A program made the translations under genes and the position numbers. A DNA stretch of 64,000 bases, taken from the IMG/VR virus record IMGVR_UViG_3300030060_007200. One strand, 5' to 3'. Below, piece after piece: positions 1 through 64,000 of this stretch. Source of the stretch: a virus. Position 1 is the stretch's first letter; every line of letters starts with the position of its first letter. The notes beneath the pieces were generated by a model. It was not told where the DNA came from, ran no database searches, and saw only the letters and a list, made by a program, of their open reading frames with translations.

Positions 1-2209
1 GCACACCAAATGATTCACCAAGAATATCCCATAGCATCGGAGATTTTTCGTCCAGCAAAAATTTTGCCTCTTCCGGATTTTCGCGGTTTTTGATATATTC
101 GTCAATTCCTCCGGCTTGGATTATGGCAGGCCTAAACATGGCATTTATCGATGAAAGGTCCACAATACTTTTTGGTTTTATTGTTCGGATAAGATTTATC
201 ATATTGTCTGAGCCAAATTGAAATATATCCTTGCAGTTACCTGTTTCAAACTCATCATAAACCTTTTTATCATCGAAGTTAGATTTTAGGATTCTTTGTT
301 CCAAATCTTTTTCGCCATGCTTTTTTTCAATAAGCTTAAACGTATCGTTAATTACCGACGCTGCCTTAAGTCCAAGAATATCCAACTTACAATATCCAAG
401 TTCACTAACCTCACGTTCGTCACCACCTTCTTGTACACCTGTTACAGTTTCACCTTTTAATTTAAGTAGAGGTATTTCTGAACAATTAAGGTCTTTGTTA
501 CTTACCAAGATACCAGATGCATGTCTTCCTGTTTGCCTAACCATACCTACCATTTTAGGTGCGATTTTTAAGAACAATTCCTTGTTGTCCTTAATAAATT
601 GCATGAGGTCTTTTTCACCTTTTTTCTGTGCAATGTTAAAAGCATTTTTCATTTCATAGTCTATAGGTGAGTTTGGGTCATCACTGAAATATCCTGTGAG
701 TTTATTTGATAATACGAAGTCTAGTTCATGTATTCTACATAAATCTTTTACAGTTGTTTTGGCACCAAACTTACCAAAATTTGCAATATGACAAACACGT
801 TCAGTACCAAACTTTTCTTTAAGATAATCCTCACAACGTTTTTGAGTAACAGAGTCAATGTCCAAATCCACATCAGCAGGGTCAATTCTTGCAGGGTTTA
901 AGAACCTTTCAAAAATTAGATTGTGTCTAATCGGATCGATTTTTGTAATATCCAATACAAATAATACAAGCGAACCACCAGCAGAACCACGGCCTGCACC
1001 AGTAGCACCACCTACCTTATATACAAAATTGTTGAGTAAATCATCTAGAATCAAGAAATAATCAATGAAACCTTTTGACTTGATAATATCTAATTCGTAT
1101 TTTAGTCTATCTGTATATACCTTGTCGTTTTCAGGCAACATACCATTCTGAACCTTTTCAACCCATTTAACTTTTAATTTCTGCATGAATTCAGATTCAC
1201 TTAATTTTTTATCCTCATGATACTTTGGAAAATTGTCAGGATATTTAGGCATTTCGATTTTTACTTTATCGTTTATTTCGAATGTAGAATCAATAGCCAA
1301 TTCAAGGAATTTTTTATCCATACCATATTTTTCTGCCTCTGCATATATTTCATCGATTTCTTTGATGTACAGTGAGTGTACTGTATAGAACCAATCCTTA
1401 ACTGGATATGAGTTAACAGTTTCACGTTGTCGTATTACATAAAGCAAATACTGAATATACCAATCATCTTTGTTTGCATAGTGATAATCAAGTGAGAATA
1501 CAGGTTTTATACCTGTTTTTTCGTAAACCTTTTTGTAGAAATTATTACATGTCATTTGTATGTCAAGGTTATTTAATTGTACCTCAAGATAAAAATCATC
1601 ACCAAATTTGTCGCGAAACTTTTTAATAAGTTCCAATGCCTCTACCTCTCTACCTGCCAATACAAGCTGATTCCATTTTGATTGTAAACAACCTGTTGTG
1701 ATTATATTATTTTCGTTAAGACCGTTGTATACTCTATCCATACTTGAAAGAGGCTTTCTATAAAAATTATCAAAACCTTCGTTGGATATATTTAGAAGAT
1801 TTTTTACACCTTCATAGTTTTTTGAATATACCAAAGTGTGGTTATTTGCTGCATCGGATTTATCTAGGTGTTCACCTGCATCACCAATTACTTCTGCTGT
1901 ACCTCTTTTCAATTCCAAAAACTTTTCATTATCAGAGTGATAAAGGTCATTTGTATATAATTCACAACCTACAATCGGGTTGATGCCACTTTCCATTGCA
2001 TGGTTATAAAATTTGTAGAAAGACGACATATTACCATGTTCGGTGAGTGAAATACCTGGAGCACCGATTTCTTTTGCACGCGCCATTATATCTTCAATTT
2101 TTGTTACACCATCACCTTGTGAATAGGTTGAGTGTCCATGCAGTGGAATGTAGCTGGTAAACTTATTACCTTTTTTATATTTTAATTTGTAGTCACACTT
2201 TTTACACAT
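1..2209 (-). CDS. dnaE: DNA polymerase III alpha subunit (family C), 3' end runs off the window
   Basis: Not in the ORF track. Manual translation from ATG at 2209: MCKKCDY...YIPLHGHSTYSQGDG...LTEHGNM (PHP domain), later GRGSAGGSL...FERFLNPARIDPADVDLDID (catalytic DxD) and GRHASG. Confidence 0.95.
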   Translation of the reverse strand, partial: MCKKCDYKLKYKKGNKFTSYIPLHGHSTYSQGDGVTKIEDIMARAKEIGAPGISLTEHGNMSSFYKFYNHAMESGINPIVGCELYTNDLYHSDNEKFLELKRGTAEVIGDAGEHLDKSDAANNHTLVYSKNYEGVKNLLNISNEGFDNFYRKPLSSMDRVYNGLNENNIITTGCLQSKWNQLVLAGREVEALELIKKFRDKFGDDFYLEVQLNNLDIQMTCNNFYKKVYEKTGIKPVFSLDYHYANKDDWYIQYLLYVIRQRETVNSYPVKDWFYTVHSLYIKEIDEIYAEAEKYGMDKKFLELAIDSTFEINDKVKIEMPKYPDNFPKYHEDKKLSESEFMQKLKVKWVEKVQNGMLPENDKVYTDRLKYELDIIKSKGFIDYFLILDDLLNNFVYKVGGATGAGRGSAGGSLVLFVLDITKIDPIRHNLIFERFLNPARIDPADVDLDIDSVTQKRCEDYLKEKFGTERVCHIANFGKFGAKTTVKDLCRIHELDFVLSNKLTGYFSDDPNSPIDYEMKNAFNIAQKKGEKDLMQFIKDNKELFLKIAPKMVGMVRQTGRHASGILVSNKDLNCSEIPLLKLKGETVTGVQEGGDEREVSELGYCKLDILGLKAASVINDTFKLIEKKHGEKDLEQRILKSNFDDKKVYDEFETGNCKDIFQFGSDNMINLIRTIKPKSIVDLSSINAMFRPAIIQAGGIDEYIKNRENPEEAKFLLDEKSPMLWDILGESFGV

Positions 2210-2235
2210 ATATTTTAAGCTTTTTATTTATATAC

Positions 2236-2264
2236 TAATATAACAAATTTTTATGACATATGAA
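2236..2264 (-). promoter_or_regulatory. Early/middle-type promoter motif (class A) upstream of dnaE
   Basis: Minus strand TTTCATATGTCATAAAAATTTGTTATATTAG; same motif at ~6863, 11252, 14778, 15821, 16232, 18916, 39546, always just 5' of a gene. Confidence 0.7.
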
Positions 2265-2271
2265 AGGATTT

Positions 2272-2778
2272 TTAGCAAAAGTTATTAACAAGTATTGTAA
2301 AAGGTTTTTTGCCATTTTTCATAAACCTGTGAAGAGATGTAATATGAACATATATTTTGCCAAAATCATTTTCTGAAAATTGAGTTAATAAAGCACACAT
2401 AATCATCATATATGTTTGGTTATCATAGCAAAAATTGCTATCAAAGTTTTGACTTCTTACAAAAACATGTAAATCTATTTTACCATTTCTAGATATTGCC
2501 TGTATTGTAGAAAGACATGCTGCTAATGATTCGTCGTTTTGATATTTTTTATGTAGTACGCATTGTCTAGAATCAATACCTTTTTCTATACATAAATCAA
2601 TCATTTCTTTAATTAACTCTTTTCTCTCAATCTCATCACCTTCAAGCGCAGGTGGCACTGGAGTATTCATAAAGTCGGTGTTAACCTCTACATCATAATT
2701 AAAATTATATATTTCTTTATACGTGGTAGAGTCTTGTTTTTCCAACAGGCTCGTTATTTTCTGTACTATTTCTTTCAT
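2272..2778 (-). CDS. Compact thymidylate synthase-fold protein (dCMP-modifying enzyme-like)
   Basis: DSRQ, catalytic Cys in ACLSTIQ, VRSQN, NFCYD (Asp at the base-specificity position), ITSLH. Confidence 0.7.
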   Translation of the reverse strand: MKEIVQKITSLLEKQDSTTYKEIYNFNYDVEVNTDFMNTPVPPALEGDEIERKELIKEMIDLCIEKGIDSRQCVLHKKYQNDESLAACLSTIQAISRNGKIDLHVFVRSQNFDSNFCYDNQTYMMIMCALLTQFSENDFGKIYVHITSLHRFMKNGKKPFTILVNNFC

Positions 2779-3781
2779 AATGCTTTACTATCGATAAATA
2801 TGTTTTTGTTATACCTTCTGCTGAATTGTGTGCGTTAACTGATAAATTGTAATGCTGATATAAATCATAGAAATTTTTTGATTTCCCATTGTGTCTTGCA
2901 AGATAGTCACCTTCTGCAATTATATTTATATGCTTTGATAAATCATCACATTTTGTTATTTCCTGTATAAGATATAGATAATTGTTAAACGGCATTGGTC
3001 TATCACGACTTATGATAAAGTCTTTACCCCAACCATTGTCCATAAATAATAATTGTAAAAACATATCTGCAAAGTACTCATATCTCATATAGTCTTTATC
3101 AATTTCAGGATTAAGTAATACATCTAATTTTCCATCCTTGTTTAGTGGTGATAGTGTATATGGTATGTTATTCATATCACAATATACCTTTTCTGTAATT
3201 TTTCTAATCATAGATGAATTATCAAATGGTGCATCACCATAAATAAATACAGGTTTTATTACCATCATTTTATCAAAATCCATTGACTGTTTTGTTGCAA
3301 GCTCACCAGAATATTTAGAAAGACCATAAAGTGTTTTAGGGTCAATAGGTGCAGTTTCATCAAACTCACCATTATTTTTCATATATTCATCAGGGTCAAA
3401 AACTGCAGTTGTAGAAAAATAAATTAGTTTGCATCCTACTGAATTTGCAACGTCAATTAAAAATTGAGTACTAATAATATTTGAATTTACAGCCTCGTAT
3501 GAAAAATCATCACATTTGTCTGTATTAACATAAGCTGCCGTGTGTATAATAATATCATCTGATGTGAGACGCTTTGCAACCTTTGACAAAACTTCTCTAT
3601 CAGTAACATCTACTTCTTTTGGCTTTACAAGCTCTCCATTTAGATAACTAAAATCATTTGTATATTCTGCAAGGTCTGTATTATCCATAACCTCAAATCT
3701 TTCAGTTCCACTTTCTTCTATTGCTTTAATAATAGAAGTGGCTAGCATACCACTTTCTCCTGTGATAAATAATTTTCTCAT
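2717..3781 (-). CDS. NAD-dependent sugar-nucleotide epimerase/reductase (RmlD-like extended SDR)
   Basis: ITGESGMLA Rossmann motif, HTAAYVNTDKC, FSTTAVF, YGLSK (YxxxK). Confidence 0.85.
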   Translation of the reverse strand: MRKLFITGESGMLATSIIKAIEESGTERFEVMDNTDLAEYTNDFSYLNGELVKPKEVDVTDREVLSKVAKRLTSDDIIIHTAAYVNTDKCDDFSYEAVNSNIISTQFLIDVANSVGCKLIYFSTTAVFDPDEYMKNNGEFDETAPIDPKTLYGLSKYSGELATKQSMDFDKMMVIKPVFIYGDAPFDNSSMIRKITEKVYCDMNNIPYTLSPLNKDGKLDVLLNPEIDKDYMRYEYFADMFLQLLFMDNGWGKDFIISRDRPMPFNNYLYLIQEITKCDDLSKHINIIAEGDYLARHNGKSKNFYDLYQHYNLSVNAHNSAEGITKTYLSIVKHYERNSTENNEPVGKTRLYHV

Positions 3782-4212
3782 AATTCCCTCTGTATTTTAT
3801 TTGCTGATTGCTGTATTGTGTCTATTGTTGTGTCGATTCTGTTTACCTCAATATCATATTTTTCATATGCATCGGATAGTACATCATAAAAAACTCTTCT
3901 ATGATTTTTCCAGGCTTTAATAGGAAGGTCTTTTTCATCGTGTTTTACAAATCTTTCTTTTACCAGTTCATAAGAACAGTCAACAAAGTAAAACTCTTCA
4001 CCTCGAACAATTGCATTTGCCCACATCATAAAAAACGAATCTTCATTTATTTTACGATTGTAAAGTCTCGAATATACTATTTGTGATAAAAACGACCTAA
4101 CATATACCAATGTATTACCTTTAGCGTTTTTAACAACTTGCCTTCTTATTGAGTCTTTACCTGTTTTGTCAGGTCCGTCTATATGAACCACTCTTGCCAT
4201 ATTTCCATCCAT
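3778..4212 (-). CDS. dNMP (thymidylate-kinase-like) kinase
   Basis: P-loop IDGPDKTGKDS, RSFLSQIVYS. Confidence 0.75.
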   Translation of the reverse strand: MDGNMARVVHIDGPDKTGKDSIRRQVVKNAKGNTLVYVRSFLSQIVYSRLYNRKINEDSFFMMWANAIVRGEEFYFVDCSYELVKERFVKHDEKDLPIKAWKNHRRVFYDVLSDAYEKYDIEVNRIDTTIDTIQQSANKIQREL

Positions 4213-4553
4213 TTTGATATAATTTTTAATTGTTCTGTTTCAACCTTTCCAAATATTAGTGTTTTATGGTACTTCAAACCTTCATTGTCATTTTTATGTA
4301 AATCAAATACTTTAACTGCAGTCCTTGATGGCTTAAATTCATATCCAATAAGATTGTCCAAAGGTATACAGCAAACAAATTCTATGCCATCTTCTTTTTC
4401 TAACCTATAACCCCAATGGTCATCAATGAAAGATTTTGATACTATATGCTTTTCAACCAAAGATTCCCAAAACTTTATTTCTTGTTTTGCTGCAGGATTC
4501 TCATAAAAGCAATATGTTAATTTAACTTCCTGTTGAGCCAAATCCACCTTCAC
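4179..4553 (-). CDS. Hypothetical protein
   Basis: ORF fills the gap between dUTPase and kinase with short overlaps at both ends. Confidence 0.6.
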   Translation of the reverse strand: MKVDLAQQEVKLTYCFYENPAAKQEIKFWESLVEKHIVSKSFIDDHWGYRLEKEDGIEFVCCIPLDNLIGYEFKPSRTAVKVFDLHKNDNEGLKYHKTLIFGKVETEQLKIISKWMEIWQEWFI

Positions 4554-4986
4554 CTCTATTTGTTTCTGTTAATTCTTCAACCTCTATAAAATTAAAGTTA
4601 GGTACAGGCATGATAATAATCTGTCCTACCCTATCACCTGGCTCATACATATTAGGTTTTGCAGTACATACTGATTTTCTAAATCTTAATTTTACAGGAC
4701 CTCTATATCCTGAATCAACGACACCAACGCAATTTGCAAGTAGCAAATCTGTTTTAGATATCGAGCTTCTTGGAAATAAATAACCTACATAACCTTCAGG
4801 TATTTCCATAGCGAGACCTGTATCATATTCAATATATTTTTCAGGCTTTGTTGTAAAATCATCTTCACAGCAATCATCATATTTAATTGTCATTGAAATT
4901 GCTGTTAAATCCATACCTGCATCGCCGTGTTTTGCGTATGTAGGTATTTTTGCTCTTGGGTCTAGTTTTTTAATATTAACCTTCAT
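4522..4986 (-). CDS. dut: Trimeric dUTPase
   Basis: AGMDL, PRSS, GVVDSGYRG, RVGQ, RGEGGFGSTG motifs 1-5. Confidence 0.97.
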   Translation of the reverse strand: MKVNIKKLDPRAKIPTYAKHGDAGMDLTAISMTIKYDDCCEDDFTTKPEKYIEYDTGLAMEIPEGYVGYLFPRSSISKTDLLLANCVGVVDSGYRGPVKLRFRKSVCTAKPNMYEPGDRVGQIIIMPVPNFNFIEVEELTETNRGEGGFGSTGS

Positions 4987-5914
4987 TGTGTATTACCTCT
5001 ATTATATTACCGTTAACAATTTGTATACCATCATTTAGCTTTCTATCAAGTGCCTGCTGTGTATATATACCTAAATTCTTTTTTAGATAAACCTTAAAAC
5101 CACTGTCATGTAGTTTATTTGCATTTGATATATCATCATCAACACAAAACGCAACTTGGTTAGGGTCAAAGTTATTTATGATATACTTTTCTTTTTCCTC
5201 GTCAAATACAATTGCATCATAACAAATATCATTGTCTGACAACCATTTTATTGTATCTGAATATATTCTAAAATATTTTTTATATGGTCTTGCTGTTAAT
5301 AATACAACATTATATTTTTCACATGCAGATTTCATAAATGAGCGAACACCATCCAAAACATTAAGAGTAGCCTTTACACCACATGTTCTATATTCAGATT
5401 TTATTCTATATTGTTCTTTTTTATCAACCTGACTTTTGAATTGAGCAAGAGAATCATATCCTGCCCATTTCAAAAATCCACCAGGCCAGTCTGCAAGTAC
5501 ACCATCAATATCTATAAAAGCAATTTTTTTATCAGATGCTTTTATTTTATCCATAACATCTTCTTGTCTAAATTTAGCTTCAACAACTTTTGATTTATCA
5601 ATAAACTTATCATATAAATTATCTACACTAAAACCATTGAGCTGTATAATACCAAATAGGTATTTAAGTACATCAACACATTCTTCTAAAACGTTATCGT
5701 TTACATCTTCTGTTTCCTTAGATGTGTGCATTTTCCAATCAATCTCATCAAGTACTTCATACACCTCTTTAGACAGCGCTAGAACGTATTCCTTGTTCCA
5801 TTTAATTTTTAATTCCTTATCATTTACAATGTCATTAACGGAAAAACCTTGTTTTTCAAAAAACTTTTCTGTAAATGATTTTTGTATTTCAAATATATCT
5901 TTTAATCTATCCAT
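4976..5914 (-). CDS. All-alpha NTP pyrophosphatase (dimeric dUTPase/dCTPase-like) fused to a HAD-family nucleotidase
   Basis: N-term EVYEVLDEIDWKMH...LEECVDVLKY; C-term DIDGVLAD, LTAR, VDD. Confidence 0.8.
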   Translation of the reverse strand: MDRLKDIFEIQKSFTEKFFEKQGFSVNDIVNDKELKIKWNKEYVLALSKEVYEVLDEIDWKMHTSKETEDVNDNVLEECVDVLKYLFGIIQLNGFSVDNLYDKFIDKSKVVEAKFRQEDVMDKIKASDKKIAFIDIDGVLADWPGGFLKWAGYDSLAQFKSQVDKKEQYRIKSEYRTCGVKATLNVLDGVRSFMKSACEKYNVVLLTARPYKKYFRIYSDTIKWLSDNDICYDAIVFDEEKEKYIINNFDPNQVAFCVDDDISNANKLHDSGFKVYLKKNLGIYTQQALDRKLNDGIQIVNGNIIEVIHNEG

Positions 5915-6840
5915 TTTTCTACTCTATCTAATACCTCGTTTGCTTTTACTTTATGATTCCATTGCGCAAATCTACCTAACATTTTAATGCCACACATCTC
6001 ATCAATATCTTCACTGTATTTAATTTGTATAGGTAAATTTTCAAATTTCATATCTATTTTATTGCCATCAATACTTTCAGCATCAATTGGTTTTACTGAT
6101 TCATATACAATATAATCCTTAAAATATGTACATCTTGTCCAATCAGTATCGATTGAATAAATATAGTCATATGTAAGTGATGGGTGCTTGCTATCCATAG
6201 CCTCTGGTACTGTAAAACCATAATCGCATTTGTAGAAACATTTGGATAATGTTGACAAATCCAATTTATATTTTTTTATTTCATTTGCAATAGTTGGTGA
6301 TAGCTTACTAAGTAATTTAAGATTAAGCGTAGATATAATATTTTCATAAGAATATTCATTTGAGCTTATTACTATTTTCTTTTGTATTGTATCAATCTTT
6401 TCTACAGTACCGCGAATCATCTGTCCTCGTGATTCTACAAATTGAAGTAATTTTTGAAAAAACTCTTTATATGAATCTTCACCAAAATCACCAAACTCTA
6501 TATGCTGTATTTCAGTTTTACCTTCTGATAAATGACTGCCTTCACCTTCATGACCTCTTGTCTTCATACTGTATTGTTTTTTGAAATTTGCATCTGGTGA
6601 ATCGTAAACACCTTCGCTTTCATTATATCCTATAACACAATTTTCTATCTTAAGTTCATAATCATTGCAGACAGATTTTACAAGCCATTTCATAGAATCT
6701 GTTGCCTGTAGCAATCTTGGTCCTGGAATAAAAGGAAGATTTAGCTGACCTAAAGGTTTGCTATCTACTATCTTATATTCTGGATTGTGATACGCTGCTA
6801 TTAGACCTGCCGGTCCTGCACCTAGTATTAAATTTTTCAT
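5902..6840 (-). CDS. FAD-dependent oxidoreductase, UDP-galactopyranose-mutase-like
   Basis: LGAGPAGLIAA dinucleotide-binding motif, GPRLL, C-terminal LGRFAQW. Confidence 0.65.
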   Translation of the reverse strand: MKNLILGAGPAGLIAAYHNPEYKIVDSKPLGQLNLPFIPGPRLLQATDSMKWLVKSVCNDYELKIENCVIGYNESEGVYDSPDANFKKQYSMKTRGHEGEGSHLSEGKTEIQHIEFGDFGEDSYKEFFQKLLQFVESRGQMIRGTVEKIDTIQKKIVISSNEYSYENIISTLNLKLLSKLSPTIANEIKKYKLDLSTLSKCFYKCDYGFTVPEAMDSKHPSLTYDYIYSIDTDWTRCTYFKDYIVYESVKPIDAESIDGNKIDMKFENLPIQIKYSEDIDEMCGIKMLGRFAQWNHKVKANEVLDRVEKWID

Positions 6841-6920
6841 CTATAACCTTTTTATTTTTATCTAATATAACAATTTTTTCTGACATATGAAAATTAAAAT
6901 GATATAATTTTGTTATCCAA

Positions 6921-8780
6921 TCATCTGACCTCACAGCTTCCTCCCGCACATGCAAGTTCACCTGATAAATCTGTGTTGTCTTCTACCTCAACAACATTTT
7001 CAAGATTTACATCTGTTAACGTTTTCATCATTTCTTCGTAAGTATTTTTATCAATATCCTCAAATGGTGCTTGAGTATATGTACCACCATCATAAGGTAG
7101 TACAGATAGTCCATTGTAATAATTTCTATTTGTCCACATCCATTCTCCAGCCAATTCCCATTCATCTGATTTTAAGCTTATTGTTGCAGAAACATTATGT
7201 GAATTTGAACCTTTTCTATGCCCTGATTTTACCCATTCAGTTGCAACTTTCTTAACCCTGTCCAAAATACTAAAAGGAGATTCTGTTCTTAATATAGAAC
7301 CTTCAGGTGCTTTTTGAGGTACTTGAATAACAGCTGTGTCGTGTGGTCTAAAGTATTCGTCCTCTACTAATTGCGGATGGTTTGTTTTTAGGTAATTATA
7401 TATAGACTCGTTTTTGCCAACTCGTATACGTCTTATATAATAATCATTATGCCATGCATGAATACCTGAACTTGTACCTAAAACCAAACTTGTTGTACCT
7501 GCAGGTTTTACTGTAGTTGTTCTAGCTGATTGATTTATACCTATAATTTTTGCAACTCTTGTATTTTCTCTTTTTACAACACTTGCTGCTTTTTTCATAT
7601 CGTATCCTAAAACTGTTCCACTACCAATACCTGTCATAGAAACACCTATCAATGCTTCTTTTTCCGTTGTTTCTCTCCATACATCTCTTAAATAATGAAA
7701 ATCTGTATATCCAGCTTGTAGTGTTCCTATAAACGATGCAACTTTAACTCTTTCATTTAGGTCGTCTTGTGATTCTATATTTGAAACATTTACTTCACAA
7801 AGATTACAGAACTGGTTAGGTCTTAATGCAATCTCACAACATGGGTTAGTTCCCCAATCTTTGTCATTGTTTAGATAAATACCAGGTTCACCAGCTCCAG
7901 ATAATTCTACACGTTTCCATAAGTCCATAAAAAAGTCTTTTGTAATTTTGTGTCTCATAAGTACTGCAGAATTATTTGCTCTACCTCTCTGTGGATTTGT
8001 TTCCCACCAGTTACCTGATTTACAACCAATCATCTCATCGTCATCTGCATTGAATAAACTAATAAGTGCAGCACGTCTAATACCACCTGCTAATACTGCA
8101 TCAGCAATATGGCAAACAATATCATGAGCTTCTAATGTTGTAAGTCTCTCACCTGTTTCTTTTGCATCAAGCATTCCTGTTAGTTTTAATATACATTCTT
8201 TTAATGGCTGAGGACCTGGAGCTTTACCACCAGAAGTTACTAACTGTGCACCTTTAGGTCTAATATCTGAAAAGTCAAACTCGACTCGACTACCACCGCC
8301 GTTCATATAAGACTTCATAAGTACTTTAATTGCATCTGCCCAACCTTCTATACTATCACCAATTAAAAATCTCTTTTTTCTTTTTGGATATGGTTTTTGT
8401 ATCATCGGTAATTTTTCTACGTGATGTCTTTGTACAGAATATCCAACACCAGTTCCACCTAACAGCAAAAACATTGTTTCGCTAAAAGCGTCGATACAAT
8501 CAATAGGAAGATACGCGCAATTGTAGATTCTGTTAGGAGATATTTCAATTGGCTTACCACCAAATTGTAAACTACGCATAGATGGAAGTACCTTTTTATC
8601 ATATACCAATTTATATTTTTCCTCTATCTCATCTTTCAACATAGGAAATTTTTTCTGATGCATTTCCTTGTTTCTTGTCACTAACTCTTCCCACGTTTCT
8701 CTTCTGTTTAATTCTGGTACGAATTTTGCGTACTTCATATAAACTGTAATTTCTGATAATATTTGATTAGATACTTCCAT
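6921..8780 (-). CDS. nrdJ: Class II (adenosylcobalamin-dependent) ribonucleotide reductase
   Basis: YNCAY, GTNPCCEI, CNLCE, VKPAGTTS, C-terminal ACAGGSCE; no small-subunit gene adjacent. Confidence 0.9.
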   Translation of the reverse strand: MEVSNQILSEITVYMKYAKFVPELNRRETWEELVTRNKEMHQKKFPMLKDEIEEKYKLVYDKKVLPSMRSLQFGGKPIEISPNRIYNCAYLPIDCIDAFSETMFLLLGGTGVGYSVQRHHVEKLPMIQKPYPKRKKRFLIGDSIEGWADAIKVLMKSYMNGGGSRVEFDFSDIRPKGAQLVTSGGKAPGPQPLKECILKLTGMLDAKETGERLTTLEAHDIVCHIADAVLAGGIRRAALISLFNADDDEMIGCKSGNWWETNPQRGRANNSAVLMRHKITKDFFMDLWKRVELSGAGEPGIYLNNDKDWGTNPCCEIALRPNQFCNLCEVNVSNIESQDDLNERVKVASFIGTLQAGYTDFHYLRDVWRETTEKEALIGVSMTGIGSGTVLGYDMKKAASVVKRENTRVAKIIGINQSARTTTVKPAGTTSLVLGTSSGIHAWHNDYYIRRIRVGKNESIYNYLKTNHPQLVEDEYFRPHDTAVIQVPQKAPEGSILRTESPFSILDRVKKVATEWVKSGHRKGSNSHNVSATISLKSDEWELAGEWMWTNRNYYNGLSVLPYDGGTYTQAPFEDIDKNTYEEMMKTLTDVNLENVVEVEDNTDLSGELACAGGSCEVR

Positions 8781-8815
8781 TTTTCTCTTCCTTTATTTGC
8801 TTAAGATTTCTGACT

Positions 8816-8849
8816 AAAAAATGCCGGCGTAGTGACCGGCTTGCCACTA
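8816..8849 (-). terminator. GC hairpin + U tract (possible switch/pseudoknot) between helicase and nrdJ
   Basis: Minus strand UAGUGGCAA-GCCGG-UCACUACG-CCGGC-AUUUUUU. Confidence 0.55.
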
Positions 8850-8857
8850 TAAATATA

Positions 8858-10207
8858 TCATGACTCTAGTTCTTCAAATCTTTTTTTCATTTCTTTTCTT
8901 AAATATTCTTGATGATTGTTCATTTGTGTTTTTAGCTCTTTACCTGTAACTGAATTTTCGTCAAAGATATCAAAGCTACCGTTGTTTGTATTTATCTGGC
9001 TAGGGAATGTAATACCATCAGGACCAAACCTGTTTTTAATTACGTGTATTCTACCTGTTCCGCCAACCTTATCCTCTATTTTTCTACTTAATGACATTAC
9101 AAAATCAGCAGTCATAATTTTGGAATACGATTCTGCAATTTTATCTGCCTGTATTACATCTTCTTGTAGCGCTGACCTATTTGCCTGTGATGCTGTCCAT
9201 ACCGGCACATCAACCTGACCTGCCAAACCTCTAAGTTCCTCATATATATTACCAAGCTCAAGTCGATAATCTTTGTTACCACCTGAACCTCGCAATAAAT
9301 CTGCATAATCTACAATAATCATATCAGGTTCTTTGCCTAATATTCTATATCTTTCTACATGTGACATAATTGTAGATATTGCAGCAGTTTTTGTTGGATA
9401 GTATTTTACAATAAGATTTCCTGTTATTTTACTTACATGTTCCTTTACTGTATCTATATTATATTTTAATTCTTGATTTGCTATACCTGTAATTACAGAG
9501 TCGTATCTTAAACCTACATAAGCCTCATTTAATTCTAGTGTATAATGCAAAACATTTAGGCCTTTTTTAATAGCCTGAGAACCTAGGTTTACCAACAAAA
9601 AAGATTTACCAATACCGGCCGGTGCAACAACAACGCCAAGCTCGCCTTTTCCTAAACCACCATCCATAAGATTATCTATTACCTCCCAGCCTGTAGGTAT
9701 AATGTGTCTTGTTGCCTCGGTATATCTTTCTTCAACAAGTTCTACATAATCATGTCCAACATTTCTTTCAGCGCCGGCTGTCATTGCAGTATCTATCTTT
9801 CTTTTTATATCATCATATTTGCCTGACTTTAATAATTCTACTGAATCTATGATTGCGTTTTTAAGTACTTTGTTTTTACAAAAATCAAGAGTTTGCTCCA
9901 TTACAAAGTCTAGGTCTTGTGATTCCAAATATTTATATGCGTCTTTTATATTTGATACAACACTTTTCTTAAGTACATCATCAGTTATCTCTGATATTTT
10001 AACCTTCATCACCTCAGCAGTTGGCATAGATTTATACTGCATAAAATATTCTTTTATTGTGGAAACCAAAAATTGATTTGATTCATTTTCAAAATATTCC
10101 TCATGTAGTATATCGTTTATCTGCTGTAAAAATTCCTTGCTTTTTAATAAGCATGTAATAATTTTTATTTGAAACGTATAACCAAATTCACTTAATCTAT
10201 CACTCAT
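8858..10207 (-). CDS. Replicative DnaB-like helicase (T4 gp41-like)
   Basis: APAGIGKS, YTLEL, IVDYADLL, WTASQANR, KNRFG. Confidence 0.95.
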   Translation of the reverse strand: MSDRLSEFGYTFQIKIITCLLKSKEFLQQINDILHEEYFENESNQFLVSTIKEYFMQYKSMPTAEVMKVKISEITDDVLKKSVVSNIKDAYKYLESQDLDFVMEQTLDFCKNKVLKNAIIDSVELLKSGKYDDIKRKIDTAMTAGAERNVGHDYVELVEERYTEATRHIIPTGWEVIDNLMDGGLGKGELGVVVAPAGIGKSFLLVNLGSQAIKKGLNVLHYTLELNEAYVGLRYDSVITGIANQELKYNIDTVKEHVSKITGNLIVKYYPTKTAAISTIMSHVERYRILGKEPDMIIVDYADLLRGSGGNKDYRLELGNIYEELRGLAGQVDVPVWTASQANRSALQEDVIQADKIAESYSKIMTADFVMSLSRKIEDKVGGTGRIHVIKNRFGPDGITFPSQINTNNGSFDIFDENSVTGKELKTQMNNHQEYLRKEMKKRFEELES

Positions 10208-11246
10208 AACTTTTTGCCGCCATTGCCTCTAAATGCGAAAAACATAATTTTAACCACAAGTCAGGATTTTTAATTGCTGTGTATGTTTTGTCCTCCAACA
10301 TTAATTTTTGAAATTTATATTTTACTAATCTATTTATAGGTTTTCTAACAGCGTCCATAATATAAGATTTTGTACTACCTGAGATATCAACCTCGGATAA
10401 CTGCATTAGTTCGTAATTCAACCTTATCATATCTTCGCTATTTGATATTTCTTTTATTACCTTTGATGTATCATCTGTAGTTTTTACATAATCAAGTAAT
10501 TCTTCTACAGTTATCTTTTTATCTTCAAATAATATAGGCAATCGCTTTTTAAGTGTTTTTACACCTACACCTTTTATACCAGGTATATTATCTGATGGGT
10601 CACCTTTCATTGTTCTATATAATAAATAGTTGTGAGCAGGTATTTCAAAGTCTTCATTTACAGTATTTTTGAAATAGTATTTCTTTTTTGTAGGTGACCA
10701 AACCTGAAGTCTATCGTCTACTAATTGTAAAAAGTCCTTGTCGGTTGACATTATGTATACATGACTTTTAGGATATATCTGTTGAGAAATATATGCCATT
10801 GCATCATCAGCCTCTATATTTTCTGGTGCAATTACTGTAATTGGTAGAGTGTCAAGATATTGTGTTAATCTACGAATTTGATTTTTCATAGACACACTTT
10901 CATCTTCTTGACTACTGAAGGAGTTTAGACGGGTTAACCGCTTTCTAACTTTTCTGTTGGCTTTGTACTCGGGAAAGAGTTTGCGCCTTTTACTAGAACC
11001 ACCTTTACCATCAAAACAAACAATTACTCTTGTAGGTTTGATGTTTTTAATTGCATAACCAATAGACTGCAGAAAACCCGTCATGCCTCCAATATGTATG
11101 CCGTCTTCGTTTGTACTAGGGTTGACAGCAAATGCCCTAATAAATGTATTTAATCCATCAATCAAAAGTATTCTGTCGTTTGGTGACTGATTCATAGAAT
11201 CTGTCTCTTTTAGATTTTTGAGGATATCTATATAACTTTGTTTCAT
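10200..11246 (-). CDS. 5'-3' exonuclease / flap endonuclease (T4 RNase H / Pol I N-terminal-like)
   Basis: LIDGLN, YKANR, EADD, STDKDFLQL, GDPSDNIPGIKGVG. Confidence 0.95.
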   Translation of the reverse strand: MKQSYIDILKNLKETDSMNQSPNDRILLIDGLNTFIRAFAVNPSTNEDGIHIGGMTGFLQSIGYAIKNIKPTRVIVCFDGKGGSSKRRKLFPEYKANRKVRKRLTRLNSFSSQEDESVSMKNQIRRLTQYLDTLPITVIAPENIEADDAMAYISQQIYPKSHVYIMSTDKDFLQLVDDRLQVWSPTKKKYYFKNTVNEDFEIPAHNYLLYRTMKGDPSDNIPGIKGVGVKTLKKRLPILFEDKKITVEELLDYVKTTDDTSKVIKEISNSEDMIRLNYELMQLSEVDISGSTKSYIMDAVRKPINRLVKYKFQKLMLEDKTYTAIKNPDLWLKLCFSHLEAMAAKSYE

Positions 11247-11286
11247 ATATCTAATATAACAAAAATATTTGACATAGAAAAATAAA

Positions 11287-11796
11287 TAACGTACAAAAGT
11301 AGGCGTGTTGTTATTTTATTTCTATAAACTTAGCTTTTGCTGATTCTGACTTTGGTACAGTAATTTGTAGCAATCCATTTTCTAATGATGCGTCCAAATC
11401 TGAAAGGTTATAGTCAGGGCTAACCTTCCATCCCATATCAAAGCTTCTTCGTGCAATACCTCTATGTAAATATTGCGGTGCCTCAACGTCTGATGGGTTT
11501 GATTCTACTGATGGTTTTTTATAGGTAACCTTCAAAGTATTACCTTCTACTGAAACCTTAATTTCATCTCTTTCTATTCCGACACATGCAATGTCAAAAC
11601 ATAGAACATCATCTTGAATAAATACATCAACAGGATAATCTGGTTTTGCCTCCATAAAAGAGCCAAAATCTACATTTGTATCGAAAAAGTTTTTGAATAA
11701 TAAATCGGTGGAAAAGAGTCTCTCACCTAATAAGTGTCTTGTCATAATAAATCTCCTTAAATAATTTTTATTGTTTACGCCTACTTAAGTACGTTA
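11287..11796. repeat. 20-bp inverted repeat pair (11287-11306 / 11777-11796) enclosing hsp20
   Basis: TAACGTACAAAAGTAGGCGT versus reverse complement of the right arm TAACGTACTTAAGTAGGCGT, 18/20 identical. Confidence 0.9.
11311..11745 (-). CDS. Small heat-shock protein (Hsp20/IbpA family)
   Basis: YPVDV, YLHRGIARRSF, ASLENGLLQITVPK. Confidence 0.95.
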   Translation of the reverse strand: MTRHLLGERLFSTDLLFKNFFDTNVDFGSFMEAKPDYPVDVFIQDDVLCFDIACVGIERDEIKVSVEGNTLKVTYKKPSVESNPSDVEAPQYLHRGIARRSFDMGWKVSPDYNLSDLDASLENGLLQITVPKSESAKAKFIEIK

Positions 11797-11824
11797 ACAT
11801 ATATAAATATACAGCTCGGTTGTT

Positions 11825-12079
11825 TTAATTGTGCCAAGCTACGCTAATCATTTCTTGACCTGGCTTCCATTGTCCACCTGGTTTTCCTTTATATTTAGCT
11901 ATTTTATTTCCTGCCTTAATTTTTGATAAAGCATCATTTACATCTTTTTCTGTTTTCAAATCTCTAACAGTTATTGTGTTGTAAATATAGTCTTTTTTTA
12001 CAGGTCTATTTTTATCATCTCGTCCAACCTCTTTTGCCGTCTTCTTTACCTGCTCTAAATGTACTGTTAATCTTTTCAT
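11825..12079 (-). CDS. Hypothetical basic protein
   Basis: 4-nt overlap with upstream ORF; phage-like composition. Confidence 0.7.
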   Translation of the reverse strand: MKRLTVHLEQVKKTAKEVGRDDKNRPVKKDYIYNTITVRDLKTEKDVNDALSKIKAGNKIAKYKGKPGGQWKPGQEMISVAWHN

Positions 12080-12270
12080 AACGATTTCACTGTTTCTTTT
12101 AATTCTCTAGCCTCAGCTATTTGTTTTACTAATTTTTCACACTCTTCAACTACGCCTGGGTGCTCACCTACACCAACAGAGTTGGTCATATAATTTTGTA
12201 AGTTTGCTTTGGCTGTAGCCTCTTGTGCTTCTGCTTTTGCAATGATTGCTTTAATAATTAAATCGTTCAT
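12076..12270 (-). CDS. Hypothetical helical phage protein
   Basis: SD TAGGAG; NSVGVGEHP turn motif between helices. Confidence 0.8.
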   Translation of the reverse strand: MNDLIIKAIIAKAEAQEATAKANLQNYMTNSVGVGEHPGVVEECEKLVKQIAEARELKETVKSL

Positions 12271-12295
12271 TTTTTTCTCCTATTAAATTAAAAAT

Positions 12296-12393
12296 AAAAG
12301 GCTCTTGGTTGGTTAAATAAATCATAATCATAAGTGAGGATTTTTAACTCTTAACATTCTACACCACGTGAAGGTGGCCTTTTTTCGTAGAAC
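12296..12393 (-). ncRNA. HDV-like (CPEB3-type) self-cleaving ribozyme
   Basis: P1 GUUCUAC/GUAGAAU with G1.U wobble; P2 AAAAGGC/GCCUUUU; P3 ACC/GGU; L3 UUCACGU; J1/4 GU; P4 with GUUAAA/UUUAAC; J4/2 CCAA(G). Confidence 0.8.
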
Positions 12394-12403
12394 TAGGTGT
12401 ATA

Positions 12404-12595
12404 TTACAACACCTTAATTACATCAGATTTCTTAACTTCAACCACCTCAAACTCTACTGAGTCATTTGCAAAGTCTTTGTTAACGATTGCCTCTGCATCT
12501 GTAACTGATACAGCCGAAACTAAATAAGCTTCTTTTTTCCAAGTAACTTTTTTACCGTTATCTGTTGCAACTTTTACTCTTGCTAAATAATACAT
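12404..12595 (-). CDS. DUF4494-like small protein
   Basis: YYLARVK...EAYLVSAVSVTDAEA pattern typical of the Bacteroidota DUF4494 family; SD AAGGAG. Confidence 0.7.
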   Translation of the reverse strand: MYYLARVKVATDNGKKVTWKKEAYLVSAVSVTDAEAIVNKDFANDSVEFEVVEVKKSDVIKVL

Positions 12596-12631
12596 AACCT
12601 TTTCTCCTTATTGTTTATTAAAAAAACAATC

Positions 12632-12846
12632 ATAATGTGGTTGGATTCGAACCAACAGTTTTTCAAGTACCAGTTTGATAGGTAAAAACTTAAAAAAACC
12701 TAATATAGCCTCTGTACTCTTTAGAGACTTGGGGTCGGTGCTACCGCCACCGTTAAGCCGTTGACTACACGTAGTCTTGGCTGCGTCTTCCAAGATAGTG
12801 TTTTCAGGTTTTATGTGCCTGTCAACTATCATTCCGCCACACATTA
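12632..12846 (-). ncRNA. Expanded tRNA-like structured RNA (~215 nt)
   Basis: Acceptor stem UAAUGUG/CACAUUA; T-arm GUUGG-UUCGAAU-CCAAC; U8-G9 then D-arm GCGGAAU...UUGGAAGACGC interrupted by a 37-nt hairpin; several extra hairpins instead of a normal anticodon arm; no encoded CCA. Confidence 0.75.
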
Positions 12847-12851
12847 GATTG

Positions 12852-13979
12852 TTAACCTGTAGGTACGTCATCATCGCCAATAGTTAAATCGTCAATACCA
12901 ATTTCATCAGTTTTATATGACATTACCAATGTTTCACAAATCTTTTTATATATACTTTCTTTTCTTTCAGGGTTGGATAAAACCTTGTCCTCAAAATCTT
13001 TAGACAAAAACTTTATATCTTCACCTGTAATATCACAAGTATAAGTATACCAAGAGCCACCTTGTTGTAGAAGTTTATAGTCCTTCATTACTTGCAACCA
13101 GCTTCCTACATCATCAATTCCACTTTCGAAATAAATGTTGAATTCCGCTTCACGTAATGGTGGTCCCATTCTATTCTTAACAACTTTGGCTTTTGTTTTT
13201 ATACCTATTACTTGTTCCTTGCCTTGAATTTTGGCCTTTATTTGACCTGCTGCTTTCAACCTTAATCTACAGCTTGCGTGAAACTGTATAGCTTTACCAC
13301 CTGATGTTGTATATTTGTCGCCAAACATAACACCAAGTTTTTCTCTTAGCTGATTTGTAAAGATTAAGCATACTCTTTCTCTACCAATCATCTGTGTAAT
13401 TTTACGCATTGCTTTAGATAGTACAATGGCTTTTGATGTAGCCCAACCATCTTTGCTGTAGTCTGCATCTTGCTCTACTTTTGTTGTTGCTGCTGCAACT
13501 GAATCAACAACTATACTAACCAATCTATTTTTGTCTGCCTCTTTTACTTTTAAGATTATATTTTCAACAACCTCAAAAATATCTTCAACAGTTTCCAATT
13601 GTATGTATAGCATTTTTGAAATATCAATACCTATTGCTTGTAAAAACTCTTCGTTCATTGCGTTTTCAGTATCGATATAAACAGCCAATCCACCTTTTTT
13701 CTGAGTATTTGCTAGTAAGTGAGCCGCCAATAATGATTTACCTGAGGCTTCCATTCCAGTAATTTCTGTAATTCTGCCTACCGGTAAACCACCATGGGAC
13801 CTATTTGAAATAGCTAGGTCAAGTATAGATGAACCTGTACTTATCCATTCTGTTAAGTCTGTTGGTGTGTCTTCTGCACCATCAAGAAAGTATGCAACTT
13901 TCATTCCCTTAAACTGTTTGTTTAGTGAGTCAGCTAATACGCTGGCCAATTCATCTCTTTTTGTCTTGTCCTTTGCCAT
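12852..13979 (-). CDS. recA: RecA/UvsX recombinase
   Basis: GRITEITGMEASGKS, YIDTE, VVDSVAA, FTNQLR, SGGKAIQFHAS, VKNR. Confidence 0.95.
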   Translation of the reverse strand: MAKDKTKRDELASVLADSLNKQFKGMKVAYFLDGAEDTPTDLTEWISTGSSILDLAISNRSHGGLPVGRITEITGMEASGKSLLAAHLLANTQKKGGLAVYIDTENAMNEEFLQAIGIDISKMLYIQLETVEDIFEVVENIILKVKEADKNRLVSIVVDSVAAATTKVEQDADYSKDGWATSKAIVLSKAMRKITQMIGRERVCLIFTNQLREKLGVMFGDKYTTSGGKAIQFHASCRLRLKAAGQIKAKIQGKEQVIGIKTKAKVVKNRMGPPLREAEFNIYFESGIDDVGSWLQVMKDYKLLQQGGSWYTYTCDITGEDIKFLSKDFEDKVLSNPERKESIYKKICETLVMSYKTDEIGIDDLTIGDDDVPTG

Positions 13980-13989
13980 TTATTTTCTC

Positions 13990-14748
13990 CTAGTTTTCGT
14001 CATTAAATAAATCATCAAATGCAGATTCGATATTTTCAGTAGATTTTACACCTGTTGTTGTAGCCGTTGCAGTTTCTTGAACCTCTTCAGTTTCACCATC
14101 AGGATTTAACCACTCTTCAAGTACCGCTTTCAAATCATCGTAAGAGTTTTTTCTGAATATTTCGTAAATATCCTTTTGTCCTTCTACGATTTTTGATGCA
14201 ACATTAGAATCTGTAGTTGCAGCTGTTTGATTAGGCTTTACACGAATTGCAGTTTTAGGATATTGTCCAACACCTTCTGCTGGTGTAAATTCAACAACGA
14301 TATCTCTACCTGCCTTTACATCTGTAATGTCACCATAATCAGGGTCTGCTATAAAACCTAATAATTCTGTATAAACCTGCTTACCAAATCCCCAGAATTT
14401 AACACCTTCTGATTCCTGACCTCTTACAATAACAGGTACATAACATCTCATCTTAGGTGTTAGTTTCCTTGCAAGCTTAAAGTCATCTGATTTTCCAGTG
14501 TTTCTAAGTTTTTGTGCAAATTCCTCTACAGGGTCTGCCTCACCATACGTAACTGGTGATAAATAATTTTTCTTACCTAAATCATAGTGAAAATACATTT
14601 CAATAAACGGATTTTCCTTATTGTGCTGATAAGGTACGATTCGAACTTGATTTTTACCAGGTTCTGGTTTCCACAGGTTATCTTGTCTACCTGTTTGAGT
14701 TTGTAAGTTGTTTAACTTACGACGGATTGCATCTAAGTCAATTGCCAT
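13990..14748 (-). CDS. Single-stranded DNA-binding protein (T4 gp32-like)
   Basis: WKP...VRIVP, VKFWGFGK, GRDIVV, acidic tail AFDDLFNDEN; adjacent to recA. Confidence 0.85.
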   Translation of the reverse strand: MAIDLDAIRRKLNNLQTQTGRQDNLWKPEPGKNQVRIVPYQHNKENPFIEMYFHYDLGKKNYLSPVTYGEADPVEEFAQKLRNTGKSDDFKLARKLTPKMRCYVPVIVRGQESEGVKFWGFGKQVYTELLGFIADPDYGDITDVKAGRDIVVEFTPAEGVGQYPKTAIRVKPNQTAATTDSNVASKIVEGQKDIYEIFRKNSYDDLKAVLEEWLNPDGETEEVQETATATTTGVKSTENIESAFDDLFNDEN

Positions 14749-14800
14749 TTTTTTCTCCTTTTTTGTTAATAGTTATTAAATATAATAAAAATTTCTTAAT

Positions 14801-15814
14801 CTATGAAATTTCTACTAGCCTTTTTTCATATTTTTTTCTGTAGCCTTCAACAGCCAATTCCTTGTGCTTGGCCTCGACAACAACATCGATATCCAAACCA
14901 TAGTCGTTGATTTCATCGACAATAAGGTCGGAGTGTGCCTGTACTTTAATTTTTTGGCAATTTTTCCATAGCGATTCCATAGTAGGATATTCGCTTATAT
15001 CGTCGATTGTGATATTGCTGTTTTTTAGAAATGTTTCTACAATTAGTGATTGTTCGCGACGCCTTGATTCGGAATAGTGAGTACAAGGTTTTACATTCCA
15101 TGTTGACGCAGCCATTTTAAGTGCTTCTTCCTCGGTCATACCGCCTGTGCAAAATTTATGGTGATGATAGTCGAATACAATAGGTATACCTGTATGAGAA
15201 TAAACACCACTGTACAATTCGCGAACAGAATACATTGACGCTTTGTCGTCGTTTTCGACTGTTAGACGTGCCTGTGCTGACGGCTGAAGCAATTCGAAGT
15301 TTTGGCAAAACCTTGCAAGTGCAGATTCCTTGTTGCCATAAGCGCCACCAACATGAATATTGATTTTTGCCATACGAGATTTTGGTAACCCCATTAGGTC
15401 CATAATTTGTGCAGACTTGTTAAGTTCGTTAAGAGCGCCATCGACAACCTTTTGATGTGGTGATGCCAATACCGCAAATTGACCTGGGTGGAACGACAAG
15501 CGGTGGCCATAGCCTTGAGCAAGGTCACCTGCCTGTTTGAGGAGTTTACAGATTGTTTGATAACCTGGTAAATCTTTGAATTCGTATTCTGACATCCAAG
15601 GGTATATGTCCGATGACATACGGAAAACCTTGATGTTGTTGTCCTCATTCCACTGTATGATTTTTATTAAGTCTTTGGTATTTTCGATACACAATTCTGA
15701 TACATAGCCTAGACCTTTTGCATCGAATGTACGCCTAATCATAGAGCGACCTGTGTATATACCTTGTTTGCGTAATTGCATGTTAAGACATGCGTAACCT
15801 AGTTGTTTTGCCAT
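14801..15814 (-). CDS. uvsE: UV-damage endonuclease
   Basis: LGYACLN, FRMSS, RLSFHPGQF, INIHVGG, LTVENDD, FDYHHH, HYSES, AHSD, EAKHKE. Confidence 0.95.
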   Translation of the reverse strand: MAKQLGYACLNMQLRKQGIYTGRSMIRRTFDAKGLGYVSELCIENTKDLIKIIQWNEDNNIKVFRMSSDIYPWMSEYEFKDLPGYQTICKLLKQAGDLAQGYGHRLSFHPGQFAVLASPHQKVVDGALNELNKSAQIMDLMGLPKSRMAKINIHVGGAYGNKESALARFCQNFELLQPSAQARLTVENDDKASMYSVRELYSGVYSHTGIPIVFDYHHHKFCTGGMTEEEALKMAASTWNVKPCTHYSESRRREQSLIVETFLKNSNITIDDISEYPTMESLWKNCQKIKVQAHSDLIVDEINDYGLDIDVVVEAKHKELAVEGYRKKYEKRLVEIS

Positions 15815-15851
15815 ATTCTATAATATAATAAATTTATTTGACATATAAAAA

Positions 15852-16196
15852 TTATTTCCAAAAAATTTGTATACATACCAATGTTGTTGCTAGAACAAGT
15901 GATATTGCAGTTTTTGTTGTTATACCTTCGCCCATAAAAATCCATGTTAATAATACAAATGATATCATACCTGTACCAAAACCTATAAATCTACCTGGCC
16001 ATAATAGACCATCAAAATAACCTACAACATGTTTTGTTGCAAGTATAAACATATAGGATATAATTGTTCCAAATACTATCGATAAAATTATTGGGTTTTT
16101 GTCGAACCATTTCCAAAGAAACTGTCCGTTTGTCTGAATCCAGATTAAAGCCTGGCCTACGAAGAACAAAATAATTGCTAATGTCAACTGATTCAT
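15852..16196 (-). CDS. Small 4-TM membrane protein (DMT-like)
   Basis: Four hydrophobic segments; ...IFMGEGITTK pattern. Confidence 0.7.
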   Translation of the reverse strand: MNQLTLAIILFFVGQALIWIQTNGQFLWKWFDKNPIILSIVFGTIISYMFILATKHVVGYFDGLLWPGRFIGFGTGMISFVLLTWIFMGEGITTKTAISLVLATTLVCIQIFWK

Positions 16197-16274
16197 TTTT
16201 TAATACTTATTCGTTAATGTTTATTTATATATAAATATAACAAAAATTTCCGAGATATAAAAATATTTCGGCAA

Positions 16275-16676
16275 TTATTTTTTAATTTTTATATGTATAA
16301 CTTCTTTTACTGATGTATCGATTCTGCGTAAACCTTCGTCATTTGTAACCAATATACAGTTTCTATAGTTTTCCCACTCTAATTGGTATGATGTATCTAA
16401 CACTCCATTGTTAACTGTTTTTATACATTCGTTTAATGCGTTAATAGTATAAAGTGTATTTGTTTGTTTTTTTCTATGTAACGATATTGTATCAGGAATT
16501 ATTTCTACATGACCACTTGAGTCAATATTATATGTGCACATTAACTCTGATTTATTATCATTGTTATTTAATACAAAAAGTTTATTATATAATATATCAT
16601 ACGTATCTATTATCTTATCTACAGTTTTTGATAAAACTTTTGATTTCGTAAATGTGCATAGTAATTGAGTTCTCAT
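16275..16676 (-). CDS. Hypothetical phage protein
   Basis: Coupled to upstream ORF (TAATG overlap); QLLCTF, HRKKQTNTLYTINALN. Confidence 0.8.
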   Translation of the reverse strand: MRTQLLCTFTKSKVLSKTVDKIIDTYDILYNKLFVLNNNDNKSELMCTYNIDSSGHVEIIPDTISLHRKKQTNTLYTINALNECIKTVNNGVLDTSYQLEWENYRNCILVTNDEGLRRIDTSVKEVIHIKIKK

Positions 16677-17869
16677 TATTTAATCCCGAAATAAGATTTC
16701 CATTTTGGTGTTACGTTCCACTCACCTTTTTCGTTCTTAGAATAGCAAGCACCGTTACCATCAGAACCATATCCTCTTACAGAATAACCTGCCTTTTTTA
16801 TTGCCTGTGATATAGGTTGTAAATTTTTAATTAGTGTTGTAATATCTTTTGGTACACCACCTTTGAAAAAACAATTTGATGCTGCAGGTGAAGATTTACC
16901 AAATTTCTTTTCTCCAGAACCTGCCTCGTATTTTGCATCAGCATCTAACTCTGGTCCATTGTATGCTCTATCTTTTACAAACCAGTACATAAAAGGACTT
17001 TTTACACCAATCTCTCCAGCCTGTATTCTTTTTAGCATATTCATAATTATTTTTTTAGCACCAGATTTGCCTGCTAAGGCCTCGAATCTTTGAGGTAACA
17101 TCCAGCTATCTATAAATACTGCATTATCTTGTTTTAGACTTATCTTTAATTCTGTTCCAAATTTAGGTACTTTATTTCTTAACTTCACGTATACATCTGT
17201 TTTAGGCATACCTCGACCTTTCCATGCAGGGTCACCTAATTCGTCAATATAATTTTCTTTTCCATTATGTTCAAACTCCCAGTTTGCACCTGAGCCATTA
17301 ACAAATAACATTACAATTTGTTTTTCATGTACAATACCAGGCTTAAAATCTCTAAACACACCGCCTCTAATTTTTTGTGTTAAATCAGCTTTAATAAAAT
17401 CAACCTGTTTTCCAGTAGGTTTTAATACAGCGCTAGTTGCAATTAAATATGGCTTCTTTTTATATCTAATTTTACAATAATAAGACCTACCAATTTTAAT
17501 TAACTCTTTTTCCTTTTTTGTGACCATATCAAATGTTTCACCTTTTTTGATACCGATTGATTTTGCCTGAGTGTTTGCATCTAATAATGTAGTATCTTTA
17601 TCTGCTTTATATGGCTGGTCATTTTTAGGATTCATTTCAACATATTTGTAAAATGCACCAGTTGGCTGTTTATAGTTTGTTGTACGGCCTGCTAAACTTG
17701 CCTCTGATAAATTTTCAATGCTATCGATATATGATGATATAAATTTTTCAGAATATTTATGTGCCCTAAGCACAGCTTCTAATAATTGTAAGTGGTTTCT
17801 ATCTTTTGGGTCTGGCATTCCGTCATTTGTTCTCCAAGCCCAATCCTTAACTAATTGATTAAAATTCAT
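16676..17869 (-). CDS. Hypothetical late protein with PD-(D/E)xK-like motif
   Basis: PKTDVYV...KISLKQ; late promoter at 17887; N-terminal leader ending LSE/A. Confidence 0.65.
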   Translation of the reverse strand: MNFNQLVKDWAWRTNDGMPDPKDRNHLQLLEAVLRAHKYSEKFISSYIDSIENLSEASLAGRTTNYKQPTGAFYKYVEMNPKNDQPYKADKDTTLLDANTQAKSIGIKKGETFDMVTKKEKELIKIGRSYYCKIRYKKKPYLIATSAVLKPTGKQVDFIKADLTQKIRGGVFRDFKPGIVHEKQIVMLFVNGSGANWEFEHNGKENYIDELGDPAWKGRGMPKTDVYVKLRNKVPKFGTELKISLKQDNAVFIDSWMLPQRFEALAGKSGAKKIIMNMLKRIQAGEIGVKSPFMYWFVKDRAYNGPELDADAKYEAGSGEKKFGKSSPAASNCFFKGGVPKDITTLIKNLQPISQAIKKAGYSVRGYGSDGNGACYSKNEKGEWNVTPKWKSYFGIK

Positions 17870-17899
17870 AATACTCCCTTTATCTATATAAATATCAGA

Positions 17900-18910
17900 T
17901 TATATGTCCAAAGACCTCATATTATGATAGTCTCTACCTATTTTGAGTTTTGTAGGAAATTCCATAAGAGCTTGTATCTCTTTTAGAATCTGCTTTCCAT
18001 CATCAGAACTTATATCGAATATGAATGCATCGTAAATATAAAGTACCATTTTACTAAATTTATTATCAAGCAAGTCTAAAATATTTTTTAGAATTTTAGA
18101 ATTTCTTTCTGTTTCATATGCCTGTATAAAATAGTTAAATAGCTTTTGAGGATTCATATCCTTAAAGTTTCTTTTATAGAACCTGCGTTTCAATATTGGA
18201 GTTTCTATATAACCTTTACTAATATAAATATCCCATAACCTAAAAATGTAGTCATTTGTTTTTTGAAAATATTCTATATGTAAAAATTCTTTTGGTATAC
18301 CACCATAAAGTATTTGAAAGCTTATTTTTTTAGAATCATTATATTGTTCATCTGTAAGACTGTCTGTATCAAAATATAATTTACCTAAATATCTATGAAA
18401 GCTACCTGTAGGTTGTTCTATACCTATAAGCTCTGCAATTAGTCTAAGATGATATGCGTCAAAATCAAATTCTGCAATAATACCACCTGGGTGTCTACTT
18501 ATATATTTTGACCTTGTGCCGTCATCTTTATTAAGTGCTGCATAGTTTATACCATTATTAGAATTTGCAGGTCTTCCTGTTGTTGTAAATAGATTATATT
18601 TTGTATATTCAAAACCTTTTTCTGTCCAAAGACCGTTTTGTTCAATTTTTCTAAAAATACTTACCACATTATCATTATAGTTATGAATCATAGAATCCGA
18701 CACATCAGGAATCGCATGCGAGAGAGTGTCTAAATGCTCTATTTCTTCTCTTTTTTTATTTTCAGGTATAATATCATATATGTTATATCTGTCTCCATAA
18801 AGCCTTTTGTAGAATGTGTTTATAGGAAGGTCTAACTTAGATAGTTCCATTGACCTGTTGTAATGCAGATAATGTTTTATTTGTATTTTATTATGTAATT
18901 CACCTAACAC
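17900..18910 (-). CDS. Minimal family A DNA polymerase (polymerase domain only)
   Basis: TTTGRP, motif A FDFDAYHLR, motif B SKKISFQILYG, NYFIQA, motif C IYDA; no exonuclease domains. Confidence 0.85.
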   Translation of the reverse strand: MLGELHNKIQIKHYLHYNRSMELSKLDLPINTFYKRLYGDRYNIYDIIPENKKREEIEHLDTLSHAIPDVSDSMIHNYNDNVVSIFRKIEQNGLWTEKGFEYTKYNLFTTTGRPANSNNGINYAALNKDDGTRSKYISRHPGGIIAEFDFDAYHLRLIAELIGIEQPTGSFHRYLGKLYFDTDSLTDEQYNDSKKISFQILYGGIPKEFLHIEYFQKTNDYIFRLWDIYISKGYIETPILKRRFYKRNFKDMNPQKLFNYFIQAYETERNSKILKNILDLLDNKFSKMVLYIYDAFIFDISSDDGKQILKEIQALMEFPTKLKIGRDYHNMRSLDI

Positions 18911-18950
18911 CTATCTAATATAACAAAAATATTTGATAAATAAAAATTTT

Positions 18951-19808
18951 TTATACTAAACCTTCAGGTCTATAATAAGGGTCGTCATTAACATCATACT
19001 GATATTTTGCACACCAATAATTTTCTTTTACCTCTGCATTAAATTTATCGCACCAACCTTCTTCAAAAAATATACATGATAAACAATTTTGTCTAGGAGG
19101 TATCATTGAATTTTCCTGCTCATCAGGATAATTACCTATTTGATACGCAGCAGGAAGTTGAGATGGTATACTTTCACCTGTTGGATATACTCTTCTATTT
19201 AATGCGTCTCGCTTAACACCTTGTGGTGCAAATGGCCAAGTCATATATTCTGTTGGAAGTACAAATTTATGTATATCCTTAATCTCAGCTCTTGCAGCCT
19301 GTATTTTAAGATGATTGTAGTAAATTGCTGATGTTGTTATTTTAAGCTTTAATTCTACAAATTTAACAGGTATGTGATATGGTGTGTTTTGTTTTTTATA
19401 GTATTTGAATTGCTCCTTATCGACCTCTATAATTTCATTAGTATGTTCCGTATTTACAAAATATCTAGAGTATTCACCTTTTTCTTTTTCTTTATCTGTA
19501 AGTTTATGTTTATATGGTACAGGTTCCTTAAAGTTTTTTGCATATCTATCTTTTAATAAATCATATACAAAATTTTGCTTAACACTTCTTTTCTCTAAAG
19601 GAAAAAGTTTTTGAGTTAATTCTATATCTAGACTTAAATTTTCTGAACCAAATGGTTTGCCTGCATAAAATGTTATTGGTCCTTTATACTCTTCAAACTC
19701 ACCTGTTTCTCGTCTTTCGCCAAACTTATCTTGATAAAATGTTTTTACCATCCACTCACCACCTGTAGTGAATCCTTTTTTGATATATTTCTTTTTATAT
19801 ACTCTCAT
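18951..19808 (-). CDS. Hypothetical baseplate-region protein with C-terminal HiPIP-like 4-Cys motif
   Basis: QNCLSCIFFEEGWCDKFNAEVKENYWCAKY. Confidence 0.7.
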   Translation of the reverse strand: MRVYKKKYIKKGFTTGGEWMVKTFYQDKFGERRETGEFEEYKGPITFYAGKPFGSENLSLDIELTQKLFPLEKRSVKQNFVYDLLKDRYAKNFKEPVPYKHKLTDKEKEKGEYSRYFVNTEHTNEIIEVDKEQFKYYKKQNTPYHIPVKFVELKLKITTSAIYYNHLKIQAARAEIKDIHKFVLPTEYMTWPFAPQGVKRDALNRRVYPTGESIPSQLPAAYQIGNYPDEQENSMIPPRQNCLSCIFFEEGWCDKFNAEVKENYWCAKYQYDVNDDPYYRPEGLV

Positions 19809-21910
19809 TAGTCGTATATCCTTAGCGCACTTTCTATAGAAGTTGTCCAGTCGTCTTGTGTGACTGAGTGTTTAACACCTTTTACTTGAAAAGCATGTTT
19901 CTTTTTTATTACTTTAGGTGTATAGTCTGTTTCAAATAAATATCCCCAAGATAGTCCACCTATACCGTCAAGTGTTAAATCTACACCAAGAGGTATCGTA
20001 ACACCACCAAAGCTTTGTGGTGCATTTTTACCTTTTGAGCCGTGATATGCTTTCATTGCACCAAGTGCAGAGTCTACAGTTTCATCTGACCTGTTATCTG
20101 CAAGTGCTGCAAATGCGGCGTATGTATCTTTTTTGAGGTCGTATGTTGATGGATTGTTTCCTCCACTTTTTGCATTTGAAGTGGATTTGCATTTTTCTCC
20201 ATAGTTTTTATTACCGTCTAATTTTTGTTTGCCCATCATTGTATCTTTAATACCTTCAGCATAATCCAACATAGAACCTTGAGGTGTATTTGAGTTTGCT
20301 CCAGAAGAATCTTTGGTTGCTCCAGCATCACCTCTTTGTGTAGCCATCATTATTGAATGACGTAATGCTTGAGGTATTTCTGTTGATACACCCCAACTTC
20401 TTGCTGATGTATTTCCTAATATATTTATTACTGATGCTTTTGGTTTAGGTTTTGGTACATAGTTTCTATCGATAACTCTCATTACCGATGGGTCCTTAGG
20501 GTCATCTACAAGTTCTAGTTCCCAAAAATCTCCGCACACCTCATTTACTTTTCTTGCAACGGCCATAACATATTCGTCTATTGTTTTTGTGTTCATAAAT
20601 GTAGTCCACAAGAAATATGTATTTAACCATATCCTTCCTAACTCTATATAATGTATACCATCCGTTGCTGACAATCCAGAATCACGGTGTGTTGATGCCT
20701 TTCCTGTATGATTTATCCATGTTTCGTATGCCTGAGTACCAACAATACCAAATTCTGCTTTAGGACTACTTGAACCGCCATCTGCATTATACCAATCCCA
20801 ATGTGCATGTCCTGGTACTATAGCAACCCAAGGGTCACATGAGCCCCACGGGTTCCAATTACCATCAGAAGGTATTTTCATACGACTAGTTTTACTATTT
20901 AATTTCCATACGTGTCCTTTTTTCCAGTGAGATTGTATACCAGAAAAAATTGTTTTTCTGAATTGTGAGTTAATAGTATCGTGTGTTGGTGATATAGGTG
21001 AAAGGCCTGATACAATAGATGATTCCCACCAGTCCCATGTTACATAGTAATTTTCCTTTGGTGAACCGAACCAGCCTGTAACAGAACTCCACCAACCTGC
21101 ATCTTCTTTAGCGTCCTCATCAAGATTAAGACATATACCTGCATTTGTTTCTGCCTTCCATATTTGACCAACTCCCATATTACTTTCTGCAACATCCTTC
21201 AATACAACCTTCATCCAATTTCCTGAGCCTTCATCTTTTTCATTTTGCTTACAACCTGCAGTTGGTTTACTACCTGCAATATTTATTGGTCCACTTATAT
21301 ATGCCTTTCCTGGTGAGTCTATTGTTATTTCACATGTGTATGCTTTGCTGTTTGGGTCAAACGACCAATTAAAATCTGATATAAGACCACACATACCTTC
21401 TGTACAACCGCTATTCTCTTCAGACTTTTTATTTATTTTCTCCTGTAGCTTATACATACTTTTTGCGCCGGCCAAATCAGTGTCTGATATTCTTGTTATT
21501 GCGTCGCCGTTTGATTGCATGTTCCAACCCCATTGAGCTATTGCTGTAAGTCCTGGTATAAAATATGCTCTTTGAGCTAATCTAAGTTGTTCTATGGAAT
21601 ATAATGTAAATTTAACAGTACCTTTTCTCATTGAGCCGTTGGCACCTGTTGTTCCTATTTCTATTGAATTTATTGCAGGTTGAGGTACTATTCTACCTTC
21701 ATCTGTTTTTGTATAAAAATCATCGTATGTTCTTTTTTCATAATCAGCAAGCGGCATTGGCTCGCTAGAAAAAGATGTTAATGTCATCCAAGGTTTTTTA
21801 GACACCTTCCATTTATCGCTTGGTAATGCCTCACCTCTAGAATTTATTTCGTTTTTTACATAATCAGGTAATTGTCTACCTGTAATATATCCATCTGAAT
21901 ACGTTGCCAT
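19808..21910 (-). CDS. Putative baseplate hub-like structural protein
   Basis: Position after LysM protein; QWGW, ISDFNWS, LTLDGIGG...FQVKGVKHSVTQDDWTTSI hub-like C-terminus. Confidence 0.6.
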   Translation of the reverse strand: MATYSDGYITGRQLPDYVKNEINSRGEALPSDKWKVSKKPWMTLTSFSSEPMPLADYEKRTYDDFYTKTDEGRIVPQPAINSIEIGTTGANGSMRKGTVKFTLYSIEQLRLAQRAYFIPGLTAIAQWGWNMQSNGDAITRISDTDLAGAKSMYKLQEKINKKSEENSGCTEGMCGLISDFNWSFDPNSKAYTCEITIDSPGKAYISGPINIAGSKPTAGCKQNEKDEGSGNWMKVVLKDVAESNMGVGQIWKAETNAGICLNLDEDAKEDAGWWSSVTGWFGSPKENYYVTWDWWESSIVSGLSPISPTHDTINSQFRKTIFSGIQSHWKKGHVWKLNSKTSRMKIPSDGNWNPWGSCDPWVAIVPGHAHWDWYNADGGSSSPKAEFGIVGTQAYETWINHTGKASTHRDSGLSATDGIHYIELGRIWLNTYFLWTTFMNTKTIDEYVMAVARKVNEVCGDFWELELVDDPKDPSVMRVIDRNYVPKPKPKASVINILGNTSARSWGVSTEIPQALRHSIMMATQRGDAGATKDSSGANSNTPQGSMLDYAEGIKDTMMGKQKLDGNKNYGEKCKSTSNAKSGGNNPSTYDLKKDTYAAFAALADNRSDETVDSALGAMKAYHGSKGKNAPQSFGGVTIPLGVDLTLDGIGGLSWGYLFETDYTPKVIKKKHAFQVKGVKHSVTQDDWTTSIESALRIYD

Positions 21911-21928
21911 TTATTTCTCCATAACCTT

Positions 21929-22444
21929 TTAGTAACCGCCACCGCCTGAACCACCAGTACCTCCTCCCATACCTCCACCAGTAGAATCTCCGCTACTCAT
22001 ATTTGTAGGTCCTGAGTTACCTGGCATACCTTCTGTTGTAGGACCTAGTGGTTCTTCTACCTCTGGCCTAAAGTATGTTCTTTCTTCTAGCATTCTTTGG
22101 TATTCATCTACGATTGCTGATATTCTACGAGGATTTGGTATTCGTATTCTTTGTCCTGGTTCTACAAACATAGAGCCTTTACCAATACCTTTATCCATTT
22201 TTTGTGTAATACCATAATTTGATGCTCTATCTAATTTATTTGCATTAGCAATTATCCACCATAGTGTAACATCCTCATAATATTGATATGCCAAATTATC
22301 TAATCTATCCTCAACTAAAACATCAATATAAAAATCGTCTACATGTCTTTCTATCTTAGGATAGATTATTGTACCGTATACTTTTTTTGTACGTTTATTA
22401 AATTTGTTTGTAATTTTTGTCTGATTAAATTGATATCTTTTCAT
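21929..22444 (-). CDS. LysM-like baseplate wedge protein (gp53/tail X-like)
   Basis: DRLDNLAYQYYEDVTLWWIIANAN...PGQRIRIP. Confidence 0.8.
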   Translation of the reverse strand: MKRYQFNQTKITNKFNKRTKKVYGTIIYPKIERHVDDFYIDVLVEDRLDNLAYQYYEDVTLWWIIANANKLDRASNYGITQKMDKGIGKGSMFVEPGQRIRIPNPRRISAIVDEYQRMLEERTYFRPEVEEPLGPTTEGMPGNSGPTNMSSGDSTGGGMGGGTGGSGGGGY

Positions 22445-22452
22445 GTTTACCC

Positions 22453-25281
22453 CTAATAGCTTATAAACTTACCATCTGATTTCCAAATTTTACCATCTGC
22501 GTTAACAAGGAATTTACCTCCTATCTTTAAGTCAAACAGCATTGGTAATTCTAAATCCGTTGTTTCATTACCTTCACCTAAAGCTATATCCCAACCTGCA
22601 TCTAGATTTATTGTATAATCAACAGTTTCGATAATTGAAGGTACAGCTTTCCACAAATTACCTACAGTAATTTTATTTACTCTACCACCACCTACATCAC
22701 TAAACATTTCTGGAGAAGCCTTTTGCATTATTTGATTTAGTAGTTTATAGTTATTTTTTAACTCACCTTGTGTAAATGCCGGCATCTGTAAACCTAGACT
22801 CCATTCTCTTGATATTTTATCAAACATATAAGCATCTACAGGATTACCTGCATATGTTATTGAAGAATACGTAGGTTTTAGCCCATCGCTTATTTCAGTT
22901 ATATAAGCACGTAGTTTAATACCATCTATACTTATCTTTACGTAATCCTTTCCATAATCTGTATCATCAGCACTTTCACCTGGTTTTGTAGCACCATAAT
23001 CAGATAGCTTAATTCGACTAACTGAATTTTTTTCATATGAATCACCTTCGTCTTTCTTTCTAAAATCTCTAAATGCTTTAGGACTTCTTCTATAATTACC
23101 TAAATCTACATAGCTAAATACTGAAAACTCTTTGTCTCCACTACCTGGAAATATTTCTCCACTATTTGCCGGTTGTTGAACAAATAATTCATCCTCTGTA
23201 TTTTTTGTAGCTTTAGGTGCGCCTTTTGTATCATCATCTGTACCAAATTTAGACTGGTCAAAGCTTTCAAGGTCTGGGTTTCCATATTTGTCATCACCTG
23301 CATCGTTTCCAAATTTGTCATGTATTGCTGAATAATCTTTTGTTTTGTATTTACCTGGATTAACTCCAGCTGGGTCAATATCTCCTTCTGCTTTAGGAAA
23401 ACCTTTCCAGCTATCAGGTGCGTCCTGCTCATAAGGCTCATATCCATTATCACCTTTGAATGTAAGAATACCTAATGATAAATCTTCATTTTCCTCACCT
23501 TTACTAGCCTCAGATATTTTGCCATCATCATAATGTGTTGTTGCCTTTTGTTTGTAATAAGGTTCTTCAGGTGTATATATAAATACTCTGTCATATGATA
23601 TACCTGATGTATGCTTAAATATATTTGTTTTACCTATACCAAAAAGAGAGTGTGGTCCGTTTATACCTGATAGCCTTCCAATCTTTTCACCTCTACCTCT
23701 TAACTTATTTAAGAATTTTGTAAATTTTGTATATAGTGCCTCTAGTCCTTTTAGCTTTTGAGGTATCAATTCTTTTACAGGATTCTTAAATAATCCAACC
23801 TCCATATCTTCACCAAGTTTAACAAGCCTATTACTGTCACCTGGTGATGATGGATTTTTATTTTCTATCCTATCAATAACTCTTTCGTACATTATATCAC
23901 GAGGATTTAATTGTCCTAAGAAATGTCTGTCACCGTGAATACCTAAAGCGTTTAATGGAACTTGTAACGCTAGTGCTAAAGGATTGTATATTCTATCAGC
24001 GTTAATAAAAGGCAGTTGAAAGAATTGTTTTTTAGGATTTGTTAGCTGAAGTCCGAATTGTTTTATATTAAACAGCAAACCTCTTGGTGATATCATAAAC
24101 TTTGCAATTCTTGCAGTATCAATCAGAGGTGATGTTATCATTCCTATTGCACCATCAACAGGGTCAAGTGAAGGTAAGAATCCTGGTGATGATGGATTTT
24201 CATTACCTGGTCCTTTTTGTATACCTCTTTGTATAAAAGGCTGCTTACCAAATAATGGTGACCTAGGATTATTTCTTTGAGCTTCGTCTCTTAAATTTAC
24301 AAAATCGTTAGGTCCTACTCTTGTTTGAAAATCATCTATCTGTCCACCTGACATTCTTAATGAAGGAGGATTTCCTTCTGTTCCGGCAGCAATAGAAGCG
24401 CCTTGTCTTTCAGCTGGTTTTATTCTAGCGAAATAATCGTTATATCTTTGTCTTGTAAATAAATTTGATGAGCCACCTGCAGGTGGAGTTTGACTAAACT
24501 TAAATAATGTAGTACCGTCTCTTTTATCTGGCTGGTCACCTATCTCTAAAAATCCTGATGTCATATTATTCATATGAGTTATTTTAGGTGTACCTTGTGC
24601 AGCAAATATTGGTTTTCTATCAGACGGTGAGAGACCTGCAAATAATTCTAATAGCGCTGAAGGTTTTTCAGGTGTTGTCGCCATTGGATTAACAGGTGAC
24701 AATGTAGATTTTTCTGGCGTTTGTGCCATTGGATTAACAGGCCCTTGAGTAGACTTATCTGGTGTTGGTCCAAATGCTACTGGGTCAATTGTAGATTTTT
24801 CTGGAGTTGACGCCATTGGATTTATTGGTCCTAAAGTAGATTTATCTGGAGTCTGACCTAAAGGACTTATAGGTTCCTGTGTACTATATTCAACCTGATT
24901 CTTTTGAGTATTTATTGCCTGTGTTGTATAATCTATCTGACCTTGTTGTGTATTTATTTTTTGTGTTGTAAAATCAGGACCTTTTTTACTAAACGCTTTA
25001 TCTTTTGGGTCAAATGCCTGGCCTTCTAAACTAAACGCTTTATCTCTACCTTCTATTTCTTTACCTTTTACAAGCTCTGCTAATTTACTTGTTGAATATC
25101 CTGGTATAAAAATAAATGGTGCATTAGGTTTTTGTGTAGGAAAATCTATTGCTCTACTAAACTGTTGCTGTATAGGTCTTGGAGCAAACTTACCTAGTGG
25201 GTCAACAGATGTACCAACAGGTTGTCTATTCTTTTCGCTTGCCTTAAAATATTCTTCTAGATTCTTAAAATTAAATGCCAT
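22453..25281 (-). CDS. Large baseplate/tube-initiator-like protein with N-terminal Pro/Thr repeats
   Basis: Follows tape measure; C-terminal RAYITEISD...YAGNP...REWSLGLQMPA tube-initiator-like domain. Confidence 0.6.
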   Translation of the reverse strand: MAFNFKNLEEYFKASEKNRQPVGTSVDPLGKFAPRPIQQQFSRAIDFPTQKPNAPFIFIPGYSTSKLAELVKGKEIEGRDKAFSLEGQAFDPKDKAFSKKGPDFTTQKINTQQGQIDYTTQAINTQKNQVEYSTQEPISPLGQTPDKSTLGPINPMASTPEKSTIDPVAFGPTPDKSTQGPVNPMAQTPEKSTLSPVNPMATTPEKPSALLELFAGLSPSDRKPIFAAQGTPKITHMNNMTSGFLEIGDQPDKRDGTTLFKFSQTPPAGGSSNLFTRQRYNDYFARIKPAERQGASIAAGTEGNPPSLRMSGGQIDDFQTRVGPNDFVNLRDEAQRNNPRSPLFGKQPFIQRGIQKGPGNENPSSPGFLPSLDPVDGAIGMITSPLIDTARIAKFMISPRGLLFNIKQFGLQLTNPKKQFFQLPFINADRIYNPLALALQVPLNALGIHGDRHFLGQLNPRDIMYERVIDRIENKNPSSPGDSNRLVKLGEDMEVGLFKNPVKELIPQKLKGLEALYTKFTKFLNKLRGRGEKIGRLSGINGPHSLFGIGKTNIFKHTSGISYDRVFIYTPEEPYYKQKATTHYDDGKISEASKGEENEDLSLGILTFKGDNGYEPYEQDAPDSWKGFPKAEGDIDPAGVNPGKYKTKDYSAIHDKFGNDAGDDKYGNPDLESFDQSKFGTDDDTKGAPKATKNTEDELFVQQPANSGEIFPGSGDKEFSVFSYVDLGNYRRSPKAFRDFRKKDEGDSYEKNSVSRIKLSDYGATKPGESADDTDYGKDYVKISIDGIKLRAYITEISDGLKPTYSSITYAGNPVDAYMFDKISREWSLGLQMPAFTQGELKNNYKLLNQIMQKASPEMFSDVGGGRVNKITVGNLWKAVPSIIETVDYTINLDAGWDIALGEGNETTDLELPMLFDLKIGGKFLVNADGKIWKSDGKFISY
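24660..24975 (-). repeat. Coding tandem repeats, 14-15 aa (STxxPxNPMAxTPEK x5, preceded by TTQxINTQ x2)
   Basis: Visible in the translation and as ~45-bp DNA repeats. Confidence 0.85.
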
Positions 25282-25283
25282 TA

Positions 25284-28196
25284 TTAACTCCCTATAGGTC
25301 CAGATGCTAATTGAATAACTCTACCTACTTCTTTACCGTCCATAACGACCTTGCCCCCTGATTGTATTACAGATATCAGTTCATCAAGTTTTTGTATTAT
25401 CTTTTCATTATTAGCTCCACCTTCACCACCACCAGCTGGTTCAGCTTCTGCTTCTCCCATTCCAAATAAACCTATAGAACCTAGCTTATCAAGTACTGGC
25501 ATAAGAGGTACAAGTAATAATAATGATGCTGCAAATAATGTTAAAGCTCCAGCCATCATTGTAAATCCTATTGCACCTGGTACCAATGTCATACCTGCAA
25601 GTCCTAATGCAGCTGTTCCAGCAGCAAAACCAATTAGGTCAATATCTGGTAAAGTTCTAAGTGCCAAACCAAATATAGGTAGCGCTCCAGCCATAACAGT
25701 CATACCAATTACACCCATAGCTATTGCAGGTAACATAACACCTAGTCCAGCAACTGCAACTCCTATTGCTGCAATACTAGCACCAAACCCTAATATTAGT
25801 GCTGCATCAACGCCTTGTATTTGTGATAGTGCTTCTGTTGCTGGTGCTATTGCCAATCCTAATAAATTAGCTGAAATAATACCTAGTGATATTGGTATAA
25901 TCATAAGACCTAAACCAGCAACCGCAGCGCCTAATAATCCTAGTCCTACAGAAAATCCAATAATTGCTGCAGGGTCAACACCTGCCAGATTACCCATAGC
26001 CATAGCTGCAGGTATCAATCCAATACCTAATAGTGCCAATGCAGCAGAGCCAAGTGCAACAAAAGGAAATAAATATCCTAAACCTGCTGCTGCAAGTCCT
26101 AATATTACCAGCGAACCTGAAAATGCAATCATTGCTAATGGGTCAACACCTTCTAATAATCCAAATGCAAGTGCTGCAGGTATCATTGCGACACCTAACA
26201 ATCCTAATACAAGTAAACCTTTCATTATACTTGCAAATCCTTTACCAAATGATTTAAGACCTTGAGCTAAAAACTTAAAGTTCATAGCCAGTGCCGCAAG
26301 TGGTACAAGTCCCATAAACATTAAAAACGGTATTGACGGTAAAGCCAGTAATAGTGCAGGTCCTGCTAACGCCAATGCTGCAATACCTTTGAATGTACCT
26401 TTACCCATTGACCTAAGTCCAGCGGCTAGGTCCTGCATACTCTTTTTAATACCACCTTTTTTACCTGCTGGCCCCATTTTACTTGCATCACCTGTCGCTT
26501 TTGAAGCAGCCTTAGATACATCAGGTCCTTTCATACCTTTTCCATCATGACCTAGGAATTTACCAATTTTAGTTTTTCCTAATTTATCTTTCATTGCGCC
26601 ACCAAATTTACCTAATGCAGGTATAGCACTTGAAATTCCTTTACCCATCGACCCTAAAAAGTTAACAGTAGCTGCAGCAGTTGTTGCATTTTCTTTTAGG
26701 AAATTACCCATTGTTGCAAGATATTCTGCAGACTTTGCAAATCCTTCTGCTTGTTTTTCTCCTGTCTCTGTAAGACCAGCTTGTAGATTTAATTGTTTTT
26801 GTAATTCACCAACTGAAACACCCATCAATTCTGCAGCTTGTTTCTTTTGGAAATAATCCATTTGGTTAAAGCTATTTATACCACCAAGCTGGTTAAGCAT
26901 TTCTTTATATGCGCCTTCAATATCTCCTTCGTAAACAAGTTGTTGAGCTCTATCAACATTTATTTGTCTACCTAACATTACAGATAATTCCATAGCGCTA
27001 GCTCGTGCATTATCTATATCCATTAACTTATCACCAAGTGCAGACATCTGTTCTAATGATGTACCTAGCTTTGCAGCCTCTACTGCCATTTTACCTAATT
27101 GGTCTGCAGATATATTACCAAACTTGGATGTTAATTCCATATTATTGGCAACATCGGTCATTACCTTTCCTATAGGTACATTTGCTCCTCTTGCAAGATT
27201 AGCAGTTGTTTCTAGTGTAGCCTTTGATTGAGCTACTGTCATACCTTCAACCAATGACATATGACCTACAAGCTTACCGGCCTCCTGCTCACCTATTCCT
27301 ATATTTTTTGCAATTTTAGATACTTCTACAATTGTATCACCTGAAAGGTTTTTAAGATTACCTGCACCTTCTACAAGACCTGCCATAGATGCTGCATTTT
27401 GTTCTGAGGTAATACCAAATAATATACCTTGAATATTTGCACTTGCCATTTCATCTGCAAGACCTACTGCTTGTGTTCTAGACAGTCCTATATTTTCACC
27501 TGCCTTAAACATATTTTCTGTAAACTTACCTAATTCTTTTGTCATTGCAACTGCAAATAATCCTGTTGCTACCTTAGGGTCTTGTATTACATCTGCAAAA
27601 TCATCAAATTTATCTTTGAAACTACCAAAAAACTCATCAAGCTCTTTTTGTCTTTCAGCTTGTTTTTTCATTGACTCTAATATTTTTGTATTAGGGTCAT
27701 TTTGTAATTCTTTTTCTAACCTTTGCTGCATTACAAAATCTGCAATTGCCTCTTCAGCACCAGCTCGCTGGTCGGCTAATTTTGATGCCAATAAATCATC
27801 TTGATATGCTTGATTTTTTGTAAGAGCTATTCGTTTTTGAGCATCATACGCGGCTTCTACTGCAGCAACCTTAGCATTATCTACATCTAACTCCATCTGC
27901 ATTTTTTGCAACCTGGAATTTTGTATCATTTTTAATTTTGTTTCGTTAGAAGATATGGCATCTACAATTTCAGATCGCTTTTCATACATCTGAGTAAGAA
28001 GCTCTTCTCTTTTTACCTGTTTATTTGCAGCTGCTAATATATTATCTTTAGCCGTTTCTTGTCTAGTTAATATAGCAGATAGAGAAGTCTGTATTGATTG
28101 TTCTTTTTTGGCAGCTTCTAATCTAGCCTTCTCTCGCTTTTCTTGCGCCTCATAAAAGCGCTTCATGTTTTCTCTATCTCTATCGTTCATTGCCAT
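25284..28196 (-). CDS. Tape measure protein
   Basis: Long helical Ala/Gln-rich N-half, hydrophobic Gly/Ala-rich C-half, terminal VVMDGKEVG; position after tail chaperone. Confidence 0.85.
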   Translation of the reverse strand: MAMNDRDRENMKRFYEAQEKREKARLEAAKKEQSIQTSLSAILTRQETAKDNILAAANKQVKREELLTQMYEKRSEIVDAISSNETKLKMIQNSRLQKMQMELDVDNAKVAAVEAAYDAQKRIALTKNQAYQDDLLASKLADQRAGAEEAIADFVMQQRLEKELQNDPNTKILESMKKQAERQKELDEFFGSFKDKFDDFADVIQDPKVATGLFAVAMTKELGKFTENMFKAGENIGLSRTQAVGLADEMASANIQGILFGITSEQNAASMAGLVEGAGNLKNLSGDTIVEVSKIAKNIGIGEQEAGKLVGHMSLVEGMTVAQSKATLETTANLARGANVPIGKVMTDVANNMELTSKFGNISADQLGKMAVEAAKLGTSLEQMSALGDKLMDIDNARASAMELSVMLGRQINVDRAQQLVYEGDIEGAYKEMLNQLGGINSFNQMDYFQKKQAAELMGVSVGELQKQLNLQAGLTETGEKQAEGFAKSAEYLATMGNFLKENATTAAATVNFLGSMGKGISSAIPALGKFGGAMKDKLGKTKIGKFLGHDGKGMKGPDVSKAASKATGDASKMGPAGKKGGIKKSMQDLAAGLRSMGKGTFKGIAALALAGPALLLALPSIPFLMFMGLVPLAALAMNFKFLAQGLKSFGKGFASIMKGLLVLGLLGVAMIPAALAFGLLEGVDPLAMIAFSGSLVILGLAAAGLGYLFPFVALGSAALALLGIGLIPAAMAMGNLAGVDPAAIIGFSVGLGLLGAAVAGLGLMIIPISLGIISANLLGLAIAPATEALSQIQGVDAALILGFGASIAAIGVAVAGLGVMLPAIAMGVIGMTVMAGALPIFGLALRTLPDIDLIGFAAGTAALGLAGMTLVPGAIGFTMMAGALTLFAASLLLLVPLMPVLDKLGSIGLFGMGEAEAEPAGGGEGGANNEKIIQKLDELISVIQSGGKVVMDGKEVGRVIQLASGPIGS

Positions 28197-28202
28197 AATT
28201 TA

Positions 28203-28487
28203 TTAGCTAAATATATCTGCCTTTGCCATTAAGTCATCTGCTTTTTTAACAGCATTTCCCGTGGCTTTAATTTTTTTCATAAGATTATCAACAGCCTTTT
28301 TACCTTCAGGACTTTCATCTGCAATTTTTTGCAAACTTCTTTCTAATCTTTTATCGTTTGATTTATCAAGTATACCTTTTATGTGATTCATTACACCACT
28401 TACGATACCTTCACTTGTGATGTCTTTATTTTCTGCGACTTGTTTAGAAATTAACTTTCTAATATATTCACGAAGTTTCATATGCAC
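28203..28487 (-). CDS. Hypothetical late protein
   Basis: Late promoter at 28515; KLREYIRKLI leader. Confidence 0.75.
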   Translation of the reverse strand: MHMKLREYIRKLISKQVAENKDITSEGIVSGVMNHIKGILDKSNDKRLERSLQKIADESPEGKKAVDNLMKKIKATGNAVKKADDLMAKADIFS

Positions 28488-28522
28488 TCTCCATTATGCG
28501 CTTATTTAGTTTAATATAAATA

Positions 28523-28765
28523 TCAACGTTTAGGGGATTTCGGTGAGAAACTTGGACGCTTTATGGTACGGCTATTGCTACCTCGTTTAGCCTTGTCCAT
28601 TTCCTCTTTCTCTTTTTTGTGCTGGTCGTTTAATTGTCTTAAATAAAACAATCTTAAATATACAGGCATACTGTATACATCATCGTGGCTAAACCCACCA
28701 TTAGAGAAGTACAGAAGTTGGAATATCTGCTTGTGTAGAATGGGCCTGTATTCAGACCCTAGGCC
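28523..28765 (-). CDS. Frameshift extension of tail assembly chaperone (gp51 / lambda gpT-like segment)
   Basis: 80 open codons in the +1 frame after C-TTT-TTT-T (GLGSEYRPILHKQIFQLLYFSNGGFSHDDVYSMPVYLRLFYL...); no start codon at its 5' end. Confidence 0.75.
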   Translation of the reverse strand, partial: GLGSEYRPILHKQIFQLLYFSNGGFSHDDVYSMPVYLRLFYLRQLNDQHKKEKEEMDKAKRGSNSRTIKRPSFSPKSPKR

Positions 28766-29612
28766 AAAAAAAGTCGACGGTCATAGGTATTTGTACAGAT
28801 GTTTCATGACCACATTCTTCGCATTCAAAGTATACTGTCATATCTACATCAGGTGTTACCTTTTCAAGATGATTTCTAAATGCTAATGAATCTCTAGATA
28901 TAAACTCGTTTTCAACAAATTTATTTACTGTATTTCTATCCTCTTCACCATCTACTGCAACGATTACTTGTTTAAGCCTACTAGTTAAATCATAAGAAAT
29001 TGTAGAAGAATGTGTTTTCTTTTTCATTCTTTTAATTTCTGCTTGTACTTTTTCTTCGTCTTTATGAGAAAGAATCTTAAATGTAAGTGTCTTTTTACTT
29101 AAAGGTAATACAAATTCAAACCTATTACCATTATCAACAACTTCAACATCTTTATTTTTCAGAGTTGCAAGGTCAACTACTTCTTTTTGTTTATGACCAC
29201 AAGCAGGACAAGGTATTTCAACATGATACTCAGCACCATAACCTAATACTCTTGCTGCAACCATTACTGCATTTTTATCTCCTAACAGTAAATCATCATA
29301 ATTAACTCTTTGACCTTTTCCGTTACCTACAATCAAAGAACGCAATAACATGTCAATAACTACACCTTTTTGTATAAGATTTTGAGAAGTAAGAATATCC
29401 TCTTCTTTTGCAGTCATATATTTCATTTCAATTTTACCTGTACGTAATGGATGCTCTTCTGGATATAATAATCCTTTACTTGGTAAATCTATGATTTCTG
29501 TTGGAAATTTAGAATCAGAAACTCTTTTTATTTCTGTTTCTTGAATTAGCTGTTCTTTTAATTGGTCTGTTGATAATCCTTTTCCAGGATAGTCGTCCGT
29601 AACTTTTGCCAT
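28752..29612 (-). CDS. Tail/baseplate-hub assembly chaperone (T4 gp26-like)
   Basis: LPSKG, MTAKEEDIL, two CxxC motifs, ends VDFFWP; between tube and tape measure. Confidence 0.85.
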   Translation of the reverse strand: MAKVTDDYPGKGLSTDQLKEQLIQETEIKRVSDSKFPTEIIDLPSKGLLYPEEHPLRTGKIEMKYMTAKEEDILTSQNLIQKGVVIDMLLRSLIVGNGKGQRVNYDDLLLGDKNAVMVAARVLGYGAEYHVEIPCPACGHKQKEVVDLATLKNKDVEVVDNGNRFEFVLPLSKKTLTFKILSHKDEEKVQAEIKRMKKKTHSSTISYDLTSRLKQVIVAVDGEEDRNTVNKFVENEFISRDSLAFRNHLEKVTPDVDMTVYFECEECGHETSVQIPMTVDFFWPRV

Positions 29613-29676
29613 TGTATAACTCCTTATTGTTTTTTATAACTAGTATATATAAATATATATCAACTAAAAAGTTTGC

Positions 29677-29704
29677 AAAAAAATAGCCTGAATTAACAGG
29701 CTAC
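29677..29704 (-). terminator. Intrinsic terminator after tail tube gene
   Basis: GUAGCCUG-UUAAUU-CAGGCUAU-UUUUUU. Confidence 0.85.
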
Positions 29705-29727
29705 TTAATTTTATATAGAATATGATA

Positions 29728-30219
29728 TTAGTATTGTAATATCCAATAGTCACATCTGATTGTTAGTGTAATGATTGCAGGAGCTCCATCATTTTCCCAA
29801 GAGATTTCACCAAAATCTGCATCTACAAGAAAACCACCTTTACCAGTCCATTCTTCTACTTTATCACCTACAGGTCCAAGTACATTGATTGTTACGTCTT
29901 TCTTGTAAAAATCAGCGTATCCATTTCTACCTGTTACAGATTCGTGATGTAGTCTTACCCATTCCATAACGGCCTGAGCACCTGATGGTACAATTGGGTC
30001 ATATAGTTCTACAGTTATCGCATCCCAAGCACTTCTACCTTTAATATATCTAGAATTATTGATATGCTTGATTTCTGTCTCATTGTTAACAATTTTTGGT
30101 CTTGCTGCTTTACGAATTAAGTATGAAGGTATACCATCAACATAGAATACAAATCTATTTGTTACCTTTGGCTCGAATGCCGTGAACATTAATTCTGTTG
30201 GGTCTATTAAGTTTGCCAT
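29728..30219 (-). CDS. Tail tube protein (gp19-like)
   Basis: FEPKVTNRF, W...LYDPI, VMEW, YKKD, LTIRCDYW. Confidence 0.92.
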   Translation of the reverse strand: MANLIDPTELMFTAFEPKVTNRFVFYVDGIPSYLIRKAARPKIVNNETEIKHINNSRYIKGRSAWDAITVELYDPIVPSGAQAVMEWVRLHHESVTGRNGYADFYKKDVTINVLGPVGDKVEEWTGKGGFLVDADFGEISWENDGAPAIITLTIRCDYWILQY

Positions 30220-30250
30220 TTGTTTTATCTCCTATTTAATATAAATATCC

Positions 30251-32548
30251 TTAATCGTTAAATGTTGCACCTGTTGGCATGATATTAAAGTCAACTACTA
30301 TAAACTCTGCAGCTTTAGCCGGTTGGATAAATATATCACCTTTCATGATGTTTCTATCTATGATATCTGGTGTGTTGTTTGTTTCGTCCATTACAACCTT
30401 GAAAGCATATAGACCTTGTCTTTGTTGAACTGATTCCATATAAGGATTAACTTGTGATAAGAATCTGTTTCTAGTTGTAGTCGTATTGTTTTCAAACAGT
30501 AAGAATTTAGATACTGATGCAATAAACTTCTTAAGGTTAATCAATAATCTTCGTACGTTTACACGGTCAAGAGCAGAAGCTTTCTTTTGTAAAGTTTTCT
30601 GTCCCCATACACAAACACCTTCACCAGGGAATGTTGCAACTGGGTTAACGTTTCCTTCATATAACACATCTCTGTTAGCGTGTGTTAATTTTCTTGCAGC
30701 CTGTACTACTGTTTCCTGTCCACCTCTATTAAGACCAGCAGGAGCAAACCATTCTGCAGATACCTTATCGTTAAATGCATATATACTTGGCATGATTACC
30801 GATTGTGGTACCCAAATGTATTTACCTGTAGAAGGGTCAGCAATTTGTACCCACGGCCAATACATTGCTGCATATGATGAGTCAAAGTTTTCTGCCTGTT
30901 GTACTACCGATGCGATGTTTGTTGTTTGATAGTCTACTGGGTCAATGATTGTCATCACATCACCACGTTCTTCACATACAGTAACCATCTTATTAGTTAA
31001 TGCTGCAGACATTTGATATGTAAGTCCTGGAGCAATAAGTAGGTTAATATCAAATTCATCTTGATTAGATAATAGATTGAATGCACAGTTATATGCAATA
31101 TATCCAGTATCTGTAGAAGATGCTATATCTAACCCCTGGAAATTACCAGCAGTAGAAGCTTCGTAATAGTTAGCAGCACCTGCAGTAGATGAACCTAATG
31201 GTGAGTCAACAATAAAGTTTGTACCATCAGAACCACCAAAGAATGAACCTGAACTATCATTTATAGGTAGCGAAGCTGTTAGATTTGTATCTCTAATATC
31301 TCCATTTTCTGTTAAATAATCTACAGTATTTGCAATAGTTGATTCATCGATGTATACAAATTGTGAACGGTTCTTAAAGTTTCCTGAAGGTTGTATATAT
31401 GGTGAAGCAGTTGTTGAATCTCCAATAGTTGGTCTTTGTGTACCAATTACTGCACCAATATAATTTCTTTCGTTAGGGTCAAGTGAACAATTATTCCAAG
31501 TTTCAAGTATTACCTTTCTCTTTTTAGAATCATCACCTCTACGGATAGCTAAAGTAAATGTACCTTTCTTTTCACTAACATTAGATACTTCCCATCTTAA
31601 ATTATTTCTTGTACCAAATTTAGTTCCAACACCAGATAAAGATGTAGAAACAAATACATCATTTGAAGCAACCTTAAGGTTAGTTAATGATGAACCAGGT
31701 AAGCTATTCATTAGTTTACCATCTGTATGTGCTTTTACTTGGAATGATACTCTTGGTGCAGCGTATGTTGAACCAGATTGCATTACTCCACTTACAGCAG
31801 CCAATTCGCTTACTGCAACAATGTTTCCTGATGATGCAGAAGTATTAGAAACTGTACCTAAAGATGAACCAGATGTTAACGATGCTTGAGAACTATCAAA
31901 TACAATAGATGATGTAAATTCTACAATTCTTAAACCAGCAGTGCTAGATTGAGAGTTAAATGTATCGCCTGTAATTGCATTAGCCTTTGCAACAAAATTT
32001 GCAACTGTTGCACCACCAATATGTCCAGCAGAACCAAAATCAAAGTAATATTTACCTGTTGAACCATTACCTGTAACAATTGTTGTATTATCTGCAGGTA
32101 CTGGAGTATCAACACCAACAAATAAATATTTTTCACCTAGAGATGATGTATATTGGAATAAGGTATGGCCATCAGCTAAAGAGCCTGTTAAAGCTAACGA
32201 AGCAGATGGTCTGTTACCAGCAACCACAGTTCTATCTATATGTGTATGTGAGTTTGCATTTCCAGCATCAGTAGGCATAATTCTTACGATAGTAGCAGGG
32301 CCACCATGTTTCAAATATTCTTTTGCTGTAATTGATGTTAAGTATTGATAGTAATTACTACCGGACTTGAATGAATCTCCATAAAGAGCTTGATACTCTG
32401 AATATGAAAATACCTGCGTAGGTATCAATGCCGGTCCTTTTACGGTTGGTCCTACGATTGCAGCACCGATTTGAGCGACGCCTTGCTGTACAAATGATAA
32501 ATCATTTTCTCTTGTAAATACACCAGGGCTAATTATTTTTTCAGCCAT
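30251..32548 (-). CDS. Contractile tail sheath protein (gp18-like)
   Basis: SPGVFTREND, YAAMYWPW, WFAPAGLNRG, WGQKTLQ, DRVNVRRL. Confidence 0.97.
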   Translation of the reverse strand: MAEKIISPGVFTRENDLSFVQQGVAQIGAAIVGPTVKGPALIPTQVFSYSEYQALYGDSFKSGSNYYQYLTSITAKEYLKHGGPATIVRIMPTDAGNANSHTHIDRTVVAGNRPSASLALTGSLADGHTLFQYTSSLGEKYLFVGVDTPVPADNTTIVTGNGSTGKYYFDFGSAGHIGGATVANFVAKANAITGDTFNSQSSTAGLRIVEFTSSIVFDSSQASLTSGSSLGTVSNTSASSGNIVAVSELAAVSGVMQSGSTYAAPRVSFQVKAHTDGKLMNSLPGSSLTNLKVASNDVFVSTSLSGVGTKFGTRNNLRWEVSNVSEKKGTFTLAIRRGDDSKKRKVILETWNNCSLDPNERNYIGAVIGTQRPTIGDSTTASPYIQPSGNFKNRSQFVYIDESTIANTVDYLTENGDIRDTNLTASLPINDSSGSFFGGSDGTNFIVDSPLGSSTAGAANYYEASTAGNFQGLDIASSTDTGYIAYNCAFNLLSNQDEFDINLLIAPGLTYQMSAALTNKMVTVCEERGDVMTIIDPVDYQTTNIASVVQQAENFDSSYAAMYWPWVQIADPSTGKYIWVPQSVIMPSIYAFNDKVSAEWFAPAGLNRGGQETVVQAARKLTHANRDVLYEGNVNPVATFPGEGVCVWGQKTLQKKASALDRVNVRRLLINLKKFIASVSKFLLFENNTTTTRNRFLSQVNPYMESVQQRQGLYAFKVVMDETNNTPDIIDRNIMKGDIFIQPAKAAEFIVVDFNIMPTGATFND

Positions 32549-32635
32549 TTATTTATCTCCTATCTTGTATAAGAATTAACCTTCTTAGGTCATGTTATTT
32601 CTAATATAAATATAATGATTAAATCTCAAAATATA

Positions 32636-32899
32636 TTATTTCTCAGGCATAAATACACCTGTTTCAAGATTTAATTGGCCTACACCATATTTATCTGAAA
32701 GTTCTTTGACGAAAGCTTTTTCTTCTTTTCTAATTTTGTCGTATTCTTTTTTTATTGTATTTTCGGTTTCTTCGATAACCAATTTATCCATAGCAAGTTG
32801 ACCATAACTTACTGTAACAGTATTAAACCGTTGTCTAAAATCGTCTACCTTTTTCATTTCTTCTTCTGTAAACTTTGTGCCTTCTTTAATTTCAGCCAT
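32636..32899 (-). CDS. Small coiled-coil protein
   Basis: SD TAGGAG; KYGVGQLNLETGVF C-terminus. Confidence 0.8.
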   Translation of the reverse strand: MAEIKEGTKFTEEEMKKVDDFRQRFNTVTVSYGQLAMDKLVIEETENTIKKEYDKIRKEEKAFVKELSDKYGVGQLNLETGVFMPEK

Positions 32900-32920
32900 T
32901 TTTATTCTCCTATAACTTTA

Positions 32921-33766
32921 TTATGAATCCTTATATTTTTTGAACTGGGATTCGTCAGTTTCTTGATTATTTTGTATATCGTCCATTGTCTGAACTGTTT
33001 CATTACTAACAATTATTTTTACCTTTCCATAATCTTTAGGATTATAGTTAGACATTGCTTTTTGTATACTATCAGGTATAATAAATCCATTCATACTTAA
33101 TGTAAATGTTGATTTAGATATCCTATCCTCTCCTTGATTTGCAACAGATTCGATGTCAAAACTGTCAATTTTAGAAAGAAACTTAAAGGTATTATCCTGT
33201 CCCCAATATTGGTCTGCAGCATAATTTACATCTTCTATTATCTTATTTAGCTGTTCTAGATATTCTGTAAATATAACGCAGTCGTATGATAATTTTACAT
33301 AATCAGGTATTACAACATTGTGAAATTGTGTTTGAGGTTTTCTACCTGTCAATATATCAAATCTATCATATCTATTTCTTTGTGTATATTTTTTCTGAAA
33401 ACCATAGTATAATGGATTTTTTGTATCTACTTTACTTCCTAGGTCTCTACGTCTTTCGACGCTAGTTCTTTTATATACTATTGCAGGAAATTGTATTTTA
33501 CCTTTACTATCTCTATATATTCCTGTTTTCTGTATCGACTTCCATCTTTCTGGTGAGCCATAAACAACAGGTACATTTATACGACTACCATCTTCCATAA
33601 TACCTGGTTGTATCACATTATCGAAATAGTATTTTATTACAGAATCAACATCATATAAATTAACAGATAAATCTTTTATATTGTCGTCTCGTCTAATTTG
33701 ATTAGACCTATCTACGCTTTTATTCAATCTATTTGGATTAGCCATATAATCCTCCTCTCTGCTCAT
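32921..33766 (-). CDS. Tail terminator / sheath stabiliser (gp15-like)
   Basis: VPVVYGSPERW, FPAIVYKR, QLNKIIE; synteny after neck genes. Confidence 0.75.
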   Translation of the reverse strand: MSREEDYMANPNRLNKSVDRSNQIRRDDNIKDLSVNLYDVDSVIKYYFDNVIQPGIMEDGSRINVPVVYGSPERWKSIQKTGIYRDSKGKIQFPAIVYKRTSVERRRDLGSKVDTKNPLYYGFQKKYTQRNRYDRFDILTGRKPQTQFHNVVIPDYVKLSYDCVIFTEYLEQLNKIIEDVNYAADQYWGQDNTFKFLSKIDSFDIESVANQGEDRISKSTFTLSMNGFIIPDSIQKAMSNYNPKDYGKVKIIVSNETVQTMDDIQNNQETDESQFKKYKDS

Positions 33767-34340
33767 CTATTTTTGTACCTGATATATATTCATCGTATCC
33801 TGCTCTTACTTTTTCAAGTGTTGCAATTTTACTTCTTCTCATTTCGTGTGTTTCAACAATTACAGACCACGAAGAACCGTGTGTTCCACTATTAGAATCT
33901 GTAGCAGGATTTTTACCAAACAAATATTGTCCAGATGATACGGTATCTATCTCGTGATAGTTGTTATCCCAATGTATAACATCACCTATCTCTAAAAATA
34001 TATCTGCTTCTTGGTGATTTAGATTTGGATTTGTTGTATTACCAGTACCTGAATTTTCTAAATCAGCTAAATCATCTCGTAAAAATGAAAACTTAACCTG
34101 TCTTGTAAAATCAGCACCAAGTTCTTCTGATGTATATTCTTTACCTTCCTTGTCTATAAGACCTGCAACTCTTACTCCAGGTTTGAAAACCTTATTAAGA
34201 GCCTCGCCATATAGATTCTCTTTACTGTCAAAAATAGAGTACTTGTATATATCACATCGAGTGTCAATGATTTCATTTAACAGCTCTCTGTTTAGATGCC
34301 TGAATAGACTTATATCTCTACTTCCTCCAAATAGTGCCAT
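33738..34340 (-). CDS. Neck / head-closure protein (gp14-like)
   Basis: NLYGEA, FLRDDL, IGDVIHW...YHEI; synteny. Confidence 0.7.
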   Translation of the reverse strand: MALFGGSRDISLFRHLNRELLNEIIDTRCDIYKYSIFDSKENLYGEALNKVFKPGVRVAGLIDKEGKEYTSEELGADFTRQVKFSFLRDDLADLENSGTGNTTNPNLNHQEADIFLEIGDVIHWDNNYHEIDTVSSGQYLFGKNPATDSNSGTHGSSWSVIVETHEMRRSKIATLEKVRAGYDEYISGTKIDEQRGGLYG

Positions 34341-34341
34341 G

Positions 34342-35484
34342 TTATCCTATGTATATATTAAGTGGTACACCATTTAGCATACCTTGTTGAAATTCATTTA
34401 TTTCCTGTTCACGCTCCATCATGTTTCTTCTTGACGTTGCCTCTAGGTCTTCTCTCAATGCAGCTATTAAAGCTTCTGCCTCTGCAATACCTTCTGCTCT
34501 CATAGTATCACCATCTAATGTTGTTTCAGAACCAGGAATTGGTATAGAAGAATATTTACTTCTTACAGAACCAAGTACTTGTTTTACCAATGCCAATGTA
34601 TATTTTCTTATCCATTGTACACCTGGGTCGTTAATCATTGAGTATGCATGAGTGTCATATCCTATATCTGAATAATCTGATACTGACGATGTGTATGATG
34701 ATGTTACAAGTGTATTTCTGTCAGCAGTATTTATATATTGTATATAAAATTTATATCCAGATTGAGGTCTTGGAAATACCTTTATTTTATTATTTATCAA
34801 TTCAAATGTATAATGAGATTTTCTAACAGTGTCGTTAAACTCTGTATGTTGTATTTTTAACATATCATCATATATTGGTAGTGCTAGGTATTGTATACCA
34901 CCTAATGTACTTCCCCAACCAAATGAATTCATTGCATAGTCAGAACCAAATTGTGGGTCATAATGTCTAGTCTCTGCAGGTGTATTATGATGGAAAACTC
35001 TTTTAACTTCTATGTCTGCAGTTTCTACAGTACCTGCTGAACTTGTTAAAACTAGGTCTAGGTCATATTCTTGTACACTAGCAGTTGTAACAAAGTGTCC
35101 TGTTTCCCAATCTACAGTACCACCTGAGCCTGCTTCTGTACCATATTGTTTAGACAGACCTATAATTCTACCTAGACTAGGGTTAATAAGTTTATGTGTA
35201 TATGATACAGTTGATGTACCTTGAGCAGTTAATAAGTTATTTCTAATATTCCATCTATTTACCTGAGCACTATATTCACTTACAGCTTCTTCATAACAAG
35301 CAAAAAATTGCTCGTCTTGTAATTCTATATCTGTTATAGGATAACCTAATCTTCTAGCGCACCAGTCTGCAGTGTTTGCTGATGCTGTTACATAAGTTGT
35401 ATCATTGTCGTACAATCCAAAAGGTGTACTTCCACTTACAGCAGTAATGTCTGCTGAACCATCATATATTGCAATATTTGCCAT
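34342..35484 (-). CDS. Neck / head-tail adaptor (gp13-like)
   Basis: RRLGYPITDIEL, WIRKYTLAL, RSKY...LDG, C-terminal PLNIYIG. Confidence 0.85.
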   Translation of the reverse strand: MANIAIYDGSADITAVSGSTPFGLYDNDTTYVTASANTADWCARRLGYPITDIELQDEQFFACYEEAVSEYSAQVNRWNIRNNLLTAQGTSTVSYTHKLINPSLGRIIGLSKQYGTEAGSGGTVDWETGHFVTTASVQEYDLDLVLTSSAGTVETADIEVKRVFHHNTPAETRHYDPQFGSDYAMNSFGWGSTLGGIQYLALPIYDDMLKIQHTEFNDTVRKSHYTFELINNKIKVFPRPQSGYKFYIQYINTADRNTLVTSSYTSSVSDYSDIGYDTHAYSMINDPGVQWIRKYTLALVKQVLGSVRSKYSSIPIPGSETTLDGDTMRAEGIAEAEALIAALREDLEATSRRNMMEREQEINEFQQGMLNGVPLNIYIG

Positions 35485-35536
35485 TTAAGATTCCCTATTC
35501 TACTTTTATATAAATATCAAGAAGTAAGCTCTTTAA

Positions 35537-36199
35537 TTACATACCCATTAACATTTCAAACACCTCGTCTATTGCTGGATGTCTATGATTATCTAATAAT
35601 ATTCTTTTATATACATATTTAGAATCTGCAACTTTTGCTATATCATGTATTGCAGAATAATTTTTATCTTTCAAATCTATTTGTTGATTATCTCCACAAA
35701 ATATCATTGTCGAACCTTTTCCTAATCTTCCTAATGCCATTCGTAATTGAGACCTAGTTAAATTCTGAAACTCATCTACAATCACAACAGAGTTTTCAAA
35801 TGTTCTACCTCTAAAATGTGCAAGTGAAACAAGTTCTATATCTTCATTGTTTTCCATCTTTTCTAATATAGCAGGTTTATTATATACCTTTCTCATATTA
35901 GAACGAATAGGTACCAACCAAGGTTCCATCTTTTCTTTTTCACTACCAGGTAAAAAACCATTATCTTCTGTAGATACTGTAGGTCTTGTAATAATTATTT
36001 TGTTTATCATTCTTTTGAAAAACATATCTAAAGCAACCTGGCATGCCAACAATGTTTTACCACTACCTGCCTTTCCTACTATAAAATTATAAGGATGATG
36101 TAGTACAGCTTGTTTTGCGGATTTCTGCTCTTCTGATAGTGTTATTGAAAATTTAACATTTCCTTTCGGCGGTGTTTTTTCTATATTCTGCTTTGCCAT
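35537..36199 (-). CDS. phoH: PhoH-like ATPase
   Basis: GKAGSGKT, GFLPG, RGRTF, DEFQN, GDNQQID. Confidence 0.95.
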   Translation of the reverse strand: MAKQNIEKTPPKGNVKFSITLSEEQKSAKQAVLHHPYNFIVGKAGSGKTLLACQVALDMFFKRMINKIIITRPTVSTEDNGFLPGSEKEKMEPWLVPIRSNMRKVYNKPAILEKMENNEDIELVSLAHFRGRTFENSVVIVDEFQNLTRSQLRMALGRLGKGSTMIFCGDNQQIDLKDKNYSAIHDIAKVADSKYVYKRILLDNHRHPAIDEVFEMLMGM

Positions 36200-36239
36200 A
36201 ATCGAACCTCCATTGTATTTACTATAAATATGCAGACAT

Positions 36240-36268
36240 AAAAAAAGTCCCTCCGAAGAGGGACCTTT
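36240..36268 (-). terminator. Intrinsic terminator after major capsid gene
   Basis: GGUCCCUC-UUCG-GAGGGACU-UUUUUU. Confidence 0.92.
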
Positions 36269-36298
36269 AATAATATAATTCTAATTCTTACTAAGTTA

Positions 36299-37951
36299 TT
36301 AGCTAGAGAAAGAACCAGATATTGAACCAAAGTTTGATACCCAAGCAGCATCGTTGACAATAACTTTACCGTAGAAGTCGTTACGAACAACTTTCTTCGC
36401 GTATCTTGTCATCACACCTTTTCTTGGAGTAAAGTTTGTTGGGTCATATACTAGTGGAGTCATGATTAACGGAATGTATGGAGCAAATACAGCACCAGTT
36501 TCAAGGAATTGAGTTCCTCTAAATCCAGTTAATACAGTTTCACCTGTCCAGTATGGGTTTTTGTAAATTGTAAATCTGTTCGAAAGTGAACCGATTGCAG
36601 TTACACCCATTGCGAATTGTCCTGCAGTACCATCAGTATTTGCAGAATATCCAGCGATAGACTCAAAGTATGTAGCGATTTGTGGTGAACAAACAACAAA
36701 GTTAGCACCGCCACGCATAGTTGACTGGTGAATTGTGTTTGACATTACTTGTAAAGTAACACCTAATCTAGCAAATGCGTCACCGTAAGTTTCTCCAGCA
36801 GCTGGGTCAGCAGCGTTGAATGTTGCAGAGAATGCAGCAGCGTTGTTAAGCATTGCAAGAATTTCCATATCGATTTCCATTGAAATGTATTCAGATAGCA
36901 TAGACGTTAATTCTGCTTCAGCATCAATTGAATGATAAGCATTTAAGTCTTGTGCAAATTCTGGTGACCATTTAACTTTTAATTTTCTAGTCTTAGCAAC
37001 TAAAGCCTCTTGAGTTAATTGAACATCGATTTCAGGAATTTCTAAATCGCCTGAAGTAGCAGTGATTTCTGGTTGTACAGTATCTTCACCTGGCGTAGCT
37101 CTTTTTAATGCATCAGTAGTATTCGTGTAGTAGAATAAAGTACCACCAGTACCTGGAAGAACCATGTTACCACCTGGAGCAACTGCAGAATTACCAACTC
37201 CCTTAAATGTAACAGTAGTAGTACCGTTATAAGCAGAAGCAGTAAATAAACAGTCAGCTTGAGCAGTAGTAAGACCTTCAGTACCATTTGTAAAGTCTGT
37301 TACTGTAGAAGTAGTCGAACCAGAAATTACATAGAATGAAGATGCTAAATCATAGTCTACGTCAGTTGGAGGAGTTCCAAATGAAAGAGTACCTGCAAGG
37401 TTTAATGCACCTGATGATAAATCAGAAGATGCAGAAACTGCAATTTTGTTTTTCATTATAGAATATCCAGCATTAACACCACCCATGTTAGTGTCCCAGT
37501 TACCGTATAAACCGTTGTTAATATTTGGCGCATCTTTGCCAGAACCACCATATAAAGAATCACCAGTTTCGTGACGTCCTTTTGAATGGTCAGCACCTGA
37601 GCCGCCGTATTTGAAGTCTAACCAGAAAACTAAACCTGAAGGCAAGTTCATTGGTTGTACGCTGACAAATTCCTTTGCAGAAATTTCAGCAAAGATTCTT
37701 CTAACTAATGGAAGAGCCACACCATTCCAGTTTTCTCTATTAGTACCAGTATCGATACTGTTAGCTTCTGAAATAAGTTGCTTAGCTTGGTTTTCTAAAA
37801 GAATCGCAGTGTTGTGCTTGTTGTACTCCTCAGAGATTCCTTCTAAAAGACCAGTCTTTTCCCATTTAGTTACAAGACCTCTAGTTTCGTTTCTCTGTGC
37901 TCTGAATTGAGCTTGAGAATCTTGTAATAAATCGTTGATTTGTGTTGACAT
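36299..37951 (-). CDS. Major capsid protein (gp23-like)
   Basis: LLENQ, PLVRR, VQPMNLPSG, AKTRKLK, QDLNAYH, APYIPL, PRKGVMTRY. Confidence 0.97.
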   Translation of the reverse strand: MSTQINDLLQDSQAQFRAQRNETRGLVTKWEKTGLLEGISEEYNKHNTAILLENQAKQLISEANSIDTGTNRENWNGVALPLVRRIFAEISAKEFVSVQPMNLPSGLVFWLDFKYGGSGADHSKGRHETGDSLYGGSGKDAPNINNGLYGNWDTNMGGVNAGYSIMKNKIAVSASSDLSSGALNLAGTLSFGTPPTDVDYDLASSFYVISGSTTSTVTDFTNGTEGLTTAQADCLFTASAYNGTTTVTFKGVGNSAVAPGGNMVLPGTGGTLFYYTNTTDALKRATPGEDTVQPEITATSGDLEIPEIDVQLTQEALVAKTRKLKVKWSPEFAQDLNAYHSIDAEAELTSMLSEYISMEIDMEILAMLNNAAAFSATFNAADPAAGETYGDAFARLGVTLQVMSNTIHQSTMRGGANFVVCSPQIATYFESIAGYSANTDGTAGQFAMGVTAIGSLSNRFTIYKNPYWTGETVLTGFRGTQFLETGAVFAPYIPLIMTPLVYDPTNFTPRKGVMTRYAKKVVRNDFYGKVIVNDAAWVSNFGSISGSFSS

Positions 37952-37985
37952 TTTTAAGTCTCCTTATTATTTTGTCGTTAAAAAA

Positions 37986-38969
37986 TTATTTTAATCCTGC
38001 CAACCTTTGCATTCTTGACGCGAAGGTGTTTGATTCAACAATAACATCTTTCGATGGTTTTGTAGAACCGATAGTTTTTGATGCGAAGCTTTCGTTAACT
38101 CTTTTCTTTGGAGTATAATTCGTGATTGATTCAGCCAAAGTAGTGTATACTAATTTAACCTCTCTTACAGAATTTGCTCTATCGAAAGTTTCGATAACTT
38201 TCATCTTTTGTGATTCAGACAATGAATTGCTTCTGAATAATTTGTTAGAGTAAAGTAGTTTTGAATTTAACAAATTAACCTCATTGATTTTACCTTTTAA
38301 GTACTTGATTACTTTATAAGCTTCTTCCAATTCAGTTTCTGTTTTTTCATCTTCAGTCTCTTCAACTTCAGTTTCTTCCATTTCGTCTTCTTCTCTTAAT
38401 GCGTTAATTATCTCGTCCAAATCCATTTCGTCCACATCATCTTCTTCGTCCAAAGGTTCTGCATCGTTTTCACCACCGTCTACTGGCTTCTCATTAGCAC
38501 CAGGGTCCTCAGCTCCATCTTTAGAGTTGATATCACCTGTTTCTTGAGAGTCAGCACCTAGGTCAGCGTCAACCTCTGCTTCTTCTTCTTCCAATTCTTT
38601 AATGATTTCTTCCAATTCAGCGTCTGTCTCGTCCATGTCCATTTCATCAGTAGTTTCTTCAACTTCTGTTTCATCGTATGTTTCTTCCATGTCCATTTCT
38701 GTTTTCTCATCTTCAGTTTCTTCAACTTCAGTTTCTTCCACGTCAGTTTCTTCTACCTCAGTTTCATCAGTGGCCATAGCCATTTCTGTTGCTTCAGCAT
38801 CAGTTTCTTCCATGTCGTCTTCATCCATTTCTTCTGCGATTTTGTTAGACAGCATTGATTGTAATTTTGGAGTGAATGCTTCTTCTAGAGCTAATTTAGC
38901 ATTTGCAATTGCAGTTGAACGAACCGCCTTTGCGTCAGCAATAGCCTCTTTTAATAAGTCTTTTGACAT
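37986..38969 (-). CDS. Prohead scaffolding protein
   Basis: Very acidic EETEV repeats; directly upstream of MCP; ends RMQRLAGL. Confidence 0.85.
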   Translation of the reverse strand: MSKDLLKEAIADAKAVRSTAIANAKLALEEAFTPKLQSMLSNKIAEEMDEDDMEETDAEATEMAMATDETEVEETDVEETEVEETEDEKTEMDMEETYDETEVEETTDEMDMDETDAELEEIIKELEEEEAEVDADLGADSQETGDINSKDGAEDPGANEKPVDGGENDAEPLDEEDDVDEMDLDEIINALREEDEMEETEVEETEDEKTETELEEAYKVIKYLKGKINEVNLLNSKLLYSNKLFRSNSLSESQKMKVIETFDRANSVREVKLVYTTLAESITNYTPKKRVNESFASKTIGSTKPSKDVIVESNTFASRMQRLAGLK

Positions 38970-39001
38970 TATTTTTCTCCTTTAATAAATTGTTCTGGAA
39001 A

Positions 39002-39078
39002 TAAGGCTATTAGGAGCCTTAATAGGTATTATATACTATATGCTGTATTATATTGAAAATAATACTTTTTGTGCATAT
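39002..39078 (-). promoter_or_regulatory. Structured 5' leader of the scaffold-capsid operon
   Basis: AUAUGC..GUAUUAU/AUAAUAC..GCAUAU hairpin, then UAAGGCU/AGCCUUA hairpin, downstream of late promoter 39091. Confidence 0.5.
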
Positions 39079-39090
39079 CTAATTTTCTTA

Positions 39091-39098
39091 TATAAATA
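39091..39098 (-). promoter_or_regulatory. Late-type promoter motif (class B, sense ATATTTATA); representative of 17 copies
   Basis: Plus-strand TATAAATA at 8848, 11802, 16230, 17887, 28515, 29648, 30240, 32605, 35509, 36223, 39091, 41844, 43718, 47171, 52688, 56268, 62663, each just 5' of a minus-strand gene. Confidence 0.8.
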
Positions 39099-39120
39099 TA
39101 TATGTAAATACCGAAAAACT

Positions 39121-39144
39121 AAAAAAGAGCTTAAAAAAGCTCTT
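39121..39144 (-). terminator. Intrinsic terminator after bS21
   Basis: AAGAGC-UUUUUUAA-GCUCUU-UUUU. Confidence 0.65.
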
Positions 39145-39166
39145 CTTTATTAAAATTTCTTAGATT

Positions 39167-39511
39167 TTATTGGGCACCTCCTTTCGTCATCGCCATCCAT
39201 ACATATCCTTTATCATTCATAGCCTCAATTCTAGAATGATACTGTTGTTTTCTTACAGCATCCTCTTTTTGTTTTCTTCGTATTGCGCTAGGTTTGATAT
39301 ACTCCTTTTTGCTTTTGTATCTCATAATCTTTTCAGAATCTTTTAATTGACGTTTGAGATATTTCATTGCTCTTTCCAATGAATACGTACTTGAATCTGG
39401 TACCTTAACTCCTTCAGGACAGCCTTCTAAATAAAAGTCGTGTCTTCCAAAGCTTTTCTTTCTAAAAGACTTTTTCTTAAAGTCCTTTTTATAGTTCTGT
39501 TTGTGCTTCAT
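39167..39511 (-). CDS. rpsU: Phage-encoded ribosomal protein bS21 with basic N-terminal extension
   Basis: VKV...SLERAMKYLKRQLK...KEYIKPSAIRRK matches the bS21 core. Confidence 0.85.
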   Translation of the reverse strand: MKHKQNYKKDFKKKSFRKKSFGRHDFYLEGCPEGVKVPDSSTYSLERAMKYLKRQLKDSEKIMRYKSKKEYIKPSAIRRKQKEDAVRKQQYHSRIEAMNDKGYVWMAMTKGGAQ

Positions 39512-39609
39512 GTAATATTTTTTAGCGTTAAACTTAATTTATATCTAATATAATAAAAAAATCCGATATATAAAAACATATACCGGACTTTTTACAATTT
39601 TATTATTTT

Positions 39610-40689
39610 TTATGATTCTGATGCAGATTTCCAAGCCGCTGCAGATGGTGCGCCTTTTGCTCCTTTCTTTCTCATCTTCTTACCAGATTTTCTTCTTTTA
39701 TGGATATTAGCCCACAATCCAGGATTTTTCTTTTCATCGATAAGACCTTCTCTTACAATATCTCTGAAATTTTTGCTATCGGTAACTATCTTTGATTTTT
39801 TAATTATCTCTTGATAATATCCTTTTACCTCTCCAGCTCTTGATGCAACATAATCTTTTCTCCAATTACCAAGTCTCTCATCACCTTTTGCAGCGTCGAT
39901 TTCTTTTTCGTATTCTGCAGCATCTCTTACATAATTTTCATAAGCTCTAACCATATTACCATAAGCGTTAGCTATTGTTTGGTATGAATCCCAACCGTTA
40001 TTGTATTTACCTTTCTTTAGCATTTGTGTATTATAGTCAAATACTTTAGAAACAATAGTTGTTGCTTCATCTAACAATTTCTTTAGTGCGTCAGGACCTT
40101 TGGCCAATACTTTAGCTTGCAATGCTTTTTTATACCTTTTCATATTTTGGTCAACAACTTCTTTATTTTTCATAAGTGCCGTTGCACCTTGCTTTGCAGC
40201 TACCCTTGCAGCTTGTTTATCTTTTGCTGAAGGTATATCGGATAAAGCAATGCTAATTACTCTGTCAGCTACCTCGTTATATCTCTTGTAATTGTCAAGC
40301 TTTTTACCTTGACTACCAATTTTAGCATTTGCATCTCTCCATCTTTGTTTTGGCCAGTACATAGATTTTTTACCTATTGTAATACCTATAATACCTGGTT
40401 GGAGTGAACCGTATTCATATCCTTGTTTGTATGGATTTTCTTTTCTGGTGTCTACAATAAAAATATTCATGTGGTCATTAGAAGGGTTTGCGCCGTCTTT
40501 TACCATAGAATCTTCTACATCTGACCAAGCCATTCCTTTAGACTTTGCAGTCACATCAAAGAATTTTCTGTCCCTTGAATCCATAAGCTTGAAAAGATTT
40601 GTAATTTTAGATGATGCAAATTTTTCTGAGATTAAAGATTTCATTATCTCTTCTCTAATCATTTTTCTTAATTTAGATTCTTTGCTCAT
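39610..40689 (-). CDS. Putative internal head protein
   Basis: KLRKMIREEI...LISE leader; basic C-terminal GLWANIHKRRK...GAPS module. Confidence 0.7.
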   Translation of the reverse strand: MSKESKLRKMIREEIMKSLISEKFASSKITNLFKLMDSRDRKFFDVTAKSKGMAWSDVEDSMVKDGANPSNDHMNIFIVDTRKENPYKQGYEYGSLQPGIIGITIGKKSMYWPKQRWRDANAKIGSQGKKLDNYKRYNEVADRVISIALSDIPSAKDKQAARVAAKQGATALMKNKEVVDQNMKRYKKALQAKVLAKGPDALKKLLDEATTIVSKVFDYNTQMLKKGKYNNGWDSYQTIANAYGNMVRAYENYVRDAAEYEKEIDAAKGDERLGNWRKDYVASRAGEVKGYYQEIIKKSKIVTDSKNFRDIVREGLIDEKKNPGLWANIHKRRKSGKKMRKKGAKGAPSAAAWKSASES

Positions 40690-40691
40690 GT

Positions 40692-41753
40692 TTATACTCC
40701 AATCTTTGAATATGTTAACATATCGTTAATTGCCTTAAGTGCTTTTTTCTTTGCAGATTCAAATTCTTTTCCGTATCTTCCTGAACCTCCACCTTTTTTG
40801 GCATTTGATACCATTTTCATTATATCACCAATTTGCTTTGTTTCTTTAGAAGATTTCATTTTAGGTGCAGCTTCTGTTCTAAGATTAAGTCCTATACCTG
40901 GAGCTGATATAACATTTGATAAACCTTCGAATGCTTCATTTACAAGTTTATTAAATTTATCTGGTCTTTTACCTTCGTATCTTAAATCAAACATTAAATC
41001 TTGTATTTTTTTAGATGTAGCATTACCACCAGCTTTTTCAATTGCACGTCTAGCTTTCACAGCATTTTTAGCCAAAATTACATAATGTCCTTTTTTACCT
41101 TTAACATATCTATCAGCTTGAATTTTAGAGCCAGCTGGCCTTGAATTACCTCTTGGGTCAATTACTACATAAGATTCATTAACCGCTCCTTCATTTTTAC
41201 CTTTGTGTTTTTTATCTATAAGGTTAAAAAATTCTTTTTTCTTTTCGTCATCTAAATCTGCAGGTGAGTCTGCTCCAAATTTAGCCAATACAGCCTTGAA
41301 TAATTTTTGATATTTTTCTTGAGCCTCTGATTCGTCCACAGTTTCTTCTGTATGTCCTGGTTCATGAACTTCTTTTATTTCATAGTACTTACCAAGTTTT
41401 CCACCTATATCTTCAAATACAGATTCTAATCTTTGTTGTAGTGTAGATATTTCTTTGAATGTATTTTCAAATACTTTTACAGATTCTCCTATAGATTTTG
41501 TATCTCTTTTTACAGATACTGCATCGAACCAATCAGCAGTTTCTTCTATTGCCATTCTGCTAGCGTTTTCTGCCAATTTTTTAATATTTTCTACAAGCTC
41601 AGTTATTTCTTGTGTTTTATATACGTTTTGTCCTAACTCGTTAAATTTAGAAACAGCCTCTAGTGTTTGAGCCTTTTCCTCTTCAGTCATTCTTTTATTT
41701 TCAGTTGACTCGTTTAAGGAATGCTTCCAATTTCTAATATCAAATTTACTCAT
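40692..41753 (-). CDS. Putative prohead core / internal protein (likely start ATG 41753)
   Basis: SD AAGGAG before ATG 41753; repeated LNE/VNE sites; late promoter at 41844 inside the protease gene. Confidence 0.75.
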   Translation of the reverse strand: MSKFDIRNWKHSLNESTENKRMTEEEKAQTLEAVSKFNELGQNVYKTQEITELVENIKKLAENASRMAIEETADWFDAVSVKRDTKSIGESVKVFENTFKEISTLQQRLESVFEDIGGKLGKYYEIKEVHEPGHTEETVDESEAQEKYQKLFKAVLAKFGADSPADLDDEKKKEFFNLIDKKHKGKNEGAVNESYVVIDPRGNSRPAGSKIQADRYVKGKKGHYVILAKNAVKARRAIEKAGGNATSKKIQDLMFDLRYEGKRPDKFNKLVNEAFEGLSNVISAPGIGLNLRTEAAPKMKSSKETKQIGDIMKMVSNAKKGGGSGRYGKEFESAKKKALKAINDMLTYSKIGV

Positions 41754-41754
41754 T

Positions 41755-42387
41755 TTATTTGCTCCTTGTTGGTAATGAACATTTGCATGCCAAATCGCAT
41801 AGCATTTCATTTATTATATTATTTACCTTGTCGTATTTATTTATATAAATATCATTGACAGATTCGTTTATTGGTCTCATGAACGCTCCATGCGTAGAAG
41901 GATTTGATACAAAATCCCAACAAACTAATTCAAAATCAGATTGAACTTCCATTGTACCATCCTCTGATAATTGCTTGACAGAACCAAGACCTCTTGAAGA
42001 TATACCAAGCTTAACTCCTGATTTTAATAATTCTTTAAGTATGTTTCCAGCTGGTGTACCTAGTACCTCTACAGTACCCATTACATCGTCACCTTTCCAC
42101 CACACCTTCTTTATATTATGAGATACATTTTGAAGATTAACAACAGACGATTCCGGATGGTCTAGTTCGCCAAGAGCACGATTTTCTGCTATCTGCACTT
42201 GTGAGTATTGTTTAACTTCTCTCATTAAAATTTCTTTTGGATATACTCGACCGTTTTGATTTTTTGCTCCAGCTCTTTGTAGTATACCTGTTACAATTAC
42301 ACGGCCATTATTTTGTTGTTCAGACTCAACTATCATTTGTGGAGAAATATCAAATGTTGTATAGTCTATTAGTACTTGTTTTGACAT
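41755..42387 (-). CDS. Prohead core protease (gp21-like)
   Basis: NQNGRVYP, ALGELDHP, VSH, GISSRGLGS, WDFVSNPS. Confidence 0.95.
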   Translation of the reverse strand: MSKQVLIDYTTFDISPQMIVESEQQNNGRVIVTGILQRAGAKNQNGRVYPKEILMREVKQYSQVQIAENRALGELDHPESSVVNLQNVSHNIKKVWWKGDDVMGTVEVLGTPAGNILKELLKSGVKLGISSRGLGSVKQLSEDGTMEVQSDFELVCWDFVSNPSTHGAFMRPINESVNDIYINKYDKVNNIINEMLCDLACKCSLPTRSK

Positions 42388-42851
42388 TAGAAGCTCCTTA
42401 ATTTTTCAGACAATCTTTCCATCTTTGCAGAGATTTTTTCTAGATTTTCTCTTGTAGACTTCCAGTATTTCGTTTCGTCTATACCTGTTTCTGTTTTTAA
42501 TTTTATATTTTGACCAATTATTCTTTCAATTCTAAACAGCTTGCTATTAACTTCTTTTATAGCTCTATTTACTTTTTGTTTTGCAGTTGCTGATTCGTCT
42601 TTTTTATAATCATTGTAATTTACTTCGTTCATCAATGTAAGCTTGGCCATTTTCATAAAAGTAGATTCTTCTACAACCTTATATCCCATAAGACCTTTTT
42701 CTAAATCTTTCTTTTTCTTTTTACCAAAAGCATACTTTGTATTATATTCACCACCTGCGTCAACTGTAGTGTTTGCTTCGTCTAATTCTTCTTCTTCGAT
42801 TTTCTTAAAATCAGCCTCAAACATTTTATCTAATTTTTTATTTAACGACAT
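42387..42851 (-). CDS. Hypothetical head-region protein (likely start ATG 42851)
   Basis: SD AAGGAG; LDEAN...YNTKYAF. Confidence 0.75.
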   Translation of the reverse strand: MSLNKKLDKMFEADFKKIEEEELDEANTTVDAGGEYNTKYAFGKKKKKDLEKGLMGYKVVEESTFMKMAKLTLMNEVNYNDYKKDESATAKQKVNRAIKEVNSKLFRIERIIGQNIKLKTETGIDETKYWKSTRENLEKISAKMERLSEKLRSF

Positions 42852-43683
42852 TGTTAATCTCCTTAACCAAATCATATGCACGTAATACAGATATCATATG
42901 TTTATCCTTTACCTTTGGTTCTTTTTTAATTAACTGTAATTGTTCTGCTACTTCATTTAATTTTATAGCCACAATACTATCGTCAACTTTTTTTGATAGC
43001 AATTTTATTCCTGCTGATGTTTTTTTAATTTCAGCGTGTATATATTTTTTAAGCTTTTCAGTATTAGAGATATTGTTAATATATTCTCTTAATAAAGTTT
43101 TTTGGCCTGATGTTAGATTGCCGTATTTTTCATTAAATTTTTCAATCATTATTTTATATGAAAGTGTTCTAACATCTTTATCTTGTTTAGAATACATATT
43201 GTATGTTTCATCTATTCTACTGATTTTTTGTTTTTTATTCATTACAGTTTCAACAAGATTAAATCTAAATCTTATAGACTGAGAAGGGGTAACCTTATTT
43301 TCAAATAAGCAATATATAGATGCGTTTTCAGAATAACTCTCTACTTTTGTTTTGAAAAAGTTTTCAAAATTATATTGCTTTTTTATTTCTTTAATAAGGT
43401 TGTACTTTTGTTTTCTTAATTCTGTTGCAGAAAGCTTTTTTCTTTCTTTTAAGACAGCTGTAATAAAAGCGTCTGCCTTTCTTTCTGTATTAAATTTTTC
43501 TTTAAGAAGTGTTTGATATAGCATGAGTTCTTTTTTAAGAGTTGTATTTTTCTTAAAAAATTCCTTAATGATTCCTATTGCCGGAGACTTACTGACACCG
43601 TTAATTGTATCGTTTGTTATCTGTCTTACCAATAACTCGAATAATATTCCAGTATTCTTGTATTTTGAGTGTTTTGCTTTCAT
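42838..43683 (-). CDS. Head-assembly region protein
   Basis: KHSKYKNTGILFELLVRQ; between portal and protease; late promoter 43718. Confidence 0.8.
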   Translation of the reverse strand: MKAKHSKYKNTGILFELLVRQITNDTINGVSKSPAIGIIKEFFKKNTTLKKELMLYQTLLKEKFNTERKADAFITAVLKERKKLSATELRKQKYNLIKEIKKQYNFENFFKTKVESYSENASIYCLFENKVTPSQSIRFRFNLVETVMNKKQKISRIDETYNMYSKQDKDVRTLSYKIMIEKFNEKYGNLTSGQKTLLREYINNISNTEKLKKYIHAEIKKTSAGIKLLSKKVDDSIVAIKLNEVAEQLQLIKKEPKVKDKHMISVLRAYDLVKEINNVVK

Positions 43684-43738
43684 TTATTTTCTTTCCCGCA
43701 TATATCTTTATATATTATATAAATATATCTAAACTCAG

Positions 43739-45571
43739 TTATATATCGTCTTCCATGATATTGCTTTCGTTTAATAAGTTAGATTTTTTATTAGGTTTGT
43801 TTTTGCCAAATAAACTCATAATTCTTCTCGATTCGAATCGTCTTTGAGATTTATTATTTTTTAATTTAGTATCTCTAAACCTCTCCTCTTTACCTACAGT
43901 GTCTCTACCTCTAGCAGAATCCTGAGTTCCGTATTTTGTTGCCTCCTCTGGTCTTCCTTGACCTGGTTCGTTTGTAGGTTCATCACCTTGAGGTTCTTCA
44001 AATCCTCCACCAAATAAACCTGTTGATTGTCCATCTGTATTTTCAGGGTCAAGTGTTGCTAATGTATGTGGAGTACCTAAAGCCTCACCAGATGTTTGTG
44101 GGTCGTTACCTTCCATCTCGATCTGTGATTTTCTAAATTTCTGTTTAATATCAGTTATAACACCTTTTCTTTCACTTTCAATTTCATCATCTGACATGTT
44201 AAATACATTTTTATATATCCAGTCCTCTGATATCATTGCTCCATCTTTAATTGTAGATGCTAGGTCTAATTTACTTGACCACAACTCCATTTTCTCTTGC
44301 TCTGCAATTGATGATGGATTTGTAAGTATAAGTTCAAACTCTACCATATCCTCTTCTGTAAATCCTTGAGAGTATAAATGTACCATTGCAATTTTTGTAA
44401 GTTCTGAAATAAAAATTCTTTGTATTCTTTCTATTGTTCTTGCAAATCTAACATCTTGTGCAGCAAGAGTTGCCTTTCCTTCAACCCCTTCTTCATATCC
44501 TACAAATGCCTTTGGAATTTTAAGTGCAGCAAACATTCTAGCCTTTAGATAATCAACGTCATCAATACCACCAAACTCCATTCCGCTTAATGTATCTATT
44601 TCAGTTCCACTTTGTCCACCTCTTACAGGAAGGTAAACATCTTCAAGCATATTAGACATATTAAACTTAAGATTGTACTGCCCTGTTTTTTCATCGATAT
44701 GAGGTGTCTTTTTCATTTGGTTTATTACACGCTGCATGTATGTATCAACCTCAGCAGGTGGAATATTACCAATGTCTATTTTGTATACTCTTTTTTCTGG
44801 AGCACGCATTATTCTGTGAATCAACATTGCATCTTCCATAAGAGTTAATTGTTTCCAAACCTTTCTTGCAGGTTCTATCATTGCCTTTCCATAAGGGAGG
44901 AAGTTCATGTCATTCAACATTCTAAAATGAGCAACCTCATAGTTTTCATATCTTGTCTGCATTCCTTGTTTTGTATTTCCCATCTGGCCTCCCATAGATG
45001 GGTCATGTGTAAATGATACCATATCAGGATTGTTAGGGTCGTGACCTTCTTCTCTAAACATTTCGTATGAAGACATAGGCATTGCGTTTGTTATACCTAC
45101 CTTTTCTGTTATATCTAATTTTAGATAAAAGTCTCCATATTTACACATATTACGAACCCAAGGCCAAGCATTGAATTCTATATTAAGTACATCATAAAAT
45201 AAATTGTGTAATACCTTTTGTACTTTTTCATTATCTGTTTTTATTTCAAGTACATTTCCAAACTCATTTTTAAGAGTTGATTCGTCAGAGTATATATCTA
45301 ATGCAGATGATATTATAGAATCTTCGTCCATAATTTCATAATCAGAATATAACTGAAGTCTTAGTGTATGAAAATTAACCTGCTGATTATATCCATAAGA
45401 ATTTGTTTGATAAATCCTATTATATCTATCGATTAGTCTATTTGTCGCAAGTTTTGTATTTGCTTGTATTTTACTTAGGTCTGCAACCTTAAGTCCGCTA
45501 TCTGTTCTCCTAACAATTGTACCTGTTGAAAATAGTGTTTTTAGTCTTCCAAAAAATGTTTTGTCTGCCAT
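43739..45571 (-). CDS. Portal protein (gp20-like)
   Basis: LMEDAMLIHRIMRAPEKRVYKIDIGN, GTEIDTL, ALKIPK. Confidence 0.95.
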   Translation of the reverse strand: MADKTFFGRLKTLFSTGTIVRRTDSGLKVADLSKIQANTKLATNRLIDRYNRIYQTNSYGYNQQVNFHTLRLQLYSDYEIMDEDSIISSALDIYSDESTLKNEFGNVLEIKTDNEKVQKVLHNLFYDVLNIEFNAWPWVRNMCKYGDFYLKLDITEKVGITNAMPMSSYEMFREEGHDPNNPDMVSFTHDPSMGGQMGNTKQGMQTRYENYEVAHFRMLNDMNFLPYGKAMIEPARKVWKQLTLMEDAMLIHRIMRAPEKRVYKIDIGNIPPAEVDTYMQRVINQMKKTPHIDEKTGQYNLKFNMSNMLEDVYLPVRGGQSGTEIDTLSGMEFGGIDDVDYLKARMFAALKIPKAFVGYEEGVEGKATLAAQDVRFARTIERIQRIFISELTKIAMVHLYSQGFTEEDMVEFELILTNPSSIAEQEKMELWSSKLDLASTIKDGAMISEDWIYKNVFNMSDDEIESERKGVITDIKQKFRKSQIEMEGNDPQTSGEALGTPHTLATLDPENTDGQSTGLFGGGFEEPQGDEPTNEPGQGRPEEATKYGTQDSARGRDTVGKEERFRDTKLKNNKSQRRFESRRIMSLFGKNKPNKKSNLLNESNIMEDDI

Positions 45572-45587
45572 CTGTTTTTTACTCCGT

Positions 45588-47165
45588 TTACAATAGCCAG
45601 GTTAGGTCTTCTTCGTCGCCTTTAATCTTCTGCTTCCAAGGGTCCTGTCCGGAAAATCCGTTTGTTGTGTAGGCACCTTTGGTATTAACTATATTATTTA
45701 TTGCGTTTTTGTTCATGCTCAATCCTTCAGTGTGTAAACGAATTGCGTTGTCACGGACAAATAATGCAATAGAGAACGCCATTGTTAAATCATCGTTATA
45801 GCCTCTTTGAGCTTCAGCTCTGTGGCCATTCCATATAAAAACAAATAGTTCATCTATCAGTCTTTTTGATTTGACAATGCACGCTTTTTCCCTAAAATAA
45901 ATATCTAGCTTCGATATCAAAAGAGGTCTAGTTCGTGTTGAAGTAGTAAAACCTGGGGTCATGTTTTCTCTGTTTTTTAAGTCATAACCTTTTGATAATT
46001 GTGTGGCTGCATCATGAACTCCTTCATGTTTGTATGTATAATAAAGATTTCTATAACCTCTATCTATAGCAGGTTGAAGAGCAGCCCAACCTATATTTGC
46101 GTTTTCAACAACCAATAAAGCTTCGTTGTATTCTGTTGCAATATTAACCAATAGATTTCCAAAATCCTTTGTACCTATTTGGTTTTTATATTCAGCAACC
46201 TGTTCCATAGTTTCTATTTCAATTACATGAAATGTCGAATAATCACTACCATCACCTCTAGCAACGTCAGCGACTACCATATATCCTTTTGTATAATCTG
46301 CATAAGACCAAATCCAAAGCTCTTCCTCTGCACCTCTTTTTTCTATAGGCTCACATATCATATTTTCTTGATACCATGTTAAGAGCTCTCCTGATACTAC
46401 TGAATTACCTGATGTAATAAAATCACAGTCACATTCCTGAGCTGCCATTTTAGGACCTAATAACTCATCTTGTGTATCTCTCCATTCCTGGTCTCTTTCT
46501 GGATGTAGTGTCCAGTGAAGTCTTATAGGATTAAATTGTCCTTCACCTCTTTCAGCCTCAGTCCATATTTTGTGAAATAAATTACCTGTACCATTTGGTG
46601 TTGATAATAATATTGCAGAACCACCTGTTGCAAGCGTTTGCTGTGCCGATGTCCATATTTCTGTAACCTTGTCTATAAATGCTGCTTCATCAATTACAAG
46701 TAGAGATAGCGCTTCAGAACGAGCAGCGTCAGGTGCAGATGAAACTGCCTTTATTTGTGAACCGTTTTTGAACCTTAGCGAAAGCCTGTTATCTTCCTCT
46801 GAACCTACCTTTAACCAGGAAGGCAAAAACTCGTGCATTACTCTAACTTTTGTAATTAAATTTTTTGCAGTATCTTGTTTAATTGCAATTACCAATACAT
46901 TAAAGTCTTCTCTAAATATCATATTCCAAACAGCATACCCTGCAGTAAGTGTTGATATACCCATCTGTCTAGATTTCAATATTACATTAAATCTATTTTC
47001 CTTTAATTGTATAAGAGAATCTTCTTGAAAAGGAAACAGGTCAAATTTAATCTTACCTTTTTGAGGATGCTGTATAAAACAATACTTTCTCATAAAGTAT
47101 ACAGGGTTCTGAGAACACTTGATATACTCTTTTACTAAAGCCTCTTTGATTGTATTTTTAGCCAT
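45588..47165 (-). CDS. Terminase large subunit (gp17-like)
   Basis: KSRQMGIST, IDEAAF, LSTPNG, DVARGDGSDYS, NDDL. Confidence 0.97.
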   Translation of the reverse strand: MAKNTIKEALVKEYIKCSQNPVYFMRKYCFIQHPQKGKIKFDLFPFQEDSLIQLKENRFNVILKSRQMGISTLTAGYAVWNMIFREDFNVLVIAIKQDTAKNLITKVRVMHEFLPSWLKVGSEEDNRLSLRFKNGSQIKAVSSAPDAARSEALSLLVIDEAAFIDKVTEIWTSAQQTLATGGSAILLSTPNGTGNLFHKIWTEAERGEGQFNPIRLHWTLHPERDQEWRDTQDELLGPKMAAQECDCDFITSGNSVVSGELLTWYQENMICEPIEKRGAEEELWIWSYADYTKGYMVVADVARGDGSDYSTFHVIEIETMEQVAEYKNQIGTKDFGNLLVNIATEYNEALLVVENANIGWAALQPAIDRGYRNLYYTYKHEGVHDAATQLSKGYDLKNRENMTPGFTTSTRTRPLLISKLDIYFREKACIVKSKRLIDELFVFIWNGHRAEAQRGYNDDLTMAFSIALFVRDNAIRLHTEGLSMNKNAINNIVNTKGAYTTNGFSGQDPWKQKIKGDEEDLTWLL

Positions 47166-47199
47166 CTATATATAAATATATATGTATATAAAAGTTATA

Positions 47200-47589
47200 C
47201 TATTTTTTTTGGCGTTTTTCAAAAGAACGGCCACCAAAATAAGCACCTATAACTGTAATTAAAACTAGTTGTAAAAGGTCGGTCCATTTTTGCTCTACTT
47301 CAAAGGCAATTGTTCCTGCATCAATAAAAATCATAAGAACTGTACACACAACCAAGAATATAAGAACAAGAGGTCTTACATTTTTACTTAACCAAGAATC
47401 AGAATTCATATCAGCTTTCCAACGGTCAGTAATATTTTTTTCCATCTCTATTTCATATTGTGCAATAAGCTCCTTAACCTTTTGCTCTGCAGCTAGTTTT
47501 TCTTCTTTGGATGTATGTAAACCATCTATAACACCACCTACACTTTTTACGAGGTCAGCAGCGCCGCCTCCAAATAATTTATCTAACAT
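47200..47589 (-). CDS. 3TM-type holin
   Basis: RWKADMNSDSWLSKNVRP, two TM segments, AYFGGRSFEK. Confidence 0.8.
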   Translation of the reverse strand: MLDKLFGGGAADLVKSVGGVIDGLHTSKEEKLAAEQKVKELIAQYEIEMEKNITDRWKADMNSDSWLSKNVRPLVLIFLVVCTVLMIFIDAGTIAFEVEQKWTDLLQLVLITVIGAYFGGRSFEKRQKK

Positions 47590-48173
47590 TATTTTTCTCC
47601 ATTTAATAGTTTCTCTGTCAATTCCTTTTCAGAATCAATCCATTCGTTGAAACGTCTTTTTATATCTTTTTTTGTATTTTCTGTTAACTTAGACCAGCTT
47701 TCAACCTCACCTGATTCGGTAATGTAGTGGTTAGAATCTATTGTGTTAAACCACTCGTTAAATCTTCTTTCTTGTTTTGTTGTCCAAGATTCAAAATTAT
47801 TTCTAACCTCTTTTTCAAACCACTCTTTATATTTGCCTTTTGCGTAAAGGTCATGTTCGAATTTAGTTTGACAATGTAAACAATGGCCATATAATCTGTA
47901 CATTTTTTTATGAGCAGGGTTTTTCATTGAGGTATCGCATTTAGGACATGACAAAGGTATTTTAAGAGTTTTTCTTGCCTCACCAAGCTTTGTCTTATTT
48001 TGACGTATTCCGTTTTTTATTGTCCACGTCTTGCCATCTTCCTCCCATACATCGCCTTCATTTCGCTTTTTATTATACTTTCTGTAACCAGAACTCGCTT
48101 TTGTCTTTGCACCATAATCTCCTGATACAATGTTTCTCATTCTCTGGATTTTGTCTTTGCTTAATTGTTTCAT
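47589..48173 (-). CDS. Hypothetical protein with Zn-ribbon motif
   Basis: EGDVWEEDGKTWTIKNG; CPKC...CLHC. Confidence 0.75.
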   Translation of the reverse strand: MKQLSKDKIQRMRNIVSGDYGAKTKASSGYRKYNKKRNEGDVWEEDGKTWTIKNGIRQNKTKLGEARKTLKIPLSCPKCDTSMKNPAHKKMYRLYGHCLHCQTKFEHDLYAKGKYKEWFEKEVRNNFESWTTKQERRFNEWFNTIDSNHYITESGEVESWSKLTENTKKDIKRRFNEWIDSEKELTEKLLNGEK

Positions 48174-48179
48174 AATAAC

Positions 48180-50453
48180 CTAAAAATATATCATACCGGT
48201 AATTTGGTTTATTGGTGCAAATGCTCCAGTTAGCTTGTATGTTTTTCCTTTATATACAAATACTAAACCTTCACTTGGCACAATAGAATTCATACCACCG
48301 ATAGAGTTTAATTTATTTAATTGTTGTGTTAACCTATTTATTTTTTTAATATCGCCGCCTTTTTTAACAACTGATATAGATTGCTGAACTTGTTTTCTTA
48401 TATTTTGTACTGCCTTATCTGGATTTGCTGCCAAGAATCCATCGACATTTTTTAATACCTCTGCACCTAATTCGAAAAATAACAATTCAAATGGTAACAT
48501 GTTTTTCTTTACTTGGTCAGCATGGTTTATTTTGTCAAACTCTTTTGCTTTTTCTAATACTTTTGCATCAGTAATATTTTTCGCATTAAGTCTAAATGAT
48601 TTATCAAAAAATGCCCATCGTTTTACTAACCCCATTTTTATAGTATTATCAATGCCTTTGAATTTTTTATCTACAAAATCTGACCACCAAGCTTGATGAT
48701 ATTCACCAAATGTGTTAGAGTCAGACATATTAAATTTTTTCATTAGACCATTTAGCTTTCCTAAAAAATAAGGTTTTTTTGCAGAATAGTCTTGGTGTTT
48801 TTTAACTTTAAGAAATTGCGGTCCTATTATAGAAAAATTCTTTTGTACATTTTGATTTACCTGAGTTATCATACCTGCAAGCATTCTAGCACCGCCAGAA
48901 ACAGCACCTATAGGTTTACCTTCTTTATATTGTAATACATTATGAAATTGAAGATGTGGTGCGTCATAGTTAATTACATTAGACGATGCAGGGTACATTA
49001 TTTCCATATTAACCCAATTGTTACCATCGTCAAAAACTTTTTTCAATTGCTTGTCGCTTAGAGATTTTATAGCTTTTGTTAAATCACCCATAGCATAATT
49101 AAATGCCTTTTCTATATTACCTCTACCTGAAAACTTTTTTGCTATTGCTTTAGAATCTACACCACCTCGCTTTATATCACCTGCATTTCTTGCTGCTAAT
49201 AATTTATTGTTCCATGTAATAAATAAATTTTGTCCATCTGTTTTTTCAGTTGCCTTTTCATCTATATCTAACTTACCTTGTAATGCTACATCTATTATTT
49301 GTCGAAAATCTCCGAATGTCAAACCTTTGTCATCGAATGGATGAGACATGTGTCCGTATGCGCCGCCTTCTAATAAAAGTCCTTCTGCAAGACTTCCTGG
49401 CTTTTCCATTTTTATAGGTTCATCTTCATTTGAATCTCTAGATATCTCTGCTCCTAAAAAGTTTACAAACTCATATCCAACTCTTGTCGCTATATACTTA
49501 GACCATTTAGCCCAACGGTCATATGCAACACGTCCTTTTTTATCAGCCAATACATTTGTACCTGCTAAAGAACCTGGCAAACCTACTGGCCAATATGATA
49601 CTGCACCTGTAGGTCCTTTTGGAAATTTTGTATCGTGAACAAAAAACTCTTCGTCACCTGAAATATAATTAAGTACCTCCATACCCAAACTTGCAGCCGA
49701 TCGCTTACCGAAAGCTTTCCATGACGCCTGATTTCCCCAATAACCTCTAGGTCCATCATCGACAGGATTTACCACAGATGTTTCTCCTGCGTTTGTATTT
49801 TCTTTAATAAATTTACTTATATCAAAATAACTACAAAAACCTTCCATCACTTCGTTAAGCTTCTCTAATTTATTTACAATTAAATTATAATTTTTTGTAT
49901 GTCCAAATATACCTTTGAATATTTTTAATTTATCTTTCTTTTCTAATGATTTGTCGCCTAATGCATTTCTTATTGCAGTACCACTCATCTCTCCATATCC
50001 TGGTACATTAAGACTGACATGAGGAGCTATTATCGTATAAGCGCCTTCTCTATACCCTACCTCTGCTTTACCTTTCCAAGGGCGGAAAAATTTACCACCT
50101 AATCTTTGTGCGTCTTTTTTACCTACCATAAATACTGCAGCGGTTGTTTCAGGGTCGTACTTCTTTAATATTTCTTCTGCCTTATATGGATTTTTAACCT
50201 GTACAACATTAGATATTCCATGTGAATTTATTATCTTCTTTTTTTCATTAAAACTAAAAGGTGATTTTGGCAAGGCTACTTTACCTGAAGTTGCAACATA
50301 GGCAACATCAAATCCTCTACCTGCCAACCATTGGTATGTCTTTGCGTGATGAGCACCCATAGGTTGAAAGCGTCCAGGATAAATTGCAACAATAACTTTT
50401 ATCTTAGAATCTTGTTCTACTATTTGATTAGCCAACCATTTACCTAAACTCAT
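48180..50453 (-). CDS. Fusion: HIGH-type nucleotidyltransferase domain + ATP-dependent ligase-like (KxDG) domain
   Basis: N-term YPGRFQPMGAHH...SGTAIR; C-term EGGAYGHMSHP, TEKTDGQN, EGLVF...YKLTG. Confidence 0.75.
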   Translation of the reverse strand: MSLGKWLANQIVEQDSKIKVIVAIYPGRFQPMGAHHAKTYQWLAGRGFDVAYVATSGKVALPKSPFSFNEKKKIINSHGISNVVQVKNPYKAEEILKKYDPETTAAVFMVGKKDAQRLGGKFFRPWKGKAEVGYREGAYTIIAPHVSLNVPGYGEMSGTAIRNALGDKSLEKKDKLKIFKGIFGHTKNYNLIVNKLEKLNEVMEGFCSYFDISKFIKENTNAGETSVVNPVDDGPRGYWGNQASWKAFGKRSAASLGMEVLNYISGDEEFFVHDTKFPKGPTGAVSYWPVGLPGSLAGTNVLADKKGRVAYDRWAKWSKYIATRVGYEFVNFLGAEISRDSNEDEPIKMEKPGSLAEGLLLEGGAYGHMSHPFDDKGLTFGDFRQIIDVALQGKLDIDEKATEKTDGQNLFITWNNKLLAARNAGDIKRGGVDSKAIAKKFSGRGNIEKAFNYAMGDLTKAIKSLSDKQLKKVFDDGNNWVNMEIMYPASSNVINYDAPHLQFHNVLQYKEGKPIGAVSGGARMLAGMITQVNQNVQKNFSIIGPQFLKVKKHQDYSAKKPYFLGKLNGLMKKFNMSDSNTFGEYHQAWWSDFVDKKFKGIDNTIKMGLVKRWAFFDKSFRLNAKNITDAKVLEKAKEFDKINHADQVKKNMLPFELLFFELGAEVLKNVDGFLAANPDKAVQNIRKQVQQSISVVKKGGDIKKINRLTQQLNKLNSIGGMNSIVPSEGLVFVYKGKTYKLTGAFAPINQITGMIYF

Positions 50454-51151
50454 TTCTTTCTCAGCTCCAATTCTTTTTTAATCCACTGTTTTGCTATGTG
50501 ATTTTGTACAGGTCGTTTAACAAATTCTCTTGCACCGCTTTTAATTATTTTAGGAAAGTCTTTATACTCACTGTTATCAACAACAAGCATGTTGCTACTT
50601 CCAAACAAACCTTGAAATTTACCTAAATTATTTTGTACAGCCTTCCAAGATTTTTTTACTAATTCTGTAGGCAGTTTTCTATCTCTCTTAAAATTTCTTT
50701 CAAGTGCAACATCAAGGTCTGTATTTACAAAAATCATAAAACAATCATATCCTACCTCCTGTAGTCGTTTTTTCTGTTTTGCAATTTTTGCATAATCTTT
50801 TCCTGTTCCATCAATCAGCATACCAAGTCTTCCATTGATATAATTTTTTAATGCAGCGTCTCTTACCTTTTTACTTTTATCTCTTAACACCATTGCTTGG
50901 TCCATCTCTTCAGGACTTAGTTTAGAAATATCCTGAGACATTCCTGACATTTGTAAATATGTTTCAAAGTATTTGTCACTATTAACAGATTTTAATCCGT
51001 CTGCAGAAACAAAAGGCATTTTCTCTGGCATACCAAATAATGTTGATGCTGCATATGATTTACCACTACCAGGACCTCCTGCTGTAAATATAGCTTTGAA
51101 TATACCTGGGTCATATACACCTTCGTTTAATATGTCGAATAATTTAATCAC
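50450..51151 (-). CDS. P-loop kinase (zeta-toxin/PNK-like); likely start GTG 51151
   Basis: AGGPGSGKS, VNSD, LIDGTG, ALERNFKRDR. Confidence 0.8.
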   Translation of the reverse strand: MIKLFDILNEGVYDPGIFKAIFTAGGPGSGKSYAASTLFGMPEKMPFVSADGLKSVNSDKYFETYLQMSGMSQDISKLSPEEMDQAMVLRDKSKKVRDAALKNYINGRLGMLIDGTGKDYAKIAKQKKRLQEVGYDCFMIFVNTDLDVALERNFKRDRKLPTELVKKSWKAVQNNLGKFQGLFGSSNMLVVDNSEYKDFPKIIKSGAREFVKRPVQNHIAKQWIKKELELRKK

Positions 51152-51320
51152 CTGACAATGCACTCTTTATTGTATTTACCTCTGCTACCAATTCATCTAT
51201 CTTTTCTTTTAGTAGTTTTATTGTTAATGTTTCTGGTAGCTCGTCATTTGCTATATACGACTTTTCAGTATTATGAGTACCATCATCTAATTCTTGTGTC
51301 AATGTTTTTATATCTGCCAT
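51144..51320 (-). CDS. 58-aa coiled-coil protein (missed by ORF track)
   Basis: MADIKTLTQELDDGTHN...LLKEKIDELVAEVN...; fills the gap exactly; resembles the N-terminus of the 52702-53604 protein. Confidence 0.75.
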   Translation of the reverse strand: MADIKTLTQELDDGTHNTEKSYIANDELPETLTIKLLKEKIDELVAEVNTIKSALSGD

Positions 51321-51324
51321 ATTA

Positions 51325-52683
51325 TTACCTCTGAGTTATTATACAGTTTATTAAAGCTGGTGCATTTTTAGCTGCTGTTGAATCTTCTGAGCCTATTCCT
51401 ATAAATATCATGTAGCCTTTACTTAAATTTGCTGTATGTGTAAAATCATTTGTTACAAATTTTCCCTGTACGAATGAAGCATCTTGATGAGCCAACAATG
51501 TTATATCAAGATTTGTGCTAGCATCATTATTAGGTCTGTTTGCTCCATATAAACCTAAAAAGAAATTATCACCTGTACAGGCACCACCAGGTCTACATGA
51601 GACTTGTAATTCAACAGCACTTACATCGAAAGGAAGTATCATCCCCCATCTGAAATTGTCTTCTGCAATTGATATTGTACTAACAGAGCCTAGAGTACCT
51701 CCTGATGCTTGAGCAGTATTCCAGTTAGAGTCCTGATTACTATAATTGTTTCCCATATACACTGCATTTTGTGTAAAAGGATTTGCGTTTATATAAATTA
51801 CACCTGAATACAATAAGTGTTTTGTGCCTGCGTATTTTGTGAATGAAGCATTTGATGCTGTAACATTCATTGACTTTATTGTACCGCTTGATGATACATT
51901 ACCACTTGTATCTAATGTTAGAGTGTTTGTTCCACTTTCATCTCTATCAAATAATAAAGGTCCACCTTCATATGTTATTCTTGATTGATTATCTTGTGCT
52001 TTTAATTTTAATTCTGCACCTGAATTTCTAGCAAGAGCTGCTACAGCATTTGAACCATTTGTATCCACTGTTATTCCGGTTGAGGATACGTTGCCACCAA
52101 ATGAACCACTACCACCAACTGTAAGCCCTCTTGTATTAGGATTGTATTTTAGATTAGCACTTGTTTCTACTGTTTGGCCAGCGCTGGCTCCATCAACTAC
52201 AGTAACAAAAAAGTCTGTATTATCTGTTGTTGCTACTGCCTGTACAGTCTGTGCTGTTGTTGCAGTTGTGCATGTGTTTGCTGAACCAACAGTTAATTCA
52301 CCAATAAGGTCAGACTCTGCTGTTAATACCGCTCCTGCTCCTCCCCATACTCCACTATCAATTGACCGTTTTTGTAACGTACCGTCATCTGCCATTATCA
52401 CAGCTGTATTTGTTGTTCCAGCTGCAAGTGCTGAATTAAGTTTTCCTGCGGTTATTGTACCACTTGCTGTAATATTACCTGTACCTGTATGGCTTCCGTA
52501 GTAACCTTTTATTTTATTAGATGCTGTAATTTCTGAAAAACAGAAACTAGACTTTGTTACATTGCTCGAACCTGAACCATAGTATAAAGAACCTGATGAT
52601 ACATTTATACCTAGCTCACCTTGTTTCAATGCTGCTGGTGCTTGTGAACCTGTTCCGTGTTTTAATATTATTCTCTGTGCCAT
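51325..52683 (-). CDS. Tail fibre / receptor-binding protein
   Basis: IILKHG...LKQGELGIN...LYYG N-terminal fibre motif; Ser/Thr/Gly-rich shaft. Confidence 0.8.
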   Translation of the reverse strand: MAQRIILKHGTGSQAPAALKQGELGINVSSGSLYYGSGSSNVTKSSFCFSEITASNKIKGYYGSHTGTGNITASGTITAGKLNSALAAGTTNTAVIMADDGTLQKRSIDSGVWGGAGAVLTAESDLIGELTVGSANTCTTATTAQTVQAVATTDNTDFFVTVVDGASAGQTVETSANLKYNPNTRGLTVGGSGSFGGNVSSTGITVDTNGSNAVAALARNSGAELKLKAQDNQSRITYEGGPLLFDRDESGTNTLTLDTSGNVSSSGTIKSMNVTASNASFTKYAGTKHLLYSGVIYINANPFTQNAVYMGNNYSNQDSNWNTAQASGGTLGSVSTISIAEDNFRWGMILPFDVSAVELQVSCRPGGACTGDNFFLGLYGANRPNNDASTNLDITLLAHQDASFVQGKFVTNDFTHTANLSKGYMIFIGIGSEDSTAAKNAPALINCIITQR

Positions 52684-52701
52684 ATTCTATAAATATCTTG
52701 T

Positions 52702-53604
52702 TTAAGAATTATTGAATGTAAGTATGCCACCATATACTCTTGTTGCAGAGGTGTCATCACTTAAGTTTATTTTAATCCATATATAATGTGTACTAGCATT
52801 AAAGCTTTTTGCGTTTGCAGAAAAAGAAAGAGCTTTTCCTAATGGTCCTGTTCCTAATGATAAGGTTGGTGAACCTACGCCATTAAAAGGTACAGCGTAT
52901 GCCGCCAGTGCGTCTGCAACAATTTGACTAGAATAAACTCCTACTGTTTTTCCAACAATACTAGAGCCTACAGGTAGCGATAATTGTGCATGGCACTCAC
53001 CACCTGAAGGTATTGTAATATAGCCTCCAGAATAATTACTTGTTGTGCTCACCATATAAAAATCTTTTGGCATTAACATATATGTTGTATTAGAGCCTTT
53101 ATACCCCTTTGCGTTCAGTGCAGTTGTAGCCGTTCCTGTTGTGTCTTGATTTCCTTTTGTATTAACACCAGGTAAATTTATATTAGCTGTTCCATTAAAG
53201 CTAACACCGCCTATAGTTCTGGCAGTTGCAAGTTTACTTGCTGCTGTTGCTGTTGCTGCATTACCAGTTGTATCTTGATTTCCGGCTATATTAACACCTG
53301 GTAAATCTATATTTGCAGTACCTGGAAACTGTACGCCGCCAATGCTAGGATTTGCTTTAAGCTTTTCTGCGTATGTTGCAACAGATAAGCCGTCACTTGC
53401 GTTAACCTCTAAAAGATTTACAATATCTATAATTTCTTCTGATTTTTTATTGAGGTATTGTATGGCATCATCATAAGGATTGTCATTGTGAGTTGTATCA
53501 TCAAATCTAGTTCTAATATTTTGTTGCTTTTGCGTGGTTGCTAAATTTGAATAGGCACTACCAGTATCATTAGATATATTATTTGATTTTTTAATATTTG
53601 CCAT
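52702..53604 (-). CDS. Tail fibre-like protein
   Basis: Two IGGVxFxGTANIxLPGVNxxGNQDTTG repeats. Confidence 0.8.
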   Translation of the reverse strand: MANIKKSNNISNDTGSAYSNLATTQKQQNIRTRFDDTTHNDNPYDDAIQYLNKKSEEIIDIVNLLEVNASDGLSVATYAEKLKANPSIGGVQFPGTANIDLPGVNIAGNQDTTGNAATATAASKLATARTIGGVSFNGTANINLPGVNTKGNQDTTGTATTALNAKGYKGSNTTYMLMPKDFYMVSTTSNYSGGYITIPSGGECHAQLSLPVGSSIVGKTVGVYSSQIVADALAAYAVPFNGVGSPTLSLGTGPLGKALSFSANAKSFNASTHYIWIKINLSDDTSATRVYGGILTFNNS

Positions 53605-55433
53605 TATTTTATTCTCCTATATTCCAACTGCCACATACCTCTAAAATTACCACTTCCTGTATACGGTGCGCCAAGTCTAATTCTAGGATATAATATACTA
53701 CCTACATCAAATGCACCTGATACAGGACATTGTATTTCATACATTCCATAAACAACAGACATTGTATTAACAAAGTTTGCTGAAAGACCATTTTCAAAAA
53801 GATTGTCGTTGTCAGCAGAAGTCAAAGGATATGTAAAACCTCCACCTGCTTGGCTAAGGTCTGTTTTAGGTTTAACAACAACTGATGCTGTAACTGCTGC
53901 TCCTGTAAAAGGCTTTGTTAAACCTGTTAATATAAATTTAGCCGATACCAATTCGGCCTTGTGCTGTAAGTGGTGGCCACTGTTTAGATATACAATACCA
54001 GTGTGTGGATATGCAGAGTAGTCTCTGTTCCAATAGTAATAATTAGGTCCTTGTGAGTTAGGTCCGTACCAAGTATTTGCATCAGCACCATTCTGTAATT
54101 GAAAGCTATACTGTATTGTTTCTGTATTTGTTGAGTATACATTTCCACTTGAACTTACTACTGAAGCTGTTACGTTTTGTGAGTTAATATCTGGTACTGT
54201 TAACCTTCCATCAGCTGCATTATATGTAAATGTTCCTGTATCGTCTCTTAATCCGTTTACTTCGTTGTGAAAAACTACTGGCGTTTCTGCATCTGCTGTA
54301 GAATTAGTAACTGTAACCGAACCTGCTAATGTTGCATTATCAACTACAGTCGCCGCAATTACATCTGAAAGAGATGTTCCGCCAATTGTTATTGCGTCTG
54401 CTTCTAATGTTCCATCAAAATCACCATCAACTGCATCTATATTTCCAACAAAAGTAGCCGCGGTTATATCACCACTTGCGCTTATATCACCTGAGGCTGT
54501 TATATTACCTGGTATGTTTGTTGGTACATTACCTATACGGATTTCGGCTCCGCTATAGTCTATTATTTGCTGACCTCTTGAATAATAGGCAGTTGCTTCT
54601 ATATCCCCACTTGAGCTTACATCACTTCCTGTTATACCGCCTGTAAGTGTTAGTCTATTTTTGCTTGGGTTGTATCTTATACCACCATCATATTTTATTC
54701 CTTGTGCTCCAGTATCTCCATTGTCCAAAAATGTTATAAACTGGTCTTCGTCTTCTGCGTTACTACCAGCAACAATATTTGTAGCGTTTGTAGCATTGAC
54801 AGCGTTTGTAGCAGATGATGCTATTCCTTCTACATTTCCAACAAATACACCGTCATAATTTACATAAGATGAAACATCTCCATTTGCTTTCCTGAATTCC
54901 AGTGGTAATTCATCGCTAATATTTATTTTTATATTAGAAGCTGTAATACCTGCACTCATACTTATGTGGCCACCTTGTCTAAATTCAATAGGTCTTTCGT
55001 TTCTATTAAAAAGTATGTACATTGAAGATGTAGCTGTAATGTTTTGAAATGCGAACCCAGCTCTACCACTGGCATTTGCAAATGCTGGAGAATCACCATT
55101 TTCTACTGTTGTCGATGCATTCATCTTTGCAAATTGTATAGTATTAGTATTTCCTAGATTCTGTTCTATTGTTGCGAGATTATCCCAGTTAACATTTGTA
55201 ACGTTTGCAAGATATCCCCACTGCGTTGCAGTTATGTTTGCAGAGCCAATAGCTGCTATCTCTGCCCATTCTGTATTTGTTATGTTTGAAGAACCTATCT
55301 CTTGTAGAGATGCCAGCTCAGTCTGACTTAGCACTGTACTTCCTGTACCGTCAAATATAGCTGCACCGTCTGTGTGCAACACTCGCTGGTAAGTATTTTG
55401 TATTAGCGAACCTGATAAATCTGGTAAAGCCAT
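53604..55433 (-). CDS. Tail fibre-like protein
   Basis: GNITASGDISASG beta repeats, ATNA repeats, C-terminal globular domain. Confidence 0.75.
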   Translation of the reverse strand: MALPDLSGSLIQNTYQRVLHTDGAAIFDGTGSTVLSQTELASLQEIGSSNITNTEWAEIAAIGSANITATQWGYLANVTNVNWDNLATIEQNLGNTNTIQFAKMNASTTVENGDSPAFANASGRAGFAFQNITATSSMYILFNRNERPIEFRQGGHISMSAGITASNIKINISDELPLEFRKANGDVSSYVNYDGVFVGNVEGIASSATNAVNATNATNIVAGSNAEDEDQFITFLDNGDTGAQGIKYDGGIRYNPSKNRLTLTGGITGSDVSSSGDIEATAYYSRGQQIIDYSGAEIRIGNVPTNIPGNITASGDISASGDITAATFVGNIDAVDGDFDGTLEADAITIGGTSLSDVIAATVVDNATLAGSVTVTNSTADAETPVVFHNEVNGLRDDTGTFTYNAADGRLTVPDINSQNVTASVVSSSGNVYSTNTETIQYSFQLQNGADANTWYGPNSQGPNYYYWNRDYSAYPHTGIVYLNSGHHLQHKAELVSAKFILTGLTKPFTGAAVTASVVVKPKTDLSQAGGGFTYPLTSADNDNLFENGLSANFVNTMSVVYGMYEIQCPVSGAFDVGSILYPRIRLGAPYTGSGNFRGMWQLEYRRIK

Positions 55434-55443
55434 AACCTATTCC

Positions 55444-56004
55444 CTATTTGCGTTTTTCTAAAACTTTAATAACCTTTTCAATAACAGGCACTCTTTGTTT
55501 ACTTGTTATTGGATTTTCTTGTATATATTCTGCAACTATATTATTAAGCTTGTTCTTCTTTATAGTTAAATTTTCTATATTTATTTCTTCTTTAATCAGC
55601 ATTTTAACCAAATTAAAAATATGCTCTTTTTCCGTTAATGTAGGTTGGGATAATATATGTGCTGTACTTTTGGATTCTTGCAGTTTTGGTTTTGACTGTG
55701 ATAAAACCTCAACAGTCACCTTTTTTGATTGCTCTACTTTGAATTTAGATTCCCAAGGTATAAAATATGTGTCCTCTGCTATTACTTCTAATCGTATTTT
55801 ACCTTGTGTATTTTCATCGATTAAACCTCTCAATCTTTTTACTGGTACTTTAACTTTACCTGTATCAGATATTGTTCCCTTAAACATTACATCAAAGCCT
55901 TCTGCTTCTATAACCAATCTAGCTTTTGACTTCTTTATTGACGCACCTTCAAGTTTTATTTTTGCTTCGAAGTTTTCTATTTTATCCGTGTATAATTTGT
56001 ACAT
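55444..56004 (-). CDS. Hypothetical virion protein
   Basis: Ig-like beta N-terminus (LEVIAEDTYFIPW). Confidence 0.75.
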   Translation of the reverse strand: MYKLYTDKIENFEAKIKLEGASIKKSKARLVIEAEGFDVMFKGTISDTGKVKVPVKRLRGLIDENTQGKIRLEVIAEDTYFIPWESKFKVEQSKKVTVEVLSQSKPKLQESKSTAHILSQPTLTEKEHIFNLVKMLIKEEINIENLTIKKNKLNNIVAEYIQENPITSKQRVPVIEKVIKVLEKRK

Positions 56005-56266
56005 TTTTCTTTATCTCCTCTGCCATTAGTTTTATATCATCTATGTGCAGCTCGATGTTTTCCACTTCTTTATTTTCGTCGTAAATCTTTATTCCTTTAT
56101 ACCACATTAAAAGACGTATTACTTTCTTTCTTTTCTTTTTATCTTTATCTCGCTTCTTCCAGTTTTTACCGCCTTCTATCTCAGCAATTATCTCCTGTAC
56201 AAGATTCCAATAATGTGGATTGTTGTTCCACTCAAAGTCTGCCGTATTCCATTCAATAAATGCCAT
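55982..56266 (-). CDS. Hypothetical protein
   Basis: WNTADFEWNNNPHYWN; late promoter immediately upstream. Confidence 0.75.
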   Translation of the reverse strand: MAFIEWNTADFEWNNNPHYWNLVQEIIAEIEGGKNWKKRDKDKKKRKKVIRLLMWYKGIKIYDENKEVENIELHIDDIKLMAEEIKKNVQIIHG

Positions 56267-56288
56267 ATATAAATATCAAACTATTTTG

Positions 56289-57728
56289 TTAAATACCAAA
56301 CAGTCCAGGACCAAAGTCTCCACCATCAACCTGCAAATTACTTCCTGTAAAAAACTTATTTGCTGATAATGCCGGACTTCCTGTAAATGCCGAGTTCAAT
56401 GTTAATGAGCTACCTGTAAAAAATTTATTTGCTGATAATGCAGGACTACCTGTAAACATAGAATTTAATGTTAATGAACTACCTGTAAAAAATTTATTTG
56501 CTGCAAGAGCGGCGCTTGCTGTAAATGTAGGTATACCTGTATTGTATAGTTTACCTTGAGAATGTATATTTCCATTTGATGCAATTTCAAAATCATTGTT
56601 TGTTGTAAAAGATGTACCTTGATGTATTGCAAATACAGATTGATTTTCATCTACACCTGCAATCCATCTTTTTGCTGTGGTATTATTCCAAAATATAATT
56701 CTTCTATCAGCATCACCTGGGTTTGCTCTTGTATTACCTATACCTAAATAATTGTTATCTACGGTAAGTACCGCACTGTTTGTTACCATTAAGCTGCCTA
56801 GTGCGAGTTGTAAGTCTTCACTTACTACTGCAGATTCTATACCTCCTATTCCAAATCTCATCGTGGCCTTAATCGAACTTCCATCAGTCGCAACACCATC
56901 AACAACACCTCTTATACGCATTGCTATTGCTTGCTCTCTTGCAACATCGACATCGACTCTTTTACGCAAAGATTCATCTTCCCAAACCAAACTTCCTAAT
57001 ACATCGTTAACAGAAGCTGTCGAAGGTGTATCAAATGTTCCTGGTGAATATGTTAATACAACTTCAGAACCAGATGTCTCAGTTACAACAGCAGCACCAA
57101 CAGCCCTGTTTGCAAATTTCTTTGTTACAAATTTACCATCTGTAAATTCCAATTCTTTAGAGCCATCGTCGCTTCTAAATTTAATACTGTCAGCCTTAAA
57201 ATCTATATCGTCCTTAGGGTTTGTTGTCTTAAATCCTATTCGGCCAGAACGTGAAACAAACATAAATGTTTTTTCTGTTTCTCCAAACTGTCCTTTTTCA
57301 GTAGGTTTGTGTATTCTCCATTCACCACCTTGTGTAAACCCCATCTCCAAAGAGCTTGTATGTGAAGCAACTGCTGAAGATTGCGAGCCGTCAGCCTCAG
57401 TTCTTGTAAATCTGGAATTTGTAAATGCTGTTCTAAAATTAGATGTAGATTCAGATATAGGTACAGGTATTCGAAAAGAACCTGTTGTAGTTGTATTTCC
57501 AAAAAACTCTATTGAGTTCTGTACTGACATTGACTTAAAAGATGCAGTGATAAACGCTACAGACTCTGTTGGTAAACCTCTTGACATCGAAACCATATTT
57601 GCAGGATTAGCGCCTGCGAAGCGTGGGTGGCCTGATGCTATACTACTACCTGTAGTATAAGACGTTATTGTCATACTTGTTGTTGTAAATATAATTGATG
57701 AGGTTGTAAATATGATATTTTTTGACAT
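56289..57728 (-). CDS. Fibre-associated structural protein with C-terminal tandem repeats
   Basis: GRIGFKTTNP, YLGIGNT fibre motifs; coupled to upstream gene. Confidence 0.75.
   Translation of the reverse strand: MSKNIIFTTSSIIFTTTSMTITSYTTGSSIASGHPRFAGANPANMVSMSRGLPTESVAFITASFKSMSVQNSIEFFGNTTTTGSFRIPVPISESTSNFRTAFTNSRFTRTEADGSQSSAVASHTSSLEMGFTQGGEWRIHKPTEKGQFGETEKTFMFVSRSGRIGFKTTNPKDDIDFKADSIKFRSDDGSKELEFTDGKFVTKKFANRAVGAAVVTETSGSEVVLTYSPGTFDTPSTASVNDVLGSLVWEDESLRKRVDVDVAREQAIAMRIRGVVDGVATDGSSIKATMRFGIGGIESAVVSEDLQLALGSLMVTNSAVLTVDNNYLGIGNTRANPGDADRRIIFWNNTTAKRWIAGVDENQSVFAIHQGTSFTTNNDFEIASNGNIHSQGKLYNTGIPTFTASAALAANKFFTGSSLTLNSMFTGSPALSANKFFTGSSLTLNSAFTGSPALSANKFFTGSNLQVDGGDFGPGLFGI
56341..56526 (-). 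repeat. 69-bp (23-aa) tandem repeat, ~2.7 copies
   Basis: FTGSPALSANKF-FTGSSLTLNSx units. Confidence 0.9.
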
Positions 57729-60700
57729 TATTTACTCTCCAATTCTTCTATTCTTTTTGTTAGATTTTCTATTACCTCTTGTTGGTCTTGTATAGATTTA
57801 ACAAGTAAAGGTATAAATGCGTTATAGTCCATTACCATCGGTGCTTTTTCTGGTTCAGGGTGTGTTTCTTCGTCACCAACAACAGCATCAGGGAAATGAG
57901 GTTTTACATCTTGAGCAATAAAACCTGAAACTCTAGCACCACCTTCTTCTACAGGGTGGTTCTTCCATTCAAAATCATTAACAGGTATTTTCTTTAATAT
58001 ATCTATACCTAATACAGTTTCACCTATATTTTCTTTTAATCTTTTATCTGATACAGTTTCAAATATAACTTGATTTTTATATGCTAAATGACTTTTTCTT
58101 ATACCACCTGCATAATAACTTGTATATGCAAGGTCGGCAGGCTCTATCTCGTTATGGAAACATGAAAGATAGAAAGCATTTGCCAGACCACAATCTGTAG
58201 GAAGAGAAACATTATTCTTTCCAGGATTTGCACCACTACCTTGAGCCTCTGCACATGTTCTTGCTGGAGCGTTTCCTAAATTAGGCATACCTGAATGTTT
58301 AATAACACCTGGAGATGTTTTAAGCTGTACGTTCCTAGGTATTGTTGATGTTGCAATTTTTATACCATGCCCTGCCCCTGCCTGTAAACAATCAAAGTTT
58401 CCGTCTCCACCGACTGCAAGCATAGGGTCAGCCATCTTATTGAATATAGCTGCATACATATATCCTTGAGTATAAGGACCCGCATCTGTGCCTCCATGTG
58501 CTGCTTCATCCGGACAGTCCATAGAACTAAATCCGTTAACCATAAAGTGACATGTGTCATCGTTTCTTCCGTCATAATGTTTGTATGGAGATGCTATACC
58601 TGTAGGTGTTGCAGGGTTATATAATGGAGGACCTATTGTTGTTCCACAACCTATATAGTACCAAGAGTTGTGATGATTACCAACACCCATACCATAAAAG
58701 GGGTTTACACCTATAAAACCTGCGTCTTGCTTGTCCAAAGCTCCATGAGCTGAACAGTTACCACCGCCTCCTCCTGATGTAGTATCTCTAAAGTACGTTA
58801 TCTCACCTGTGACCTCATTATAATGCAATATATGGTTTGTATCTACATATTTTAACCCATAATACTTCCAATCATTATTTGCAAGTACATGCTGACCACC
58901 GTGGGTTGTGTTAACCTGGCTAGATGGTGGTGTTGCTGGCTGGCCGAATGTTAAACTGCCAGCATCAGGCTTAATCATTATACCATCATTACCATCAGCT
59001 ATATTTATCTGATTGTCTTTAGAGTGCTTGTTCTGAATAATCATTATATCATCAGCACTTCTATAAACCATTCCATAATCTGTAAATTTATTAGAGCCGT
59101 TATTGTTATGCCATACGTGGCCAAATGCATCTGAACTTGTTATCCAGTTTTGGCCCATCTTAAGGTCTTCAGTAGCTGTATGGTTTCCTAAATTGTCTGC
59201 ACCACCACCTCCTGCAGTATTAACAGACATTGTTATCGAGTCTGTACCTGCTTGTGAAGATAGTGTTACGTTTGTACCACCAACAAGTGTCAATGTATCT
59301 TGAGCCATATCAGCAACAACGTTAGCCGGTACCGCAGCTATTGCTGGTTGGCTTGAGTGTGTAGAAGCAATTATTGAAAAGTAATTAAATCCAGCACCAG
59401 GAGGTATTGTACCCCAAGACATACTAATTACTGTTGTACCTGCGCCATCAAATGATGTTGTTATACCACCAGCACCTTGAAACTTCATTGCTTGATTGCA
59501 CGTTGTAGCAGTTTGTGTTGTACCATCATCTACACCAATTGTTCCGTAAGCTGTTTTACAAAAACCAGATACAGACCATGTTACTGCATCTGTTGTAGCA
59601 TTTGATGATAGCGTTACATTGGCACCTCCGACAAGAGACAGAGTATCTGTTGTACTATCCGCTACAACGTTTGATTGCGCAGCTATACCTAATGCGGCGC
59701 TTGAATGAGTTACTGCAATTGTTTCAAATAAATTTTGGTCTGCAGCACCTGGTGAAGAGTTTGTAATTGTTATTGTGTCTGTACCTGCGTTTGTTGTTAT
59801 AGCCATACCAGTACCGGCAACCAATGTCAATGTATCGGTTGGTGAATCGGCTACTACATCAGTCTGTCCAGCTACTGCTATTGTCTTAAATAAGTCTTGG
59901 TCACCAATACCTGTTATACCACCTAAAGAACCCACATTAAATGTTATTCTATCGTTTACTGCATCAGTAGATATTGTTACATTTGTACCACCTAAGAATG
60001 TTACAGTGTCTGTTGTGTTGTCTGCAACAACTGATGACTGAGCACCTAGTGCTGCAGCACCTGCACCTATAGAGTTTGTTACTTGTATTGTTTCAAATAA
60101 ATTTTGGTCAGGGTCTCCACCTCCACCTAGAAGTGCGTGTGAAGATGTTACCTTTAACTGTCCTGTTACAGGGTCCCAATTTACAAGTTTAGATTGAGAA
60201 GCTTCTGGCAAACAAGGAAGATATACAGAACCAGATATAATCCATTCATCTGTACAGCTTACTCCAAAAAGACCTGGTCCGGACATTGTAATAGGTCCTG
60301 TTACAGTAATAGGTCCTGATGCAGAAAAACCTGAGCTAAATGTTACGGGTCCTGTAAATGAAGATGTACCTCCAAATACTTGAGGTCCTGTTGTGTTTAT
60401 AGAACCTGAAAATATAAAAGGACCTGTACTAAATGTTGTTGGTCCGTTAATTATATTAGGACCACTTGCACTAAATCCACCACTAAACGTTGCCGGACCT
60501 GTTACGTTAACAGTGTTTGTAACAACGTTTGTAAATGTTGCTGTTAATTCGTTTTTCCAAGGTACATGAGGTACAACTGCAGTATAATTTGATATGTCAC
60601 CATAGTCATTGTAGAATTCAAACTTAAAGTCTAATGAGTCATAAGCTGCTACATTACATTTTATTGTAGGAAATATTACATCCCAAGTTCCTGGTGTAAA

Positions 60701-62644
60701 TCCTTGTCTATCCCAAGGTTTTATAGATATATCCCACAAATACCAAACACCTGAGTCAATCTTAAATCTTGGAGCTCCACCTTCAGTGCCGTCTGCCTGA
60801 AATACAAATTTCTTACCTATTTCTTTTTGATTTCTTAAATAATCAAAGTCTACTTGTTTTTTCTTTACAGCAGTATCTTCTATAAGTCCTATAAACTTAC
60901 CATAATCATCACCTCCATCTGTAAATGCCGAGCCTGTCATGTATATGGATATTTTAGGTTCTTCTATTGCATTGTCATATATTGTTGTCCATGAAGGTAT
61001 TTGAGTTTTTTGAGATACAGCCTTGAAAGAAAGTTCATACCATTGGTCTCTATAAAACGAAGCTGTTACACCTGGTTGAGGTTCGAACAGCCAATATGAT
61101 GTACCATCTAACTGTAGTGCCTGGTCATTGTCACCTATTACAACACAGTCCTGTACAGGTGGATTTTCATTTGCAGTTTGCTGTTGATATAAACCTATTG
61201 AAGGTAATGGTGTTCCTACACCTGAAGCTGTCCAATATGTTGATAGCGATGCTGTACCATTTGCTCCTACACCGTATTTTGTAAAATTACCTACAGGTGC
61301 TCTATATTTTTGAAAGTCGTCTCTATACAATAATTCATTTGCCTCTACAGCATTATCAGATGCAAGTACCCAATCAAAAGGTGCCTGCTCGTTTTTCATA
61401 TAACATTTAATTCTTGTTACATCACCTGTAAGAGGTTCTAGGTTATTAAATGTTACCCAGGCATATGATGTATTTAGAGGCTCTCCATTTGAACCTGTCG
61501 GACTTGCGCTATAGCTAATAGGCGTTTGTGCCCACATCAATTCAAAGTCAGATGGTCCAAATTCAAAGTGTTCAAAGTTTTGGTATTGTGCCGATGTTGC
61601 ACCTTGTATTGTTGTATGTGGTGAAGATGTTCTTAATTCAAATGGTGATATTACCTCTTCTACAACTGTTACGTATGCACCTGTTACAAATGAGTTTGTT
61701 ACAACTGTTGACGTTGCATGTAAATATGATATATCTTCAAATAACCCGTCACCTTCTTCTTCAGGTGCAAACACAGGGTTTGTTGTAGGTTGATGTTCAG
61801 ATGTATATCCTCTATATGAAGCAGGTCTAGGATTTTGTGGAAAACGAACGATTACAATACCGCCTTCCATATCTTCTGTAAAACCTCCAAAGTCTATAAA
61901 GTTAGAACCTTGAGGCTGTGCTGTTAAAAAGTATTTATCTCCAGATTTCCTATACGATACTTTTGTATTTGTATTTGCAGAACCTATTTCTTTTGCAAAT
62001 CCATCAGATGAAAGTATATAACTTGATGTTGGATTTCCTGTCCAAGAATTTGCAGGTGTCGAGCCTGATAATTCCTGGTTGTGTTCCAATAAGAAAAACG
62101 GCTTCATTATTTCCTGTATTTTAATTACAGGTCTAGAAGAATTGCTGTATAATACAGGAGATTTATTTGATGCTCCAGGTTTACATGTAAATATTCTTGT
62201 CCATCTAAAATTAGGTACGCCTTGCCAAACAGCAGGTATTGGAGCTCCATTAGGTGCTTCTGATGCAACACCGATTATTGTTACAATACATTCTCCAGCT
62301 GGTGTATTAGGTGCTACGTCTATCGATATAGCCTTTGTGTCTAAATCATCACCTATACTATATACCTGTGATTTCATTAGCTGACCGTTTGCGTCAACTA
62401 CCTCAACCAACACCTCAGTATTGGGTACCATAGTGGCACTTGTACCTCTTATACCTATTAGGTTTCTACCGCCTGTAAATGTAAACGACGGGTCGTATTC
62501 TAGTCTAAAGTAATTACTAGACCTGTCATCGAAGTCCTCGAAATACACATTACGGTTATATAAATCCTGAAAGAAGTATTGACCTACTGTTGTTTCGACC
62601 TGGAGTCTTTCGACTCTATTTGTTGCATTTGGATTCTGTGCCAT
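57728..62644 (-). CDS. Long tail fibre with C-terminal intramolecular chaperone (peptidase S74-like)
   Basis: SDKRLKENI, GFIAQDV, DYNAFIPLLVKSIQD coiled coil; internal DQNLFETIxV...VADxxTDTLTLVGG repeats and 6-aa TGPxTF beta repeats. Confidence 0.88.
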   Translation of the reverse strand: MAQNPNATNRVERLQVETTVGQYFFQDLYNRNVYFEDFDDRSSNYFRLEYDPSFTFTGGRNLIGIRGTSATMVPNTEVLVEVVDANGQLMKSQVYSIGDDLDTKAISIDVAPNTPAGECIVTIIGVASEAPNGAPIPAVWQGVPNFRWTRIFTCKPGASNKSPVLYSNSSRPVIKIQEIMKPFFLLEHNQELSGSTPANSWTGNPTSSYILSSDGFAKEIGSANTNTKVSYRKSGDKYFLTAQPQGSNFIDFGGFTEDMEGGIVIVRFPQNPRPASYRGYTSEHQPTTNPVFAPEEEGDGLFEDISYLHATSTVVTNSFVTGAYVTVVEEVISPFELRTSSPHTTIQGATSAQYQNFEHFEFGPSDFELMWAQTPISYSASPTGSNGEPLNTSYAWVTFNNLEPLTGDVTRIKCYMKNEQAPFDWVLASDNAVEANELLYRDDFQKYRAPVGNFTKYGVGANGTASLSTYWTASGVGTPLPSIGLYQQQTANENPPVQDCVVIGDNDQALQLDGTSYWLFEPQPGVTASFYRDQWYELSFKAVSQKTQIPSWTTIYDNAIEEPKISIYMTGSAFTDGGDDYGKFIGLIEDTAVKKKQVDFDYLRNQKEIGKKFVFQADGTEGGAPRFKIDSGVWYLWDISIKPWDRQGFTPGTWDVIFPTIKCNVAAYDSLDFKFEFYNDYGDISNYTAVVPHVPWKNELTATFTNVVTNTVNVTGPATFSGGFSASGPNIINGPTTFSTGPFIFSGSINTTGPQVFGGTSSFTGPVTFSSGFSASGPITVTGPITMSGPGLFGVSCTDEWIISGSVYLPCLPEASQSKLVNWDPVTGQLKVTSSHALLGGGGDPDQNLFETIQVTNSIGAGAAALGAQSSVVADNTTDTVTFLGGTNVTISTDAVNDRITFNVGSLGGITGIGDQDLFKTIAVAGQTDVVADSPTDTLTLVAGTGMAITTNAGTDTITITNSSPGAADQNLFETIAVTHSSAALGIAAQSNVVADSTTDTLSLVGGANVTLSSNATTDAVTWSVSGFCKTAYGTIGVDDGTTQTATTCNQAMKFQGAGGITTSFDGAGTTVISMSWGTIPPGAGFNYFSIIASTHSSQPAIAAVPANVVADMAQDTLTLVGGTNVTLSSQAGTDSITMSVNTAGGGGADNLGNHTATEDLKMGQNWITSSDAFGHVWHNNNGSNKFTDYGMVYRSADDIMIIQNKHSKDNQINIADGNDGIMIKPDAGSLTFGQPATPPSSQVNTTHGGQHVLANNDWKYYGLKYVDTNHILHYNEVTGEITYFRDTTSGGGGGNCSAHGALDKQDAGFIGVNPFYGMGVGNHHNSWYYIGCGTTIGPPLYNPATPTGIASPYKHYDGRNDDTCHFMVNGFSSMDCPDEAAHGGTDAGPYTQGYMYAAIFNKMADPMLAVGGDGNFDCLQAGAGHGIKIATSTIPRNVQLKTSPGVIKHSGMPNLGNAPARTCAEAQGSGANPGKNNVSLPTDCGLANAFYLSCFHNEIEPADLAYTSYYAGGIRKSHLAYKNQVIFETVSDKRLKENIGETVLGIDILKKIPVNDFEWKNHPVEEGGARVSGFIAQDVKPHFPDAVVGDEETHPEPEKAPMVMDYNAFIPLLVKSIQDQQEVIENLTKRIEELESK

Positions 62645-62677
62645 TCATTATTCCCGATATTATATAAATATCAATAA

Positions 62678-64000
62678 TTACACAATAACACGGCTTAAAC
62701 CTTTAGACCTGCTTATTTCTATAAGGCCACCAACCATATCTTTCATTATATCTATATGAGAAATAATTACGACAAAATCAAATTCTGTTTTTAGATAATC
62801 AAACAACATTGAAATTGAATTTATGTTTTCAGAATCCAGATTACCAAAACCTTCATCAATTGCTAGAAAGTTTGGTCTAGGTAAATTAGATATTTTAATA
62901 AGTGCAACTCTAATTGCAAGAGATGAAATAAATTTTTCCATACCTGATGTCAATTCCAATGGCCATTTATTATCATTTCCATATTTTATATAAGTCAAAA
63001 TATTTTTACCGTCAACATCGAATTCTATTTCAAAACCTACAATCTGAGAAAGTGTATTGTTAATCTCCTCTTCAAGATAAGGAAGTGTTTCAGCTATTAT
63101 TTCATAAGGTATACCATCTCTTCTTATTGCATCAAGATAATATTCATATGACTTTAATTTAAGCTCTAATTCATGAGCGTCTGATATAGTTGTTTTTATA
63201 TGAGTTATATTCTGTTGAGTTATAGATACATTACTATACGCCTTTTGTATTTTAGATGATATCTCATCTAATTCTAACTTTATATTTGATTTTTCTATTT
63301 CTAGACTTTCAATTATTGTATTTATCTTTTCATTAGCCTTGATTGTTTCCTTGTTTTTATAGTATTTTTCTATATCTCTTTCCACACCTCTTAAATCAGT
63401 TTTAGAGGCGCGTAGGTCTGACTTTCTCTGTTCTGATTTAATGATAATTTCTGAGTTATATTGGCTTATTTGCACTTTTTCGCTATTAAGCTTATTATAC
63501 GCACCTATAAGTTTTTCTACCTCAATACTTTCAAGTAATATATTGTCAGAAACTGATTTGTCTTGTAAAAGCTTTTTAACTATAACCTTATCCTCTTCCA
63601 ATTCTATCTTTGCCTTATCAGCTGCTTTGACAAACTCGTTATTACAACAATATTTACAATTAGGGTCGTATTCGTGTGTGTCTAATTTTGATATAAGGTC
63701 TAACTTATTTCTTACACTAACTTTTTTTACCTCTATATCTTTAACAAGCCTTGAGTTGTTTTCTTTTTCTAAGTCTAATACAGATTTTTTTATTTTCAAT
63801 TCATCGATATTTATTTTAGACATCTTAGAATTTATATCAGACATTTTAACCTTGTTGTCCTTTTTATATTTTTTGTATTTATCTAATTTTTCATTATTAA
63901 ATACTATCTCTCTTTCACGTCTTATCTTTTTCTGCTCTAAGGTTTCAATATCGTTTTCAACAGTTATATTTTTTAATTCTTTTACCTTGTTATGTATTTG
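62678..64000 (-). CDS. Recombination ATPase gp46/SbcC/Rad50-like, 5' end beyond window
   Basis: Frame open from 64000; CKYC zinc hook, TSGME signature, IDEGFGNLD, ISH. Confidence 0.93.
   Translation of the reverse strand, partial: QIHNKVKELKNITVENDIETLEQKKIRREREIVFNNEKLDKYKKYKKDNKVKMSDINSKMSKINIDELKIKKSVLDLEKENNSRLVKDIEVKKVSVRNKLDLISKLDTHEYDPNCKYCCNNEFVKAADKAKIELEEDKVIVKKLLQDKSVSDNILLESIEVEKLIGAYNKLNSEKVQISQYNSEIIIKSEQRKSDLRASKTDLRGVERDIEKYYKNKETIKANEKINTIIESLEIEKSNIKLELDEISSKIQKAYSNVSITQQNITHIKTTISDAHELELKLKSYEYYLDAIRRDGIPYEIIAETLPYLEEEINNTLSQIVGFEIEFDVDGKNILTYIKYGNDNKWPLELTSGMEKFISSLAIRVALIKISNLPRPNFLAIDEGFGNLDSENINSISMLFDYLKTEFDFVVIISHIDIMKDMVGGLIEISRSKGLSRVIV

Follow-up and report, generated by a model that had tools for sequence, protein, structure and literature searches.

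A predicted HDV-like self-cleaving ribozyme with a long P4 between two genes of a large myovirus, and its relatives in marine phage contigs

The window analysed here, a stretch of 64,000 nucleotides from virus record IMGVR_UViG_3300030060_007200, encodes on its minus strand, between positions 12393 and 12296, an RNA for which the nested double-pseudoknot fold of the HDV ribozyme can, as far as the fold alone is concerned, be assigned with high confidence. Comparison of the element with its relatives suggests that it is probably also a real self-cleaving HDV-like ribozyme, splitting the transcript at this place, and that it most likely would cut a multi-gene message between two genes. Judged by its sequence signature the element is HDV-like; it differs from the theta ribozymes, being neither minimal nor attached to a tRNA 3' end, and it falls below the threshold of Rfam family RF02682. 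It belongs to a conserved long-P4 subfamily from about 140 marine phage contigs, which is apparently undescribed, though Weinberg et al. (2015) may list it.

Fold of the element and its expectation by chance

Direct reading of the sequence confirmed all of the helices and junctions that a first-pass annotation had drawn between 12393 and 12296 on the minus strand, and the helices follow the order required for the nested double pseudoknot, P1-P2-P3-P3'-P1'-P4-P2'. P1 has 7 bp (12393-12387 with 12362-12356), with the G12393.U12356 wobble at its base, and is followed by J1/2, GAA (12386-12384), and by P2, also of 7 bp (12383-12377 with 12302-12296), beyond which C12376 faces A12303. The 3-bp P3 (12375-12373 with 12365-12363) encloses L3, UUCACGU (12372-12366). 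J1/4, GUUAA, occupies 12351-12355, the GU directly after P1' being 12355-12354, and P1.1, placed by homology, would consist of G12355:C12370 with U12354 facing U12371. P4 takes up 40 nt (12311-12350): a G12350:C12311 pair and a bulged A12349 precede a 10-bp part (12348-12339 with 12323-12320 and 12317-12312, the 2-nt bulge lying at 12319-12318), which is closed by a loop (12338-12324) that starts with CUCAC. J4/2 (12310-12303) reads A-A, C12308, C12307, A12306, A12305, G12304, A12303, so that the layout contains extra nucleotides, two separating P4 from the candidate catalytic C and two separating the C-Y-R-A stretch from P2'. The predicted scissile bond, located by homology with HDV-like ribozymes, joins A12394 (-1) and G12393 (+1), and G12393 indeed lies 10 nt past the stop codon of the DUF4494 gene (12406-12404), as had been annotated. 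The window holds a single copy of the element, scored at 117 bits by covariance model R1.

Such a topology is by itself easily found in AT-rich DNA. A structure-only HDV descriptor (7-bp P1, 3-bp P3, C-N-R-A and 6-bp P2) matched the AT-rich window 17 times, so topology alone proves nothing and sequence constraints are needed. The single-sequence minimum free energy was no better than that of shuffles (z = -0.08), a value that is uninformative because the fold is a pseudoknot. The nested P1 and P3 core with an HDV-type L3 was matched once in the window, against expectations per dinucleotide-shuffled window of 0.055 with a loose L3 and 0.005 with the exact L3.

An Rfam (15) scan of the window at gathering thresholds gave no match, and the Rfam HDV and CPEB3 models gave none in the window at E values up to 10. 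The best of 4227 Rfam families was RF02682 (HDV-F-prausnitzii), at 25.4 bits and a local E of 0.0068 against a gathering score of 44, and by the Rfam criterion the element is therefore not a member of that family. RF02682 comprises bacterial and gut-metagenome HDV-like ribozymes that have a P4. P1, the GAA of J1/2, P3, L3 and a C-Y-A-A-G-A junction align between its model and the window element, whereas the model's P4 is deleted in that alignment; the RF02682 consensus also appears to share the extra junction nucleotides, which theta ribozymes and CPEB3 do not have.

Relatives, covariation and the catalytic signature

Relatives were first retrieved by scanning viral contigs for the exact 14-base P3-L3 core. 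Many of these matches were flanked on both sides by perfectly complementary 7-mers, and they fell into two classes, one minimal and theta-like, the other with a long P4 that is the same as that of the window. Later patterns fixed only P3-L3 and the first bases after P1', and returned 23 and then 54 loci in viral contigs and at least 120 in metagenome contigs, several of which are named TARA or marine. Filtering kept 141 loci among the matches listed, with about 88 distinct full-length sequences. Eleven matches in prokaryote genome contigs were set aside as chance, being mostly GC-rich, coding-like DNA; they include an Erythrobacter match (L290) that had passed a loose filter. Neither the ribozyme nor the 1.2-kb region around it had a homologue among GenBank phages by blastn, and R1 gave no real match on Flavobacterium phage immuto or Microcystis phage Mel-JY01, an 18.9-bit match in these nearest isolates being rejected as a gene-like stretch that lacks the ribozyme core letters.

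In the alignment of 88 sequences 95.2% of the cells are paired, compared with 32-49% in slid controls, and 190 cells are compensatory, compared with 42.5 in shuffles, none of 500 of which reached the observed value. That alignment was fitted by a model to P1, P3 and P4 and so favours those helices, P2 being outside the model. A MAFFT alignment of 21 sequences, to which no structure had been fitted, gave a similar picture, with 94.1% paired (slid controls 31-51%) and 16 pairs changed on both sides, a number again reached by 0 of 500 shuffles. P1 is paired in 99.8% of cells of the 88-sequence alignment and five of its seven pairs covary; for P4 the figures are 99.7% and eight of 11 pairs. RNAalifold predicts both helices unaided from the MAFFT alignment, and the column pairs with the highest mutual information are exactly those of P1 and P4. 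The covariation check in homologues asked for by the first-pass annotation was therefore positive, clearly for P1 and P4 and more weakly for P2.

Each of the six pairs in the P2 core forms in 98-100% of the 88 sequences. Compensatory events in this helix are few within the marine group: one core pair clearly covaries, from C:G to U:A, in five sequences that span several P1 and P4 backgrounds, and the pair next to P3 (12376/12303), which is mostly C.A, becomes C:G or U:A in five sequences. RNAalifold preferred a local 5-bp hairpin (12378-12374 with 12367-12363) that overlaps the last part of P2 and the first part of P3; this hairpin may represent a trap or an intermediate state in folding, and the P2 compensations argue for the HDV fold over it. 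Six distant relatives (L163, L177, L190, L217, L219, L251), found only through P3-L3 and J1/4 and mostly located on GC-rich metagenome contigs that do not look marine, have an entirely different P1 (six or seven of seven positions paired), a P2 of 7-8 bp and short P4 hairpins, while keeping the letters of J1/4 and J4/2, including A-A-C-N-R-A-G-A. These helices, unrelated in sequence and nevertheless paired, are the best support for the P2 pseudoknot.

The positions that matter for catalysis in HDV-like ribozymes vary least. G1 is G in all 88 sequences (paired with U in 82 and with C in six), and neither P3 nor J1/4 varies. The family consensus of L3 is U-U-C-N-C-G-Y, in which positions 1, 2, 3, 5 and 6 are invariant, position 4 takes A, C or U and position 7 either pyrimidine; HDV's own L3 follows the same pattern. 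The features required of L3 (U1 and G6 for the metal-binding pair and C3 for P1.1, in a pyrimidine-rich 7-nt loop closed by a 3-bp P3) are present in the letters, and as these do not vary they do not covary; P3, L3 and P1.1 hence leave no room for a covariation test and rest on homology. The letters permit the P1.1 pairs C12370:G12355 and U12371.U12354, all four nucleotides being invariant. An earlier P1.1 pairing, of G:C plus U:A with L3 positions 5 and 4, was dropped since position 4 varies among A, C and U.

In J4/2, C12308 and A12305 are kept in every one of the 88 sequences and the two positions between them vary, 12307 with 70 C and 18 U and 12306 with 66 A and 22 G; the resulting C-Y-R-A consensus fits the C-N-R-A required of HDV-like ribozymes. 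The catalytic C had been placed at either 12308 or 12307; the invariance of the former and the C/U variation of the latter leave C12308 as the candidate general acid. Catalytic positions that are frozen while their neighbours drift form the pattern expected of an active ribozyme. The CUCAC at the start of the P4 loop (12334-12338, minus strand) was also observed to be nearly invariant (C in 88, U in 82 and G in six, C in 88, A in 88 and C in 84 of 88 sequences), and mutual information gave no pairing partner for it.

The covariation of P1, P4 and P2 among the 88 homologues, together with the invariance of G1 and of the catalytic C, supports the interpretation as an HDV-like ribozyme that had been put forward from the window alone, and it bears on two other readings. 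That the element is a chance resemblance in AT-rich intergenic DNA might be argued from the 17 structure-only matches and from the uninformative folding energy, but a core with this L3 is expected only 0.005-0.055 times per window, and chance would not supply 88 distinct homologues with compensatory changes; this reading is so improbable as to be negligible. Improbable too, though less extremely, is a conserved HDV-shaped RNA that no longer cleaves and has a structural or protein-binding role, for example as a stability element or a translational operator. An Rfam score under the threshold, the unusual junction lengths around the catalytic C and the conserved CUCAC loop, which lacks an explanation, are points in its favour. 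Yet loss of cleavage would hardly be reconciled with the invariance of G1, C12308, U1, C3 and G6 of L3 and the final A of C-N-R-A next to positions that drift, nor with the retention of the catalytic residues in the distant relatives, whose helices are different. A self-cleaving ribozyme thus remains the preferred reading.

Gene context and the RNAs at the predicted cut site

The window derives from a large myovirus, encoding tail sheath, portal, terminase and a T4-type major head protein, and the family-matched genes of at least 80 aa across the 64 kb are all on the minus strand. Among isolates, Flavobacterium phage immuto and Microcystis phage Mel-JY01 come nearest, at capsid and RecA identities of about 46% and 56%, and the hosts are probably Bacteroidota, as suggested by the Flavobacterium phage that is the nearest isolate for the capsid (46%). 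On the minus strand, in the direction of reading, a gp32-like ssb gene (13990-14748) and recA (12852-13979) are followed by a non-coding stretch with a tRNA-like T arm (12846-12632), by the gene for a 63-aa DUF4494-like protein (12404-12595; Pfam PF14902, 27.8 bits against a cutoff of 27) and by the ribozyme. Beyond the ribozyme lie the gene for a 64-aa phrog_1811 protein (12076-12270), which has a Shine-Dalgarno sequence at 12281-12277 and its ATG at 12270, 25 nt from the end of P2', then an 84-aa open reading frame (11825-12079) and the genes for Hsp20 (11311-11745), a 5'-3' exonuclease (10200-11246) and DnaB (8858-10207). Consensus scans of the minus strand from recA to hsp20 revealed no promoter or terminator above noise. 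P2' with the U-run was considered as a terminator and rejected, the U-run being shortened where a tRNA directly follows.

The non-coding stretch after recA (12632-12846, minus strand) contains a canonical tRNA T arm (12656-12640) and a 7-bp acceptor-like stem, and neither ARAGORN nor Rfam called a tRNA in it. Of 20 distinct loci with the DUF4494 context, five have a strict T-arm motif some 260 nt before the ribozyme.

Across the family the ribozyme is intergenic and in the sense orientation relative to its neighbours in 112 of 113 loci, and it is single-copy in every locus searched. The upstream gene encodes DUF4494 in 38 loci, and the other commonest setting is RecA - ribozyme - 5'-3' exonuclease (30 and 24 loci); these settings indicate a fixed place in a replication-recombination cluster, around which small genes come and go. 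With at least 17 gene families upstream and at least 17 downstream, the element is not tied to any one gene. Two related phage contigs also carry a permuted tmRNA (L006:500-707 and L125:1905-2113, both minus strand; Rfam RF04321, 56-66 bits).

In the window a small hairpin, here called the clamp, abuts the cut site (12395-12414, minus strand). Its 6-bp stem (12414-12409 with 12400-12395) ends 1 nt before the predicted cut and its 8-nt loop contains the DUF4494 stop codon. Relatives with the DUF4494 context keep this stem through G:C, G.U and A:U states, although one of its arms is coding. Among 102 distinct flanks, 51% have a contiguous stem of at least 7 bp that ends 0-3 nt before the cut, compared with 26% at control positions, an enrichment that is only moderate since the control is high. 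The abutting stem may keep upstream sequence from mispairing with the ribozyme, as 12400-12396 could otherwise pair with 12365-12361. Translation of DUF4494 and cleavage may also influence each other, since a terminating ribosome at 12406-12404 would occupy both the hairpin and the beginning of P1.

Other structures were observed at the same boundary. In six loci (L132, L134, L146, L148, L150, L260) the cut is preceded, at a distance of 1 nt, by an 18-bp hairpin that shows compensatory changes. At least 17 distinct loci carry directly upstream of the ribozyme a structured RNA of about 85 nt (L125:8596-8683, minus; L115:10621-10706, minus; L277:2198-2283, plus; and 14 more), whose closing stem ends 0-1 nt before the cut and whose inner hairpin closes an invariant loop of 14 nt with a 4-bp stem that covaries. 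This RNA is absent from the window and has no match in Rfam, and it is found downstream of the ribozyme as well in L226 and L246.

Proposed function and comparison with known HDV-like ribozymes

Based on the conserved fold, the sense orientation and the abutting stems, the element is proposed to be a transcript-splitting module that would uncouple the fates of the two RNAs that flank it. The region would be transcribed within a message running from recA and DUF4494 through hsp20 to the exonuclease gene, and the RNA would fold as P2' emerges, with C12308 acting as general acid and the G.U pair of L3 holding a Mg2+ ion. With the chain cut between A12394 and G12393, the upstream DUF4494 message would end in a 2',3'-cyclic phosphate 1 nt after the small hairpin, and the downstream RNA would have the compact ribozyme at its 5'-OH end, 25 nt before the next start codon. 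Cleavage, the chemistry of the ends and any effect on stability or translation are what we infer from homology and context, and for the specific consequences of splitting on stability and insulation the case for and the case against appear evenly balanced.

A broader proposal is offered tentatively, as one that would sooner fail than hold: the ribozyme and its abutting stem could form a portable RNA-end-forming cassette of marine Bacteroidota-type myophages, taking the place of terminators and host RNases and leaving hairpin-capped cyclic-phosphate 3' ends upstream and a protected 5'-OH leader downstream. If so, the upstream RNAs capped in this manner would include mRNAs (that of DUF4494 here) and, elsewhere, the uncatalogued 85-nt non-coding RNA; the theta-ribozyme idea would then cover mRNAs and new small RNAs as well as tRNAs, and a role would be suggested for the many non-tRNA phage HDV-like ribozymes that the theta study left unexplained. 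This provides a concrete hypothesis, of mRNA and small-RNA end formation by self-cleavage. The marine subfamily, with its full P4, its fixed place in the gene cluster from recA to the 5'-3' exonuclease gene and its covarying cut-site stem, is a clean comparative data set, and R1 can be used for annotating these elements, which go unrecognised by Rfam 15 at curated thresholds.

Two rival views of the function have to be set against transcript splitting. One accepts that the element cleaves and places the selected function mainly downstream, in a structured 5'-OH leader that stabilises phrog_1811 and the following genes or assists their translation, the upstream end being a by-product. It is possible, though on the unlikely side. 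Spacing speaks for it, since the next start codon keeps at least 16 nt from the ribozyme, following it by 16-30 nt in 49 of 112 loci, and the window itself has a Shine-Dalgarno sequence and its ATG 25 nt downstream; so do the seven loci in which a tRNA begins 1-14 nt after the ribozyme. The HDV-like ribozymes of the R2 and L1Tc retrotransposons, and the synthetic RiboJ insulator, cut off upstream RNA and remain as a 5' leader, and the phage element might be a natural equivalent of either. The analogy is functional only, these systems being eukaryotic or engineered and having no sequence relation to the window element. The downstream genes, on the other hand, belong to at least 17 unrelated families and lie 61-400 nt away in 46 loci, RNase P would in any case remove such a leader from a tRNA, and the covarying stems and the 85-nt RNA on the upstream side of the cut would be left unexplained.

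The other view, for which there is very little probability, is of a theta-type ribozyme trimming the 3' end of a tRNA or tRNA-like RNA. Its basis would be the P3-L3 core in common with theta ribozymes and the tRNA-like T arm about 260 nt upstream. In the window, though, there is no tRNA and the cut site lies 10 nt past a protein stop codon, no tRNA 3' end lies in the 60 nt upstream of the cut at any of the 141 loci, and P4 is long where theta ribozymes are minimal. The annotated contrast with the theta group, of a long P4 and no direct fusion to a tRNA, thus holds. Of these views of the function, transcript splitting between two protein genes is the favoured account of the element.

Theta ribozymes are HDV-like, cut tRNA 3' ends, and come from gut phages in more than 80% of cases (Kienbeck et al. 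2024, PMC10879173). They cleave in vitro and are inactivated by a C-to-U change at the catalytic position, and their trimming of tRNA 3' ends in gut phages is the one published role of phage HDV-like ribozymes; the same study assigned no function to over 500 non-tRNA examples (PMC10879173). The window element has in common with them an HDV fold in phage DNA, a 7-bp P1 and a sense orientation to its neighbours, and, for the delimited theta examples in Supplementary Data File 1 of PMC10879173, an ACC/GGU P3, an L3 ending in C-A-C-G-U and a J4/2 starting with C-Y-A-A. It differs in most other respects. Theta ribozymes lack a P4, with an L4 of about 6 nt, whereas the element has a 40-nt covarying P4 with a conserved loop; their P1.1 is CC/GG rather than the G-C plus U-U predicted here, with a 3-nt J1.1/4, and they do not have the two extra nucleotides before the catalytic C or the two after C-Y-R-A. 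They cut within 5 nt of a tRNA 3' end, whereas the element would cut 10 nt past a protein stop codon and in 0 of 141 loci has a tRNA 3' end at its cut site, and they occur mainly in gut phages while the present subfamily occurs in marine contigs of myophages.

The likeness to the CPEB3 ribozyme stated in the first-pass annotation proved correct: in CPEB3, L3 is U20 U21 C22 A23 C24 G25 U26, and G37 U38 follow P1 (10.1101/2022.09.22.508989). Along with L3 UUCACGU and the GU after P1, the element and mammalian CPEB3 have in common a P1 of 7 bp and a P3 of 3 bp, and the letters of the element allow the P1.1 of CPEB3, with one G-C and one U-U. CPEB3 differs in having no J1.1/4, a short P4 and a J4/2 that runs straight into P2, and it is intronic in mammals. 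Outside the core the likeness ends, and common constraints of the fold are its most probable cause.

Among phage HDV-like ribozymes, the literature searched contained only gut theta or minimal forms and one Ackermannviridae example. The latter, from a gut-derived record and taken from Weinberg et al. 2015, has been crystallised, has a P1.1 with a U-U pair and yet cleaves fast, and loses activity on a catalytic C-to-U change (Luo et al. 2026, PMC13635239). It resembles the window element, as far as descriptions can be compared, in phage origin, in having a P4 and in the U-U predicted for P1.1, and belongs to a different phage group. Its fast cleavage implies that a U-U pair in P1.1 is compatible with an efficient ribozyme.

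Additional HDV-like ribozymes were seen in the collected contigs (L010, L020, L063, L008, L051 and others). These have a minimal form or a short P4, an L3 of UUCACGU and a perfect 7-bp P1 that varies in sequence. In the part of the theta supplementary data that the comparison covered (PMC10879173), an L3 of UUCACGU was not found, the examples there reading U-CC-ACGU with GG after P1', and to that extent these small ribozymes may fall outside the theta motif. Some of them adjoin tRNAs, and L051 carries two copies.
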